From Thiotrichaceae bacterium (lineage in GTDB: Bacteria > Pseudomonadota > Gammaproteobacteria > Thiotrichales > Thiotrichaceae): a DNA stretch of 44,537 nucleotides. The position numbers and the translations under genes are program-made. The notes below the pieces were generated by a model that was given only the letters and a program-made list of their open reading frames with translations, was not told where the DNA came from and did no database searches. Each line of letters starts with the position of its first letter. Positions within the stretch are counted from its first letter, which is position 1. The stretch covers positions 1 to 44,537 of the forward strand of contig WFRR01000173.1 in NCBI GenBank assembly GCA_015486375.1, in the 5' to 3' direction. This document shows positions 1 through 44,537 of this stretch, piece after piece.

Positions 1-156
1 CAACTAGAAGATGGGCAAATAACGAATATAGCAGCCATTCTTGATGCAGATTATATTCGGCATGGTTCGGGTAAGAGCAAAACATTAGATGATATAACAA
101 AAATTTTAAACGTATCAGGCTTTAAAAAAAGAAGATATATGCCAAATCAAGGTTAG
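1..156 (+). CDS. 3' end (51 codons) of a CDS that starts upstream of the window; function unknown
   Basis: Frame 1 stays open from the window edge to a TAG at 154-156 (…HGSGKSKTLDDITKILNVSGFKKRRYMPNQG*). It has no start because it is truncated, so it is absent from the ORF track. No motif recognised. Confidence 0.3.
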   Translation, partial: QLEDGQITNIAAILDADYIRHGSGKSKTLDDITKILNVSGFKKRRYMPNQG

Positions 157-347
157 CATGGCAAACAACACCAGGGCATGGTCTGTATCATATTGTGTAT
201 GATAATTTATTGGATGAAAATTCAGAAGAATACAAAAAATTATGCCAATGGTTAAAAGAAATATTCTAACAAAAAAAGGTAAGTAAATGAAAGTACACAA
301 TTTTTATATTAATAACTTTAAATCATTTGCCCTAAAGTCTCAATACC

Positions 348-1892
348 TTAAAGCTTTGGCGTAATATTTTGATTACCTGCTTGTTGAGTCTCATTTGACA
401 GTGCAGGTTTTGTCTGCAATAAACTCAGAGAAGTACCATGGCGAATATTATAACGCTCTAAAATAGCGTTATTACGGGCTTCAACAGCCAATCGATCCAT
501 AATGACTTGATAGCCAAATTTATCTTCAAAGATAATAAAGTCTTGTTTAGACTGCGTTAGGATTTGATAAAATTGTTGCATATTAGCAAAACGTTGACCA
601 TTAATTTTTGCCACAATAATATCGGCAATATTGTGATAACCCTTATTAACGGAGTCGGCTAATACTTGTGATAGAACCACCACTTCTTGCTGATCTTCAC
701 TCGACCATTGATAGGATTCTTCAGGTGTCCACTTGGTTTCGGCCATATAGTTAGTGGTTAACGGTGTAAATACAAAACCACCCCAAATAAAGTAGCTAGG
801 TTCACGATCATAGCGTTGATACGGTACAAGACGATAAGGATTGTAAGCACGGGCTAACTTTACACTGACCTTTTTTTCTTGTCCTGCTCTGAGAATATCG
901 AAATTAACCGTCTCACCAATTTGATGTAAATCGAGGTAATACCAATGAGAAATATATTCTCCTTTACGATATTCAACTTGCTCCGTATCGGTGACATTAT
1001 GCCCATCAATCGCTGTAATCACATCACCGACTTCAATAATACCCTTAGCTGGTGAGTTGTAATTGATGTGATAAACCAATGCACCTGTTTGATCTTCAGG
1101 AACTTTATACATTTTGCGGATTGCTGAATTCTGCATATCCTGTGTTTGTACTCCAAACCCAGGGAAACCATTCCGTTTACCATCTTTTAAATCAGTTAAG
1201 AAGTGCTTTAAAATTGGGATGGGTACCATATAACCAATATTTTCGGCTTTACGCTGTTTTTGCATCACTACACCAATCAGCTGACCGTCCGAAATAATCG
1301 GACCACCACTATTACCGCTATTGATTGCTGCATCCACCTGCACAGCCAGTAAACGCTCACCGCTATGTGCATAACGCTGATACTCAATTCGTGATACGAC
1401 CCCTTTAGTAACACTCATCGTATCACCACCTGTTGGAAAGCCATAAACCAATACTTCTTGTTGAGTTTTGGGTAATTCACCTAAAGATAAAACACTTGCA
1501 CCGTTAAAAAAGTCTTTATCCGTTACTTCCAAAATAGCTAAATCGGCTTCGTGGGAAACACTGACAACATGAGCTTCATAACGCTTAGTTTTACCATAGC
1601 GTTTTACTTCAATAAAGGTGCCATCGGCGACAACATGGGCATTAGTCAGAATATGCTGATTCGCAATAATACTGCCCGAGCCTGTCATTCCTACTGTCTT
1701 AGAATTCCAAGGTGTTTTGTAGTTAGACCTTTTGGAAACGGTATAGATTTTTACAATCGCACTTTTGAGACTATTATTAGTTGTAGATGTATTGATTTGT
1801 AAGGGCGGCTCTGTTGTTTCAAGTGCGGATGACAAAGGGCTGATAAGCAGAAGAAAAGTAAGCAAAGGTGTAACAATTTTAGAATAATTCAT
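348..1892 (-). CDS. Exported HtrA/DegP-like trypsin-family serine protease (S1C) with a PDZ-like segment and an extra C-terminal domain
   Basis: N-terminal signal peptide (MNYSKIVTPLLTFLLLISPLSSA). Trypsin-fold catalytic serine motif GNSGGP. The HILTNAHVV histidine region is present. A PDZ-like 'GDVITAIDGHNV' segment follows. Total length 514 aa. Confidence 0.8.
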   Translation of the reverse strand: MNYSKIVTPLLTFLLLISPLSSALETTEPPLQINTSTTNNSLKSAIVKIYTVSKRSNYKTPWNSKTVGMTGSGSIIANQHILTNAHVVADGTFIEVKRYGKTKRYEAHVVSVSHEADLAILEVTDKDFFNGASVLSLGELPKTQQEVLVYGFPTGGDTMSVTKGVVSRIEYQRYAHSGERLLAVQVDAAINSGNSGGPIISDGQLIGVVMQKQRKAENIGYMVPIPILKHFLTDLKDGKRNGFPGFGVQTQDMQNSAIRKMYKVPEDQTGALVYHINYNSPAKGIIEVGDVITAIDGHNVTDTEQVEYRKGEYISHWYYLDLHQIGETVNFDILRAGQEKKVSVKLARAYNPYRLVPYQRYDREPSYFIWGGFVFTPLTTNYMAETKWTPEESYQWSSEDQQEVVVLSQVLADSVNKGYHNIADIIVAKINGQRFANMQQFYQILTQSKQDFIIFEDKFGYQVIMDRLAVEARNNAILERYNIRHGTSLSLLQTKPALSNETQQAGNQNITPKL

Positions 1893-2068
1893 TAATTTTA
1901 GGGGTTAAAGTTTATTTTTAGTTATTTAGATACTGTTTTATTAGAGCATAGAACCCTCAGCATAGCCTGAAAATCTTTATTATTGTGTGGAACAAACTAT
2001 AATTTAATCGGTCGATACGGCTTATAAAGATGAACTATTATTCATAATTTGGGAGATTTGGCGTAACC

Positions 2069-2884
2069 ATGCAAATAAGACAAATCATTGATCCACGTTA
2101 TTATCAATTAGCCGTACAAAGCAGCTTGCTCATTTGGGGTATGATTTATCTAGATTTTTCCCTTGATGTGAGTGCCATTACCAGTGTTATAGGCTGTGCA
2201 TTACTGGTACAGATTCTGTTTACTCGATACTACCAACTCAATTTTAATTCACTGAGTGCTATTAATTCTAGCATGTCCATTTTATTGTTATTACATGCCA
2301 GTCATTTTGCGTGGTTAGCCTTAGCTATTGCGCTTGCCATTGCTAGTAAATTTGTCTTACGTTGGAATAATCGCCATATCTTTAATCCTTCGAATATCGG
2401 TATTGTTGCTGTTTTACTCTTCAGTGACTCAACATGGCTTGCCTCTGGGCAATGGGGACACTCTTTATGGTGGGGTTTACTGTTATTAGGTTTGGGCTTG
2501 AGTTTATTTATTGGTTTATCCCGCTTATTAAGCAGTGTAAGTTTTTTAGTTTTTTTTGCGAGTCTCATTTTTCTACGCGCTCTTTGGTTAGGGGATAATT
2601 TAAGTATTCCAATACATCAATTGCAAAATGGCGCATTATTAATTTTTAGTTTTTTTATGTTGTCTGATCCTATGACAAGTCCTAATTCTGCAACAGGTCG
2701 AGTGATGTTTGGTGGCTTACTAGCATTGATTGCATGGGTATTACAATTTACTTTTTATATTCCCAATGCTTTTTTATATGCACTTGCCCTATCTTCACCT
2801 TTAGTCATTGTGATTAATAGAATTTCTTGGGGCAAATATTATCATTGGTCTCAAACACTCACTCGGAGCAAATTATGCGAGTAA
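2069..2884 (+). CDS. Polytopic inner-membrane protein, short NqrB/RnfD-family-like
   Basis: About 8 hydrophobic helices. The 'FFMLSDPMTSP' motif resembles the FFM(x)TDP(x)T signature I remember for the NqrB/RnfD/RnfE family. At 271 aa it is shorter than canonical RnfD. Its 3' end overlaps the start of the next gene by 10 nt. Confidence 0.5.
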   Translation: MQIRQIIDPRYYQLAVQSSLLIWGMIYLDFSLDVSAITSVIGCALLVQILFTRYYQLNFNSLSAINSSMSILLLLHASHFAWLALAIALAIASKFVLRWNNRHIFNPSNIGIVAVLLFSDSTWLASGQWGHSLWWGLLLLGLGLSLFIGLSRLLSSVSFLVFFASLIFLRALWLGDNLSIPIHQLQNGALLIFSFFMLSDPMTSPNSATGRVMFGGLLALIAWVLQFTFYIPNAFLYALALSSPLVIVINRISWGKYYHWSQTLTRSKLCE

Positions 2885-4245
2885 AACCCCTTTATTTTTT
2901 TACGATTTTATTGCTATTTAGTAGCTTAAACAATGCCTATGCCTTTTGCGGCTTCTATGTAGCAAAAGCCAGTAGCGATTTATTTAACCAATCTTCGCAA
3001 GTGGTCATGGTACGAGACGGCTCACGTAATATTGTCACAATGTCGAGTGATTTTAAAGGCAATGTAAATGAGTTTGCAATGGTCATGCCTGTTCCCACTG
3101 TCTTAAAACGGGAACAAATTCATGTCACAGATAATAAAATCATTGAGCATTTAGACAGTTATTCTGCACCGCGCTTAGTGGAGTATTTTGATGAAAATCC
3201 TTGTTCTCCTCCTGTGATGTATAAAATGATGCCAATGGCAGCACCTGCAATGAAATCAGATTCTGCTACGGTTAAAAAACGCGCGCGCAGTCTTGGTGTG
3301 ACGATTGAAGCGCAATATACCGTGGGTGAATATGACATTATGTTGCTATCAGCTCAACAAAGTGGTGGATTGCTGACGTGGTTAACGGAACAAGGTTATA
3401 AATTACCACAAGGTGCAGATGCGGTTGTTGGTAGTTATTTAAAACAAAAGATGAAATTCTTTGTCGCAAAGGTTAATCTGAAAAAGTTTAATCAATCAGG
3501 CTATACCCGTTTACGTCCTATTCAAATCGCTTATGATTATTCCCGTTTTATGTTGCCAATTCGATTAGGTACAGTCAATAGTCAAGGACAACAAGAACTA
3601 TTTATTTATGCACTCAGTCGCCAAGGGCGCATTGAAACTACCAACTACCGTACGGTTAAACTCCCCAGTGAAATTGAAATTCCAAGCTATATAAAAACGC
3701 AAAATAAATTCGCCGATTTTTATCGTGACATGTTCCGTACTCAAGTTAAGAAGCAAAATAATAAAGCGGTATTTCTTGAATATGCTTGGGATATGAACTG
3801 GTGTGATCCCTGTGCGGCTGATCCTTTATCCAATAAAGAATTAAGAGAATTAGGCGTATTTTGGGTGAATGAAGCAAGCAATAAACCCCAAATATCACAA
3901 CGTCGTCGCCCACCACAGCAAGGGCAAAATGTTTATCTAAGTCGTTTACATGTTCGTTATGACCGTCATAATTTTCCTGAAGATTTACTGTTTCAAAATA
4001 CAGCTAATCGTGAAAACTTCCAAGGGCGTTATATTATTCGTCATGCTTGGAAGGGAACAGAACAATGCAATGCGGCAAATCAATACTTTAAAAGTTTAAC
4101 TAAACGTCAGAATCAGCGTGCTAAAAATTTATCCAATTTAACAGGCTGGAATATAAACGATATTCAGAAAACAATGCAAATACCGCAACGCTCAGCTTCA
4201 AGTTCCAATGAAGATATGTGGTGGAAAGATTTATGGTCGCAGTAA
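2875..4245 (+). CDS. Exported DUF2330-like protein
   Basis: ATG at 2875 is preceded by GGAG at 2865-2868. Signal peptide MRVKPLYFFTILLLFSSLNNAYA. The N-terminal 'FCGFYVAK…MVMPVP' block matches my memory of DUF2330. The ORF track's longer start at 2827 lacks an RBS and would overlap the upstream gene further. Confidence 0.6.
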   Translation: MRVKPLYFFTILLLFSSLNNAYAFCGFYVAKASSDLFNQSSQVVMVRDGSRNIVTMSSDFKGNVNEFAMVMPVPTVLKREQIHVTDNKIIEHLDSYSAPRLVEYFDENPCSPPVMYKMMPMAAPAMKSDSATVKKRARSLGVTIEAQYTVGEYDIMLLSAQQSGGLLTWLTEQGYKLPQGADAVVGSYLKQKMKFFVAKVNLKKFNQSGYTRLRPIQIAYDYSRFMLPIRLGTVNSQGQQELFIYALSRQGRIETTNYRTVKLPSEIEIPSYIKTQNKFADFYRDMFRTQVKKQNNKAVFLEYAWDMNWCDPCAADPLSNKELRELGVFWVNEASNKPQISQRRRPPQQGQNVYLSRLHVRYDRHNFPEDLLFQNTANRENFQGRYIIRHAWKGTEQCNAANQYFKSLTKRQNQRAKNLSNLTGWNINDIQKTMQIPQRSASSSNEDMWWKDLWSQ

Positions 4246-4283
4246 TGCTATGTTATCGCTAATTTTCCTCACTTTAAGATAGT

Positions 4284-5333
4284 TTGATTATGTATATTAG
4301 AAAAATCCCATTAATTATTTTATGTAGCGCATTATTGACCTTACCTGTGATTGCAGCAGATTCGGGTTCAGACTCAGATAAAGTCGAAGCTAAAGCAACG
4401 ATAAGTAAAACGACCGCTAAAGCTGATTCAACTGCGGCGGTTCATCACGGTATTACTGAATCTTACAGTGCGAAAAAAGTCGCTGAACATACCTATGTGA
4501 TTCATGGTCCTTTGGAAACTCCGAATGCTGACAATAAAGGTTTTATGAATAACCCAGCTTTCATTGTTAGCGATGCAGGGGTTGCCGTGATTGATCCAGG
4601 TTCAAGTGTTCAAATTGGACGTGGGGTATTAGTTCATATTAAAAAAGTGACGGATAAACCTGTAACGATGGTCTTTAATACTCATGTCCACGGAGATCAT
4701 TGGTTAGGTAATCAAGCTTTTTTAGAAGCAAATCCTGATGTGAAAATTTATGCTCATCCAAACATGATTGAAGCAGCAAAAGCAGGCGATGCAGAGTCAT
4801 GGATTAAGAATTTATCTAAATTGACTGAAGGCGCAATAGACGGTACAGAAGCAGTGATTCCGACAGAGGCACTTAAAGATGGACAAGTGATTAAATTAGG
4901 TAAACTATCAATTAAGGTTCATCTAAATGAGCATGCTCATACAAAAACAGATGCCATGATTGAAGTAGTTGAAGATAAAGTCCTTTTCACGGGTGATAAT
5001 GTCACTGCAAAACGTATTCCACGTATGGATGATGGCAGTTTTCGTGGCAGTATTGCAGTAATTGAAAAAGCTTTACAGTTTGAGGTGGAACATGTTGTTC
5101 CGGGTCATGGAGAGACAGGCTCAAAAACGGTATTAAGTGATTATAAAAATTATCTATCAACCATTTATGAAACCGTTAAAGTATTATCAGAAGAAGGGTT
5201 AGAAGCGTTTGAGATGAAAGAAAAGATTGCAGAAAAATTGTTGGATTATAAAGATTGGAACGGCTTTGAAGAGGAGCTAGGTAAACATATCAGTCTTGCG
5301 GTATTAGAAGCTGAGCAAGAAGACTTTGAGTAA
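4284..5333 (+). CDS. Exported metallo-beta-lactamase-fold hydrolase
   Basis: Signal peptide. HVHGDHWLGN motif (HxHxDH) typical of the MBL fold, with downstream His/Asp ligands (NEHAHTKTDA, PGHGE). The start could instead be the second or third Met (4290). Confidence 0.75.
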   Translation: MIMYIRKIPLIILCSALLTLPVIAADSGSDSDKVEAKATISKTTAKADSTAAVHHGITESYSAKKVAEHTYVIHGPLETPNADNKGFMNNPAFIVSDAGVAVIDPGSSVQIGRGVLVHIKKVTDKPVTMVFNTHVHGDHWLGNQAFLEANPDVKIYAHPNMIEAAKAGDAESWIKNLSKLTEGAIDGTEAVIPTEALKDGQVIKLGKLSIKVHLNEHAHTKTDAMIEVVEDKVLFTGDNVTAKRIPRMDDGSFRGSIAVIEKALQFEVEHVVPGHGETGSKTVLSDYKNYLSTIYETVKVLSEEGLEAFEMKEKIAEKLLDYKDWNGFEEELGKHISLAVLEAEQEDFE

Positions 5334-5374
5334 AGTAAATCGCTGTTATTAATAATAGTTAATACATTTTACTT

Positions 5375-5410
5375 CACTGTAGAAAGACCTACTATTGTAT
5401 TTCTACAGTG
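5375..5410. other. Perfect 11-bp inverted repeat (CACTGTAGAAA / TTTCTACAGTG) with a 14-nt loop between convergent genes
   Basis: Read directly from the sequence. It lies in the 112-bp gap between the MBL hydrolase stop and the small membrane protein stop. There is no adjacent U-run. Confidence 0.3.
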
Positions 5411-5445
5411 GCTAAAGTAATTTCAACATCACGTAAATATTAACC

Positions 5446-5778
5446 CTAACCCATTTTTAGACCTGCTAAGAAACCGACCGTCGCACTGACACCTTTACCT
5501 GTAATATTTCCTAAGCGATCACTTAGAAATCCACCTGATTGCCGTGCTGCGTCTGTCGCTGCATTCGCTGCCTGTTTCAAGCTCTCATCATTGACATCGG
5601 CAATACCATAATATTCTGTTACAAACAATGCAACAATAACCATTCCACCTAAAAATAAAGCCACCTTTAAGGCTTTCTTAGCAAAAAAACCCACGGCTAA
5701 ACCAATAACAAAGGGCGCACCGATATCACTTAATAAATAATCTGTACTATTTTCATTCATAACTTTTCCTTTTCCCAA
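5446..5778 (-). CDS. Small Gly/Ala-rich membrane protein, unknown function
   Basis: 110-aa ORF with two hydrophobic segments (FVIGLAVGFFA; FLGGMVIVALFV). No motif recognised. The start may be the internal Met (MNENS…). Confidence 0.4.
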   Translation of the reverse strand: MGKGKVMNENSTDYLLSDIGAPFVIGLAVGFFAKKALKVALFLGGMVIVALFVTEYYGIADVNDESLKQAANAATDAARQSGGFLSDRLGNITGKGVSATVGFLAGLKMG

Positions 5779-5950
5779 TTAACCCACTTTAACCATTGCG
5801 TATTGTATGCTAGCCCACCTTCTTATATTAATTCTTTTTACTAAACGCATACAATAGGCTCAGATTACCGTATACTGCCAAGCTCTTAAGGCTATGAAAG
5901 ACATAAGGTCATAATTAGCTACTGAATTAACCCATTAAAATAAAAAGAAT

Positions 5951-7876
5951 ATGGTAAAACGAGAGTCAATAAAAAGTGAACATGAAGAACTCAAGCTTTT
6001 TCATTCTCGCTCTTTAGTTGCCGCAGCCGTTGTTTTCCTTGCACTCGCAGGTATTTTGTTTCGTCTTTTTGTCTTACAAGTTGAAGGACATGACTATTTT
6101 ACGGAAGAATCCCGTAAAAACTATCTAAAAAGTCTTCCAATTCCGCCTGCAAGAGGCATTATCTATGATCGCAATGGTAAAGTATTAGCCGATAACCGTT
6201 CAGAGTATGTGTTAGCAGTCGTACGCGATGAAGTCCCTGGTAAAGTAAAAGACACAATCAAACGTCTAGAAAAATTAATTCCTCTCAGTGATAAAGAAAA
6301 ACAAAAGTTTTATCAAAAAATGTGGCGTCAAAATCGTTATCAAGCCACTGTATTGCGAAGTAAATTAACCGAAAAAGAAATGGCGGTTTTTTCTGTTAAT
6401 CAACCGCGTTTTCCTGGTGTACGCATTAATGTGCAAATGGAGCGTTATTATCCTCTGGGTGAAATCGCAGGTCATGTACTGGGCTATGTGGGAAAAATTG
6501 ATAAACGTGATTTAAAGCGCATTGCTAAACGTGAATATAAGGGTTCAACCCATATTGGAAAATCAGGCATTGAGAAATTCCATGAAAAACTTTTACATGG
6601 AAAAACAGGCTACCGAATTATTGAAGTTGATGCACACGGCAAACCGCAAAAATTAGAAAAACAAGAAGATCCTATTGTCGGTAAAGATTTGTTTTTAAGT
6701 ATTGATATTAATTTACAAATTACCGCCGAAACCTTACTGAAAGGCAAGCGGGGTGCAGTCGTTGCAATGGATCCTCGCAACGGTGAAGTTTTAGCAATGG
6801 CGAGTGTCCCTATGTACGACCCCAACCTATTTGTTAATGGTATTTCACATAAGAATTATAACGCCCTTCGTAATAATCTTGATCGTCCCCTTTATAATCG
6901 TGCCATACAAGGCACTTATCCCGCAGGCTCAACCATAAAGCCCATTGTTTCGATGGCAGGTTTGCATTATGGGGTTGTGACTCCAGCCTCAAAAGTTCGC
7001 GCCCCTGGTTATTTCCAAGTCCCCGGACATCGACATCGCTATCGCTGTTGGAATAAACGCGGACATGGCAGTGTTAATATGAGTTATGCAATTGCACAAT
7101 CTTGTGATGTGTATTTCTATAGCCTTGCTTATCGCTTAGGTATTGATCGTTTTGCCCCCTTTATGAAGTTATTTGGTTTTGGTGGCAAAACAGGCGTTGA
7201 TTTACCTTCTGAAGGCGCAGGTCTTATGCCCACGCGTGAGTGGAAAAAGAAGCGTCACAATGCGACATGGTATCCCGGAGATACTGTTAATATTGGAATT
7301 GGACAAGGCTACTGGATTTCTACCCCCTTACAATTAGTCTCCGCAATTTCGACTTTATCAATGAAAGGTAAACGACTTAAGCCGCGCTTGTTAAGAGGTA
7401 TCCGTAAGTCTAAAAACTTACCTGAAGAGATTCAAGCCGTGAGTTATCTCCCTTCGGTTAAAGTCAAAAGCCAAAAAATGTGGAACGCACCCATTCAAGG
7501 CATGATTAATGTCATGCATTCCCCTTTCGGTACCGCTAGACGTTCAGGCGCGGGAGCTGCTTATGAAATTGCGGGTAAAACAGGTACGGCACAAGTTTTT
7601 GGTATTGGTCAAAAAGAAAAATATAATGCCCGTCGTTTAGCAAAACATTTACATGATCATGCGTTATTTGTAGCTTTTGCCCCTGCTCATGACCCTAAAA
7701 TAGCTGTGGCAATTATTGCTGAAAACTCAGGGGGGGGTAGTCATGTCGCTGCTCCAATTGGACGACGTATAATTGATGCCTACTTACTCAAGCGTTATTT
7801 GCTGCCTGAAGATGAGGAAAATGCGAAAGAAGGCGAAAATACGAAGAAAAAGAAAAAAAAGAGGAATAATCGCTAA
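5951..7876 (+). CDS. mrdA: Peptidoglycan D,D-transpeptidase PBP2 (elongasome)
   Basis: N-terminal membrane anchor. Transpeptidase motifs STIK (GSTIKP), SCD (AQSCDVYF) and KTGTA. The N-terminus aligns to E. coli PBP2 (…PIPPARGIIYDRNG…). Followed by rodA with a 1-nt overlap. Confidence 0.95.
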   Translation: MVKRESIKSEHEELKLFHSRSLVAAAVVFLALAGILFRLFVLQVEGHDYFTEESRKNYLKSLPIPPARGIIYDRNGKVLADNRSEYVLAVVRDEVPGKVKDTIKRLEKLIPLSDKEKQKFYQKMWRQNRYQATVLRSKLTEKEMAVFSVNQPRFPGVRINVQMERYYPLGEIAGHVLGYVGKIDKRDLKRIAKREYKGSTHIGKSGIEKFHEKLLHGKTGYRIIEVDAHGKPQKLEKQEDPIVGKDLFLSIDINLQITAETLLKGKRGAVVAMDPRNGEVLAMASVPMYDPNLFVNGISHKNYNALRNNLDRPLYNRAIQGTYPAGSTIKPIVSMAGLHYGVVTPASKVRAPGYFQVPGHRHRYRCWNKRGHGSVNMSYAIAQSCDVYFYSLAYRLGIDRFAPFMKLFGFGGKTGVDLPSEGAGLMPTREWKKKRHNATWYPGDTVNIGIGQGYWISTPLQLVSAISTLSMKGKRLKPRLLRGIRKSKNLPEEIQAVSYLPSVKVKSQKMWNAPIQGMINVMHSPFGTARRSGAGAAYEIAGKTGTAQVFGIGQKEKYNARRLAKHLHDHALFVAFAPAHDPKIAVAIIAENSGGGSHVAAPIGRRIIDAYLLKRYLLPEDEENAKEGENTKKKKKKRNNR

Positions 7877-8988
7877 TGGACATTCTTTCTCGTGTATTTC
7901 GTTGGTTTAATCAACTTGACCTTATCCTTATGTCGGGTCTGGTCATACTATTATTTTTGGGCAGTGTGACCCTTTATAGTGCTAGTGGCGAAAACTATGC
8001 CATGGTATCTCGGCAGGGATTACATATCTTGCTAGCAACTATTGTGATGCTATTACTGTCTCAAGTGAAAAGTAAAACTATGCAATCTTGGACAATTTGG
8101 GTATATGGCTTGGGGGTGTTATTGCTTATTTTAGTTATGGCACAAGGTCATATTGGTATGGGAGCGAGACGCTGGTTAGACCTTGGTGTATTTCGGTTTC
8201 AACCGTCAGAAATTATGAAGTTAGCGGGACCGATGATGGTGGCGCGTTATTTTTCTGATCGTCCTTTACCCCCGAGTCTCAAAGATATTATTGTGGCACT
8301 GTGTATTGTGATGTTGCCCGTTTTACTGATTGTCAAACAACCCGATTTAGGTACATCATTACTGGTCGCCAGTGCAGGCTTATTTGTTATCTATTTCGCA
8401 GGCTTGTCATGGAAATTAATTATTGCAACGCTTTCTGCAATTCCTGTGGGAGGTTATTTCCTATTTCACTATGGAATGCACGCTTATCAACAACAACGTG
8501 TTCTCACCTTATTTGACCCTGAATCCAATCGTTTAGGTGCGGGTTATCATATTATTCAATCAAAAATCGCGATTGGTTCGGGGGGGGTATATGGCAAAGG
8601 TTGGACAGAAGGGGATCAATCCCGTTTAGATTTTTTACCAGAACGACATACTGACTTTATTTTTTCTGTATTTGGGGAAGAATTCGGTTTGTTAGGCAAT
8701 ATTATTTTACTGAGCTTATACGTGTTTATTATTTGGCGCAGTCTATACCTAGCGACGCAAGGTAAAGATACCTTTTCACGTTTACTCGGTGGTAGTTTAG
8801 CACTGACCTTTTTTGTTTATTTATTCGTTAATACAGGCATGGTAAGTGGTATTTTACCTGTGGTAGGTGTTCCTTTACCCTTAGTAAGTTATGGTGGAAC
8901 TTCAATCGTTACCTTGATGGCTGCCTTTGGTATTATCATGGGATTACAAAAGCGCAAACGCGATTATCGTCATACGCCTCACACGTAA
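7876..8988 (+). CDS. mrdB: SEDS-family peptidoglycan glycosyltransferase RodA
   Basis: 10-TM SEDS protein, 370 aa. Conserved 'DFIF' and 'GLLGN' blocks. Sits immediately downstream of mrdA (TAATG overlap). Confidence 0.95.
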   Translation: MDILSRVFRWFNQLDLILMSGLVILLFLGSVTLYSASGENYAMVSRQGLHILLATIVMLLLSQVKSKTMQSWTIWVYGLGVLLLILVMAQGHIGMGARRWLDLGVFRFQPSEIMKLAGPMMVARYFSDRPLPPSLKDIIVALCIVMLPVLLIVKQPDLGTSLLVASAGLFVIYFAGLSWKLIIATLSAIPVGGYFLFHYGMHAYQQQRVLTLFDPESNRLGAGYHIIQSKIAIGSGGVYGKGWTEGDQSRLDFLPERHTDFIFSVFGEEFGLLGNIILLSLYVFIIWRSLYLATQGKDTFSRLLGGSLALTFFVYLFVNTGMVSGILPVVGVPLPLVSYGGTSIVTLMAAFGIIMGLQKRKRDYRHTPHT

Positions 8989-9174
8989 AAACGATGAATG
9001 GAGATACTGAGTGGATAATGTTTTGGAACTATTTGTAAAAAAATCTTGAACAAATAGCTAAATTATCTGACTTATTTCTACAACAGCCTGTGATTTTAGT
9101 TTAGCTAAGAGTAATTTTTCACTGGAAATTTTTAACGATTGCAGTAGCAATGATGTTAGGTTAGAGGATAAATA

Positions 9175-10350
9175 ATGACAATAGGTCTTACGACATTCAT
9201 TTCAAGTATCGCTATTTTGATATTTACAATCAGTCTAGCAGGCTGTGAAACTGTTCCTGTTTATGATCCAAGTAAGGTGCAATGGCCAACTTCCCAAAGT
9301 AATCCAAATGTACCCAGAGGAACGATTCCAGAAGCCAACCCTTACAACCCTGCTCCTAGAAACACCACAACAAACCGTGATAGTAGTGCGCCTACTTATA
9401 ATACAGGTAATAGTAATACGAATAATGGACGTACTGGCGATTATATGGGCTATCCTGCTTTGCGAAAATTTATCGCAAAAATGAATCAAGAGCACAAATT
9501 TAGTACCGCATTTTTAGAAAAAATCTTTAGACCGATTCAACGCAGTGACGCGGTGCTTGGCAAAGTCCGCGCGCCTGCTGAAGGCAAAGCATGGCGAGCC
9601 TATCGCCCTATTTTCTTAACGGAAGACCGTATTCGAGGCGGTGTTGATTTTTGGAATCGTCATAACACGGCATTAACCGCAGCAACACAAAAGTTCGGTG
9701 TACCTGCTGAGTATATTGTCGCCATTATCGGTGTAGAAACGGCTTACGGGCGCAATGTGGGTAAATATAATGTCCTTCAAAGCTTAACCACCTTAGCCTT
9801 TGATTTCCCCAAGCGAGGCGATTTTTATCGTAGTGAATTAGAGCATTTCCTTTTATTAACGCGGACTGAAAAAATTAATCCACATTCCCTCACAGGTTCT
9901 TATGCCGGTGCAATGGGCATGTCTCAATTTATCTCTAGTAGCTACCGTAGCTATGCGATTGATTTTGACCGTGATGGTAAAAAGGATTTATGGAGACCAG
10001 GTGATGCCATTGGTAGTGTGGCTAATTATTTCTCTAAGCACGGTTGGAAACGCGGTGGTGATGTCGCCGTACCGACAACAATTTCAGGGAATAACTTCGA
10101 CCAGATGGGCGATGTTACTGCGAAAAAACCGCGTTACTCCATGAATCAACTCAGTCGAGCAGGGGTACGTCCCGCAGGGCCTTGGCGTTTTTGGTCTGAT
10201 AAAGTGAGCCTGATTAAACTAGTTGGAACACGAGAGACTGAATATTGGATTGGTGGTAAGAACTTTTATGTTATTACGCGTTATAACCATAGCCCTAAAT
10301 ATGCAATGGCAGTACATCAATTAGCCCAAGAAATCCGTAAACGTCATTAA
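9175..10350 (+). CDS. mltB: Membrane-bound lytic murein transglycosylase B (lipoprotein)
   Basis: Lipobox LAGC at residues 20-24. Pro/Asn-rich linker. MltB-like catalytic region (…IIGVETAYGRNVG…MGMSQF…). GAGGA RBS 8 nt upstream. Synteny mrdA-rodA-mltB is common in gammaproteobacteria. Confidence 0.9.
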   Translation: MTIGLTTFISSIAILIFTISLAGCETVPVYDPSKVQWPTSQSNPNVPRGTIPEANPYNPAPRNTTTNRDSSAPTYNTGNSNTNNGRTGDYMGYPALRKFIAKMNQEHKFSTAFLEKIFRPIQRSDAVLGKVRAPAEGKAWRAYRPIFLTEDRIRGGVDFWNRHNTALTAATQKFGVPAEYIVAIIGVETAYGRNVGKYNVLQSLTTLAFDFPKRGDFYRSELEHFLLLTRTEKINPHSLTGSYAGAMGMSQFISSSYRSYAIDFDRDGKKDLWRPGDAIGSVANYFSKHGWKRGGDVAVPTTISGNNFDQMGDVTAKKPRYSMNQLSRAGVRPAGPWRFWSDKVSLIKLVGTRETEYWIGGKNFYVITRYNHSPKYAMAVHQLAQEIRKRH

Positions 10351-10367
10351 AAAACGTTGCTAACTAT

Positions 10368-11153
10368 ATGTCTATTTTATTAAATTACCGTATTTATCAG
10401 CATGAAACGCAACATAATGATCCTACACCCGTCATTATGTTACATGGCTTATTAGGTAGTTTGGATAATTGGAATTCTCAAGCTAAAAAGTTATTGCCTC
10501 AACGGCGAGTGATTAGTATTGATTTACGCAATCATGGTCACTCTCCCCACGTTAAAGGTATGTCATACCGTGAAATGACCGCTGATATTATTGCCTTACT
10601 GGATGATTTAAATATTGCACACTGTGATTTAATGGGGCATTCAATGGGTGGAAAAGTCGCCATGAGCTTAGCTCTGCGTTATCCGCAGCGGGTACGATGT
10701 TTAGTTGTTGTTGATATTGCACCTAAAGCCTACTCACCTAAACATCAAGCCATTTTATATGCAATGTTAAGCTTGCCGTTTAAAACCATTAAGCAACGTA
10801 AGCAAGCTGAACAATGGTTATCAAGTGTGGTTTCTAATCCCGTTGAACGCAGCTTTTTATTGAAAAATTTAAAGCGCAATGCAACAGGTTTTTATTGGCA
10901 GTGTCATCTGTCTGAAATTGCTAAAAACTATCTAAAAATATCCAGTTTTCATCTGGGTAAACAGCAACGCTATACTGCACCGACGCTGTTTATTAAAGGT
11001 GGACAATCGGATTATATTCAAGCTCAAGATTATGCTTTAATCCAACAATGCTTCCCCAATTCCAAAATACAGTGCTTAGAACAAGCAGGTCATTTGCCTC
11101 ATGTGGAAGATACTCAAGGGTTTTATCATTTATTAGCAGAATTTTTACAGTAA
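10368..11153 (+). CDS. ybfF: Alpha/beta-hydrolase esterase, YbfF-like
   Basis: Aligns along its length with E. coli YbfF (VIMLHGLLGSLDNW…RNHGHSP…GHSMGGKVAMSLAL…VVDIAP). Nucleophile elbow GHSMGG. Confidence 0.8.
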   Translation: MSILLNYRIYQHETQHNDPTPVIMLHGLLGSLDNWNSQAKKLLPQRRVISIDLRNHGHSPHVKGMSYREMTADIIALLDDLNIAHCDLMGHSMGGKVAMSLALRYPQRVRCLVVVDIAPKAYSPKHQAILYAMLSLPFKTIKQRKQAEQWLSSVVSNPVERSFLLKNLKRNATGFYWQCHLSEIAKNYLKISSFHLGKQQRYTAPTLFIKGGQSDYIQAQDYALIQQCFPNSKIQCLEQAGHLPHVEDTQGFYHLLAEFLQ

Positions 11154-11208
11154 CGAATGCTTGTTTTTTGAACTTCAATAAAAAATCAAAGCTACTCTAT
11201 ATAATGGC

Positions 11209-11745
11209 TTATTCACCCTCAAATTCACACAATGAAAAGCATGGACAATTCAGTTTCGTTTGTAAATATTGACTGCCGCCTAAATCGGGTAGATCAACCA
11301 CAAAACAACTTTCTATAATATTACCTTCTAGCTTGCGAATGAGTTTAATCGCTGCCGCCGCCGTTCCTCCTGTGGCAATTAAATCGTCAATTAATAAAAT
11401 ACGATCATTTGCCTGAATACAGTCCTTATGGATTTCAATTTTATCTTCCCCATATTCTAATTGATAAGATTGGCTGACCGTTTCAGCGGGTAATTTACCT
11501 GCTTTGCGTACCGTAATAAATGCAGCTCCCAGCTCATATGCCACGGCTGATCCAAAAATAAACCCTCGTGCTTCAATGCCTGCAACAGCAGTAATATTTT
11601 GCTCCATATAGCGATGTACAATGGCATCAATCGTCATTCGTAATGCTTTGGGGTTTTCTAATAAAGTTGTAATATCACGAAATTGAATGCCTGCTTTAGG
11701 ATAATCAGGAATGGTGCGAATAGAGGATTTAATCAGTTCATACAT
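11209..11745 (-). CDS. apt: Adenine phosphoribosyltransferase
   Basis: Classic Apt N-terminus ([21 protein letters not shown]) and PRPP-binding motif [17 protein letters not shown]. 178 aa. Confidence 0.95.
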
Positions 11746-11802
11746 AATACTAAAAGGGTCAGTTATAAATAAGGGATAGTATCAGCTTGATAAAATCATC
11801 TG

Positions 11803-14800
11803 TTATTTTTTAGTACGGAGTTGTGTTACCCAATCCAATTTAGCTCGCGAAATTTTAGACAGTTTGTTTAATTCCTTACCTATATATTCAATATTATCCA
11901 CAATACGTTGAGTAACCTCAGCAGACTGTTGACCTGCTTGTTGTTTAGTTTGAAAATTTTGTTTGATTTGCTTCCAGCGTTTCTGTTGTTCTACGCTCAT
12001 ATTGCCGCGAAGTTCTGCTAATTTAAGTAAATTTTCTTCTGCACCTTGGGTGAGTAATTGCGCTTCACCTAGATAGTGATCATGGGTCATTTGCAACAGT
12101 TCTTGTTTATTCATCACTGCGGAGACTTTCTCAACCATTTTATTCATATTGCGATAGCTACCTTGTAACTTAAAGGCAGGCTCAGTACGATATTCATCCG
12201 CTTGTGCAGCGGAGGCAATATATTGTTGATTGACTTTTAATACTAATACTTGAATCTGTAATAGTTTCTTAAATACTTCTACAATTTCATTACGTTCTGC
12301 CCCACTATAGTCATAATTTAAAGCACTACTATTGACGTTTTTACCTTTTGCCATATCAATCAGTAAATAGGTATCTGCCATATCACGTACAGCTAGTGGT
12401 GCTAAAATAGGGTTAGAGGTTAAGCTATTTTCAATATAACTGAGTGAAAAGGCTTCTTCTGCTCCGCCGAGAATATCACCTAAATTATAAATATCTGCAC
12501 GATTAGCTAACATATCAGGGATTTTGAAAGCTTCGCCTGATTCGGTATAAGGATTACCCGCCATAACAATACAAAATTTCTTACCGCGCATATCATAGGT
12601 TTTAGCGCGTTCTTTCCAGACTCCTTCAATACGACGGGTTGCATCACTCAGGGAAATAAATTTCTGCAAAAATTCTGCATTGGTATGTTGTATATCATCT
12701 AAATACAACATAAGATTATTGCCCATTTCTAAGCCCATATTCAGCTTTTTCAATTCTTGCCGTGAAGCAGAATCAGGTGCTTGGCTAGGGTCAAGTGACA
12801 CGACACTATGCCCGAGTGAAGGACAATTAATCTTCATAAAGATCAAGCCTAAACGATTAGCAACATACTCCATTAAAGTGGTTTTACCATAACCTGGAGG
12901 TGAAATCATCATTAATAAACCCATTAAATCCGAACGCTTATTCTCACCTACCGTTCCCATTTGTTTAGCTAAATTATCGCCAATCATGGGCAGGTATTGT
13001 TCATTAATAAGTCGATTACGCACAAAGGAAGATAAGGGTCGAGCTTTGAATTCTTCTAAACGTAAAGCTTCACGTTGTTCATTGATAATACGACTACGCA
13101 ATTGATGGTAGCGATAAAATTGGGGAATAACAATTTCTTGATGATGTTGATATTGTAGTAAAAAACGATCTAAACCTAAATGTAAGCATTGCTGATCAAT
13201 TTTGGGATGTTCTCCCATTAAATCGACAACCTTAAATTCTAATGCTGTCTTATTTTCTCGTAAGGTAATCTGTGGTGCAATTAATAAAGCAATCGTTTCA
13301 GGAATATAATGTAGATAATTGTTTGGATCAGTAGCACTTAACATTGCCTGTAACCATGCGGAAATTAACTGCCATTGTTGGGTATAATCATCACCTAATT
13401 TTTCTAAGGCAATTTTAAAATCTTGCCAAATACGCGAAATATCTAACTTACGACGTAATTGATCTAATAGTTGTGTGGCATATAGACTACTTACAAAGGT
13501 TTTATCCGCACGGGCAAGTTCTTGACTTAAATAATCTGCGGCATAATTTACAGTCAGTGAACGAGCTTCAATAATAGAGTGGGTGTCTAAAAAGCAATTT
13601 AATTCGCCTTGTATTTCTTGTTTTAATAAGTCATAAGCATCACTACAAGTAAAAACTGTTTGCATTTGAGCCGCTGATTTTGCTCGTTTTCGCCATGTAC
13701 GTTGTAGATTTTGATTTTTAGTCACAGCCCAGAATACACGGGCTAAACCGCGTTGCAAGGGATCAAAACGTAATAATTCTGCGGCACTGCGAATGGGTAA
13801 AATTTGAGTAATAATTTTAGCCGCATCATAATCATGAATCCCTTTTTCATAACCCTCTTTATAACGTGGAGCAGTAAAGGCTGTAATGGTTTTTAATAAT
13901 TGTTGAGGTTGACTAACTTGTTGCTGTAATTGTTCAAGATTAAAAATGACTGCATTATCGCTATCATTTTGGCTATTTTGACCCTCATGCTTATTTCTAT
14001 TACTTTCTGCGGCAGCTAGTATTTGTCCTGCTAAATATTCAGCCCGATAAAACTGAGGTGTTTCTGAAACTAATGCTTGTTGCCAATAATCTTGACTGTC
14101 ATTTAGTTCAGGAATATCGATAGCTTCAAAGAAATCCGTCCCCGTAAGATGAATATGTAAACGATTATTACGGGGCAATAAAGTAATGTCTAACGCTTGG
14201 GTATTGACACTAAAACGGTGCTTTTTACCCAGCCTAATAATATTACCACCTGATTCATAAATCTCAGATTTGTCCCGTAAACTCCGAAAAGCTTGATCTT
14301 GATTAGATTTTAAGCGGGATTCAATATCATCTGCTTTAACACTGTCGTCCAAGTCTCGTAGTGTTGCAGCAATACTACGTGCTTTGATAATCAGTGGATC
14401 AGAAACGTAGAAAGTATTTAAACTATCAACATCATTAAACTTTTCCCCTCGGCGTTGAATTGAACTTAAAATACGCTTGGCGGCATCCAGTAAATTTTGG
14501 GCTTTACGTTGACGTTCGTCTACTAAGACTTGTTTGTGTGCTTCAAAGGTTTCATAAACTTCATCGCGTTTAGTCATAATATCGCTAAGAAATTCATCAA
14601 ATTCACTAAACTGACTTTCAATTTCTTCAAGCTGAATCAGGAGACGACTGAGTTGTTCATCAGTTTTATCAGGGTCGGTCGATAAGCTCAGTGCATTGGC
14701 AATGCCTTGTCCAAATAGTTTAAATTGTGCTGAAAATTGTGCAATAGACTCAGCCGAACCCAAGTCTTTTTGTTTATGTTTAGCCCGAGCTTTACTTTGA

Positions 14801-16896
14801 TTCAGCCTAGAATATAGCTCAGAAATAGCCTCGATAATCACCGTGCGAACGGTGGCATCATCCACGCTTAAGGTCGTCATTAATTCAGATAATAAATCCA
14901 AATCCGCTGACATTTTATTTAAACCCTGCAATGGTTCATCTAATTGTGTGCGGGTCTTTACGGCTTCTAATTGTTGTTCTAATAGAATTAAATTGTCATT
15001 ATAAGGTGTTAAGGCTTGCTCACTGGAAAGAAAGGCAACCGTATCATCACCAAGTCGCTCTTGGGCTTGAAGCAGTTGTTGATCCAATTTTTCAATCTGC
15101 ACTTGATCAATATAACGATAAGCTTTAATGGTAATTAAATGCCCACGTTGTTGCCGAATTTGAGTGAGTGCATCAACAAATTCTTCTACTTTTTGCCAAC
15201 CATCAGGTAATAAACGGGCAATTAATTCTTTTTGCTGTGCTTGTGCATATTGGATCGCATCAATGGCTTTTTTACGGATGGATTCGACTTTTTCAAACTC
15301 ATCCAAAACTAATTCAGATGTTTGAGCAATTTCATGCAAACTTTGATTAATTGTGCCGAGTCGCGCTTTATTCAGCCAGTAATAGCTATCAAATAAACGC
15401 CGACTATTATTGATTAACTGCGTGTACCTCGGTACAGAAATGGTTTTATTATCGATTTCTCGGGCAATACTGTATAAATCAGAAATGCCACGTACTAACT
15501 CATTATTACCAATTTTGGCGTAAAAGCTATGTCCAACACTTTGCTGACTGGCATATTCCTCTGAGGTAAATGGTGTTTGCCAGATTTGCATAGGATGAGT
15601 ACGGGTTGCCGTTTCACCTTCTGCATTGAAAATAACCATAGTGCCATTATCTAAAATGGCATAGCCATGTCCAAATAGTGGATTTTGTAAACTTTTATTA
15701 ATTAAATTATAAGAATATAGGGCTGATTCACCTGCTTCAGGGCGATAAAAAATATAAACAATATCTTCCCCGTTGGGAGAAATAATGGCACGCTTAAACT
15801 GTAATTCATGCGTATCATCATTGAATTGTTTAAATGCTCCATCTTGTAAATACATTCCTCCTGGAAAAATAATTCCATGATTTTCAGGTAATTGTATACA
15901 GGATTCACCAATTGCATCAATGCGTTGCACATCACGGGTAATACGATTAAAAACTAAATAACGCCACTGTTCCTCATGATAAGGTAAAATCTTTAATAAA
16001 ATTAATTGCCCTATTTCTGCATAGTAGATTTTACCATCGTCTAAAGATTGGTTTTTATCCTCGACTTCTTCTGCATAAATCCCCAAGCCCGACAGAGTAT
16101 TATTTTCAACCTTAACGGTTAAATCACCCCCCACTGTTTCTACAAAGATATGATCAAGGATATTGACATGCGGATGACGACCATTAACCTGATGTTCGCG
16201 TCCTGTTTCTACCCAATCAAAATCATAACGTTGCGGTAAAGCAATTTCACGCTCACCTCGATTATCAATATAGTTAATCGTATGTAAGCCTTCTGAACTG
16301 GGGGGTTCAATTTGCCAACGAAATACGCGAATATCGGTGAGTTTATTACCAATTTGGAAGGATGCTAATAAACGATTGTTTTTCACAATCAATTGAATCA
16401 GCTTTGCGCCTTTGTAATAGGTATACAGTTCTTTAAAATCTTGTTGAAAATGGGGTTCACTTAGAAAAGTATCCGTGAAATTCACCGCTTCCATTTCATA
16501 ACTAGCAGCTTTAGCACTGGATTTACCCGTACTATCGATATTTTCAGCACTGCTAGAATTGCTTTGCTTAACTAAGCGATACAGTGAAAATACATCTTCA
16601 ATATGAGTTTCTTTTTTTAAACCCATAAACACATTATAGGCAAATAATAAATAATCCCCCACAGGTACAATATCACGGGCAATACAATTATTTTTAGTGC
16701 GAACCCGCAAACGTCCAATCACTGCCATATCAGAATTACCAAACTCTGCTAAGCGTGCCTGATTTAATTCGTTGACAGCGTCGGTAAGTTGCTGACCTTG
16801 CATTTCTAAACGCTGACGAATAATGCCATAAGCACCGCCTTCTGCAACGGCTTGGTCTGTCAGGCTTTGCTCAGATGTAGATAGGGAATCAGACAT
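11803..16896 (-). CDS. Giant (1697 aa) protein of unknown function with a single C-terminal AAA_5/MoxR-type ATPase module
   Basis: Uninterrupted 5.1-kb ORF. Walker A ISPPGYGKTTL (~aa 1330; DNA ~12876-12893). Walker B LMLYLDDIQ. Sensor-1-like CIVMAGNPYTE. 'IPDMLANRADIY' resembles the AAA_5 C-terminal block. The N-terminal ~1300 aa has no P-loop or other recognisable motif: a β-rich region, then long helical/coiled-coil stretches. It is co-directional with, and 62 bp downstream of, the flotillin gene. Confidence 0.85.
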   Translation of the reverse strand: MSDSLSTSEQSLTDQAVAEGGAYGIIRQRLEMQGQQLTDAVNELNQARLAEFGNSDMAVIGRLRVRTKNNCIARDIVPVGDYLLFAYNVFMGLKKETHIEDVFSLYRLVKQSNSSSAENIDSTGKSSAKAASYEMEAVNFTDTFLSEPHFQQDFKELYTYYKGAKLIQLIVKNNRLLASFQIGNKLTDIRVFRWQIEPPSSEGLHTINYIDNRGEREIALPQRYDFDWVETGREHQVNGRHPHVNILDHIFVETVGGDLTVKVENNTLSGLGIYAEEVEDKNQSLDDGKIYYAEIGQLILLKILPYHEEQWRYLVFNRITRDVQRIDAIGESCIQLPENHGIIFPGGMYLQDGAFKQFNDDTHELQFKRAIISPNGEDIVYIFYRPEAGESALYSYNLINKSLQNPLFGHGYAILDNGTMVIFNAEGETATRTHPMQIWQTPFTSEEYASQQSVGHSFYAKIGNNELVRGISDLYSIAREIDNKTISVPRYTQLINNSRRLFDSYYWLNKARLGTINQSLHEIAQTSELVLDEFEKVESIRKKAIDAIQYAQAQQKELIARLLPDGWQKVEEFVDALTQIRQQRGHLITIKAYRYIDQVQIEKLDQQLLQAQERLGDDTVAFLSSEQALTPYNDNLILLEQQLEAVKTRTQLDEPLQGLNKMSADLDLLSELMTTLSVDDATVRTVIIEAISELYSRLNQSKARAKHKQKDLGSAESIAQFSAQFKLFGQGIANALSLSTDPDKTDEQLSRLLIQLEEIESQFSEFDEFLSDIMTKRDEVYETFEAHKQVLVDERQRKAQNLLDAAKRILSSIQRRGEKFNDVDSLNTFYVSDPLIIKARSIAATLRDLDDSVKADDIESRLKSNQDQAFRSLRDKSEIYESGGNIIRLGKKHRFSVNTQALDITLLPRNNRLHIHLTGTDFFEAIDIPELNDSQDYWQQALVSETPQFYRAEYLAGQILAAAESNRNKHEGQNSQNDSDNAVIFNLEQLQQQVSQPQQLLKTITAFTAPRYKEGYEKGIHDYDAAKIITQILPIRSAAELLRFDPLQRGLARVFWAVTKNQNLQRTWRKRAKSAAQMQTVFTCSDAYDLLKQEIQGELNCFLDTHSIIEARSLTVNYAADYLSQELARADKTFVSSLYATQLLDQLRRKLDISRIWQDFKIALEKLGDDYTQQWQLISAWLQAMLSATDPNNYLHYIPETIALLIAPQITLRENKTALEFKVVDLMGEHPKIDQQCLHLGLDRFLLQYQHHQEIVIPQFYRYHQLRSRIINEQREALRLEEFKARPLSSFVRNRLINEQYLPMIGDNLAKQMGTVGENKRSDLMGLLMMISPPGYGKTTLMEYVANRLGLIFMKINCPSLGHSVVSLDPSQAPDSASRQELKKLNMGLEMGNNLMLYLDDIQHTNAEFLQKFISLSDATRRIEGVWKERAKTYDMRGKKFCIVMAGNPYTESGEAFKIPDMLANRADIYNLGDILGGAEEAFSLSYIENSLTSNPILAPLAVRDMADTYLLIDMAKGKNVNSSALNYDYSGAERNEIVEVFKKLLQIQVLVLKVNQQYIASAAQADEYRTEPAFKLQGSYRNMNKMVEKVSAVMNKQELLQMTHDHYLGEAQLLTQGAEENLLKLAELRGNMSVEQQKRWKQIKQNFQTKQQAGQQSAEVTQRIVDNIEYIGKELNKLSKISRAKLDWVTQLRTKK

Positions 16897-16958
16897 AATG
16901 ATTTTCTTTATTTAGGAAAGATAAGCTGAGGTAATACGCTTGGTATTCTATATAACAA

Positions 16959-18890
16959 TTATTTATCTAAAAATTTACCAATGAGTTTCTGTAAATCAGG
17001 GCTTTTGGATACTGCACCTTCAATAGATTTACCTAAAGAGAGTGAACGTGCAAAGGATTTAAAATAATCCCCTTCTCCACCAACAATATCAATATTGGCC
17101 TTAGATAGTGCTGTCGCAAGGACTTTAGCTTGATCAGCGGCAATCACTTTGCTGGCATCAATTTCTGCTAAGGTTTGTTCTAGGTTTTTCTCTAACTTCA
17201 TACGGAATTCTTCATGCTCACGAGCCGTATCACTCATCTGTGCCATTGCATTAAATTTCTCGATTAAACCATCTGCTTCAGCTTTAAACTGTTCACGGGT
17301 AACATTGGCTTCGGCTAAACCCATATTATTCGTCCCTTTAGCTTCTGCATCCATCTTTTCTTCCATCACTCGTGCTTCCATCAAGCCTTGTTTTTCCTCT
17401 GCAATCGCCTTCGCTTCAATACCTTGGGCTTCGGCTTCCATTTTATGTTGTAAAACATTGGCTTCGGCGAGACCTTCTTTTTCCATTGCAATCGCATTGG
17501 CTTGTTTAACATTTGCTTTAGCCAGCCCTGAAGCTGCCTCTTCAGCTTGAGTGCCTTCGGCTAATTGTTTTTTTGCATCCGTTGCTTTTGCAGCAACTTC
17601 TAATTCTGCTTGAGCAATGGTATTGAGTTCTTTAGCCCGATAAGTTGATTTAACTTCATCGGCTTCAGCTTGTTTAACTTGCTTAACTAAGCCTTCTTCT
17701 GCTTCTGCTTCCGCTGCAATAATTTGTGCGCGTTTAGCGCGTTCTGCTTCAGAAATAACGCGGACTTCTTTAATTTTCTCTTCTTGCTCAGCAACAGTTT
17801 TTTCAACGGCAATTCGCTCTCGAATTACATTAGCAATTTCTTTTTTCTCGTGTTCTAAGGCTTTTTCTTTTTCAATACTCTGAATTTCAACTTCACGCTC
17901 TCTGGCAACAATTTCTAAGTCGCGCGCTTTTTGTACCCGTTCCTCTTCAATCGCGACGGCACGAAGACGATTATTTTCAGCCACTTCAATTTCGCGGTGC
18001 ATATTTTCTTCACGAACTTGTAGCTGCTCTTCTGTTTCAATATAAGCTTGTTGTGAACGTAGACGCTCTTCCTCTTGGACTTTCTTTGTTTCCGCTTCTT
18101 CACGGGCTTGAATACTGGAAACCTCACGCGCTTGCTTTGCTTCTGCATCAGCCTGCTGACGCTCTAATGCCAACATGGATTCACGAGTTTCTACATTCTT
18201 TTTCTTAATTGCTAGCTCTTCATTCTTTTCAAATTCATTAGTTTTGATATTTTGAATGGCGGTTAATTCAGTGATTTTACGAATACCTTCCGAATCCATA
18301 ATATTATTGAAATCTAATGAAGATTTAGGTGTTTGTTCCAAATAATCAATCGCAACATCTTCAAGAATATAACCATTAAGATCATCACCAATGACTTCAA
18401 TAATCTTGTCACGAAAAGCAATACGGTTTTCAAATAAGTCTACAAAATTAAGTTGTTTACCAACCGTTTTCAGAGCTTCTGAGAATTTTGCATTAAATAA
18501 TTCATTTACCGCATCACGATCAGAAGCACGATCTGCACCAATAGACTTAGCCACTTTGAGCACATCTTCTTGAGTTTCATTAACACGTAAATAAAAGGCA
18601 ACTACAATGTCAGCCCGAATATTATCGCGACAAATCAAGCCATCTTTGCTTTTACGGGATAGCTCCATCGTAATTAAGGAAATTTTCATTAATTCTTTTT
18701 TATTAATGATTGGCCAGACAATCCCACCTGTAAATTTAACTTTTGGGGTTCGAGAAGTATCATTGATAATCAACGCCCAGCCTTGCTGAACTTTAACATA
18801 GAACATGGCAAAACCCATGATCGCTCCCACCAGTATCAAGGCAAAAATGCCAACAACGGTAAAGATTAGAATAGTGAGGGTGCTTTCCAT
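16959..18890 (-). CDS. Flotillin-family SPFH/band-7 protein (YqiK-like)
   Basis: N-terminal TM helix, then an SPFH domain, then a long Glu/Ala-rich coiled coil (EA repeats) typical of flotillins. 643 aa. AAGGAA RBS 7 nt upstream. 21 bp downstream of the NfeD-like gene. Confidence 0.85.
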   Translation of the reverse strand: MESTLTILIFTVVGIFALILVGAIMGFAMFYVKVQQGWALIINDTSRTPKVKFTGGIVWPIINKKELMKISLITMELSRKSKDGLICRDNIRADIVVAFYLRVNETQEDVLKVAKSIGADRASDRDAVNELFNAKFSEALKTVGKQLNFVDLFENRIAFRDKIIEVIGDDLNGYILEDVAIDYLEQTPKSSLDFNNIMDSEGIRKITELTAIQNIKTNEFEKNEELAIKKKNVETRESMLALERQQADAEAKQAREVSSIQAREEAETKKVQEEERLRSQQAYIETEEQLQVREENMHREIEVAENNRLRAVAIEEERVQKARDLEIVAREREVEIQSIEKEKALEHEKKEIANVIRERIAVEKTVAEQEEKIKEVRVISEAERAKRAQIIAAEAEAEEGLVKQVKQAEADEVKSTYRAKELNTIAQAELEVAAKATDAKKQLAEGTQAEEAASGLAKANVKQANAIAMEKEGLAEANVLQHKMEAEAQGIEAKAIAEEKQGLMEARVMEEKMDAEAKGTNNMGLAEANVTREQFKAEADGLIEKFNAMAQMSDTAREHEEFRMKLEKNLEQTLAEIDASKVIAADQAKVLATALSKANIDIVGGEGDYFKSFARSLSLGKSIEGAVSKSPDLQKLIGKFLDK

Positions 18891-18911
18891 AATGTGTTCC
18901 TTGTATTTTCT

Positions 18912-19532
18912 TTATTGTTTTGCAGTAACCAGATAGGTATGTTGACCAGCGTTATATTTCTTTAAAGTAACTGAATTGCCTCGTTGCAAGGTATTAACAT
19001 GTTCACAACGTATTTTCAAAATTAAGCCTGCCCCCCCATCATTAAATTTAGCTTCACCAAAATTCGCCGTGACTTTTGAACTCCGTACAATAGCTGTTTT
19101 TCCGATAATATCCTGAGAACTTTGAGCATTGTGTCCTTTAAATAATGGTTTTAAAGGCGTAATAATTATTGCGACCAGCGGTGCAGTTAGCAATGGCGTG
19201 AGAATAATAATCCATATGCCTAATACAACCCGTAACCACTCTGCATTAATTTGTGTACTAAAGTGATACACCATTAAAAAACACAGTAGCCATGATAATA
19301 AAATAATTAGCGATAGTGAAATAGTGACAGGTACACCCTCTAACTTAAATTTATTTAGAAAGCTTCCCAATAAGCTGAAGTCAGACTCTCCATCTGCATC
19401 GAGATCAACATCCAGTACATCCAGATCAAAAAAACCAATCACTGAGAATAGCCAGTAAATGGTCACAATGGCTAATAAACCTGTGTAAAGTGCGGTGGGG
19501 AAAGTGAACGAAATGTGTATAAAATTTTCCAT
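18912..19532 (-). CDS. NfeD/YqiJ-like membrane protein (flotillin partner)
   Basis: 206 aa. Hydrophobic N-terminal half with 3-4 TM segments. C-terminal soluble β-rich OB-like tail (…GKTAIVRS…GAGLILKIR…). Size and arrangement match E. coli yqiJ-yqiK. Confidence 0.7.
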   Translation of the reverse strand: MENFIHISFTFPTALYTGLLAIVTIYWLFSVIGFFDLDVLDVDLDADGESDFSLLGSFLNKFKLEGVPVTISLSLIILLSWLLCFLMVYHFSTQINAEWLRVVLGIWIIILTPLLTAPLVAIIITPLKPLFKGHNAQSSQDIIGKTAIVRSSKVTANFGEAKFNDGGAGLILKIRCEHVNTLQRGNSVTLKKYNAGQHTYLVTAKQ

Positions 19533-19740
19533 TGCGCTATCTCAGAAACCTATGTCGTCGATGATCATACAAGGGTATACCCTTTATTTTATTGTTTTTT
19601 ATATTTGCTGTAGAGTTTAGTCTAGTTCGAGTAAAAATCAGCAGCTTGTTCTATTGTTAGACAACTTGCCTATTCAAGTGTCGTGATAGGAGTTCTGATA
19701 TTATCAGATGTCTCTAAACTGACTCCATTTAAGACAACTC

Positions 19741-20844
19741 ATGGATTTAAACCAATTTCCTAGTACCGATACATGGCAAGAATTACTTGTTAATGATACC
19801 CCTTTATTGGATGTTCGCGCTCCCATTGAATTTGATAATGGTGCATTTCCACAGGCGGTTAATTTACCGCTAATGGATGATAATGACCGTGAAGCCATTG
19901 GCATTTGCTATAAACAATCAGGGCAAGCTGCTGCGATTAAATTAGGAGAAAATCGGGTTAAGGGCGGCATTAAAGCCCAGCGTGTACAAGAATGGGTTAA
20001 CTTTATTGAAGCCAATCCAAACGCAGTTTTATACTGTTTTCGAGGTGGACTACGTTCTAAAATTACACAACTCTGGATTTATGAAGCAACGGGTAAAATC
20101 ATTCCTCGGGTTGAGGGTGGTTACAAAATGTTACGTCGTTTCCTCTTAGACTCGATTGATACCTCCATGCAAAAAATTGACGCAACCATCTTAAGTGGAC
20201 GAACAGGTTCAGGAAAAACACGCTTATTGTATGAACTCGACGATATGATTGATTTGGAAGGTTTAGCTAATCATCGCGGTTCAGCCTTTGGACGTACAAC
20301 TACCCCGCAGCCGACCCCCATTAGCTTTGAAAATGCATTAGCAATTCAATTATTAAAACAGTTGCAACAAGGTAAAACGCAATTAGTGTTTGAAGATGAA
20401 AGCCGTAATATTGGCTCATTACATTTACCTCAAGGTTTTTTTGAACAATTAAAGCAAGCGAAAATCGTGGTACTGCAAACGACTGATTCACAAAGGATTG
20501 ATATTTCTATCCAAGAATATATTACTGATATGGAAATTGCATGGCAGCAACTAGGTAAAGGTTTTAGTGAATTTTCTGAATATCTATTATCTAGCTTAAT
20601 ACGGATAAAAAAACGCCTCGGTGCAGTACGTTATCAAGATTTATATACTCAAATGCAATACGCCTTAGAACTACACCAACAACAGGGTGATTTATCTATT
20701 TATCGTGACATTATTGGAAAAATCTTAATACAATATTATGACCCAATGTATGATTATCAATTAGATAAAAAACAAGAACGGGTGGTTTTTTCGGGTAATA
20801 AGCAGGCAGTGATTAAGTATCTTAACGCATTGGGTATTCAATAA
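19741..20844 (+). CDS. mnmH: tRNA 2-selenouridine/geranyl-2-thiouridine synthase
   Basis: N-terminal rhodanese domain aligning to E. coli YbbB (TPLLDVRAPIEFDNGAFPQAVNLPLM…ICYKQ). Active-site Cys in CFRGGLRS. P-loop GRTGSGKT. Confidence 0.9.
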   Translation: MDLNQFPSTDTWQELLVNDTPLLDVRAPIEFDNGAFPQAVNLPLMDDNDREAIGICYKQSGQAAAIKLGENRVKGGIKAQRVQEWVNFIEANPNAVLYCFRGGLRSKITQLWIYEATGKIIPRVEGGYKMLRRFLLDSIDTSMQKIDATILSGRTGSGKTRLLYELDDMIDLEGLANHRGSAFGRTTTPQPTPISFENALAIQLLKQLQQGKTQLVFEDESRNIGSLHLPQGFFEQLKQAKIVVLQTTDSQRIDISIQEYITDMEIAWQQLGKGFSEFSEYLLSSLIRIKKRLGAVRYQDLYTQMQYALELHQQQGDLSIYRDIIGKILIQYYDPMYDYQLDKKQERVVFSGNKQAVIKYLNALGIQ

Positions 20845-22202
20845 TGGCAAAAGTAAAAACTCGTTACAATTGTACTCAGTGCGGTACACAACATCCCAAA
20901 TGGGCAGGGCAATGCAATGATTGTGGTGAATGGAATACTTTAGAAGAAGTTGTTGCTGAAGCCAGTAAGCCGACTAATTCCCGTTTTGCAGGCTATTCAG
21001 GTGAAGTCACCCGTATCCAGACCTTAAAAGATGTCAGTTTAGCGGAGCATCCCCGTATCTCCACCAAGATGTTAGAACTGGATCGTGTTTTAGGAGGGGG
21101 TTTAGTACAGGGTTCAGTGGTATTAATTGGGGGTGATCCGGGCATTGGTAAATCAACTATTTTGATTCAAGCACTGGCGAGTTTTTCCAAATTAAAAAGC
21201 TTATATGTCACGGGAGAAGAATCTTTACAGCAGGTGAGTTTACGAGCGAAGCGATTGGAGCTGCCTTTAGATAATTTACGTTTACTCACAGAAACCAGTG
21301 TTGAGCAAATTTTGGCACAGGTTAAATTAGAAAAACCTGAATTAATGGTGATTGATTCTATTCAAACCATTTACACAGAACATTTACAATCTGCACCAGG
21401 GTCGGTTAGTCAAATTCGTGAAGCAACCGCCCAGTTAACCCGTTTTGCTAAACAAAGTAATACCGCTATGTTTATTGTCGGACATGTGACTAAAGAAGGT
21501 ACATTAGCGGGACCACGAGTATTAGAACATATGGTTGATACCGTACTGTATTTTGAGGGTAACCCCGGAGAACGCTACCGTATTTTACGTGCGGTTAAAA
21601 ACCGCTTTGGAGCAGTCAATGAACTGGGTGTTTTTGCAATGACCGATAAGGGTTTAAAAGAAGTGAGCAACCCTTCTGCTATCTTCTTGTCTCGGCATGA
21701 AGAACCTGTTTCTGGCAGTGTCATTATGGTGACACGAGAAGGCACACGGCCCTTATTAGTCGAAGTTCAAGCATTGGTGGATGAAAGTCATGGTGCAATG
21801 CCAAGGCGGGTTGCCTTGGGGCTTGAGCAAAATCGGATGGCGATGTTATTGGCGGTGATGCACCGTCATGGTGGTATTTCAATGTTTGATCAAGATGTCT
21901 TTGTCAATGTGGTGGGGGGAGTTAAAATCACAGAAACTGCCGCAGATTTACCTTTATTAATTTCAGCCTTTTCGAGTTTTCGGAATAAACCCTTAGCTCA
22001 AGATATGGTGATGTTTGGTGAAGTTGGTTTAGCAGGAGAAATTCGTCCAGTGCCAAATGGTGAAGAACGTTTAAAAGAAGCAGTAAAACATGGCTTTAAA
22101 CGGGCAATTGTACCGAAGTTAAATCAACCCCAGAAAAAAATTAAGGGTTTAGAAATTTTTGCAGCACAGCGATTGCAAGATGTTGTGGCGTATTTGTGCT
22201 AG
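20844..22202 (+). CDS. radA: DNA repair protein RadA/Sms
   Basis: C4 zinc finger CTQCG…CNDCGEW. Walker A GGDPGIGKST. KNRFG motif (AVKNRFGA). Lon-like C-terminal domain. 452 aa. Its ATG overlaps the mnmH stop (TAATG). Confidence 0.95.
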   Translation: MAKVKTRYNCTQCGTQHPKWAGQCNDCGEWNTLEEVVAEASKPTNSRFAGYSGEVTRIQTLKDVSLAEHPRISTKMLELDRVLGGGLVQGSVVLIGGDPGIGKSTILIQALASFSKLKSLYVTGEESLQQVSLRAKRLELPLDNLRLLTETSVEQILAQVKLEKPELMVIDSIQTIYTEHLQSAPGSVSQIREATAQLTRFAKQSNTAMFIVGHVTKEGTLAGPRVLEHMVDTVLYFEGNPGERYRILRAVKNRFGAVNELGVFAMTDKGLKEVSNPSAIFLSRHEEPVSGSVIMVTREGTRPLLVEVQALVDESHGAMPRRVALGLEQNRMAMLLAVMHRHGGISMFDQDVFVNVVGGVKITETAADLPLLISAFSSFRNKPLAQDMVMFGEVGLAGEIRPVPNGEERLKEAVKHGFKRAIVPKLNQPQKKIKGLEIFAAQRLQDVVAYLC

Positions 22203-22341
22203 TCTGTAGCGCAATCTCCATAGAAATGATTAATTTCCGCACAGTAATTTAATTTATCTTTGATTGTATGAGTATTTCGTGCAATTAGAATTTTCTATTA
22301 CTATACTGCCCACCCTTTTTGCCCTTGACGTATAAACTATA

Positions 22342-24180
22342 ATGTCTGAACCAACTTTTGATGCACTTAATCTTGCTGAACCTATTCTCGAATCAATTCG
22401 TGAACAAGGTTATACAATGCCCTCTGCCATCCAAGTAGAAAGCATCCCTCCCATTTTAGCAGGCAAAGATATTCTTGGTCAGGCACAAACAGGAACAGGA
22501 AAAACGGCTGCATTTGCATTACCGCTGTTATCACGTTTAGAGGTTAACGAATATTTACCGCAAGTTTTAGTGTTAGCACCGACCCGAGAATTAGCTATAC
22601 AAGTAGCTGAAGCCTTTCAAACATATGCAAAGCACCTACGCGGTGTAAAGGTATTACCTATTTATGGCGGGCAAAGCTATGAAGTGCAATTACGACAATT
22701 AAAGCGTGGCGTACATGTTGTAGTGGGTACACCAGGGCGGGTGATGGATCATATTCGTCGTAAAACGCTTAAGTTGGAAAACTTGAAAACGCTCGTGTTA
22801 GATGAAGCTGATGAAATGCTACGCATGGGCTTTATTGATGATGTCGAATGGGTGTTAGAACATACTCCCGATCAGCATCAGACGGCTTTATTCTCAGCCA
22901 CAATGCCCCATCAAATTCAAAAGGTATCGAATAAATACCTGAATAATCCTGTTCATATTAAGATTACAGGCAAAACAACCACAGCAACGACTATTCGTCA
23001 ACGCTATATCCAAGTCAGTGGCTATCATAAGTTTGATGCACTGACCCGTATCTTAGAAATGGAAACATTTGATGCGATGCTGGTGTTTGTTCGCACCAAA
23101 AGTAATACGGTTGAATTAGCTGAAAAACTTTCTACTAATGGTTATGCGGCTGAAGCCTTAAACGGTGATATTCCACAGAATCAGCGTGAACGTATTGTTG
23201 ATCGCCTCAAAAAAGGCAATTTAGATATTTTAATCGCAACGGATGTGGTTGCGCGGGGCTTGGATGTTAAGCGTATCAGTCATGTTATGAATTATGATAT
23301 TCCGCATGATACTGAATCTTATGTACACCGTATTGGACGTACAGGACGGGCAGGACGTGAAGGCGATGCCATTCTGTTTTTGACTCCGCGTGAACGTTAT
23401 ATGCTGCGTTCGATTGAGCGGGCGACTAATCAAAAAATCAGTCAAATTGAATTACCCAGTATTGATGCGATCAATGCTCAACGGGTTGAAAGCTTCAAAA
23501 AGAAGATTACCGCTTCAATCGCCAATGAAGATTTAGCTTTTTATCAAAAACTGATTAATGAATATTTAGCCGATACAGAGTTTGATCCGAGTCAAGTTGC
23601 CGCGGCATTGGCATTCATTGCCCAAGGTAACAAGCCTTTCTTATTGACTGAGCCTAAACGCACTAAACGCGAACCACGTAATAATCAAGATCGTGGCAAT
23701 AATCGGAATGATCGTGGACGTAGAAATGACCGTGGCAGTGACCGTAACAGTGATCGCCGTCCTGTTCGTGATAAGAAAGTCGTCATGGAAGCCCAGCCGT
23801 TAAAAGATCACCCTTCCATTGATATGATACGTTATCGTTTGGATGTCGGTCGTAAAGATCGTGTTAAGCCCGGTAATATTGTTGGCGCAATTGCCAATGA
23901 AGCAGGTTTAGAAAGTAAATACATTGGTAGCATTGAAATTTATGACACCTTTAGTAGTATTGATCTTCCTGATGGTATGCCCGCTGAAGTATTTAAATCA
24001 TTGGAAAATACCCGTATTTGCGGACGTAAAGCTAATCTTGAAGTCTTAGCAGGCTACTCGGGTAGTCAACGTGAAGAGAGTCAGTCTGATTTTAGAAAGC
24101 CTGCCAAGAAAAACTTTAAAGGTAGAGGCAATCCACGCGGCGGTAAAGGAAGACCAAAAGCTAGTCACCGTAACCGCTAG
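22342..24180 (+). CDS. deaD: Cold-shock-type DEAD-box RNA helicase DeaD/CsdA
   Basis: Q motif, AQTGTGKT, PTRELA, TPGR, DEAD, SAT and HRIGRTGRAG are all present. Arg/Asp-rich low-complexity linker (RNDRGRRNDRGSDR…). DbpA-type C-terminal RNA-binding domain. Confidence 0.95.
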   Translation: MSEPTFDALNLAEPILESIREQGYTMPSAIQVESIPPILAGKDILGQAQTGTGKTAAFALPLLSRLEVNEYLPQVLVLAPTRELAIQVAEAFQTYAKHLRGVKVLPIYGGQSYEVQLRQLKRGVHVVVGTPGRVMDHIRRKTLKLENLKTLVLDEADEMLRMGFIDDVEWVLEHTPDQHQTALFSATMPHQIQKVSNKYLNNPVHIKITGKTTTATTIRQRYIQVSGYHKFDALTRILEMETFDAMLVFVRTKSNTVELAEKLSTNGYAAEALNGDIPQNQRERIVDRLKKGNLDILIATDVVARGLDVKRISHVMNYDIPHDTESYVHRIGRTGRAGREGDAILFLTPRERYMLRSIERATNQKISQIELPSIDAINAQRVESFKKKITASIANEDLAFYQKLINEYLADTEFDPSQVAAALAFIAQGNKPFLLTEPKRTKREPRNNQDRGNNRNDRGRRNDRGSDRNSDRRPVRDKKVVMEAQPLKDHPSIDMIRYRLDVGRKDRVKPGNIVGAIANEAGLESKYIGSIEIYDTFSSIDLPDGMPAEVFKSLENTRICGRKANLEVLAGYSGSQREESQSDFRKPAKKNFKGRGNPRGGKGRPKASHRNR

Positions 24181-24232
24181 TTTTTGTCAAAGCAATTTGT
24201 ACTTTTAGGTCGTGGTGTTCTAGTATCCTATT

Positions 24233-25477
24233 ATGTTTAAACCACTCGACCTTTTTATTGGTTTGCGTTATACCCATAAACGCAAAAACCAACGTATCTC
24301 TTACGTCTCACTTGCCTCTGTATTAGGCATTATGATCGGTGTCTTTGTCCTCATTACCATTCTTTCGGTTATGAATGGATTTGAGAAAGAACTACGTGCC
24401 AGAATTCTCGGTATGATTTCGCACGTTACACTGTCTGAAAAAGATGGTTTATTAGAAGATTGGCAAAAACAACGGGATCAATTGGCGAAGTACGAACATG
24501 TAAAAGGTGCTGCACCGTATATCGAAAGCCAAATTATGATTACCTCCGATACTGCTGCTCAAGGAGTTCTCTTACACGGTGTCGATCCTAATTACCAAGC
24601 CGAAGTCAGTCGTATTACCGAACATATGGAGCATGGTTCATTACAAGATTTAGAACCTCGAAGCTATGGCATTGCCATTGGAGTAGAATTGGCAGGCAAA
24701 CTCGGTGTCTTCCCTGGTGATAAAGTCACCTTAATTACGCCCCGTATTCAAATCACGCCCGCTGGCTTATTGCCTCGTATGAAGCGTTTTACGGTAAAAG
24801 CCATTTATCGTATGAATATGAAAGATTACGATAGTGCGACCGCATTTATTCATTTAGATGATGCCGCTCGATTGTTAAAAACACGTAAAGAAGTCACAGG
24901 GATTCGACTGAAACTGGATGATCTATTTTACGCGCCTCAATTTTCCCAACAGCTTGAAAAGAAACTAGGTCAGCAATATAAAGCCACGGATTGGGCAGAA
25001 GCCAATCAGGTCTTTTTCGCAGCGGTTAAAATGGAACGGATTGCGATGTTTATTATTCTATCGTTTATTGTCCTCATTGCCGCCTTTTACTTACTGGCTT
25101 CATTGGTAATGCTTGTTTCTGATAAACAAGCCGATATTGCGATTTTGCGTACTTTAGGCATGTCGCCCAATACCATTCGTAATGTATTTATTATCCAAGG
25201 TAGCTTACTCGGTGTTATTGGCACATTACTTGGTGTCCTATTTGGGGTGATTCTTGCTTTAAATATTGAGACCTTATTACCGCAAATTGAAGCCTTATTT
25301 GGTTTTGAAATATTCCCTGCGGATGTGTACTACATTGCTTATGTTCCCTCAGATTTACGGGCAGATGATGTCTGGATTGTGACGATTGGCTCTATTCTCA
25401 TGGCAATATTAGCAACAATTCCTGCTTCACGTCGGGCTGCTGCAATTCAACCTGTCGAGGCATTGCGTTATGACTAA
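24233..25477 (+). CDS. LolC/LolE-family lipoprotein-releasing ABC permease (first copy)
   Basis: 4-TM FtsX-like architecture with a large periplasmic loop. N-terminus 'GLRYTHKRKNQRISYVSLAS' is typical of LolC/E. Overlaps the next permease gene by 8 nt. Whether it is LolC or LolE cannot be assigned from sequence alone. Confidence 0.85.
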   Translation: MFKPLDLFIGLRYTHKRKNQRISYVSLASVLGIMIGVFVLITILSVMNGFEKELRARILGMISHVTLSEKDGLLEDWQKQRDQLAKYEHVKGAAPYIESQIMITSDTAAQGVLLHGVDPNYQAEVSRITEHMEHGSLQDLEPRSYGIAIGVELAGKLGVFPGDKVTLITPRIQITPAGLLPRMKRFTVKAIYRMNMKDYDSATAFIHLDDAARLLKTRKEVTGIRLKLDDLFYAPQFSQQLEKKLGQQYKATDWAEANQVFFAAVKMERIAMFIILSFIVLIAAFYLLASLVMLVSDKQADIAILRTLGMSPNTIRNVFIIQGSLLGVIGTLLGVLFGVILALNIETLLPQIEALFGFEIFPADVYYIAYVPSDLRADDVWIVTIGSILMAILATIPASRRAAAIQPVEALRYD

Positions 25478-26726
25478 GATGGCACGTCTATTAAGCTTTT
25501 TTATTGGTTTACGTTATACCCGTGCCAAACAAGATAATCGCATTATTTCCTTTATTTCCTTTTCTTCCATTGTGGGCATTTCATTAGGTGTGATTGTGCT
25601 AATAGTGGTGTTGTCGGTAATGAATGGCTTTGAACAAGGTATGCGTGATCGGATTCTCAGTATGATTCCTCATCTGACTATTACAGGTGAAGGACAACGC
25701 TTAGAAGACTGGCAACGTGAAAAATCTAAACTAGAAATTTTCCCTAGCGTGACGGCTCTAGCCCCTTATATTCATAAACAAATGATGTTAAGTAAGGGCG
25801 ATATTGCACAGGGTGTTAGCTTATATGGCGTTGATCCTAGCTTAGAATCTAATGTGAGCGATATACACCGACAGATGTTGCAAGGTAGTTTTGATGATTT
25901 AAAGCAAGGACAACAGGGTATTATTTTAGGTGTAACCTTAGCGAAAAAATTGGATATTAGTTTGGGTGATCGGGTCATGGGCTTAAATCCAATTGTCTCC
26001 AACCAAGCAGGACAGGGCTTACCCGAACTGAAGCAATTTAAAGTTGTCGGTATCTTTAAAGTTGATATGCAGCAATATGATAGCAGTTATGCGTATGCCC
26101 ATATTGCTGATACTGCAAAGGTCTTTAACTTTGCAGATGCGGTAACAGGACTAAGAATTAAATTAGATGATCCTTATCAAGCCCGAGATATTGCTTATTT
26201 TATTTATGAAAATTCAGACACGCCTTATGCGATCGGTGATTGGACGCGTGAAAATAGTAATATTTTTACAGCTATTAAAATGCAGAAGACCACTATGTTT
26301 CTCATCTTAATGATGATTATCTTAGTTGCCGTATTTAATTTAGTGTTTACCTTGTCGATGATCGTACATGATAAACAAGCCGATATTGCTATTCTACGTA
26401 CTTTAGGCTTAACACCCGCACAAGTGATGCGAATCTTTATGGTGCAAGGTTCAATTATTGGTTTACTAGGGACACTAATCGGCACGACTTTAGGGATATT
26501 ACTCGCCAGTAATGTTGAAAATATCGTACCTTTAATTGAACAAATGATGGATCAACATTTTATATCCCCTGAAGTCTATGGAATCAGCCAAGTTGAAGCC
26601 TATGTTAATTATGCTGAAGTCGCACTGATTGCGGGAACAGCCTTTATTTTAGCCTTACTGGCTACCCTCTATCCCGCGTGGAAAGCCTCCAAGGTCCAAG
26701 CAGCAGAAGCCTTACGTTATGAATAA
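25470..26726 (+). CDS. LolC/LolE-family lipoprotein-releasing ABC permease (second copy)
   Basis: Paralogue of the preceding gene ([21 protein letters not shown]…). Overlaps lolD by 8 nt. Confidence 0.85.
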
Positions 26727-27426
26727 TAATAAATCCGAGCGTCATTCTCGTTGCATTATCGAGTGTCACAATTTACAAAAACGTTACACCGAAGGTAACT
26801 TAGACGTTAATGTCCTTAAAGGGATTAGTTTAGCCATTAATGAAGGTGAGAAAATTGCCATTGTTGGCACATCAGGCAGTGGTAAAAGTACCTTATTGCA
26901 TTTGCTCGGTAGCTTAGATTTACCCAGTGCAGGGCAAGTCAATATTTTAGGTCAAGACATTAGCAAATTATCCGATCGAGCCAGAAGTTTATTACGCAAT
27001 CGTTCTTTAGGGTTTATCTATCAATTCCATCATTTACTGCCTGAATTTACGGCATTAGAAAATGTAGCGATGCCCTTATTAATTGGAAAACATAGCGTTA
27101 AAGAAGCGACCGATTTAGCCTCAGAAATGCTAATCAAAGTGGGTTTAGAGCAGCGTTTACAACATAAACCTGGACAACTCTCTGGTGGAGAACGCCAACG
27201 TGCTGCCATTGCAAGAGCTTTAGTTACCCACCCTCGGGCAGTCTTAGCCGATGAGCCAACAGGTAACTTAGACCATGCAACTGCTAACCGAGTTTTTGAT
27301 TTAATGCAGGAACTGAATGAACAGATGAAAACTGCTTTTATCGTGGTGACTCATGATTTAGAGTTAGCTAAAAAGATGGACCGAGCATATCTATTGTTAG
27401 ATGGCGAATTAAAAGCAGAGTTTTAA
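26719..27426 (+). CDS. lolD: Lipoprotein-releasing system ATP-binding protein
   Basis: Walker [13 protein letters not shown] signature LSGGERQR. Walker [12 protein letters not shown]. 235 aa. Last gene of the lol operon. Confidence 0.9.
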
Positions 27427-28201
27427 ATACATTTAATTTTTTGTCCGTGGTAAAGCTACAACAAGACAGTTTTAAACGGCTTAAATACGCTCTGATTGAA
27501 TAATAGTCGGATATAAACTTAAATCTAAAAATGAAATTTAAACTAATTTAAATAGTTTGTATTTTTTACCCGTTAATCACACTTATTGTCTATTTAGGTC
27601 GTACGGTTTAACGGTATTTTTGCTACGTATAGGATATTCTTGCGTATAGAAATTATTAATGTTTTTTGATTTGAATAAAAGTACAGTAAAGAATTGTATT
27701 AATTAACTAAATCATAGAAAATTCAATTAATAATTTATTTGAATTTTTGAGTTTATTGACATATATCTATAATTTGTTGTGGTTTTTCACCTAAAATAAC
27801 GTGTAATAATCGTTCAGCGAAATGACAGATGAATTTAGGTAGAATACCCTTGGGCTGGCGTATTGATAAGCTTAATCTCATTATGATAAGCATTTTTGTG
27901 ATAGAATCAATAGAACGATTTTATATAGCGATTTCAGGCTAAAAAATCGACCGTTTACTGAAATTGTTGCGATTATACAACGTATGTGTATTGACTTTTT
28001 GTAACATATGTAATAATTTTCATACAAAACTAACGCCATTATTCTTGAGTAAAATAACAACATTCAAGAATTCGCAAGCGCGTTCACGATACTTAAATCG
28101 TTTTCAGCTATCTTAAAAGAGATATTAATTGATCGGTGATACCCCAAGCCGTCTTACATAATTTAACCAAATATAATCAACGCATTCTTTAAGCGTTAGA
28201 C

Positions 28202-29893
28202 GTGGAAGATACAACCTTGTTATTTTCAGAATTAGGCTTAAATAGCGATTGTCTCGCTACTTTGGAGCAAGCTGGCTATAAAGAGCCAACAGAGTTACAG
28301 CAGCAACTGATACCCCTCATTCAGGCGAAAAAAAGTGTCTTAGTGAAACGATTGTCTGCTTCAGGTAAAACAGGTGCCTTTTTAATTCCTGCCATTAATT
28401 ATGTGCTTGAAAACCCTTTAGAGGAATATCAAGGCGCACGTATTTTGATACTCACTTCACGCAAAGATCGTGTTAACCAAATCAAATACACCGTAAAAAA
28501 ACTGGCTAATAGTCAGAATTTCCGCTTTGGCTTTATTGTCAGTGGTCGTCCCTACCAGCCACAGATGCGCTTGTTACGTCGTCCGCTGGATATTATGGTC
28601 GCGACCCCAGGGCGTTTAAGTGATTTAGCCAACAATGGCAAAGCTAACTTTTCCCAGCTGGAAATGTTAATTATTGACGATCTCGCCTCGATGTATCACA
28701 AGGGTTTTCAAAGCCTGATTGATAAGATATTTTCACAGCGCGTTGAAGCCTACCCGATTATTTGCTTTGTACGCGATGAAGCTGAAGTGATTAATTATGC
28801 GAAAAGCTTAGAGCCAAATATCATTGAAATCGATATTGAGGAAGACAAACATCCCTTAGCTAAAATTCCACAAACCCTGCACCTTTGTGATGATTACACC
28901 CATAAGATTGCCATTATGGATTATCTTTTGGATGACTATCAGGGTGAACGGTGTTTGATTTATACGACGAACGAAAAATCCGCACAGCATTTAGTTGATA
29001 ACCTTGCTAATCATGGTCATGCAGCCGAATTAGCATCGCAACTGAGTACAGAAGAACAAACTAGTAGCAAAATTTTAGTGGTCAGTGATGAATACCCTAT
29101 CAACTTACCTTCTTACGATTTTAAGCATGTGATGCAATTTGAATTAGCAAAATCAACGCAGAATTACAGCAAGCGTTTGGAATATAAGCAATGGGAAGGA
29201 CGTGATGAAGCAGTAATTGCCTTATTAACGATTCAAGAACGGGAATCATTAAAGAAAATTGAAGAACTGCTTTCAACACCACTAGAACAACGGAGCGTAC
29301 CGGGGTTAGAGTCACTGAATCCTTTTGCAACCTTAAAGCCTAACTTCTTAGCCAGTCCAAGCAATACAAACAAACAAGAGCGCAAACCTAACCAGCGTCG
29401 TCATGCAGGACAATTTGGTAAACGTCGCTCAAGCTCGGATCGTAATCATCAAGAGCAACGCAATAATCAAGACGGTTCTCATACACAGCGTCGGGCTAAG
29501 AAAGGTCGTTTTGGGCGTTTAAGTGGCGGAATTCACCGTAAGCGTGAAGAAGCTTCTGAACAACAACAGAATAGCAATAATAAAGGACATTGGAAAAAGA
29601 AGCCGCATCATAGTCATAATCAGCAGACGGGTAATAACAGTACCGCGACACCCCAACGAACTTCAGAGTTTTCTAAGCCCAATAATAGAAACTATACCGA
29701 CAAACCCAGTTACCCTCGTAGTAGTGCTAAACCCCATTATAAAAAGCCGCGTAGTCACTGGTCAGATAGTAGTAGTAATAGTGGTTCTAGCTTTCCTGTG
29801 ATTAAAGACCCACAAGAGCAAGCACAGAAAAGTCCGAGTACTAAAAAAGTTGTGGTACGTTACAAAGACAAAAAACGCTTTTTAAAAAAATAA
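28202..29893 (+). CDS. Degenerate (probably ATPase-dead) DEAD-box helicase paralogue with a long basic low-complexity C-terminal tail
   Basis: Q motif and the F-ELGL N-terminus are retained. Motif I is altered (RLSASGKT). Motif Ia is lost. TPGR is kept (ATPGRL). Motif II is DDLA instead of DEAD. SAT becomes CFV. Motif VI is replaced (YSKRLEYKQWEGRDEAVIALL versus YVHRIGRTGRAGREGDAILFL in deaD). The ~190-aa tail is rich in N/Q/S/K/R/H. The start is uncertain: GTG at 28202 or TTG at 28217. Confidence 0.7.
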   Translation: MEDTTLLFSELGLNSDCLATLEQAGYKEPTELQQQLIPLIQAKKSVLVKRLSASGKTGAFLIPAINYVLENPLEEYQGARILILTSRKDRVNQIKYTVKKLANSQNFRFGFIVSGRPYQPQMRLLRRPLDIMVATPGRLSDLANNGKANFSQLEMLIIDDLASMYHKGFQSLIDKIFSQRVEAYPIICFVRDEAEVINYAKSLEPNIIEIDIEEDKHPLAKIPQTLHLCDDYTHKIAIMDYLLDDYQGERCLIYTTNEKSAQHLVDNLANHGHAAELASQLSTEEQTSSKILVVSDEYPINLPSYDFKHVMQFELAKSTQNYSKRLEYKQWEGRDEAVIALLTIQERESLKKIEELLSTPLEQRSVPGLESLNPFATLKPNFLASPSNTNKQERKPNQRRHAGQFGKRRSSSDRNHQEQRNNQDGSHTQRRAKKGRFGRLSGGIHRKREEASEQQQNSNNKGHWKKKPHHSHNQQTGNNSTATPQRTSEFSKPNNRNYTDKPSYPRSSAKPHYKKPRSHWSDSSSNSGSSFPVIKDPQEQAQKSPSTKKVVVRYKDKKRFLKK

Positions 29894-29945
29894 ACCCCTA
29901 AAATAAACTATGATTATTCATACGAATTTTACTTAAGAGTAACTT

Positions 29946-30815
29946 ATGCGAAAAGGTATTATATTAGCAGGGGGGAGCGGTACACGCTTACATCCACTGA
30001 CTCAAGTGGTTAGTAAACAGTTAATGCCTGTTTATGATAAGCCGATGATTTATTACCCCCTCTCCGTATTAATGCTGGCAGGGATTCAAGAAATTTTGAT
30101 TATCACCACTCCCCATGATCAAGCTGCGTTTCAAGCACTGTTAGGTAATGGTTCACAATGGGGTTTAAATTTACAGTATGAAATCCAAGCAGAACCGAAT
30201 GGCTTAGCCGAAGCGTTTCTAATTGGTGAAAGTTTTATTGGTACTGATGAGGTCACCTTAATTCTCGGTGATAATATTTATTATGGTGAGGGCTTAGCAA
30301 AACGTCTACAAACGGTGGCACAACAAACGCAAGGTGCAACCGTATTTGGCTATTATGTCAGTGACCCTGAGCATTATGGTGTGGTGGATTTTGATTCACA
30401 CGGTAAAGCTCTTAGTGTCGAAGAAAAGCCGACTCAGCCCAAATCAAACTATGCAGTCACAGGCTTATATTTTTACGATAATGATGTGATTGAAATCGCC
30501 AAAGCGGTACAACCTTCTCATCGGGGTGAACTTGAAATCACTGATGTAAACCGTCATTACTTAGAACAAGGTAATCTAAAGGTAGAAATGCTTAAACGGG
30601 GTACAGCGTGGTTAGATACAGGCACACATGCCTCTTTACTCGATGCGGCTAATTACGTGCGTATTATCGAAGATCGCCAAGGCTTGAAGATTGCTAGCCC
30701 TGAAGAAATTGCATGGCGTATGCAATACATTAATACCGAACAATTATTAGCCTTAGCAGAACCGCTTAAGAAAAGTGGCTATGGGCAATATCTTACCAAT
30801 ATCATTAATATATAA
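29946..30815 (+). CDS. rmlA: Glucose-1-phosphate thymidylyltransferase
   Basis: [20 protein letters not shown]-terminus and RmlA-specific blocks (…YYGEG…YFYD…). 289 aa. Confidence 0.95.
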
Positions 30816-30834
30816 GCATTAGCAGTAAAAATTT

Positions 30835-31383
30835 ATGAAAATTATTGATACTGCAATTGCAGACGTTAAGATTATTGAACCAAGTGTATTCGGTGATCAA
30901 CGTGGCTTCTTTATGGAAACATGGAATGCGAATACCTTTGCTGATTTGGGCTTAGATATAACCTTTGTACAAGATAATCATAGTCGCTCACAACAGGGAA
31001 TTTTACGCGGCTTACACTATCAAATACAGCAAACCCAAGGTAAATTAGTCCGTGTTAGCTCAGGTTGTGTCTATGATGTCGCCGTTGATATACGCCGTTC
31101 TTCCTCGACCTTTGGGCAATATGTTGGAGTCGAACTCAGTGCAGACAATCAACGGATGCTATGGGTGCCACCCTACTTTGCACATGGTTTCTATGTGATC
31201 AGTGATAGTGCTGATTTTCAATATAAATGTACCGACTTGTATAACCCTGAATCAGAACAATGTATTGTTTGGAATGATCCTGAACTAAATATTCAATGGC
31301 CTCTCGTTAATAACACCCTACCGCAGTTATCTAATAAAGATCAGAATGGACAGCGTTTTAGTCAGGCAGTAGTGTTTGATTGA
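30835..31383 (+). CDS. rmlC: dTDP-4-dehydrorhamnose 3,5-epimerase
   Basis: Cupin RmlC fold motifs (DQRGFFMETW…RGLHYQ…QGKLVRV). 182 aa. Directly after rmlA. Confidence 0.95.
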   Translation: MKIIDTAIADVKIIEPSVFGDQRGFFMETWNANTFADLGLDITFVQDNHSRSQQGILRGLHYQIQQTQGKLVRVSSGCVYDVAVDIRRSSSTFGQYVGVELSADNQRMLWVPPYFAHGFYVISDSADFQYKCTDLYNPESEQCIVWNDPELNIQWPLVNNTLPQLSNKDQNGQRFSQAVVFD

Positions 31384-31686
31384 TCTGATTTTTTATTCAG
31401 GGGTAGTTGACGGTTAATCCATTTAAAATTACTAAAATAAAACGACAGAAAAAAAGCTAAACCACGCCCATGCGACCAATCCCCATACTAATAACATAGG
31501 AAATCTAAATTTAAAATCAAACATATAAGTCACTCTCTAAAAAATAATAATGGGTTGAGTGGTAGAATATAGTGACATCAAATAATGAACAAATAAGATA
31601 GAGGAACTCTTGATATATCTCAGGTTTTTAAACTTATTAGTGCAAAATAGGTGGAATTATTGTTGAATATTTTAAATGCAAAAAAA

Positions 31687-31714
31687 AGAGAGATTAAGGT
31701 AACTTAATCTCTCT
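31687..31714 (-). terminator. Candidate intrinsic terminator: perfect 12-bp stem, 4-nt loop, followed by a U-run on the minus strand
   Basis: AGAGAGATTAAG-GTAA-CTTAATCTCTCT, preceded on the + strand by A8 (31680-31687), which reads as U8 after the hairpin on the - strand. It lies 183 nt downstream of the porin stop, inside a 513-bp convergent gap. Confidence 0.35.
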
Positions 31715-31896
31715 AAAAGCCGACTATTCTTTGCTCTCAAAAGAACAGTTCTAAACCAACCAAGACTCTAGATAGTGCTCTAATTCTATCTAAATTTCTT
31801 ATCTTGATATTTTTTTATTAAGAAAGATCCCATTTCTATCATTTTTAGATAGTCAATACGATCTTCCCTTTTCTAAATCATTAGCAAAGGCTGTGA

Positions 31897-32871
31897 TTAG
31901 AATTTTTGTACAACACCAAATGCAACACCATCACGATCAGCAACTGTATCATCAGAATAATCAACCGATGTGTACATTGCGCTTAGCGTGGTATTTTCTA
32001 ATACATTATAGAAAACACCTACCGCCGCACCATCACTATCACTATTACGACCTGCACCTGCTAGACCATCAGAAACATTACTAACTGAAGCGGCTAATTT
32101 CACTTTAGGGCTAACTTTGTATGTACCATTGACGTGAGTGAATTTAGCATTATCTGCACCACCAAAATCAACACTTTCTAATGAGGCAGCAACTGTACCT
32201 GCTGCGCCCACTTTTGCTGAAGCATAAATGCGAGTTGCACTTTCAGCACCACCGTTTGCAGCGATGACAGGGGTATCACCTAATTCTAAGTGTGCGACAC
32301 CTACTTTGAAGTTTTTGTTTGCATACTGAACACCAACACCATAGTCATGATCATCTGTCGCTGCATCATCAATTGTAATAGAAGCATTGAAAGAAATACC
32401 ACTACCGATAGTCGGTGAGTAGTATGCAATTGTGTTACTAGTGAAGCCATTATTTAGGCTTGAGTAACCGTGGTTAGAACCACTATTGCTAGTACCTGCA
32501 CTTGTATCATAGAAAGGATCTTGTTTAACGCCTGCCATTTTGTAAGGTGTAGATAAACGACCATAGATTACTTTACCAAAACCGCCTTTTAGACCTGCAA
32601 AGTAGAAACGACTACTCAGTGCTTCACCCCCTGCATCGTTATTTGCACCCATTTGTAAATGGTAAATACCTTTTAGATTATCATTGCCAATTGCGCCTTT
32701 GATTCCAAGACGAGAAGCATTGTTTTCAACTTTAGCAGAATTATCTGCACCGTTAAGATCACCAGTAGTTAAAGAGGCACGGAAGTTACCATAAATTTTA
32801 GTGTCGGCAGTTGCAATTGCAGGTGCAGCAAGGGTGGTAGCGATTGCAGCTACGATTAATGTTTTTTTCAT
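31897..32871 (-). CDS. Outer-membrane general porin (Gram-negative porin superfamily)
   Basis: Signal peptide MKKTLIVAAIATTLAAPAIATA. Gly/Ala/Ser-rich β-strand periodicity. C-terminal aromatic (…GVVQKF) typical of OM β-barrels. 324 aa. Confidence 0.8.
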   Translation of the reverse strand: MKKTLIVAAIATTLAAPAIATADTKIYGNFRASLTTGDLNGADNSAKVENNASRLGIKGAIGNDNLKGIYHLQMGANNDAGGEALSSRFYFAGLKGGFGKVIYGRLSTPYKMAGVKQDPFYDTSAGTSNSGSNHGYSSLNNGFTSNTIAYYSPTIGSGISFNASITIDDAATDDHDYGVGVQYANKNFKVGVAHLELGDTPVIAANGGAESATRIYASAKVGAAGTVAASLESVDFGGADNAKFTHVNGTYKVSPKVKLAASVSNVSDGLAGAGRNSDSDGAAVGVFYNVLENTTLSAMYTSVDYSDDTVADRDGVAFGVVQKF

Positions 32872-33233
32872 AACGATATACTCTAAATTGTTTGGCCTAA
32901 AAGTAGTAAATAAGACACAGTGTTATTATTAGTGAGTTACTTTCTCAAGTACTGCATCTCTATTTAATCAAAACACTTTATCAAAAAATTAAACAGGCTG
33001 ATAAAGTCAAATAATGTAAAGGACAATAGTAGTATTGTGGCAAATATGCAACGTTTATTTACCCGATATAGCCTTTTATCTTTTATTCATTGACAAAAAG
33101 TTCCCGAAAAACGACAAAATTCTCACTTTTGGTTAAAATTAACTCAATTATCCTAATAAAGTATGACAAAAAAACAAGGGTCATACTACAGTTTTTTGTA
33201 TTATAAACGCCCTTTCCATTTGAGATAATAATT

Positions 33234-33848
33234 ATGAAACTTCCTGTTCTTGCGCTTGGTTTATTATTTTCCGTTGCCTCTATTTCTGCTAATGCATGTA
33301 GTAAAAATGAGGTTGATCACTATTTAAAAAGTGGCTTTACTCATGCTCAAGTTGTAAAACTATGTGCAGGTAAAAGCAATAACAATGCAATGATTACTGC
33401 ACCTGCTAAAGATATTCGTCCTCTGGCAACCTCACCCTATGCGAGTAATACTAATGATCAAATATTTTTTAAATCTGCGATCAAAGCACATAAAACTGAA
33501 ATGTCAGCGGATAAGTTAGTCTACTTTAATAATGAGTGTATGGATTTTGGGCTTGAAGATATGACGGGTGAAAAAGAACGTCTCTGTCGTGATGTAAAAA
33601 CAACAGTTCACTATACAGGCTTAAGTTTAATTCAAACCCAAAAAGAAATTCCTTTAATCCAAAAATCACATTTAATCATGAAAGGAAATATTAAACGTGA
33701 ATTATTACAACCAGATAGCATCCCTAATCGTCATAAGAAAGCCTTTTTTGAAGATTTTGCAACCGCACCTGCAAGTATTGATATTCCTTTCAGAAAGGGT
33801 TTTGACCCTAAACAAATTGCGAGCCGTTTGATGAACTATGCACGCTAA
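33234..33848 (+). CDS. Exported hypothetical protein
   Basis: 204-aa ORF with a cleavable signal peptide (MKLPVLALGLLFSVASISANA). Several Cys residues. No motif recognised. Confidence 0.5.
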   Translation: MKLPVLALGLLFSVASISANACSKNEVDHYLKSGFTHAQVVKLCAGKSNNNAMITAPAKDIRPLATSPYASNTNDQIFFKSAIKAHKTEMSADKLVYFNNECMDFGLEDMTGEKERLCRDVKTTVHYTGLSLIQTQKEIPLIQKSHLIMKGNIKRELLQPDSIPNRHKKAFFEDFATAPASIDIPFRKGFDPKQIASRLMNYAR

Positions 33849-33851
33849 AAT

Positions 33852-36062
33852 CTAAGTATCCAGCGGATCAATATCAATACTCCAGCGTAATTGTCCGCCC
33901 TTACGAATTTTTCCAATCGTTTCTAATTGCTGTTTAATCGCATGGTGTAAAACGCTACGTTGCGTTGAGGTTAGTAACAATTGCGCCCGATACCATTTTG
34001 CTCTTCGCTCCATTAGGGAGGGCATTGGTCCCATTAATGTCAAGCCTTCAATTTCCTTAAAATACATTAAAACCCTTTCTAAGAACTGTAAGGCATTCGG
34101 TTGCTTAAGACTTTCAGCGCGGATGAGTGCTTGATAACTATAGGGCGGTAAATTCCATAGTTTTCGTTCTGCCAATAATGCATTAGCGAAACTTAAATAG
34201 CCTTCACTGAGTAAAGTCACTAATAGGGGATGGTCTGGTTGACTGGTTTGTAAAATCACTCGACCTTTGTGTTTACCCCGTCCAGAGCGTCCTGATACTT
34301 GTATAATTAGTTGTGCAAGCCGTTCGGGAGAACGAAAATCGGTACTATATAAAGAGCGATCAATATCTAAAATCCCCACTAAGGTAACTAAAGGGAAATC
34401 ATGCCCTTTGGCGAGCATTTGTGTGCCAAGCAAAATAGCCGCCTTACCTGCACGGATATGCTGTAACTTATGATCCATTTCCCCTTTTTTACGAATCGTA
34501 TCACGATCAATACGAATAATTGTTGTATCAGGAAAATGTCCTTGTAAAGCAATTTCAACCCGTTCTGTACCTTGCCCTTGTGTATCTAGTTGTCTTGATT
34601 GACAGTTAGGACAAGATGTAATGACATGTTCTTCATAACCACAGTGATGACATCGCACTTTTTGATCTTTAGCATGTAAGGTCATATTGCTATCACAATC
34701 ACGACATTGTGAATGCCAGCCGCAATTTTGACAGAGTAATGTGGGTGCAAAACCACGTCGATTCAAAAACAACATGACTTGTTGGTTCTTATCTAGACGT
34801 TGTTGGATTTGTTGTAATAGCGGAGTCGATAAACCTGCCTTCAAGGGTGAACCTAAAGTACTTTGTACTGTGATGATGGGAGAAGATCTTGCACCTGGAC
34901 GACGACTTAAATGCACATAGTGATATTTACCCGATTGACTATTATGCAGGGTTTCTAAAGCAGGGGTTGCTGAGCCTAATACAATAGGGATTTTTAAATC
35001 GTACGCCCGTTTTACCGCAATATCCCGCGCATGATAACGAAAGCCTTCATGTTGTTTAAAGGAAAGGTCATGTTCCTCATCAATAATAATGACACCGAGT
35101 TGTTTAAATGAAGCAAAGACGGCCGAACGTGTGCCAATAATAATATTAGCTTCACCTGATTTAAGTGCGACCCAATGTGATAAACGCGTCATCCGTGCAA
35201 TGGCAGAATTTAAACTCACCACGCTTTGTTGCGGAAAAAAACGTTGAAACCGATCAATCAGTTGTGTGGTTAAACCAATTTCTGGAACAAGAATCAAAGC
35301 TTGCTGACCCGCCTTAATGGCAGCGGTAATCATGCGTAAATACACTTCTGTTTTACCACTGCCTGTAATGCCATGTAATAAAATCGGCTTTGGACAAGCT
35401 TGTTTGGCTTCATCTTCAAACCGTTGTACGGCATCACTTTGCTCATCGGTGAGCGTTAGTGGCGCAACAATTTTAACCTCTTTACTCGGGGTAAAACATT
35501 GATAAGGAGATATTTCCGAAGACTGAATCCAGCCTTTTTCTTTTAGGGCTTTTAATATCGTACGATAACTTGCCCCTAATAATTGTTTACATTGTTGTTC
35601 AGACACAACAGGGGTTTCTAGCAAGGTAGTAATCAGTAGTTTTTGTTTTTTAGCCCGATTCAATCTACCAATATCTTTAGCTTGTTGTGATGAGCTGGAT
35701 TGCCAAATGGTAGTCGGGGGTACTTGACGGGTTTTGCGTAAAGCGAGCGGCACAGCGGTAAAAACAATATCACCAATTGCAGTATGATAATAGCGATTAC
35801 ACCATAGTAATATCGCTAATAAGCTCGGTTCAAAAATAGGCTCAGAGTCAATAACACGAATAATATTTTTAAGTGTTTGTGGTGGCTTAGACTGATCAGA
35901 TTCAGATTGTACTGCCATAACAACCCCTGTGACTTCTGTATGACCGAGAGGAACTTGAACTCGACAACCTGCTTGAATGCTTAAGTCCGAACTGCGATAA
36001 CTTAGGCTGTAATAAATAGGACGTGGAACAGCAACCTGTAAAATAATATAGCGTGGCTTCAT
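33852..36062 (-). CDS. priA: Primosomal protein N' (replication restart helicase)
   Basis: Walker A GITGSGKTEVY. DEEH box (IIIDEEHD). Cys-rich zinc-binding insertion (CQNCGWHSQCRDCDS…CHHCGY…CPNCQS). 736 aa. Confidence 0.95.
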   Translation of the reverse strand: MKPRYIILQVAVPRPIYYSLSYRSSDLSIQAGCRVQVPLGHTEVTGVVMAVQSESDQSKPPQTLKNIIRVIDSEPIFEPSLLAILLWCNRYYHTAIGDIVFTAVPLALRKTRQVPPTTIWQSSSSQQAKDIGRLNRAKKQKLLITTLLETPVVSEQQCKQLLGASYRTILKALKEKGWIQSSEISPYQCFTPSKEVKIVAPLTLTDEQSDAVQRFEDEAKQACPKPILLHGITGSGKTEVYLRMITAAIKAGQQALILVPEIGLTTQLIDRFQRFFPQQSVVSLNSAIARMTRLSHWVALKSGEANIIIGTRSAVFASFKQLGVIIIDEEHDLSFKQHEGFRYHARDIAVKRAYDLKIPIVLGSATPALETLHNSQSGKYHYVHLSRRPGARSSPIITVQSTLGSPLKAGLSTPLLQQIQQRLDKNQQVMLFLNRRGFAPTLLCQNCGWHSQCRDCDSNMTLHAKDQKVRCHHCGYEEHVITSCPNCQSRQLDTQGQGTERVEIALQGHFPDTTIIRIDRDTIRKKGEMDHKLQHIRAGKAAILLGTQMLAKGHDFPLVTLVGILDIDRSLYSTDFRSPERLAQLIIQVSGRSGRGKHKGRVILQTSQPDHPLLVTLLSEGYLSFANALLAERKLWNLPPYSYQALIRAESLKQPNALQFLERVLMYFKEIEGLTLMGPMPSLMERRAKWYRAQLLLTSTQRSVLHHAIKQQLETIGKIRKGGQLRWSIDIDPLDT

Positions 36063-36226
36063 GTGAGGATCACGATTAAAGAGAGCCTGATAAGTTTAGA
36101 AGATATAGTAGAGGTGATCAAATCTGATAAGTGCTGTAACCATCTCAGATAAAAAATGACACACAAGCGCAAAAGATGAAACAATAGTTCCTATTGAAAA
36201 TTAACATTGCTCAGATACAATTCATT

Positions 36227-37474
36227 ATGAAAAATTACGATATTATTATTATTGGTGCAGGTCCTGCTGGCTTGAGCTTTGCCCGTTCGTTTAAAGATAC
36301 AAAATTACAGGTCTTAGTACTCGAAAAATCTCCCTTAGAAAAAATCGCTAAGCCTGCGCCCGATGGACGGGAAATTGCACTGACACATTTATCATTAAAA
36401 ATAATGACTGAGCAAAAGACATGGCAAGCATTACCCCAAGAAGTCATTTCTCCGATTCAGTATGCCAGTGTTGTCAATGGTGATTCGCCTTATTCCCTCA
36501 ATTTTGATCATAAAAAAGCCAAAGTGGATGCACTAGGTTATCTTGTTCCCAATTACCAAATTCGCCAAGCGATTTATAATGAAGTTGTGGATCTTGATAA
36601 TATTGAAATTCTGACCGATGTGACAGTTGAAGATGTTAATACAGATGCTGAAACTGCTTTTGTCAGCTATATGAAAAGTACAGATGCTAATACCATTTCT
36701 ACAGCAGAAATGGTTACCGCTCAGTTAGTGGTTGCTGCGGACAGTCGCTTTTCAGCGACTCGGCGCAAAATGGGTATTCCTTGCCAAATGCGCGATTTTT
36801 CTCGCACAGCAATTGTATGTCGAATGCAACATGAATTACCCCATAAAGAAACCGCCTATGAATGTTTCTATTATGGTCGCACGATGGCTATTTTGCCCAT
36901 GAATAATCGTGTTTCTTCTGTGGTCATTACGATGTCATCCAGTGCTGCCAATACACTGATGAATATGAGTGATGAAAGTTTTAATCGTGATATAGAACAT
37001 CATTTTCAGAATCGTTTAGGTAAAATGACCTTACTCGATAAACGTTATTCCTACCCGCTTATTGCCATTCATGCGGATCGTTTTTATGCTAATCGTTTTG
37101 CTGTCATTGGGGATGCTTCTGTCGGTATGCACCCTGTCACTGCACATGGTTTTAATTTAGGCTTACAAGGGCAACATATTCTTGCCACTGCTATAAAAGA
37201 TGCTGCCACGCGTGGCAAAGATATTGCCTCTCAACGGATATTAAAACACTATAACTTCTTACATCAACAAAACACCCGTCCTTTGTATCATGGTACAAAT
37301 GGCATTGTGACCTTGTTCACTAGTGAAACGCTACCTGCAAAATTAGCGAGAAAAGCTATGTTGCATCTTGCCAATAATGCTTTTCCACTTAAAAAATTAA
37401 TTAGCAATAAGTTGACTGAAGCTAATCAAGGCGTGAACTTACCTAAGTTGCCTTTACCATTTTTTATACGTTAG
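36227..37474 (+). CDS. FAD-dependent monooxygenase, UbiH/UbiF/VisC/Coq6 family
   Basis: Rossmann GxGxxG at the N-terminus (YDIIIIGAGPAGLSFA). DG motif and a C-terminal FAD-binding 'GDASVGMHPVTAHGFNLG' block. Start taken at ATG 36227; the ORF track's 36194 is a TTG. Confidence 0.85.
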   Translation: MKNYDIIIIGAGPAGLSFARSFKDTKLQVLVLEKSPLEKIAKPAPDGREIALTHLSLKIMTEQKTWQALPQEVISPIQYASVVNGDSPYSLNFDHKKAKVDALGYLVPNYQIRQAIYNEVVDLDNIEILTDVTVEDVNTDAETAFVSYMKSTDANTISTAEMVTAQLVVAADSRFSATRRKMGIPCQMRDFSRTAIVCRMQHELPHKETAYECFYYGRTMAILPMNNRVSSVVITMSSSAANTLMNMSDESFNRDIEHHFQNRLGKMTLLDKRYSYPLIAIHADRFYANRFAVIGDASVGMHPVTAHGFNLGLQGQHILATAIKDAATRGKDIASQRILKHYNFLHQQNTRPLYHGTNGIVTLFTSETLPAKLARKAMLHLANNAFPLKKLISNKLTEANQGVNLPKLPLPFFIR

Positions 37475-37512
37475 ATGATACAAAATGACTATTTGAAGCG
37501 TAATCAAGTCAT

Positions 37513-37983
37513 TTAAAGCTGAGTCTCAATAAAATTAATGAGTGAATCACGGCGATTATTTTTTGAGAATTGGGGTCGTTCTAATGACTGATATTGCGCT
37601 AAATAATGAAATAATTCTTTACTGCTTGGAGCAGCATAAACCCCTGTGAGCTTTGACATCCATTTAAGTCCATCCGCTTGGTGATCATTACGGTGTTCAC
37701 CTAATTGATATTGTCGATTCATCACAATAATGGGAATTTGTTGTTCACAGGCAGTAATAATATTGCCCATACCTGCATGAGAAACAATAACAGACGCTTG
37801 AGCAATTTTTTGTTGGTAGGTCTCAGCATCCATAAATTGCTCCCATTGCATCCGCTTTGGTTGATAGTCCGTTTCAGCAATTTGTGCAAAAGCGGTTTCA
37901 TTCGGATGAGTTTTTAACCATTGATCGACATTTTTAATTAAGCGATCAAAAGGAAATTGTGTTCCCACGGCAACAAAAATCAT
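37513..37983 (-). CDS. Cps14G/Alg13-like glycosyltransferase C-terminal-domain protein (catalytic half of a split β-1,4 glycosyltransferase)
   Basis: Aligns to pneumococcal Cps14G and yeast Alg13 (MIFVAVGTQFPFDRLIKNVD…SHAGMGNII…LGEHRNDHQ). 156 aa. Overlaps the upstream partner gene by 4 nt. Confidence 0.75.
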   Translation of the reverse strand: MIFVAVGTQFPFDRLIKNVDQWLKTHPNETAFAQIAETDYQPKRMQWEQFMDAETYQQKIAQASVIVSHAGMGNIITACEQQIPIIVMNRQYQLGEHRNDHQADGLKWMSKLTGVYAAPSSKELFHYLAQYQSLERPQFSKNNRRDSLINFIETQL

Positions 37984-38432
37984 AAAATTGCCCCTTGATG
38001 TTGAGCAATATCATCCTCTAAATCCTGCCACTGAGTGAGAAAAACATTCACATGCTTTTTAATCATACGTCCAGAGCGAGAAATCTGTTTGACATTGGCA
38101 ATACTGTCTACCCAAATCGTATTAATTCGTAATACCTTAGCCAGAAACATGGCTAATACCCCTGGAGCTGCACCTGTAGAAATAATGGTATCAGGACGTT
38201 CTTTCAGTAAGATATAGAAAATTTGTAAGGCACAAGGTAATAGTTTCCACTTATTATCAGCACTTACATCAATAATATTATAGTGTTTTTTATCTGCTTT
38301 AGATTTAAAACGTACAGCAGGGACAGCATAAATAATCTTATGTGATTGATGTTGTTGCAGACCATCACAAATTTTATTTAACTGTATCCAGTGTCCCCCT
38401 GGGGAAGAAATAGCGAGTATTTTTTTTGACAT
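37980..38432 (-). CDS. Cps14F/Alg14-like glycosyltransferase accessory or membrane-anchoring half
   Basis: ISSPGGHWIQL and RPDTIISTGAAPGV blocks match the Cps14F/Alg14 family. 150 aa. Confidence 0.75.
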   Translation of the reverse strand: MSKKILAISSPGGHWIQLNKICDGLQQHQSHKIIYAVPAVRFKSKADKKHYNIIDVSADNKWKLLPCALQIFYILLKERPDTIISTGAAPGVLAMFLAKVLRINTIWVDSIANVKQISRSGRMIKKHVNVFLTQWQDLEDDIAQHQGAIL

Positions 38433-38463
38433 GTTTTTTTATTAACGCTTTATTTAGCTGAAA

Positions 38464-39342
38464 TTATTGATCTTTTACAAAGTCTACATCGAAAGTATTG
38501 AGAACTAGCATTAATAGTTGAAAGAACTTATCTTCCGTACCATCAATTGATCGTCTAATCCAAAATCCAGAACAGACAGCGGTTTCATATACATCATAAC
38601 CTTGCGTTTCCATCGAATCAGAAAAATTTCTAAACGATTCCTGTAAAAAAAGACTGGGAGGAATATTGGACGAAGTTTTTTGTGATATAAAACTTGAAGC
38701 TGCACTAGATGAGGGTGCTGTTTTATCAATAGCAGATAAATATCCATTTATCACTGTTTGCTTATTAGCAGCAGGTTTATAACTTAAGAAAAAGGTTCTT
38801 AGATATTGTTTTAACTCATTATCATAAAATGGTTGAATATTAGCAATGAGTGCTTTATTGCCGAAAATCTGTGCCAAGATTTTATGAGTTTTCAATAAAA
38901 AATTAGGATTATAGTGACCAAACTCTGTTGCATTGGTATAGCTAATTCCCTGCTTATGCGTTTCGTTCAAGAATACTTTTTCTCCGACGATACTTTCAAG
39001 CATTGCGATGCTGATTACTTTCTTGGCTATTTGATAGCGACCCCTAATACCACTTTCAGGTATCCAGCTTTGTATACTTTCGTAATCTAATTCTGTGTCA
39101 TTGTGCATTTTTTCCCACTGGGTCGCCATAACATTTATTTTTTCACTTAATTCTTTTACTGGCTTTTCAGATTCTGGAATATTGATGTTGTTGTCAGTTT
39201 TTACTTCTTGTTGATTGGTTACTTTCGTTATCTGTTCTTTTGTCTCTTGCTTTAGGTTGTCCTCTTTAAAAAAGATAAAGGCTGCAAAAAATAATATAGA
39301 AATAACGATTGCTAGAATGATATAAGTTTTTGTTTTTAACAT
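38464..39342 (-). CDS. Membrane-anchored hypothetical protein in the polysaccharide gene neighbourhood
   Basis: 292-aa ORF with an N-terminal TM anchor (YIILAIVISILFFAAFIFF) and a predicted periplasmic remainder. No motif recognised. Confidence 0.5.
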   Translation of the reverse strand: MLKTKTYIILAIVISILFFAAFIFFKEDNLKQETKEQITKVTNQQEVKTDNNINIPESEKPVKELSEKINVMATQWEKMHNDTELDYESIQSWIPESGIRGRYQIAKKVISIAMLESIVGEKVFLNETHKQGISYTNATEFGHYNPNFLLKTHKILAQIFGNKALIANIQPFYDNELKQYLRTFFLSYKPAANKQTVINGYLSAIDKTAPSSSAASSFISQKTSSNIPPSLFLQESFRNFSDSMETQGYDVYETAVCSGFWIRRSIDGTEDKFFQLLMLVLNTFDVDFVKDQ

Positions 39343-39387
39343 ATTTCTATCCTGTATTTGATAGTTATAGTACCAATAATCAAGATT

Positions 39388-40338
39388 CTACTTTTTACGT
39401 AAATAAAATGCAGCTTGATCACCTTGCTGATGAGCATTGAGTTCTTTGGCTCGTTTCTCAAAGTCTTGGATTTGCTTTTCTGTAAAAGGGCTATTTTCTT
39501 TATTATCCGCATAAGATCGAGGATCACGGAGCGGAATATCTTGCTGATACTGTTCACTCCCCCAAAATTGCAGAGCATTGGAATCATAATGTATGTGTTC
39601 CAATGTGAATCCATGTTGTTCGGCTAGATACTGCATACTTTTAATAGAGTGTAAAAATAGGTGACGCGGGGCATCTAACTGCACCCAATCTAAGCCGTAA
39701 TGTACCCAAGCATAGGATGAAACCGTCGGTATACGAATAAGACAACAACCCTCCTGTGTTAGTAAACTATGAATCTTATCTAGTACTTCGTGTTGATCAT
39801 AAACATGTTCAAAGGAGTGATGGAACATAATCACATCCCACTGACCTTTAGCTTCATGGATTGACTGTTTTTTTATCTTTAAACCATTGTCATAGACAAT
39901 ATCCTTTTGATTAAAAGGATCAATACCCAAAAGCTGTTTAAAACCAATCTCTGCTAAGGAATGTAATAAATTACCTGCCCCGCAACCAACATCCATAATA
40001 CGAGATTGTTTAGTAATTTTAAGACGTTGCAATGTTGCTAATTTGGATTCAGGGTAAATAATGGAAATCAATTGTCCTAATATACATTGTCCTGTGACAG
40101 CGAATTTATTACGAAGCTGGATCAACTGCTTCTTTACAGGATGTTGATATTCATTCTTATGATAGGAGTAATAATTATCGGGATAATATTCAGCTAAATG
40201 ATCGGGTAAGGTGTCAATCTGTAAACAGCCACATTCGCTACACTCCAAATAATCATGTGTATCACGAATACCCAACATCATCTCTTTAGGTTGATGGTGA
40301 CGATTATTATTTTTATTACCGCAAATTTTACAGTCCAC
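39388..40338 (-). CDS. Class I SAM-dependent methyltransferase with an N-terminal Cys4 zinc ribbon (sugar C-/O-methyltransferase-like)
   Basis: CxxC…CxxC at the N-terminus (CKICG…CSECGC). SAM motif I VGCGAGNLL. This architecture is reminiscent of the nucleotide-sugar methyltransferases (Methyltransf_13 zinc-binding N-domain; TcaB9-like) found in O-antigen and antibiotic-sugar clusters. 316 aa. Confidence 0.7.
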   Translation of the reverse strand: MDCKICGNKNNNRHHQPKEMMLGIRDTHDYLECSECGCLQIDTLPDHLAEYYPDNYYSYHKNEYQHPVKKQLIQLRNKFAVTGQCILGQLISIIYPESKLATLQRLKITKQSRIMDVGCGAGNLLHSLAEIGFKQLLGIDPFNQKDIVYDNGLKIKKQSIHEAKGQWDVIMFHHSFEHVYDQHEVLDKIHSLLTQEGCCLIRIPTVSSYAWVHYGLDWVQLDAPRHLFLHSIKSMQYLAEQHGFTLEHIHYDSNALQFWGSEQYQQDIPLRDPRSYADNKENSPFTEKQIQDFEKRAKELNAHQQGDQAAFYLRKK

Positions 40339-40420
40339 TGCGATAGTCTCCTATTATTCCGTTGGTGTATGAATTATATGTTGCTATATCATAGTACAAT
40401 AGTATGTTCTGAAAAAAATA

Positions 40421-41470
40421 TTAGTGCTGACCAAATAAACTGGCATTAATTTGCCATTTTCCCATCATACTTAAATACCACTCTAGCGTTTTCTGAATAC
40501 CTGATTCATAGGTTTCTTGCGGTTGATAAGCTAACTCTTGTGTTACTTTTGTCGTATCGACTGCATAACGACGATCATGACCAGGACGATCATTAACATA
40601 AGTAATATGACGCTCATGGGGAGCATTATTAGGAAAAGCTTCATCCATCGCCGCACATAATAAACGTACTAAACTAATATTCGTTTGTTCGTTATTACCG
40701 CCTAAATTATAAGTCTCACCTGCCCGTCCCTGATTTAAAATTAACTCAATACCCCGATTATGATCATCAACATAGAGCCAATCCCGAATCTGTAAACCAT
40801 CGCCATAAATAGGAATAGCTTTGGATGCTTTTAGATTAGAAATGGTTAAGGGGATTAATTTTTCAGGGTACTGCCACGGGCCATAATTATTGGAACAATT
40901 GCTAATACTAATTTGTAGTCCATAAGTATGTTGATAAGAACGTACAATATGATCTGAACAAGCTTTGCTAGCAGCATAAGGCGAAGTCGGGGCATAAGCG
41001 GTGAGTTCAGTAAAGGCAGGATCAGTATCACTTAATGTGCCATAAACTTCATCAGTAGAGACATGATGAAAACGGTGGTTCGTAGGTAAATGCCCTTCAT
41101 CCATCCAGACTTTTTTTGCTGCTTTTAAAAGTGAATGTGTACCATCAATATTACTTTTAAAAAACGCATCTGGTCTATAAATAGAACGATCCACATGCGA
41201 TTCTGCGGCAAAGTGAACGACAGTATTAATCTCATATTGGCGTAGTAAATTTTCTACCAATGCTTGATCTAAAATATTACCGTGACTAAAAATATAGTTG
41301 GGGTTGTCATTAAGTGGATTAAGATTAGCTTGATTGCCTGCATAAGTAAGTGCATCTAGAACAACGACTTTAGCATCAGGGTATTGTGCTAACCAGTAAT
41401 AGACAAAGTTAGTGCCAATAAAACCTGCACCCCCTGTGACAAGAAGATTTTTTGCTTGGTAAGTTGTCAT
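40421..41470 (-). CDS. rmlB: dTDP-glucose 4,6-dehydratase
   Basis: SDR Rossmann LVTGGAGFIGTNF. Catalytic YxxxK (YAASK). RmlB-specific blocks. 349 aa. Confidence 0.95.
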   Translation of the reverse strand: MTTYQAKNLLVTGGAGFIGTNFVYYWLAQYPDAKVVVLDALTYAGNQANLNPLNDNPNYIFSHGNILDQALVENLLRQYEINTVVHFAAESHVDRSIYRPDAFFKSNIDGTHSLLKAAKKVWMDEGHLPTNHRFHHVSTDEVYGTLSDTDPAFTELTAYAPTSPYAASKACSDHIVRSYQHTYGLQISISNCSNNYGPWQYPEKLIPLTISNLKASKAIPIYGDGLQIRDWLYVDDHNRGIELILNQGRAGETYNLGGNNEQTNISLVRLLCAAMDEAFPNNAPHERHITYVNDRPGHDRRYAVDTTKVTQELAYQPQETYESGIQKTLEWYLSMMGKWQINASLFGQH

Positions 41471-41490
41471 TATTAATTTTTTCCCAAATA

Positions 41491-42366
41491 TTATAGACTT
41501 TTTATTGATTGTAGCATTTTACTTAGACTGGTTTGCCAATGAGGCAGTGTTATTCCTAAACTAGATTCAGTCTTGGTTTTATCCATAAGGCTATAAGCAG
41601 GACGCACAGCAGGAGTGGGATAGTCTCGGGTTTGAATGGCTTTTATGGGAATATTTTGCTTAAGTAAGCCATGTTGTAAGGCTAGTGTCTGAATCGCAAT
41701 AGCAAAATCATACCAACTGGCGACCCCATTATCTGAACAGTGATAAATTCCTGTGCTGCCTTTTTCAAGCAATTGCCAAATAGTCACTGCAAGCGTATTT
41801 GCCCAAGTGGGAGTGCCTATTTGATCCGAGATAATACCCAGTGATTCACGCGTTTGCATAAAATTTAACATGGATTTAACAAAATTATTACCGTGGCTAG
41901 AATAGAGCCATGCGGTACGAATAAGTAAACTATTTGGGGCATATTCCAATACAGCTTGCTCTCCTGCCAATTTACTTTGCCCATAAACACTTAATGGTTT
42001 AGATAAATAAGGTTCTGCTAAATAGGGAGAACTTTGCCGACCATCAAAAACAAAATCGGTAGAAATTTGTACCAATTGAATACTGTGCTGAGTTGCAACT
42101 TTAGCTAAGTTTTTTGCACCCATATGATTGACTTTCCAAGCTAAATCAGCTTCCATTTCGGCCTTATCCACAGCAGTATAGGCCGCAGCATTGATAATAA
42201 TATCAGGCTGTTGTGCGTCGATAATTTTTTGAATTTTCTGTGTATGGGTAATATCTAATACCTCTGCATCACAAGCAAAAACACGATAGTCACTGGGTAT
42301 GCTGCATTGCAATTCATAGCCTAATTGACCTGATGCACCTGTAATCAGAATCTTTTTATTATTCAA
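41491..42366 (-). CDS. rmlD: dTDP-4-dehydrorhamnose reductase
   Basis: ILITGASGQLG Rossmann motif. YGQSK catalytic dyad. 291 aa. Directly downstream of rmlB. Confidence 0.9.
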   Translation of the reverse strand: MNNKKILITGASGQLGYELQCSIPSDYRVFACDAEVLDITHTQKIQKIIDAQQPDIIINAAAYTAVDKAEMEADLAWKVNHMGAKNLAKVATQHSIQLVQISTDFVFDGRQSSPYLAEPYLSKPLSVYGQSKLAGEQAVLEYAPNSLLIRTAWLYSSHGNNFVKSMLNFMQTRESLGIISDQIGTPTWANTLAVTIWQLLEKGSTGIYHCSDNGVASWYDFAIAIQTLALQHGLLKQNIPIKAIQTRDYPTPAVRPAYSLMDKTKTESSLGITLPHWQTSLSKMLQSIKSL

Positions 42367-42623
42367 TCTAGTTTCTCTTTAATGTGTGTATTTATTTAAA
42401 TGGAAGTAATTTCAATAATTTATCATCTTATCCAAAGGTATGATAGCTTTTAGCTATTGTTTAATAGTCAATAAGTATTGTAAAAAATTCGCTCAATGTT
42501 GTTAAATATAAAGCCCTTAGCCTTAGCCAAAGAGTGAAAATCATGCCTACCCTTTTTGTAACGTAGGAGCTTTGGAACAATCTGATATGATGATTGGCCA
42601 AATTTATCAAATATGGGATGATT

Positions 42624-44006
42624 ATGTCCAGTGACAGCTTTTCTTCTCTCCCACTTTCTTCTGCGCTTATCGCTAATCTGGATTCATTGAATTATAAAAA
42701 AATGACGGCTGTTCAGGCAGAAAGTTTACCCCCGATATTGGCTAACAATGATGTCATTGTTCAAGCTAAAACAGGCAGTGGCAAAACCGCTGCCTTTGGT
42801 TTGGGGGTTTTGCAGCAGATTAATCCGCGTTTTTTTGGTGTGCAAGCGATGGTCATTTGTCCAACCCGCGAACTTGCCGATCAGGTTGCGAATGAGATTC
42901 GTAGGCTGGCACGTTGTATTCCGAATATCAAACTGGTTTCATTATGCGGCGGAAAACCTCTCCGCTTACAAGCGGATTCATTGGAATATGGGGCGCATAT
43001 TGTAGTGGGTACACCAGGGCGGATTCAAGATCACTTAAGTCGAAATACACTGGTGTTAAAAGGCTTGAGAACCTTAGTTTTAGATGAAGCTGATCGAATG
43101 CTCGATATGGGTTTTTATGATGAAATCACTGACATTATTCAATACACCCCCAAAACCCGTCAAACCCTTCTATTTTCAGCCACTTATCCGCATTCAATAA
43201 AGAAGATGTGTCAGAGTATTCTGAAAAACCCCATAACGATTCAAGTGGAATCTACACACGCATCCAATGTAATCCAACAGCTATTTTATCAAACGAATCA
43301 ACAACAACGTCATGAAGCTTTACTGACCCTATTTGAACACCACCAACCTGCTAATAGTGTGGTGTTTTGTCATACTAAAATTCAATGCGACCAAGTGGCT
43401 AAATTTTTAAACGATCATCACATTGAAGCCTTGGCAATTCATGGGGATCTAGAACAACGCGATAGAGATCAAGTATTAGTGCGATTCAGCAATAAAAGTT
43501 GCTCCGTGCTGGTGGCGACGGATGTTGCTGCGCGGGGTTTAGATATTAAATCGTTATATGCCGTGATTAATTATGAATTGCCTCATGATCCTGAAATTTA
43601 TGTACACCGTATCGGTCGTACAGGACGCGCCGGTGAAACAGGATTGGCACTGAGTTTATTTACAGATTCTGAGTTAGCACGCATTATTGCCATTGAAGAA
43701 TACCAAGATAAAAGTTGTACGACCGAGCCGCTAGACAGACTCAATCGTCAAAACCATTACCGCTTAAAATCCCCAATGGTGACCTTACAAATTGATTCAG
43801 GTAAGAAAAATAAAATTCGCCCTGGCGATTTATTAGGCGCGTTAACAGGCGATGCAGGACTGGCAGGCAAACAAATCGGCAAAATTAATATATTTCCTTT
43901 GTTTAGCTATGTTGCTATTGAGCCAAAAGCACTATCTAAAGCACTTAACTACTTTAAAAATGGAAGAGTCAAAGGAAGATTTACCCGCGCCCGTCTTATT
44001 CAATAA
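42624..44006 (+). CDS. dbpA: ATP-dependent RNA helicase DbpA (23S rRNA hairpin-92 specific)
   Basis: Full DEAD-box motif set (AKTGSGKT, PTRELA, TPGR, DEAD, SAT, HRIGRTGRAG) plus the DbpA C-terminal RNA-binding domain. Start placed at ATG 42624 by alignment with E. coli DbpA; the ORF track's 42594 is a TTG. Confidence 0.9.
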   Translation: MSSDSFSSLPLSSALIANLDSLNYKKMTAVQAESLPPILANNDVIVQAKTGSGKTAAFGLGVLQQINPRFFGVQAMVICPTRELADQVANEIRRLARCIPNIKLVSLCGGKPLRLQADSLEYGAHIVVGTPGRIQDHLSRNTLVLKGLRTLVLDEADRMLDMGFYDEITDIIQYTPKTRQTLLFSATYPHSIKKMCQSILKNPITIQVESTHASNVIQQLFYQTNQQQRHEALLTLFEHHQPANSVVFCHTKIQCDQVAKFLNDHHIEALAIHGDLEQRDRDQVLVRFSNKSCSVLVATDVAARGLDIKSLYAVINYELPHDPEIYVHRIGRTGRAGETGLALSLFTDSELARIIAIEEYQDKSCTTEPLDRLNRQNHYRLKSPMVTLQIDSGKKNKIRPGDLLGALTGDAGLAGKQIGKINIFPLFSYVAIEPKALSKALNYFKNGRVKGRFTRARLIQ

Positions 44007-44057
44007 ATGGTGCATTCGTCCCAATAAGCTTTCCTATCCATTTAGACCAGACACAAC

Positions 44058-44153
44058 TTAGGTTTTTATACCTATTTAGATTAGCCCCAATTTAGGTTTT
44101 TATACCCAACTTGATATAACCCACTTTAGGTTTTTATAGCCAAAATGGATAGA
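44058..44153. repeat. Three direct repeats of a 15-bp core TTAGGTTTTTATA(C/G)C at exactly 34-bp spacing (iteron-like array)
   Basis: Copies at 44058-44072, 44092-44106 and 44126-44140 (third copy has 1 mismatch). Each is followed 7-8 bp later by GATWNA. Confidence 0.6.
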
Positions 44154-44295
44154 AAAACCCAGTTTGGGGCATACACAACAGACAAACGACAATAAAACAA
44201 AAAACAGTTTACAAAGAAACAACCACACACAAACAACGACAGAAAACAGTTCACAATGATACAAAAAAACAGACCACAGACGACCATCACAGGGG
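44141..44295. repeat. Strand-asymmetric A/C-rich, G-poor, T-poor low-complexity tract with an internal imperfect 22-bp direct repeat
   Basis: About 150 nt composed mainly of A and C on the + strand. AAAACAGTTYACAAWGAWACAA occurs at 44201-44222 and 44244-44265 (18/22 identical). Confidence 0.5.
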
Positions 44296-44537
44296 AAATT
44301 TAATTTTTATTTTTAGCTTGACAAAGGCATTCTGAGCATGGCAGGATGTTTGCCATTGTCAGCCCCGCTACAAAAATAAGCGGCTAGAATCGGCTTAAAT
44401 AGCGGTAAAAGTTTAGAATCGACGCGTCGTTGATGTCGTTTTTTTTAAATTGGTTTGACGAGAAAAGCCCTGCCCAAACATTGCTGAATATTTGCAATGT
44501 GTGCAGGAAAGCTGGCGATGGAAATTCGCCAAAAAGA

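Follow-up and report, generated by a model that had tools for sequence, protein, structure and literature searches.

A giant AAA+ ATPase gene linked to a flotillin/NfeD-like gene pair in a Thiotrichaceae bacterium: an abbreviated form of a conserved, Psp-linked bacterial module

The 44,537-nucleotide stretch of Thiotrichaceae DNA analyzed here (“the window”) raises the question of whether a very large ATPase gene lying directly behind an NfeD-like/flotillin gene pair belongs with that pair and, if so, what such a combination may do for the cell. Three open reading frames on the minus strand, located at 18912-19532, 16959-18890, and 11803-16896, encode proteins of 206, 643, and 1697 aa, respectively. 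An ORF check reproduced exactly the coordinates and strand given in a preliminary description of this DNA, as well as the gaps of 21, 62, and 57 bp that follow the three genes. The features of the locus are as follows.

19586..19614, minus strand: candidate sigma-70-type promoter (TCTACA-17-TAAAAT) upstream of the NfeD-like gene, a consensus match only
18912..19532, minus strand: YqiJ/NfeD-like membrane protein, 206 aa, BacC orthologue (hhalign, translation)
18891..18911, minus strand: NfeD-like/flotillin junction, 21 bp (consensus scan)
16959..18890, minus strand: YqiK-type flotillin, 643 aa, BacD/PaFlo3 orthologue (BLASTP, hhalign, translation)
16897..16958, minus strand: flotillin/giant junction, 62 bp (consensus scan)
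11803..16896, minus strand: giant, predicted soluble AAA+ ATPase, 1697 aa, BacE/PA3728 orthologue (Pfam)
15574..16725, minus strand: giant residues 58-441, beta-rich core of DUF3686, ~29 strands
14269..15525, minus strand: giant residues 458-876, long-helix array resembling spectrin repeats, includes DUF7902
13027..14199, minus strand: giant residues 900-1290, alpha/beta and helical domain (AF2 pLDDT mostly >90)
11977..12939, minus strand: giant residues 1320-1640, AAA+ module
11746..11802, minus strand: giant-to-apt spacer, 57 bp (consensus scan)
11209..11745, minus strand: apt (NCBIfam apt equivalog, E 1.6e-80)

The candidate promoter lies within a 208-bp divergent intergenic region common to mnmH and the NfeD-like gene. 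No sigma-54-type site was found in positions 19533-19740, and the count of this pattern over the whole window was at chance level. In a consensus scan of the minus strand, the 21-bp and 62-bp junctions were both free of sites resembling terminators or promoters. The short gaps, the site-free junctions, and the conserved gene order (see below) suggest that the three genes are probably co-transcribed. The scanned 57-bp spacer between the giant gene and apt likewise has no terminator-like hairpin, and transcription may read through into apt. Nevertheless, apt was rejected as a member of the module because the 80 genome loci show no such linkage, apt adjoining the module in 0 of them. Among 71 loci, the median gap is 34 bp between the NfeD-like and flotillin genes and 117 bp between the flotillin and giant genes, the latter exceeding 300 bp in 15 loci. 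In several genomes, the flotillin and giant genes are separated by 1-3.4 kb of unrelated cargo or by an opposite-strand gene, so that in at least some lineages the giant gene must be transcribed from a promoter of its own. A toxin-antitoxin-like pair is inserted at the module in one locus (L048).

Neither of the two smaller proteins reached a Pfam or NCBIfam threshold, and they were therefore identified by direct and profile comparisons with Escherichia coli YqiK and YqiJ. In the 643-aa protein, an N-terminal transmembrane helix is followed by an SPFH domain (approximately residues 35-200), a long coiled coil rich in E, A, and K, and a flotillin region at the C terminus. This protein aligns with YqiK in BLASTP at E 1e-35 (471 residues at 28% identity), the SPFH core (residues 8-200) included, and its family profile matches YqiK with an hhalign probability of 99.9% (E 1e-33). 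Pfam returned nothing for the window flotillin even when E values up to 10 were allowed, while among 34 orthologues Band_7 was matched in four (best E 1.2e-7) and Flot in two. Since the curated profiles give no match, its membership in the flotillins rests on homology to YqiK, and by these sequence comparisons it belongs to a divergent subfamily largely missed by the Band_7 and Flot profiles. Within this subfamily, which is separate from YqiK, members share 55-60% identity or more, and homologues carry source names such as “flotillin family protein” or “YqiK.” As read from the translation, the 206-aa protein contains three hydrophobic segments and an acidic loop rich in D, and its C-terminal domain is beta-rich. 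Its family profile matches YqiJ with an hhalign probability of 93% (E 3e-7), and the alignment continues through the C-terminal beta-rich region (window protein residues 132-199); in the NfeD family, a soluble OB-fold domain comes after the membrane segments. The Pfam domain YqiJ_N was below threshold in the window protein (E 0.03) and was matched in 9 of 34 orthologues, and Pfam NfeD was matched neither in the window protein nor among the 34 orthologues. The flotillin and YqiJ/NfeD-like identities originally proposed for these two genes are thus upheld. Neither protein has a sequence relative in the PDB, whether searched as a single sequence or as a family profile.

The giant protein had been described as a 1697-aa AAA_5 protein. 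The length and the AAA_5 match (E 9e-6, residues 1328-1451) are real, and Pfam AAA is matched as well, but the dominant Pfam matches are to DUF3686 (E 3e-190, residues 37-506) and DUF7902 (residues 627-710). Pfam gave no match for the domain at residues 900-1290 with E values up to 10 allowed, nor did a PDB fold search give a notable one, and a fold search of the DUF3686 region did not reproduce the beta-propeller named in the literature (PMC11237479). The C-terminal module contains an invariant Walker A (SPPGYGKTT, residues 1332-1340) and Walker B (MLYLDDIQH, D1400-D1401), together with an invariant sensor-1 N1448 and the invariant arginines R1466 and R1582. Because the Walker B motif is D-D and not D-E, hydrolysis may be slow or the AAA+ module may be mainly regulatory. 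No hydrophobic segment of transmembrane grade was found, and the protein is predicted to be soluble. A Foldseek comparison of the predicted structure, which the preliminary description had called for, returned AAA+ fold matches in which ClpA, Skd3, and RuvB ranked equally; three unfoldases (ClpA, ClpB, and Skd3) are among them. No AAA+ clade is singled out by these matches, and accordingly no close relative offers a specific mode of action for the giant. The AAA+ core features of the MoxR class (Walker A, Walker B, sensor-1, and arginines) are all present; however, members of this class (NorQ, CbbQ, and RavA) have approximately 250-500 residues and a VWA-domain partner, compared to the 1,697 residues of the giant, and no VWA-family gene was found in the called or annotated neighborhoods or among the conserved neighbor clusters.

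Pfam describes DUF3686 as an “ATPase involved in DNA repair,” NCBI names homologues “DNA repair ATPase” or “DNA repair protein,” and radA lies approximately 4 kb away in the window, all of which would fit a repair enzyme with an incidental flotillin neighborhood. This reading is highly improbable and was rejected on domain content and on the lack of any PDB sequence relative of the giant. Pfam searches detected no DNA-binding, nuclease, or SMC/ABC-type domain (nor a protease domain) in the giant, which has a single C-terminal AAA+ module and is not Rad50/SbcC-like. Moreover, the linkage to membrane-protein genes occurs in essentially every genome, whereas radA is not conserved beside the module. 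No support was found for the database label, and a literature search for DUF3686 or PF12458 returned no paper naming either.

More than 4,400 homologues of the giant were identified (1,094 representatives at 50% clustering), and the closest relatives of the window proteins are Thiotrichaceae, Cocleimonas, and Thiolinea sequences. The genome sample comprised 80 loci, of which 73 have enough upstream DNA to be assessed while the rest end too early. The order NfeD-like > flotillin > giant on one strand was found in all 73 assessable genomes, with the NfeD-like gene directly upstream of the flotillin gene in 71 loci. Among divergent metagenomic loci, the flotillin gene is directly upstream of the giant gene in 49 of 52 and an adjacent flotillin is absent in the other 3, and all four flotillin-seeded look-ups (4/4) fall next to a giant gene. 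The same order occurs in annotated Hymenobacter, Streptomyces, and Deinococcus records and extends to four further phyla: Bacteroidota, Actinomycetota, Deinococcota, and Gemmatimonadota (genus Longimicrobium). In contrast, apt, mnmH, and radA are not co-conserved with the module, radA appearing once, approximately 10 kb downstream in L008. These counts, seeded from both the giant and the flotillin, reject chance adjacency and bear out the suggestion that the three genes are one conserved unit. The association persists in related genomes, and the giant almost always adjoins a flotillin gene, unlike a characterized family routinely found without one. The linkage of the giant to the flotillin/NfeD-like pair is near-obligate across phyla.

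The same combination has been described before, contrary to the preliminary description, which knew of no such module in the literature. A comparative study of the Psp system reported a neighborhood of CesT/Tir-PspA, band-7/flotillin, YqiJ/YuaF, and a “novel AAA+ ATPase,” for which ATP-dependent membrane remodeling or dynamics was proposed, and also abbreviated operons reduced to a flotillin and a YqiJ/YuaF protein, in some cases together with the AAA+ ATPase, as well as a PLD (HKD) hydrolase as an optional member (Ravi et al., 2024, mSystems; PMC11237479). The three protein types are those of the window; that description is computational and brief, and it does not include the rhomboid partner (see below), the near-obligate ATPase-flotillin linkage, the middle domain, or the D-D Walker B. 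Pseudomonas aeruginosa carries bacC, bacD, and bacE (PA3730, PA3729, and PA3728) in the same order and strand as the window genes, within the “biofilm-associated cluster” bacABCDEF (PA3732-PA3727 / PA14_16140-16200; PMC10948618). This operon also has bacA (DUF2170/YjfI chaperone), bacB (PspA), and bacF (HKD/PLD-like), whereas the window lacks all three, and a sigma-54-type site has been proposed upstream of bacA but none was found upstream of the window operon. The assignment of bacE and bacF to protein families was made from gene order in the P. paraeruginosa locus L014 and not from the text of the published description; there, all six genes occur in order, and the bacE position is taken by a giant of 1,746 aa that is 56% identical to that of the window. 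The window locus is therefore a further member of an already described module and not a new system.

In P. aeruginosa PA14, RT-PCR amplicons span every bacA-bacF junction, including bacC-bacD and bacD-bacE, and BacB-BacF co-accumulate 6- to 13-fold in a bacA mutant, which shows their joint regulation by BacA (Wallart et al., 2024; PMC10948618). The bac operon is induced in biofilm and affects both biofilm and virulence, and PA3728/BacE is recurrently mutated in cystic-fibrosis isolates. Osmotic shock induces PA3731 (PMC2587700), and deletion of the flotillin gene paFlo3 reduces biofilm by ~20% with otherwise no phenotype (PMC13086221).

The window contains no YjfI-like or PspA-like gene anywhere in its 44.5 kb (tblastn), and the locus accordingly belongs to the abbreviated operon class without the YjfI/PspA dyad, which accounts for ~19 of the 80 genome loci. 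Elsewhere, DUF2170/YjfI and PspA_IM30 genes precede the core in ~47/80 loci, and a rhomboid and/or HKD phospholipase-D-like gene follows the giant in ~28/80 (rhomboid family in ~18, HKD motif in ~22); both of the latter are absent from the window module. The optional partners all point towards the membrane. Escherichia coli presents a still smaller arrangement, as the first two genes are homologous to yqiJK and in the same order, but yqiJK has no third gene (sibD/ibsD come after yqiK), and the conserved region of the giant has no match in any complete E. coli genome.

The candidate roles put forward in the preliminary description were stress, defense, and membrane remodeling. Stress or membrane remodeling fits the literature, whereas PADLOC, phage records, and gene context gave no positive evidence for defense. 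In a system for anti-phage defense or abortive infection, the flotillin and NfeD-like protein would sense membrane perturbation and the giant NTPase, possibly with the HKD phospholipase-D-like protein, would respond. The up-regulation of PA3728-PA3732 in all phage-infected P. aeruginosa samples (PMC12041424) is consistent with such a function, as are the patchy spread within Pseudomonas, interpreted as horizontal transfer (PMC13086221), the HKD-motif gene after the giant, and the toxin-antitoxin-like insertion in L048. However, the Psp-type envelope-stress response is phage-induced in any case. The only match in PADLOC-DB v2 was mad8 to the generic AAA region of the giant (E 0.008, chance level), with none for the flotillin or NfeD-like protein. 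The module was found in none of 50,697 phage records (0 copies) and in 13 of 72,556 plasmid records, mostly megaplasmids or chromids. The window neighbors are core housekeeping genes (PBP2, RodA, MltB, apt, mnmH, radA, and DeaD), and the giant retains 57-60% identity across orders along 1,700 residues, a level of conservation unusual in a defense gene. Defense was therefore rejected as the leading explanation and is improbable.

The explanation that we favor, and regard as fairly likely, is that the three genes are the core of a flotillin-associated, Psp-linked envelope-stress system in which the AAA+ motor remodels the flotillin/NfeD assembly, and PspA where present. The YqiJ/NfeD-like protein with its three transmembrane segments and the flotillin would together build an SPFH cage or microdomain anchored in the inner membrane on its cytoplasmic side, and envelope stress would switch the system on. 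The ATPase would dock on this assembly through its N-terminal beta-rich domain and spectrin-like helical rods, oligomerize through the C-terminal AAA+ module, and use ATP to assemble, disassemble, or remodel the scaffold. It may also act on PspA polymers where these are encoded, or on client proteins held by the scaffold. We infer the physical interaction, the oligomeric state, the substrate, and the direction of remodeling from the evidence above. Several observations weigh against this explanation: the mild phenotype of the paFlo3 deletion, the D-D Walker B, the equal ranking of different AAA+ clades, the genomes with cargo or an opposite-strand gene between flotillin and giant, the three metagenomic loci without an adjacent flotillin, and the absence of PspA from the window.

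An SPFH scaffold working with an AAA+ machine at the membrane, as proposed here, has a parallel in HflK/C-FtsH, although the only homology shown is in the AAA+ fold. In mitochondria, SPFH scaffolds are coupled to AAA+ proteins in the prohibitin-m-AAA and SLP2-PARL-YME1L complexes, the SLP2 case including a rhomboid protease. FtsH and YME1L, both AAA proteases, are anchored in the membrane and have ~650-750 residues, whereas the giant is predicted to be soluble, has 1,697 residues, lacks a protease domain, and carries unrelated N-terminal domains. HflK/C face the periplasm, while the presumed orientation of YqiK-type flotillins is towards the cytoplasm. Another possible function is membrane-protein quality control, in which a flotillin/NfeD cage would corral damaged or unassembled proteins and the giant would extract or unfold them and pass them to proteases such as rhomboid, by analogy with HflK/C-FtsH or the mitochondrial stomatin-like-protein/rhomboid/i-AAA complex. 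The rhomboid-family gene after the giant, whose start overlaps the stop codon of the giant in Providencia, and the fold matches to unfoldases argue for this function. In its favor, too, SPFH scaffold-AAA+ coupling is established for HflK/C-FtsH (PMC13220708; PMC13086221), and Staphylococcus aureus FloA-NfeD is reported to stabilize unfolded proteins (PMC11222466). On the other hand, beyond the missing protease domain, no substrate-threading pore loops were identified in the giant, and the rhomboid gene is absent from the window and from most loci. Quality control appears unlikely, if worth serious consideration; it is in part the same as the remodeling explanation, with client handling in place of scaffold remodeling.

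For the favored remodeling role, Vps4/ESCRT-III and PspF/PspA offer a further comparison, since the giant is linked to the ESCRT-III-superfamily polymer PspA in ~60% of loci. By this analogy, a polymer-remodeling role for the giant is plausible. A more specific proposal, possible but on balance doubtful, is that the BacE-type giant is a dedicated ATP-driven remodeling motor of flotillin cages, and of YjfJ-type PspA (ESCRT-III-like) polymers where encoded, and thus a counterpart of Vps4. Reviews have stated that bacteria lack a functional counterpart of Vps4.

This module, in which a highly conserved ATPase of very large size accompanies its own flotillin subfamily, spans at least five phyla and touches on the assembly, turnover, and energy coupling of bacterial flotillin scaffolds and on the regulation of PspA polymer dynamics. 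The module also occurs in clinically relevant Pseudomonas, Stenotrophomonas, Providencia, and Proteus. Its three-gene form is the simplest genetic background for asking what the ATPase does to the flotillin. If the Vps4 proposal is true, the counterpart would be built on an unrelated architecture, consisting of the DUF3686 beta-rich domain, spectrin-like rods, a middle domain of new fold, and an AAA+ module with a D-D Walker B, and the three-gene form in the window would be the minimal version of the remodeling machine.

The four open reading frames (ORFs) at this locus lie on the minus strand with exactly the coordinates that the preliminary description had assigned to them, and the consensus scan adds one candidate promoter:

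18912-19532, minus strand: NfeD-like (YqiJ-like) gene, 206 aa (ORF)
16959-18890, minus strand: flotillin gene, 643 aa (ORF)
11803-16896, minus strand: giant AAA+ ATPase gene, 1697 aa (ORF)
11209-11745, minus strand: apt (NCBIfam equivalog model, E 1.6e-80)
19614 to 19586, minus strand: candidate sigma-70-like site 5' of the NfeD-like gene (consensus scan, the single such site)

The spacers measure 21 bp (NfeD-like/flotillin), 62 bp (flotillin/giant), and 57 bp (giant/apt), and the GC content of the three module genes (0.36-0.40) is like that of the remainder of the window, whose other genes have core housekeeping functions (DegP-like protease, PBP2, RodA, MltB, hydrolase, apt, mnmH, radA, DeaD, and LolCDE-like transporters). 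On the minus strand, the consensus scan detected neither terminator-like nor promoter-like sites at the NfeD-like/flotillin and flotillin/giant junctions, and a sigma-54-type site was not found 5' of the NfeD-like gene. The interval from the giant stop codon to apt (11746-11802) has no terminator-like hairpin, and transcription of the operon may therefore continue into apt. These promoter and terminator scans provide weak indications of an operon in the window. An antisense ORF within the flotillin gene (17149-17550, plus strand, 133 aa, TTG start) is most likely a chance ORF, lying opposite coding sequence that is rich in E/A/K; comparable antisense ORFs recur in high-GC loci and were grouped spuriously in ORF clustering.

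The 643-aa protein has no match above threshold in Pfam or NCBIfam (in Pfam, none even at E up to 10), nor does the 206-aa protein, for which YqiJ_N alone was retrieved at E 0.03. Because curated profiles gave nothing above threshold, the family labels of the preliminary description needed an independent test, and the window proteins and profiles of 34 orthologues were compared with YqiJ and YqiK of E. coli K-12. The 643-aa protein aligns with YqiK over 471 residues (BLASTP, E 1e-35, 28% identity); the alignment begins within the N-terminal membrane helix and covers the SPFH core (residues 8-200), which indicates more than shared coiled-coil composition. Comparison by hhalign matched the flotillin profile to YqiK (probability 99.9%, E 1e-33) and the 206-aa family profile to YqiJ (probability 93%, E 3e-7), the latter alignment covering the membrane segments and the C-terminal beta-rich part of the family. 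The flotillin and YqiJ/NfeD-like labels were therefore correct. When orthologues were scanned singly, Band_7 was detected in four and Flot in two of the 34 flotillins, and YqiJ_N in nine of the 34 NfeD-like proteins; both are divergent subfamilies that curated profiles mostly miss. Among the flotillin homologues listed, the best 120 share 59% identity or more with the window protein and, where named by their sources, are called ‘flotillin family protein’ or ‘YqiK’.

A scan of one genome per GTDB species yielded at least 583 relatives, and the best 80 loci, taken with 10-kb flanks, were examined for gene order by tblastn with the window proteins. In these best 80, the NfeD-like, flotillin, and giant genes follow one another on one strand at every locus with enough upstream sequence, and the only loci missing one or both small genes are those cut by a contig end. 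Longimicrobium and a zetaproteobacterium are represented among the same 80 loci, where apt and mnmH never adjoin the module and radA turned up once, about 10 kb from it. Across 71 loci, the median spacers are 34 bp (NfeD-flotillin) and 117 bp (flotillin-giant), and the latter exceeds 300 bp in 15 of the 71. Three relatives’ loci carry other genes in the flotillin-giant spacer: two tandem near-identical Rpn/YhgA-like ORFs of approximately 306-311 aa (L043:7893-10001), an NYN-like protein with a nucleotidyltransferase/HEPN-like pair (L048:6591-10001), and an opposite-strand protoglobin-GGDEF gene (L084:11345-12814). The linkage survives these unrelated insertions, but at these loci the giant must be transcribed from a promoter of its own. 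In Lysobacter (L042:6471-9320), the maximal flotillin ORF reaches well into the upstream sequence and across the NfeD-like gene, which produced an apparent order swap in the ORF clustering that is almost certainly an artefact of first-start-codon ORF calling in a high-GC genome and no real rearrangement.

The linkage extends to distant members of the family. A metagenome scan seeded with seven giant-family members that share only 27-44% identity placed flotillin directly 5' of the giant in 49 of the 52 metagenomic loci having at least 3 kb upstream, and tblastn found the NfeD-like gene in 42. In four further metagenomic loci, the NfeD-like gene is a 227-238-aa ORF with three transmembrane (TM) segments, too divergent for tblastn. 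The giant lacks an adjacent flotillin in metagenomic loci L115, L135, and L142; in L135, where the giant is 57% identical to that of the window, two unrelated plus-strand ORFs (226 and 368 aa) lie upstream. Look-ups from the flotillin side found a DUF3686 protein downstream in four of four cases (Providencia, Corticibacter, Nitrincola, and Luteimonas). The same gene order is present in annotated records from three other phyla, namely in Hymenobacter (Bacteroidota; Tir chaperone, PspA, DUF1449, 722-aa protein, ATPase), Streptomyces (Actinomycetota; small ORF, flotillin, ATPase), and Deinococcus (198-aa protein, 652-aa protein, ATPase). From raw sequence, the preliminary description had rightly picked out a real, conserved module of biological interest and named its parts correctly.

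The view that such a module was unknown to the literature did not hold, as it has been published both as a comparative-genomics neighborhood and as an experimentally co-transcribed P. aeruginosa operon. The neighborhood described by Ravi et al. (2024, mSystems; preprint 2020; PMC11237479) sometimes includes a phospholipase D (PLD, HKD) hydrolase. The P. aeruginosa locus was first described as a four-gene biofilm-associated cluster, PA3729-PA3732, in which deletion of PA3731 (PspA-like) reduced biofilm, swarming, rhamnolipids, and virulence, and osmotic shock caused PA3731 to accumulate (Macé et al., 2008; PMC2587700). The operon was widened to six genes, bacABCDEF, with RT-PCR across every junction, including bacD-PA14_16190, and BacB-BacF co-accumulate 6- to 13-fold in a bacA mutant (Wallart et al., 2024; PMC10948618). 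The order in a P. paraeruginosa genome locus (L014) is YjfI(206)-PspA(231)-NfeD(213)-flotillin(688)-giant(1746)-PLD(235), from which we infer that BacE is the giant ATPase and BacF the PLD-like protein. Deletion of the flotillin (PaFlo3, PA14_16180) lowered biofilm by only ~20% (Garcia-Maldonado et al., 2026; PMC13086221). PA3728 (‘ATPase’) is listed as a gene that acquired mutations in three independent studies of cystic-fibrosis adaptation (PMC8190622). A search of the literature found no work on the biochemistry, structure, or genetics of the giant ATPase itself. Compared with the published module, the window locus is a new member in an abbreviated three-gene form.

Clustering of all ORFs in the best 80 genome loci of at least 583 identified several optional partners. 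Genes for DUF2170/YjfI-like and PspA_IM30 proteins directly precede the module, in the same orientation, in ~47 of these 80 loci (labels confirmed by Pfam), ~22 have a downstream phospholipase-D-like gene with a single HKD motif, and ~19 have the three-gene core alone, as in the window, where no PspA, YjfI, PLD, or rhomboid homologue occurs anywhere in the 44.5 kb. A rhomboid-family gene (label confirmed by Pfam) follows the giant in ~18 of the 80; in Providencia, the start of this intramembrane protease gene overlaps the giant stop codon (L082:16221-16796). The neighborhood description of Ravi et al. (2024; PMC11237479) was not found to mention this partner. The rhomboid gene, along with the precedent of HflK/C-FtsH, suggests that the module could be a quality-control extraction machine, a reading closely related to the envelope-stress role discussed below.

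The giant ATPase was modelled with AlphaFold2 as two halves, using 30-sequence alignments (mean pLDDT 76.6 for residues 1-900 and 77.0 for residues 851-1697). Its predicted features, in residues of the protein, are as follows:

6-52: long N-terminal helix (AlphaFold2)
37-506: DUF3686 (Pfam, E 3e-190)
58-441: beta-rich region of ~29 strands (AlphaFold2, pLDDT 55-86)
458-876: long-helix array (AlphaFold2, pLDDT ~80-90)
627-710: DUF7902 (Pfam, E 4e-25)
~900-1290: alpha/beta and helical domain (AlphaFold2, pLDDT mostly >90)
~1320-1640: AAA+ module, followed by a C-terminal helix (AlphaFold2)
1326-1451: C-terminal AAA/AAA_5/AAA_22 (Pfam, weaker match)
within the AAA+ module: invariant Walker A, SPPGYGKTT
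D1400-D1401 (codons at window 12694-12699, minus strand): Walker B, MLYLDDIQH, with D-D in place of the usual D-E
N1448: invariant sensor-1
R1466 (in LANRADIY) and R1582 (in GSYRNMNK): invariant arginines

The protein has no TM-grade hydrophobic segment (best 19-residue Kyte-Doolittle mean 1.17) and is therefore predicted to be soluble. Residues 900-1290 matched no Pfam family at E up to 10 and gave nothing notable in the PDB, which also holds no solved structure related in sequence to the giant. All of the nucleotide-binding motifs are unchanged across close orthologues and also across members that share as little as 27-44% identity, and the D-D Walker B is the same in 18 close orthologues and in seven such distant members. 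This variant may mean that hydrolysis is slow or that the module serves mainly as a nucleotide sensor.

A word-indexed search returned more than 4,400 giant homologues, the best 120 listed being 56-73% identical over 96-99% of their length. An HMMER search with residues 1-900, run exhaustively over 1.84 billion representatives clustered at 50% identity, retrieved 1,094 sequences at an E-value cut-off of 1e-3 and 349 at 1e-30. Most of these are full-length (1,590-2,036 aa), and the lowest identity is 29%. The family is compact, with a fixed architecture. Databases have spread the names ‘DNA repair ATPase’ and ‘DNA repair protein’ widely among the homologues, apparently on no other basis than the one-line Pfam description of DUF3686. 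Nothing in the sequence, predicted structure, or genomic context of the giant favors a DNA-repair role, and this reading has essentially no positive support. The same is true of a role as a defense system. All phage-infected P. aeruginosa samples in one study showed up-regulation of PA3728-PA3732 (PMC12041424). No copy of the giant family occurs among 50,697 phage records, and 13 of 72,556 plasmid records carry one, most of them megaplasmids, chromids, or replicons recorded at chromosome size. Searched against 5,426 complete E. coli genomes, the conserved AAA+ region of an enterobacterial orthologue found no counterpart.

The best-supported reading is that of an envelope-stress module, in which a flotillin/NfeD assembly would be anchored in the membrane and serviced by a dedicated soluble AAA+ motor, the giant, which would dock on it via its family-specific N-terminal domains. 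The present analysis established which domains the proteins contain, that the ATPase motifs do not vary, that the giant is predicted to be soluble, that the linkage is close to obligate across phyla, and that the optional partners relate to the membrane; co-transcription, co-regulation, and stress or phage induction have been reported by others in P. aeruginosa. The contact between giant and assembly, the oligomeric state, the assembly or disassembly of the scaffold, and a target among flotillin, PspA, or clients are parts of the model that we infer.

The module is known as a kind and is mechanistically uncharacterised, and the role of the ATPase, its middle domain, and the D-D Walker B are worth pursuing. 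According to a 2025 review, a Vps4-like ATPase appears to be absent in bacteria (PMC7619361). Whether the giant could be the motor, so far missing, that remodels flotillin and PspA assemblies in bacteria is a question worth pursuing.

Follow-up and report, generated by a model that had tools for sequence, protein, structure and literature searches.

Introduction

What bacterial flotillins do, like most SPFH scaffolds, has been in question for a long time, and the deletion phenotypes are weak; for instance, deletion of the Pseudomonas aeruginosa flotillin PaFlo3 resulted in only ~20% less biofilm and in no other phenotype (PMC13086221). A comparative-genomic study has described CesT/Tir-PspA-YqiJ-flotillin operons that also encode a 'Betapropeller + Coiled-coil + AAA-ATPase' protein, with Dokdonia donghaensis as an example, as well as 'abbreviated operons' made up of flotillin, YqiJ/YuaF and the AAA+ protein only (Ravi et al., 2024; mSystems, PMC11237479). 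A part in membrane remodelling that depends on ATP, or in chaperone-like assembly, was proposed; being purely comparative-genomic, the account takes the mechanism no further than a 'chaperone-like role' or 'ATP-dependent membrane remodeling'. In P. aeruginosa, bacE is the fifth gene of the co-transcribed bacABCDEF operon ('biofilm-associated cluster'), for which a sigma-54 promoter has been proposed, and a bacA mutant showed a 6–13-fold increase in the BacB–F proteins (PMC10948618). In an rsmA mutant, PA14_16190, the locus tag of bacE, ranked with the genes that changed most (PMC8855297).

Here we analyze a giant ORF within a 44,537-nucleotide stretch of DNA from a Thiotrichaceae bacterium, referred to throughout as the window. 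An initial annotation, made from the sequence without database searches, had recognized a single module in its product, a MoxR/AAA_5-like P-loop following some 1300 unassignable residues, and proposed that the family may be undescribed. The analysis reported below identified the ORF as the orthologue of BacE, encoded in the three-gene form of the operon.

Results

The giant gene (positions 11803–16896; 1697 aa, with an ATG start that is backed by homology beginning at residue 1) belongs to the BacE family and is the third gene of a triad located entirely on the minus strand. The first gene (18912–19532) encodes a 206-aa YqiJ/NfeD-like membrane protein with multiple TM segments (Kyte-Doolittle 19-residue means, KD19, of up to 2.58), equivalent to BacC. 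The second (16959–18890) encodes a 643-aa YqiK-type flotillin, equivalent to BacD/PaFlo3. Only 21 nt separate the YqiJ-like and flotillin genes, and 62 nt separate the flotillin and giant genes. None of the three proteins is covered by an NCBIfam model.

The 206-aa protein matched Pfam YqiJ_N weakly (E=0.031) and a BLASTP comparison with Escherichia coli YqiJ was not significant (E=0.16). Its assignment as YqiJ-like is based on its gene position and on the Pfam matches of its orthologues, those in loci L015 and L011 matching YqiJ_N at 2.6e-5 and 3.6e-5, respectively. The flotillin aligned with E. coli YqiK over 471 aa at 28% identity (BLASTP E=8e-36; hhalign 99.9%), and its relatives are named 'flotillin family protein' or YqiK in the databases. 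It displayed an N-terminal TM helix (aa 4–26, KD19 2.95) together with an SPFH domain and a long coiled coil rich in E/A; a Pfam search of this protein gave no Band_7 match, and its profile found no match among PDB sequences. An antisense ORF of 133 aa within the flotillin gene seemed 'conserved', with counterparts in 14 loci, but was discarded as merely shadowing the repetitive, E/A-rich coding sequence.

The order YqiJ-like, flotillin, giant gene on one strand, each gene immediately followed by the next, was observed in all 18 loci for which upstream DNA was available; at least four phyla are represented, the sources being Gamma- and Betaproteobacteria, a MAG of the Rickettsiales, Spirochaetota and Bacteroidota. 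A reciprocal look-up that started from the flotillin found the giant gene adjoining it in two of two cases. No further neighbour of the giant gene in the window was conserved across the 18 loci, among which a PspA gene was present in seven and DUF2170 in five. The two occur together in the operons of P. indica, P. aeruginosa and Corticibacter. A rhomboid gene adjoins the triad in 5/18 loci and also in Providencia and on pQBR103, the latter carrying yjfKLMC-like genes with the triad as well, and a PLDc_2 gene is attached to the Pseudomonas operons.

The window shares the order YqiJ-like, flotillin, giant with the bac operon of P. aeruginosa, to which BacA (DUF2170/CesT-like), BacB (PspA) and BacF (PLDc_2) are added; the window has the three-gene core only. 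No PspA, DUF2170 or PLDc gene was found in the entire 44.5 kb, and no rhomboid gene was located near the triad. We therefore consider the window to hold an abbreviated three-gene form, the same arrangement as in the 'abbreviated operons' of Ravi et al. (2024), and any PspA partner would accordingly be encoded elsewhere. The triad is bordered by mnmH, divergently upstream, and by apt downstream, in a housekeeping neighbourhood of mrdA, rodA, apt, mnmH and radA. Promoter and terminator scans performed no better than on shuffled sequence. Unlike the bac operon with its proposed sigma-54 promoter, the intergenic region 19533–19740 upstream of the triad yielded no site in a search with the sigma-54 consensus.

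More than 4434 homologues of the giant protein were identified, forming 1320 clusters at 50% identity. P. aeruginosa P0408 is 57% identical to it over 1683 aa and has the same Pfam domains. The P0408 gene sits between those of a 688-aa flotillin and a PLDc_2 protein, and yaeQ, recJ and a Peptidase_M4 gene, presumably lasB, lie downstream. Equating P0408 with PA3728/PA14_16190 relies on the order of genes that PMC10948618 reports. On the grounds of full-length similarity and operon position, the giant ORF is the orthologue of P. aeruginosa BacE (PA3728/PA14_16190). The window protein is hence a new member of an already described, biochemically uncharacterized family, contrary to the initial view of an undescribed one: its members are named 'DNA repair ATPase' by NCBI, the protein class was described by Ravi et al. 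(2024), sharing with the window protein both the propeller, coiled-coil and AAA+ architecture and the neighbours, and it is represented by BacE in the bac operon. Our literature search found no paper on DUF3686/PF12458, or linking flotillin with 'DNA repair ATPase'.

The AlphaFold model and the Pfam matches were combined into a domain map, which displayed the following features: (i) an N-terminal helix (aa 22–52) followed by a beta-propeller-like domain with strands at aa 58–440, both matched by DUF3686 (PF12458; aa 37–506, positions 15379–16788; E=3.2e-190, 632.8 bits against a gathering cutoff of 25), (ii) a helical arm of ~420 aa, in the form of a long helical bundle or coiled coil (aa 464–879; 14260–15507), containing DUF7902 (PF25472; aa 627–710, 14767–15018; E=4e-25, 88.2 bits against a cutoff of 26), (iii) a compact all-helical domain of ~330 aa immediately before the ATPase (aa 947–1281; 13054–14058), modelled with a pLDDT of 87–97 over aa ~1020–1270, (iv) the AAA+ module (aa 1285–1570; 12187–13044), and (v) a C-terminal helical tail (aa 1580–1697; 11806–12159) with modelled helices at aa 1597–1630 and 1635–1696. 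All of these lie on the minus strand. The claim of a single recognizable module is therefore wrong. The N-terminal region does fall into a family, DUF3686, but not into a well-characterized one, which the initial annotation had named as evidence against its reading, since the BacE family is functionally uncharacterized.

In the propeller model, runs of about four strands form each blade and pLDDT is mostly 75–90, with an insert at aa 236–290 modelled poorly. A Foldseek search of the PDB returned beta-propellers as the best matches over ~380–490 columns (DCAF1 WD40, CyRPA, TolB, PON1 and prolyl oligopeptidase; E 9e-5 to 1e-2), and further top matches of the N-terminal region were large proteins with beta-propellers (IFT-A subunits and Elp1). 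The β-rich region initially placed at roughly aa 150–450 is thus present, though wider in the model (aa ~58–440). The Q/E/L-rich helical stretches noted earlier were likewise recovered, Q/E/L making up 31–39% of aa 501–800 and long helices being modelled at aa 464–879. For the helical domain at aa 947–1281, Pfam gave no match and the Foldseek PDB top 50 contained no non-AAA match. Conservation of the tail drops to 0.26 past aa 1650, beyond which the sequence is variable, and the tail of the window protein is 50–100 aa shorter than in most relatives, the latter being mostly 1740–1820 aa in length.

No TM-like segment was detected by a Kyte-Doolittle scan of the full-length protein, the highest KD19 being 1.17 compared with 2.95 in the adjacent flotillin. 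There was also no second P-loop, which agrees with the initial description of the N-terminal three quarters, and Pfam revealed no protease domain. The architecture is colinear and almost gap-free in 87 full-length family sequences of 1552–2036 aa, including some from complete genomes.

The AAA+ module, the best-conserved part of the BacE family in the 87-member alignment, consists of a conserved N-linker, an alpha/beta core, a beta-hairpin before sensor 1 (aa 1422–1435, between alpha3 and the sensor-1 strand in the model) and lid helices. It exceeded the Pfam cutoffs of both AAA (PF00004; 28.3 bits against 21.2) and AAA_5 (PF07728; 26.2 bits against 22), and Foldseek matched it to the AAA+ folds of RuvB, NorQ/CbbQ, MCM, ClpA/X and dynein with probabilities of 0.9–1.0 (0.97–1.0 for RuvB, NorQ and ClpX), though with E-values of at least 3e-3. 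Searches of PDB sequences with the single protein and with the family profile gave matches at the level of the P-loop only (E > 0.01). The C-terminal AAA_5-like module proposed at the outset is thereby upheld, and its motifs all fall within the last 367 residues, as had been noted.

Walker A, ISPPGYGKTTL (aa 1331–1341; 12874–12906), contains the catalytic Lys K1338 and has Ser where the canonical motif starts with Gly; its core SPPGYGKTT (aa 1332–1340) occurs in 87/87 members, with the final T replaced by S in three. Walker B, LMLYLDD (aa 1395–1401; 12694–12714), ends in the acidic pair D1400-D1401 instead of the usual D-E. The DD pair is present in all 87 members, as DDIQH in 86 and as DDVQH in one, and the substitution of Asp for the catalytic Glu implies that hydrolysis could be slow or regulatory. 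The putative sensor-1 region, VMAGNPYTE (aa 1444–1452; 12541–12567), follows the fourth core strand of the model, and GNPY is kept in 86/87 members. ANRADIY (aa 1464–1470; 12487–12507) is a candidate arginine-finger region judging by its position, with PDML.NR found in 85 of the 87. The conserved N1448 and R1466 occupy the positions expected for sensor 1 and the Arg finger relative to the modelled strands, this being a positional assignment. The conserved loop that joins strand 2 to helix 2 reads NCPSLGH.V.SLDP.QAP, and an unfoldase-type pore loop (aromatic-hydrophobic-Gly) was not evident there.

The N-terminal parts of the 87 members are just 25–54% identical to the window protein while the four motifs are essentially invariant, which argues that the motif pattern is not due to chance. 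Motif order and Walker residues, whose retention in homologues the initial annotation had proposed to check, are thus kept near-invariant in full-length members. The giant protein carries a genuine, strongly conserved and divergent AAA+ ATPase module. The near-invariance of the nucleotide-binding motifs despite N-terminal divergence suggests that it is a putative active ATPase under selection.

Discussion

For the window, our result is mostly a correction, in that its family is not new but known and already described, though unstudied. The mechanochemical function proposed initially for the protein appears reasonable. Based on gene neighbourhood and on analogy, the giant protein probably provides the soluble ATPase subunit in a membrane module conserved as three genes and would act as an ATP-driven remodeller of flotillin/PspA assemblies or their clients. 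It would oligomerize via its AAA+ module beneath the cytoplasmic membrane, with the propeller and the helical arms docking on the cytoplasm-facing coiled-coil assembly of the flotillin and, where present, on PspA polymers. ATP hydrolysis could then assemble, remodel or disassemble these scaffolds, or hand over client membrane proteins, in envelope stress, in a mode functionally analogous to that of Vps4 on ESCRT-III or of FtsH inside the HflK/C cage. Several observations count against such a remodeller: the KD19 scan showed no membrane anchor in the giant protein, Asp replaces the catalytic Glu of Walker B, an unfoldase-type pore loop is not evident, the phenotype of the PaFlo3 deletion is limited to ~20% less biofilm (PMC13086221), and no PspA, DUF2170, rhomboid or PLD gene lies near the window triad.

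The analogies can be followed in part only. As in Vps4/ESCRT-III and PspF/PspA, many relatives encode the AAA+ protein together with PspA, a member of the ESCRT-III superfamily, and the idea of ATP-driven polymer remodelling is shared. However, the giant protein has neither an MIT domain nor the classic-clade AAA signature of Vps4, and the window operon is devoid of PspA, the invariant partner being the flotillin. HflK/C-FtsH offers a precedent at the inner membrane for an SPFH-family scaffold paired genetically and functionally with an AAA+ ATPase, resembling the pairing of flotillin and giant protein, which is known here from the genes. In contrast to FtsH, a membrane-anchored AAA+ protease of the classic clade, the giant protein lacks both a TM segment and a protease domain, and the type of its ATPase differs from that of FtsH. 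A bolder version, in which BacE-type proteins are dedicated Vps4-like remodelling machines for bacterial flotillin (SPFH) cages, with the propeller and helical arms as a cytoplasmic coat on the flotillin dome and with an ATP-powered AAA+ ring that opens, recycles or buds membrane microdomains, is speculative and we regard it as rather unlikely.

An alternative is membrane-protein quality control, whereby the AAA+ protein would extract or unfold clients corralled by the flotillin and pass them to a rhomboid or another protease, the substrate being the clients and not the scaffold; the mitochondrial SLP2-PARL-YME1L complex and HflK/C-FtsH would be the parallels. The rhomboid genes beside the triad in five of the 18 loci, in Providencia and on pQBR103 are in keeping with such a role, the enclosure of AAA+ proteases by SPFH cages is an established paradigm in HflK/C-FtsH (cited in PMC13086221), and the beta-propeller could serve as a client-binding platform. 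Yet a rhomboid gene is missing in the window and in most loci, neither a protease domain nor an evident classical pore-loop motif occurs in the giant protein, and by no test was its AAA+ module of the FtsH/classic type. We regard quality control as a rather unlikely alternative to the remodelling of scaffolds.

It is quite improbable that the protein is a classical MoxR-type chaperone that, with a VWA-domain partner, inserts a cofactor or matures an enzyme complex. The AAA_5 match above cutoff, the name 'MoxR-like ATPase' given by JGI to some members and the presence of NorQ and CbbQ among the Foldseek matches do point in this direction. The motif layout F.V.A.NP.E..G....P..L.NR, furthermore, recalls the sensor-1/Arg-finger region of MoxR, MCM and chelatase proteins. 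The MoxR ATPases (RavA, NorQ and CbbQ) and RuvB share with the module the general AAA+ fold, including the beta-hairpin that precedes sensor 1, and the structural matches are weak. However, the specifically MoxR-like character proposed at first found little backing, as the family profile reached an hhalign probability of 3.4% (E=0.013) with E. coli RavA compared with 93.9% for RuvB (Walker A to Walker B only), PF07726 was not matched and no VWA/MIDAS gene was present in the 18 loci or in annotated operons. The giant protein also differs from MoxR proteins and RuvB in the DD pair of its Walker B, in having no RuvA/RuvC context and in its 1300 extra N-terminal residues, which have no counterpart in MoxR proteins.

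Equally hard to sustain is a role in anti-phage defence or conflict, with the flotillin/AAA+ pair sensing envelope damage and triggering an effector such as a PLD-family protein. Large ATPases are common in defence systems, and a PLD-superfamily gene is attached to the operon in Pseudomonas. Copies occur on megaplasmids such as pQBR103, and the distribution is patchy, which suggests horizontal transfer (PMC13086221). Against this, PADLOC-DB v2 gave no match to the triad proteins except mad8 (E=0.008), which hit the P-loop region of the giant protein; the gene was present on just 13 of 72,556 plasmid records, several of the 13 being chromosome- or chromid-sized; the window neighbourhood is a housekeeping one; and the protein is highly conserved over its full length, unlike fast-evolving defence genes.

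Less credible still is the function implied by the database name, that of a RuvB-like ATPase acting on DNA. Both 'DNA repair ATPase' and 'ATPase involved in DNA repair' are in use by NCBI and Pfam, in profile comparison the ATPase region is matched best by E. coli RuvB (hhalign 93.9%, E=1.5e-7) and RuvB chains head the Foldseek list. The profile match, however, spans only 72 columns between Walker A and Walker B, and the Foldseek E-values of RuvB equal those of NorQ, MCM and Clp. The searches revealed no domain of the DNA-binding, nuclease or helicase kind, every conserved neighbour is a membrane protein with no DNA-metabolism gene among them, and radA, which lies two genes away in the window, is not a conserved neighbour of the giant gene elsewhere. 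Our search also found no paper that backs the name. As a possible origin of the name we considered Shewanella SO1377, a COG2268 gene whose knock-out raised the mutation rate; it proved to belong to a simple yqiJK pair that is followed by a terminator and lacks the giant gene. Finally, that the ORF is an artefact of two fused or misassembled genes, for which its unusual length is the sole argument and which the initial annotation had named as a finding that would overturn its reading, is ruled out for practical purposes by the colinearity of the 87 full-length sequences, those from complete genomes included.

The name 'DNA repair ATPase' thus appears unsupported, yet it is being carried into thousands of genomes. 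In P. aeruginosa, the orthologue resides in a biofilm- and virulence-associated, RsmA-responsive operon, and therefore a genetically tractable model already exists. In every locus examined, this flotillin subfamily is encoded with a giant conserved ATPase, which suggests that it is part of an energy-consuming machine, one that in many species is connected with genes for PspA (ESCRT-III-like), rhomboids and lipid hydrolases. Should BacE-type proteins indeed be dedicated remodelling machines for flotillin cages, they would be the first known ATP-driven regulators of any flotillin and would provide a handle on the function of flotillins in bacteria.

Sequence and conservation of the giant protein

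The gene under study, hereafter the giant gene, is one continuous ORF (11803-16896, reverse strand) encoding 1697 amino acids, and its ATG start is supported by homologues that align from residue 1. As the initial annotation had described, ISPPGYGKTTL (Walker A, residues 1331-1341), LMLYLDD (Walker B, residues 1395-1401; window 12694-12714, reverse strand), VMAGNPYTE (residues 1444-1452) and ANRADIY (residues 1464-1470) all lie within the final 367 residues. The reported lack of an N-terminal P-loop and of a transmembrane (TM) segment was also borne out: a second P-loop was sought across the protein and not found, and no TM-like segment was present, the maximum 19-residue Kyte-Doolittle mean being 1.17, versus 2.95 and 2.58 for the proteins encoded by the two upstream genes. 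The description of a single recognisable module following an unassignable N-terminal three quarters did not hold, since Pfam placed DUF3686 (PF12458, "ATPase involved in DNA repair") at residues 37-506 (E=3.2e-190) and DUF7902 at residues 627-710 (E=4.1e-25). The C-terminal module cleared the Pfam gathering thresholds for AAA (PF00004) and AAA_5 (PF07728) alike, with modest scores. Searches of NCBIfam, PADLOC and PDB sequences with the giant protein returned no match past P-loop-level similarity.

The scored candidates included more than 4434 homologues, most of them named "DNA repair ATPase" by NCBI; the first 1200 residues alone as query recovered 1320 clusters at 50% identity (412 at E <= 1e-30). 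Identity to the nearest relatives was 57-73%, and full-length representatives ranged from 1552 to 2036 aa. An alignment of 87 full-length members was colinear with few gaps, and the order of motifs and the Walker residues were retained: SPPGYGKTT, DDIQH, GNPYTE and PDML.NRAD were essentially invariant, and Walker B was Asp-Asp (LDDIQH) rather than Asp-Glu in all 87. Identity to the window protein over the N-terminal 1280 residues fell as low as 25%, and the preservation of the motifs despite this divergence indicates strong selection on the ATPase. The colinear architecture excludes a fusion or misassembly, and an artefact can be practically discounted.

Predicted structure and type of ATPase

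Two AlphaFold2 models, each built from a 45-sequence alignment, covered residues 1-1100 (mean pLDDT 75.4) and 1000-1697 (mean pLDDT 78.7). They predicted an N-terminal helix (residues 22-52), a β-rich domain of consecutive four-strand units (residues 58-440, an insert at about 236-290 being modelled poorly), long helices (residues 464-879), a small β element (about 904-925) and an all-helical domain of very high confidence (about 947-1281). These are followed by the α/β AAA+ core, with a β-hairpin at residues 1422-1435 ahead of the sensor-1 strand, and then by lid helices and a helical tail. The β-rich region anticipated from sequence is thus present in the model, spanning residues 58-440 and not approximately 150-450, and the helical or coiled-coil stretches expected after it correspond to the long helices.

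The structural matches of the ATPase model, namely RuvB, NorQ/CbbQ, MCM, ClpA/X/B and dynein, were similarly weak (E >= 3e-3). The family profile matched Escherichia coli RuvB with 93.9% probability, but over just 72 columns, spanning Walker A to Walker B, and the MoxR protein RavA with 3.4% probability. Taken together, these comparisons point to a divergent AAA+ ATPase with a predicted pre-sensor-1 hairpin. The general reading of the C-terminus as an AAA ATPase was therefore right, given the Pfam matches, while its MoxR assignment is unsupported by the RavA comparison, and a classical MoxR-VWA chaperone is very improbable.

Directly before Walker A, residues 1285-1330 or so (window ~12907-13044, reverse strand; FVRNRLINE.YLP.IGDNLAKQMGTVGENKR) form one of the best-conserved stretches of the family, modelled with low confidence (pLDDT 45-67). 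This linker may mediate contacts between subunits or with a binding partner.

Gene neighbourhood

Two genes lie immediately upstream of the giant gene on the same strand, the intergenic gaps being 21 and 62 nt. The first of this triad, at 18912-19532 (reverse strand), encodes a 206-aa multi-TM YqiJ/NfeD-like protein, for which the Pfam YqiJ_N match was weak in the window and significant in orthologues. The second, at 16959-18890 (reverse strand), encodes a 643-aa flotillin in which an N-terminal TM helix is combined with an SPFH region and an extended E/A-rich coiled coil; it is homologous to E. coli YqiK (BLASTP 8e-36; hhalign 99.9%), and its relatives are named "flotillin family protein" in source annotations. 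Neither the window flotillin nor 26 of 28 relatives matched Pfam Band_7/Flot, and this subfamily of YqiK-type flotillins is thus missed by domain-based surveys. An antisense ORF within the flotillin gene (17149-17550, forward strand; 133 aa) was rejected as a gene and is best read as a by-product, on the opposite strand, of the repetitive sequence encoding the E/A-rich coiled coil; similar antisense ORFs are present in 14 related loci.

A scan of the genome collection yielded 21 loci from Gamma- and Betaproteobacteria, a Rickettsiales MAG, Spirochaetota (two), Bacteroidota (three), Bradymonadaceae and one unclassified bacterial MAG. Linkage of the giant gene to those of the YqiK-type flotillin and the YqiJ-like membrane protein held for all loci examined, and linkage to PspA, rhomboid and PLD genes was frequent. 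The order YqiJ-like, flotillin, giant was found in 18/18 loci having upstream DNA, the window included, and taking the flotillin as the starting point in Providencia and Corticibacter led in both to a giant gene lying downstream. PspA/IM30 was encoded upstream of the triad in 7/18 loci and DUF2170 in 5/18; the two also occur together in P. indica, P. aeruginosa and Corticibacter. A rhomboid protease gene occurred around the triad in five loci, in Providencia and on pQBR103, and a PLDc_2 protein gene was near the triad in Pseudomonas. In Xanthovirga aplysinae (Bacteroidota), three additional ORFs separate the flotillin from the giant gene, including one for a second SPFH protein (L018:3905-4822; Band_7, E=2.5e-24). 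The Corticibacter populi locus carries, between the same two genes and on the opposite strand, a protoglobin-GGDEF diguanylate cyclase gene (L028:10345-11814). Only 13 of 72,556 plasmid records contained the giant gene, several of these being chromosome- or chromid-sized replicons.

The other window neighbours (apt, esterase, mnmH, radA and others) were not conserved beside the giant gene in the loci compared. At 2069-2884 (forward strand), a 271-aa ORF matches the C-terminal part of NQR2/RnfD/RnfE only and may be cut short or have a wrongly assigned start; it overlaps an ORF that starts with TTG and encodes a DUF2330 protein (2827-4245, forward strand). Pfam gave no match for the 204-aa ORF at 33234-33848 (forward strand) or the 292-aa ORF at 38464-39342 (reverse strand), the latter sitting amid sugar-nucleotide and glycosyltransferase genes (rmlA/C/B/D-like, Alg14-like, methyltransferase).

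Relationship to known operons

The suggestion that the family might be undescribed proved incorrect: it is large and widely distributed, and its operon class was already described by Ravi et al. (2024; mSystems, PMC11237479). Components of that class include a CesT/Tir(DUF2170)-PspA dyad, a YqiJ/YuaF-type TM protein and sometimes a PLD hydrolase; shortened versions comprising just the flotillin, YqiJ and AAA+ genes have a wider distribution (PMC11237479), and the window triad is of this abbreviated form. On the P. fluorescens megaplasmid pQBR103 (L025; NC_009444.1, 86416-103329), the triad is joined to rhomboid and yjfKLMC-like genes (DUF2491, DUF350, DUF1190 and glutathionylspermidine synthase families), and this locus unites the two classes of PspA-associated operon that Ravi et al. 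described.

The six-gene version in P. aeruginosa is the "biofilm-associated cluster" bacABCDEF, which is co-transcribed as judged by RT-PCR, with a proposed sigma-54 promoter; in a bacA mutant, the BacB to BacF proteins increased 6- to 13.5-fold (PMC10948618). Biofilm was only marginally impaired when the partner flotillin, PaFlo3, was deleted (PMC13086221). In P. aeruginosa, the family is represented by P0408 (1746 aa; cluster of 3222 members), which shares 57% identity over 1683 residues with the window protein. The genes at the P0408 locus encode, in order, CoA-transferase, DUF2170, PspA, proteins of 213 and 688 aa, P0408, PLDc_2, YaeQ, RecJ and Peptidase_M4 (presumably lasB), an arrangement that identifies P0408 as the fifth bac gene product, BacE (PA14_16190/PA3728). 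We consider the family and operon identification of the giant protein extremely likely: the window locus is a further member of a known, widely distributed family described computationally. Literature searches revealed nothing on BacE biochemistry, and none of the papers in the collection searched contained the term "DUF3686".

Proposed function

The giant protein is a conserved ATPase with propeller and extended helical domains. We propose that it could serve as the cytoplasmic energy-consuming subunit of a flotillin-centred module for envelope stress or membrane organisation. It would oligomerise via its AAA+ domain, its propeller and helical arms would bind the scaffold, and it would spend ATP on building, remodelling or dismantling flotillin and/or PspA assemblies, or on processing their clients, by analogy with Vps4 on ESCRT-III or FtsH inside HflK/C. 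By itself, this analogy-based mechanism has a slightly less than even chance of being correct; identification and mechanism, taken together as one qualified statement, are moderately probable. Client extraction or quality control conducted jointly with a rhomboid protease is rather unlikely, and participation in a defence system is very doubtful.

A true role in DNA repair is less credible still. RadA is a genuine DNA-repair protein, and a RadA/Sms-like gene (20844-22202, forward strand) follows mnmH (tRNA 2-selenouridine synthase, E=2.4e-146; 19741-20844, forward strand) divergently from the triad, but radA is not conserved beside the giant gene elsewhere and hence gives no support to the "DNA repair" name. 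The interest of the family remains in that unsupported name, in a flotillin partnership true of all loci examined, and in the Asp-Asp Walker B of all 87 members examined together with the well-conserved, poorly modelled linker ahead of Walker A.
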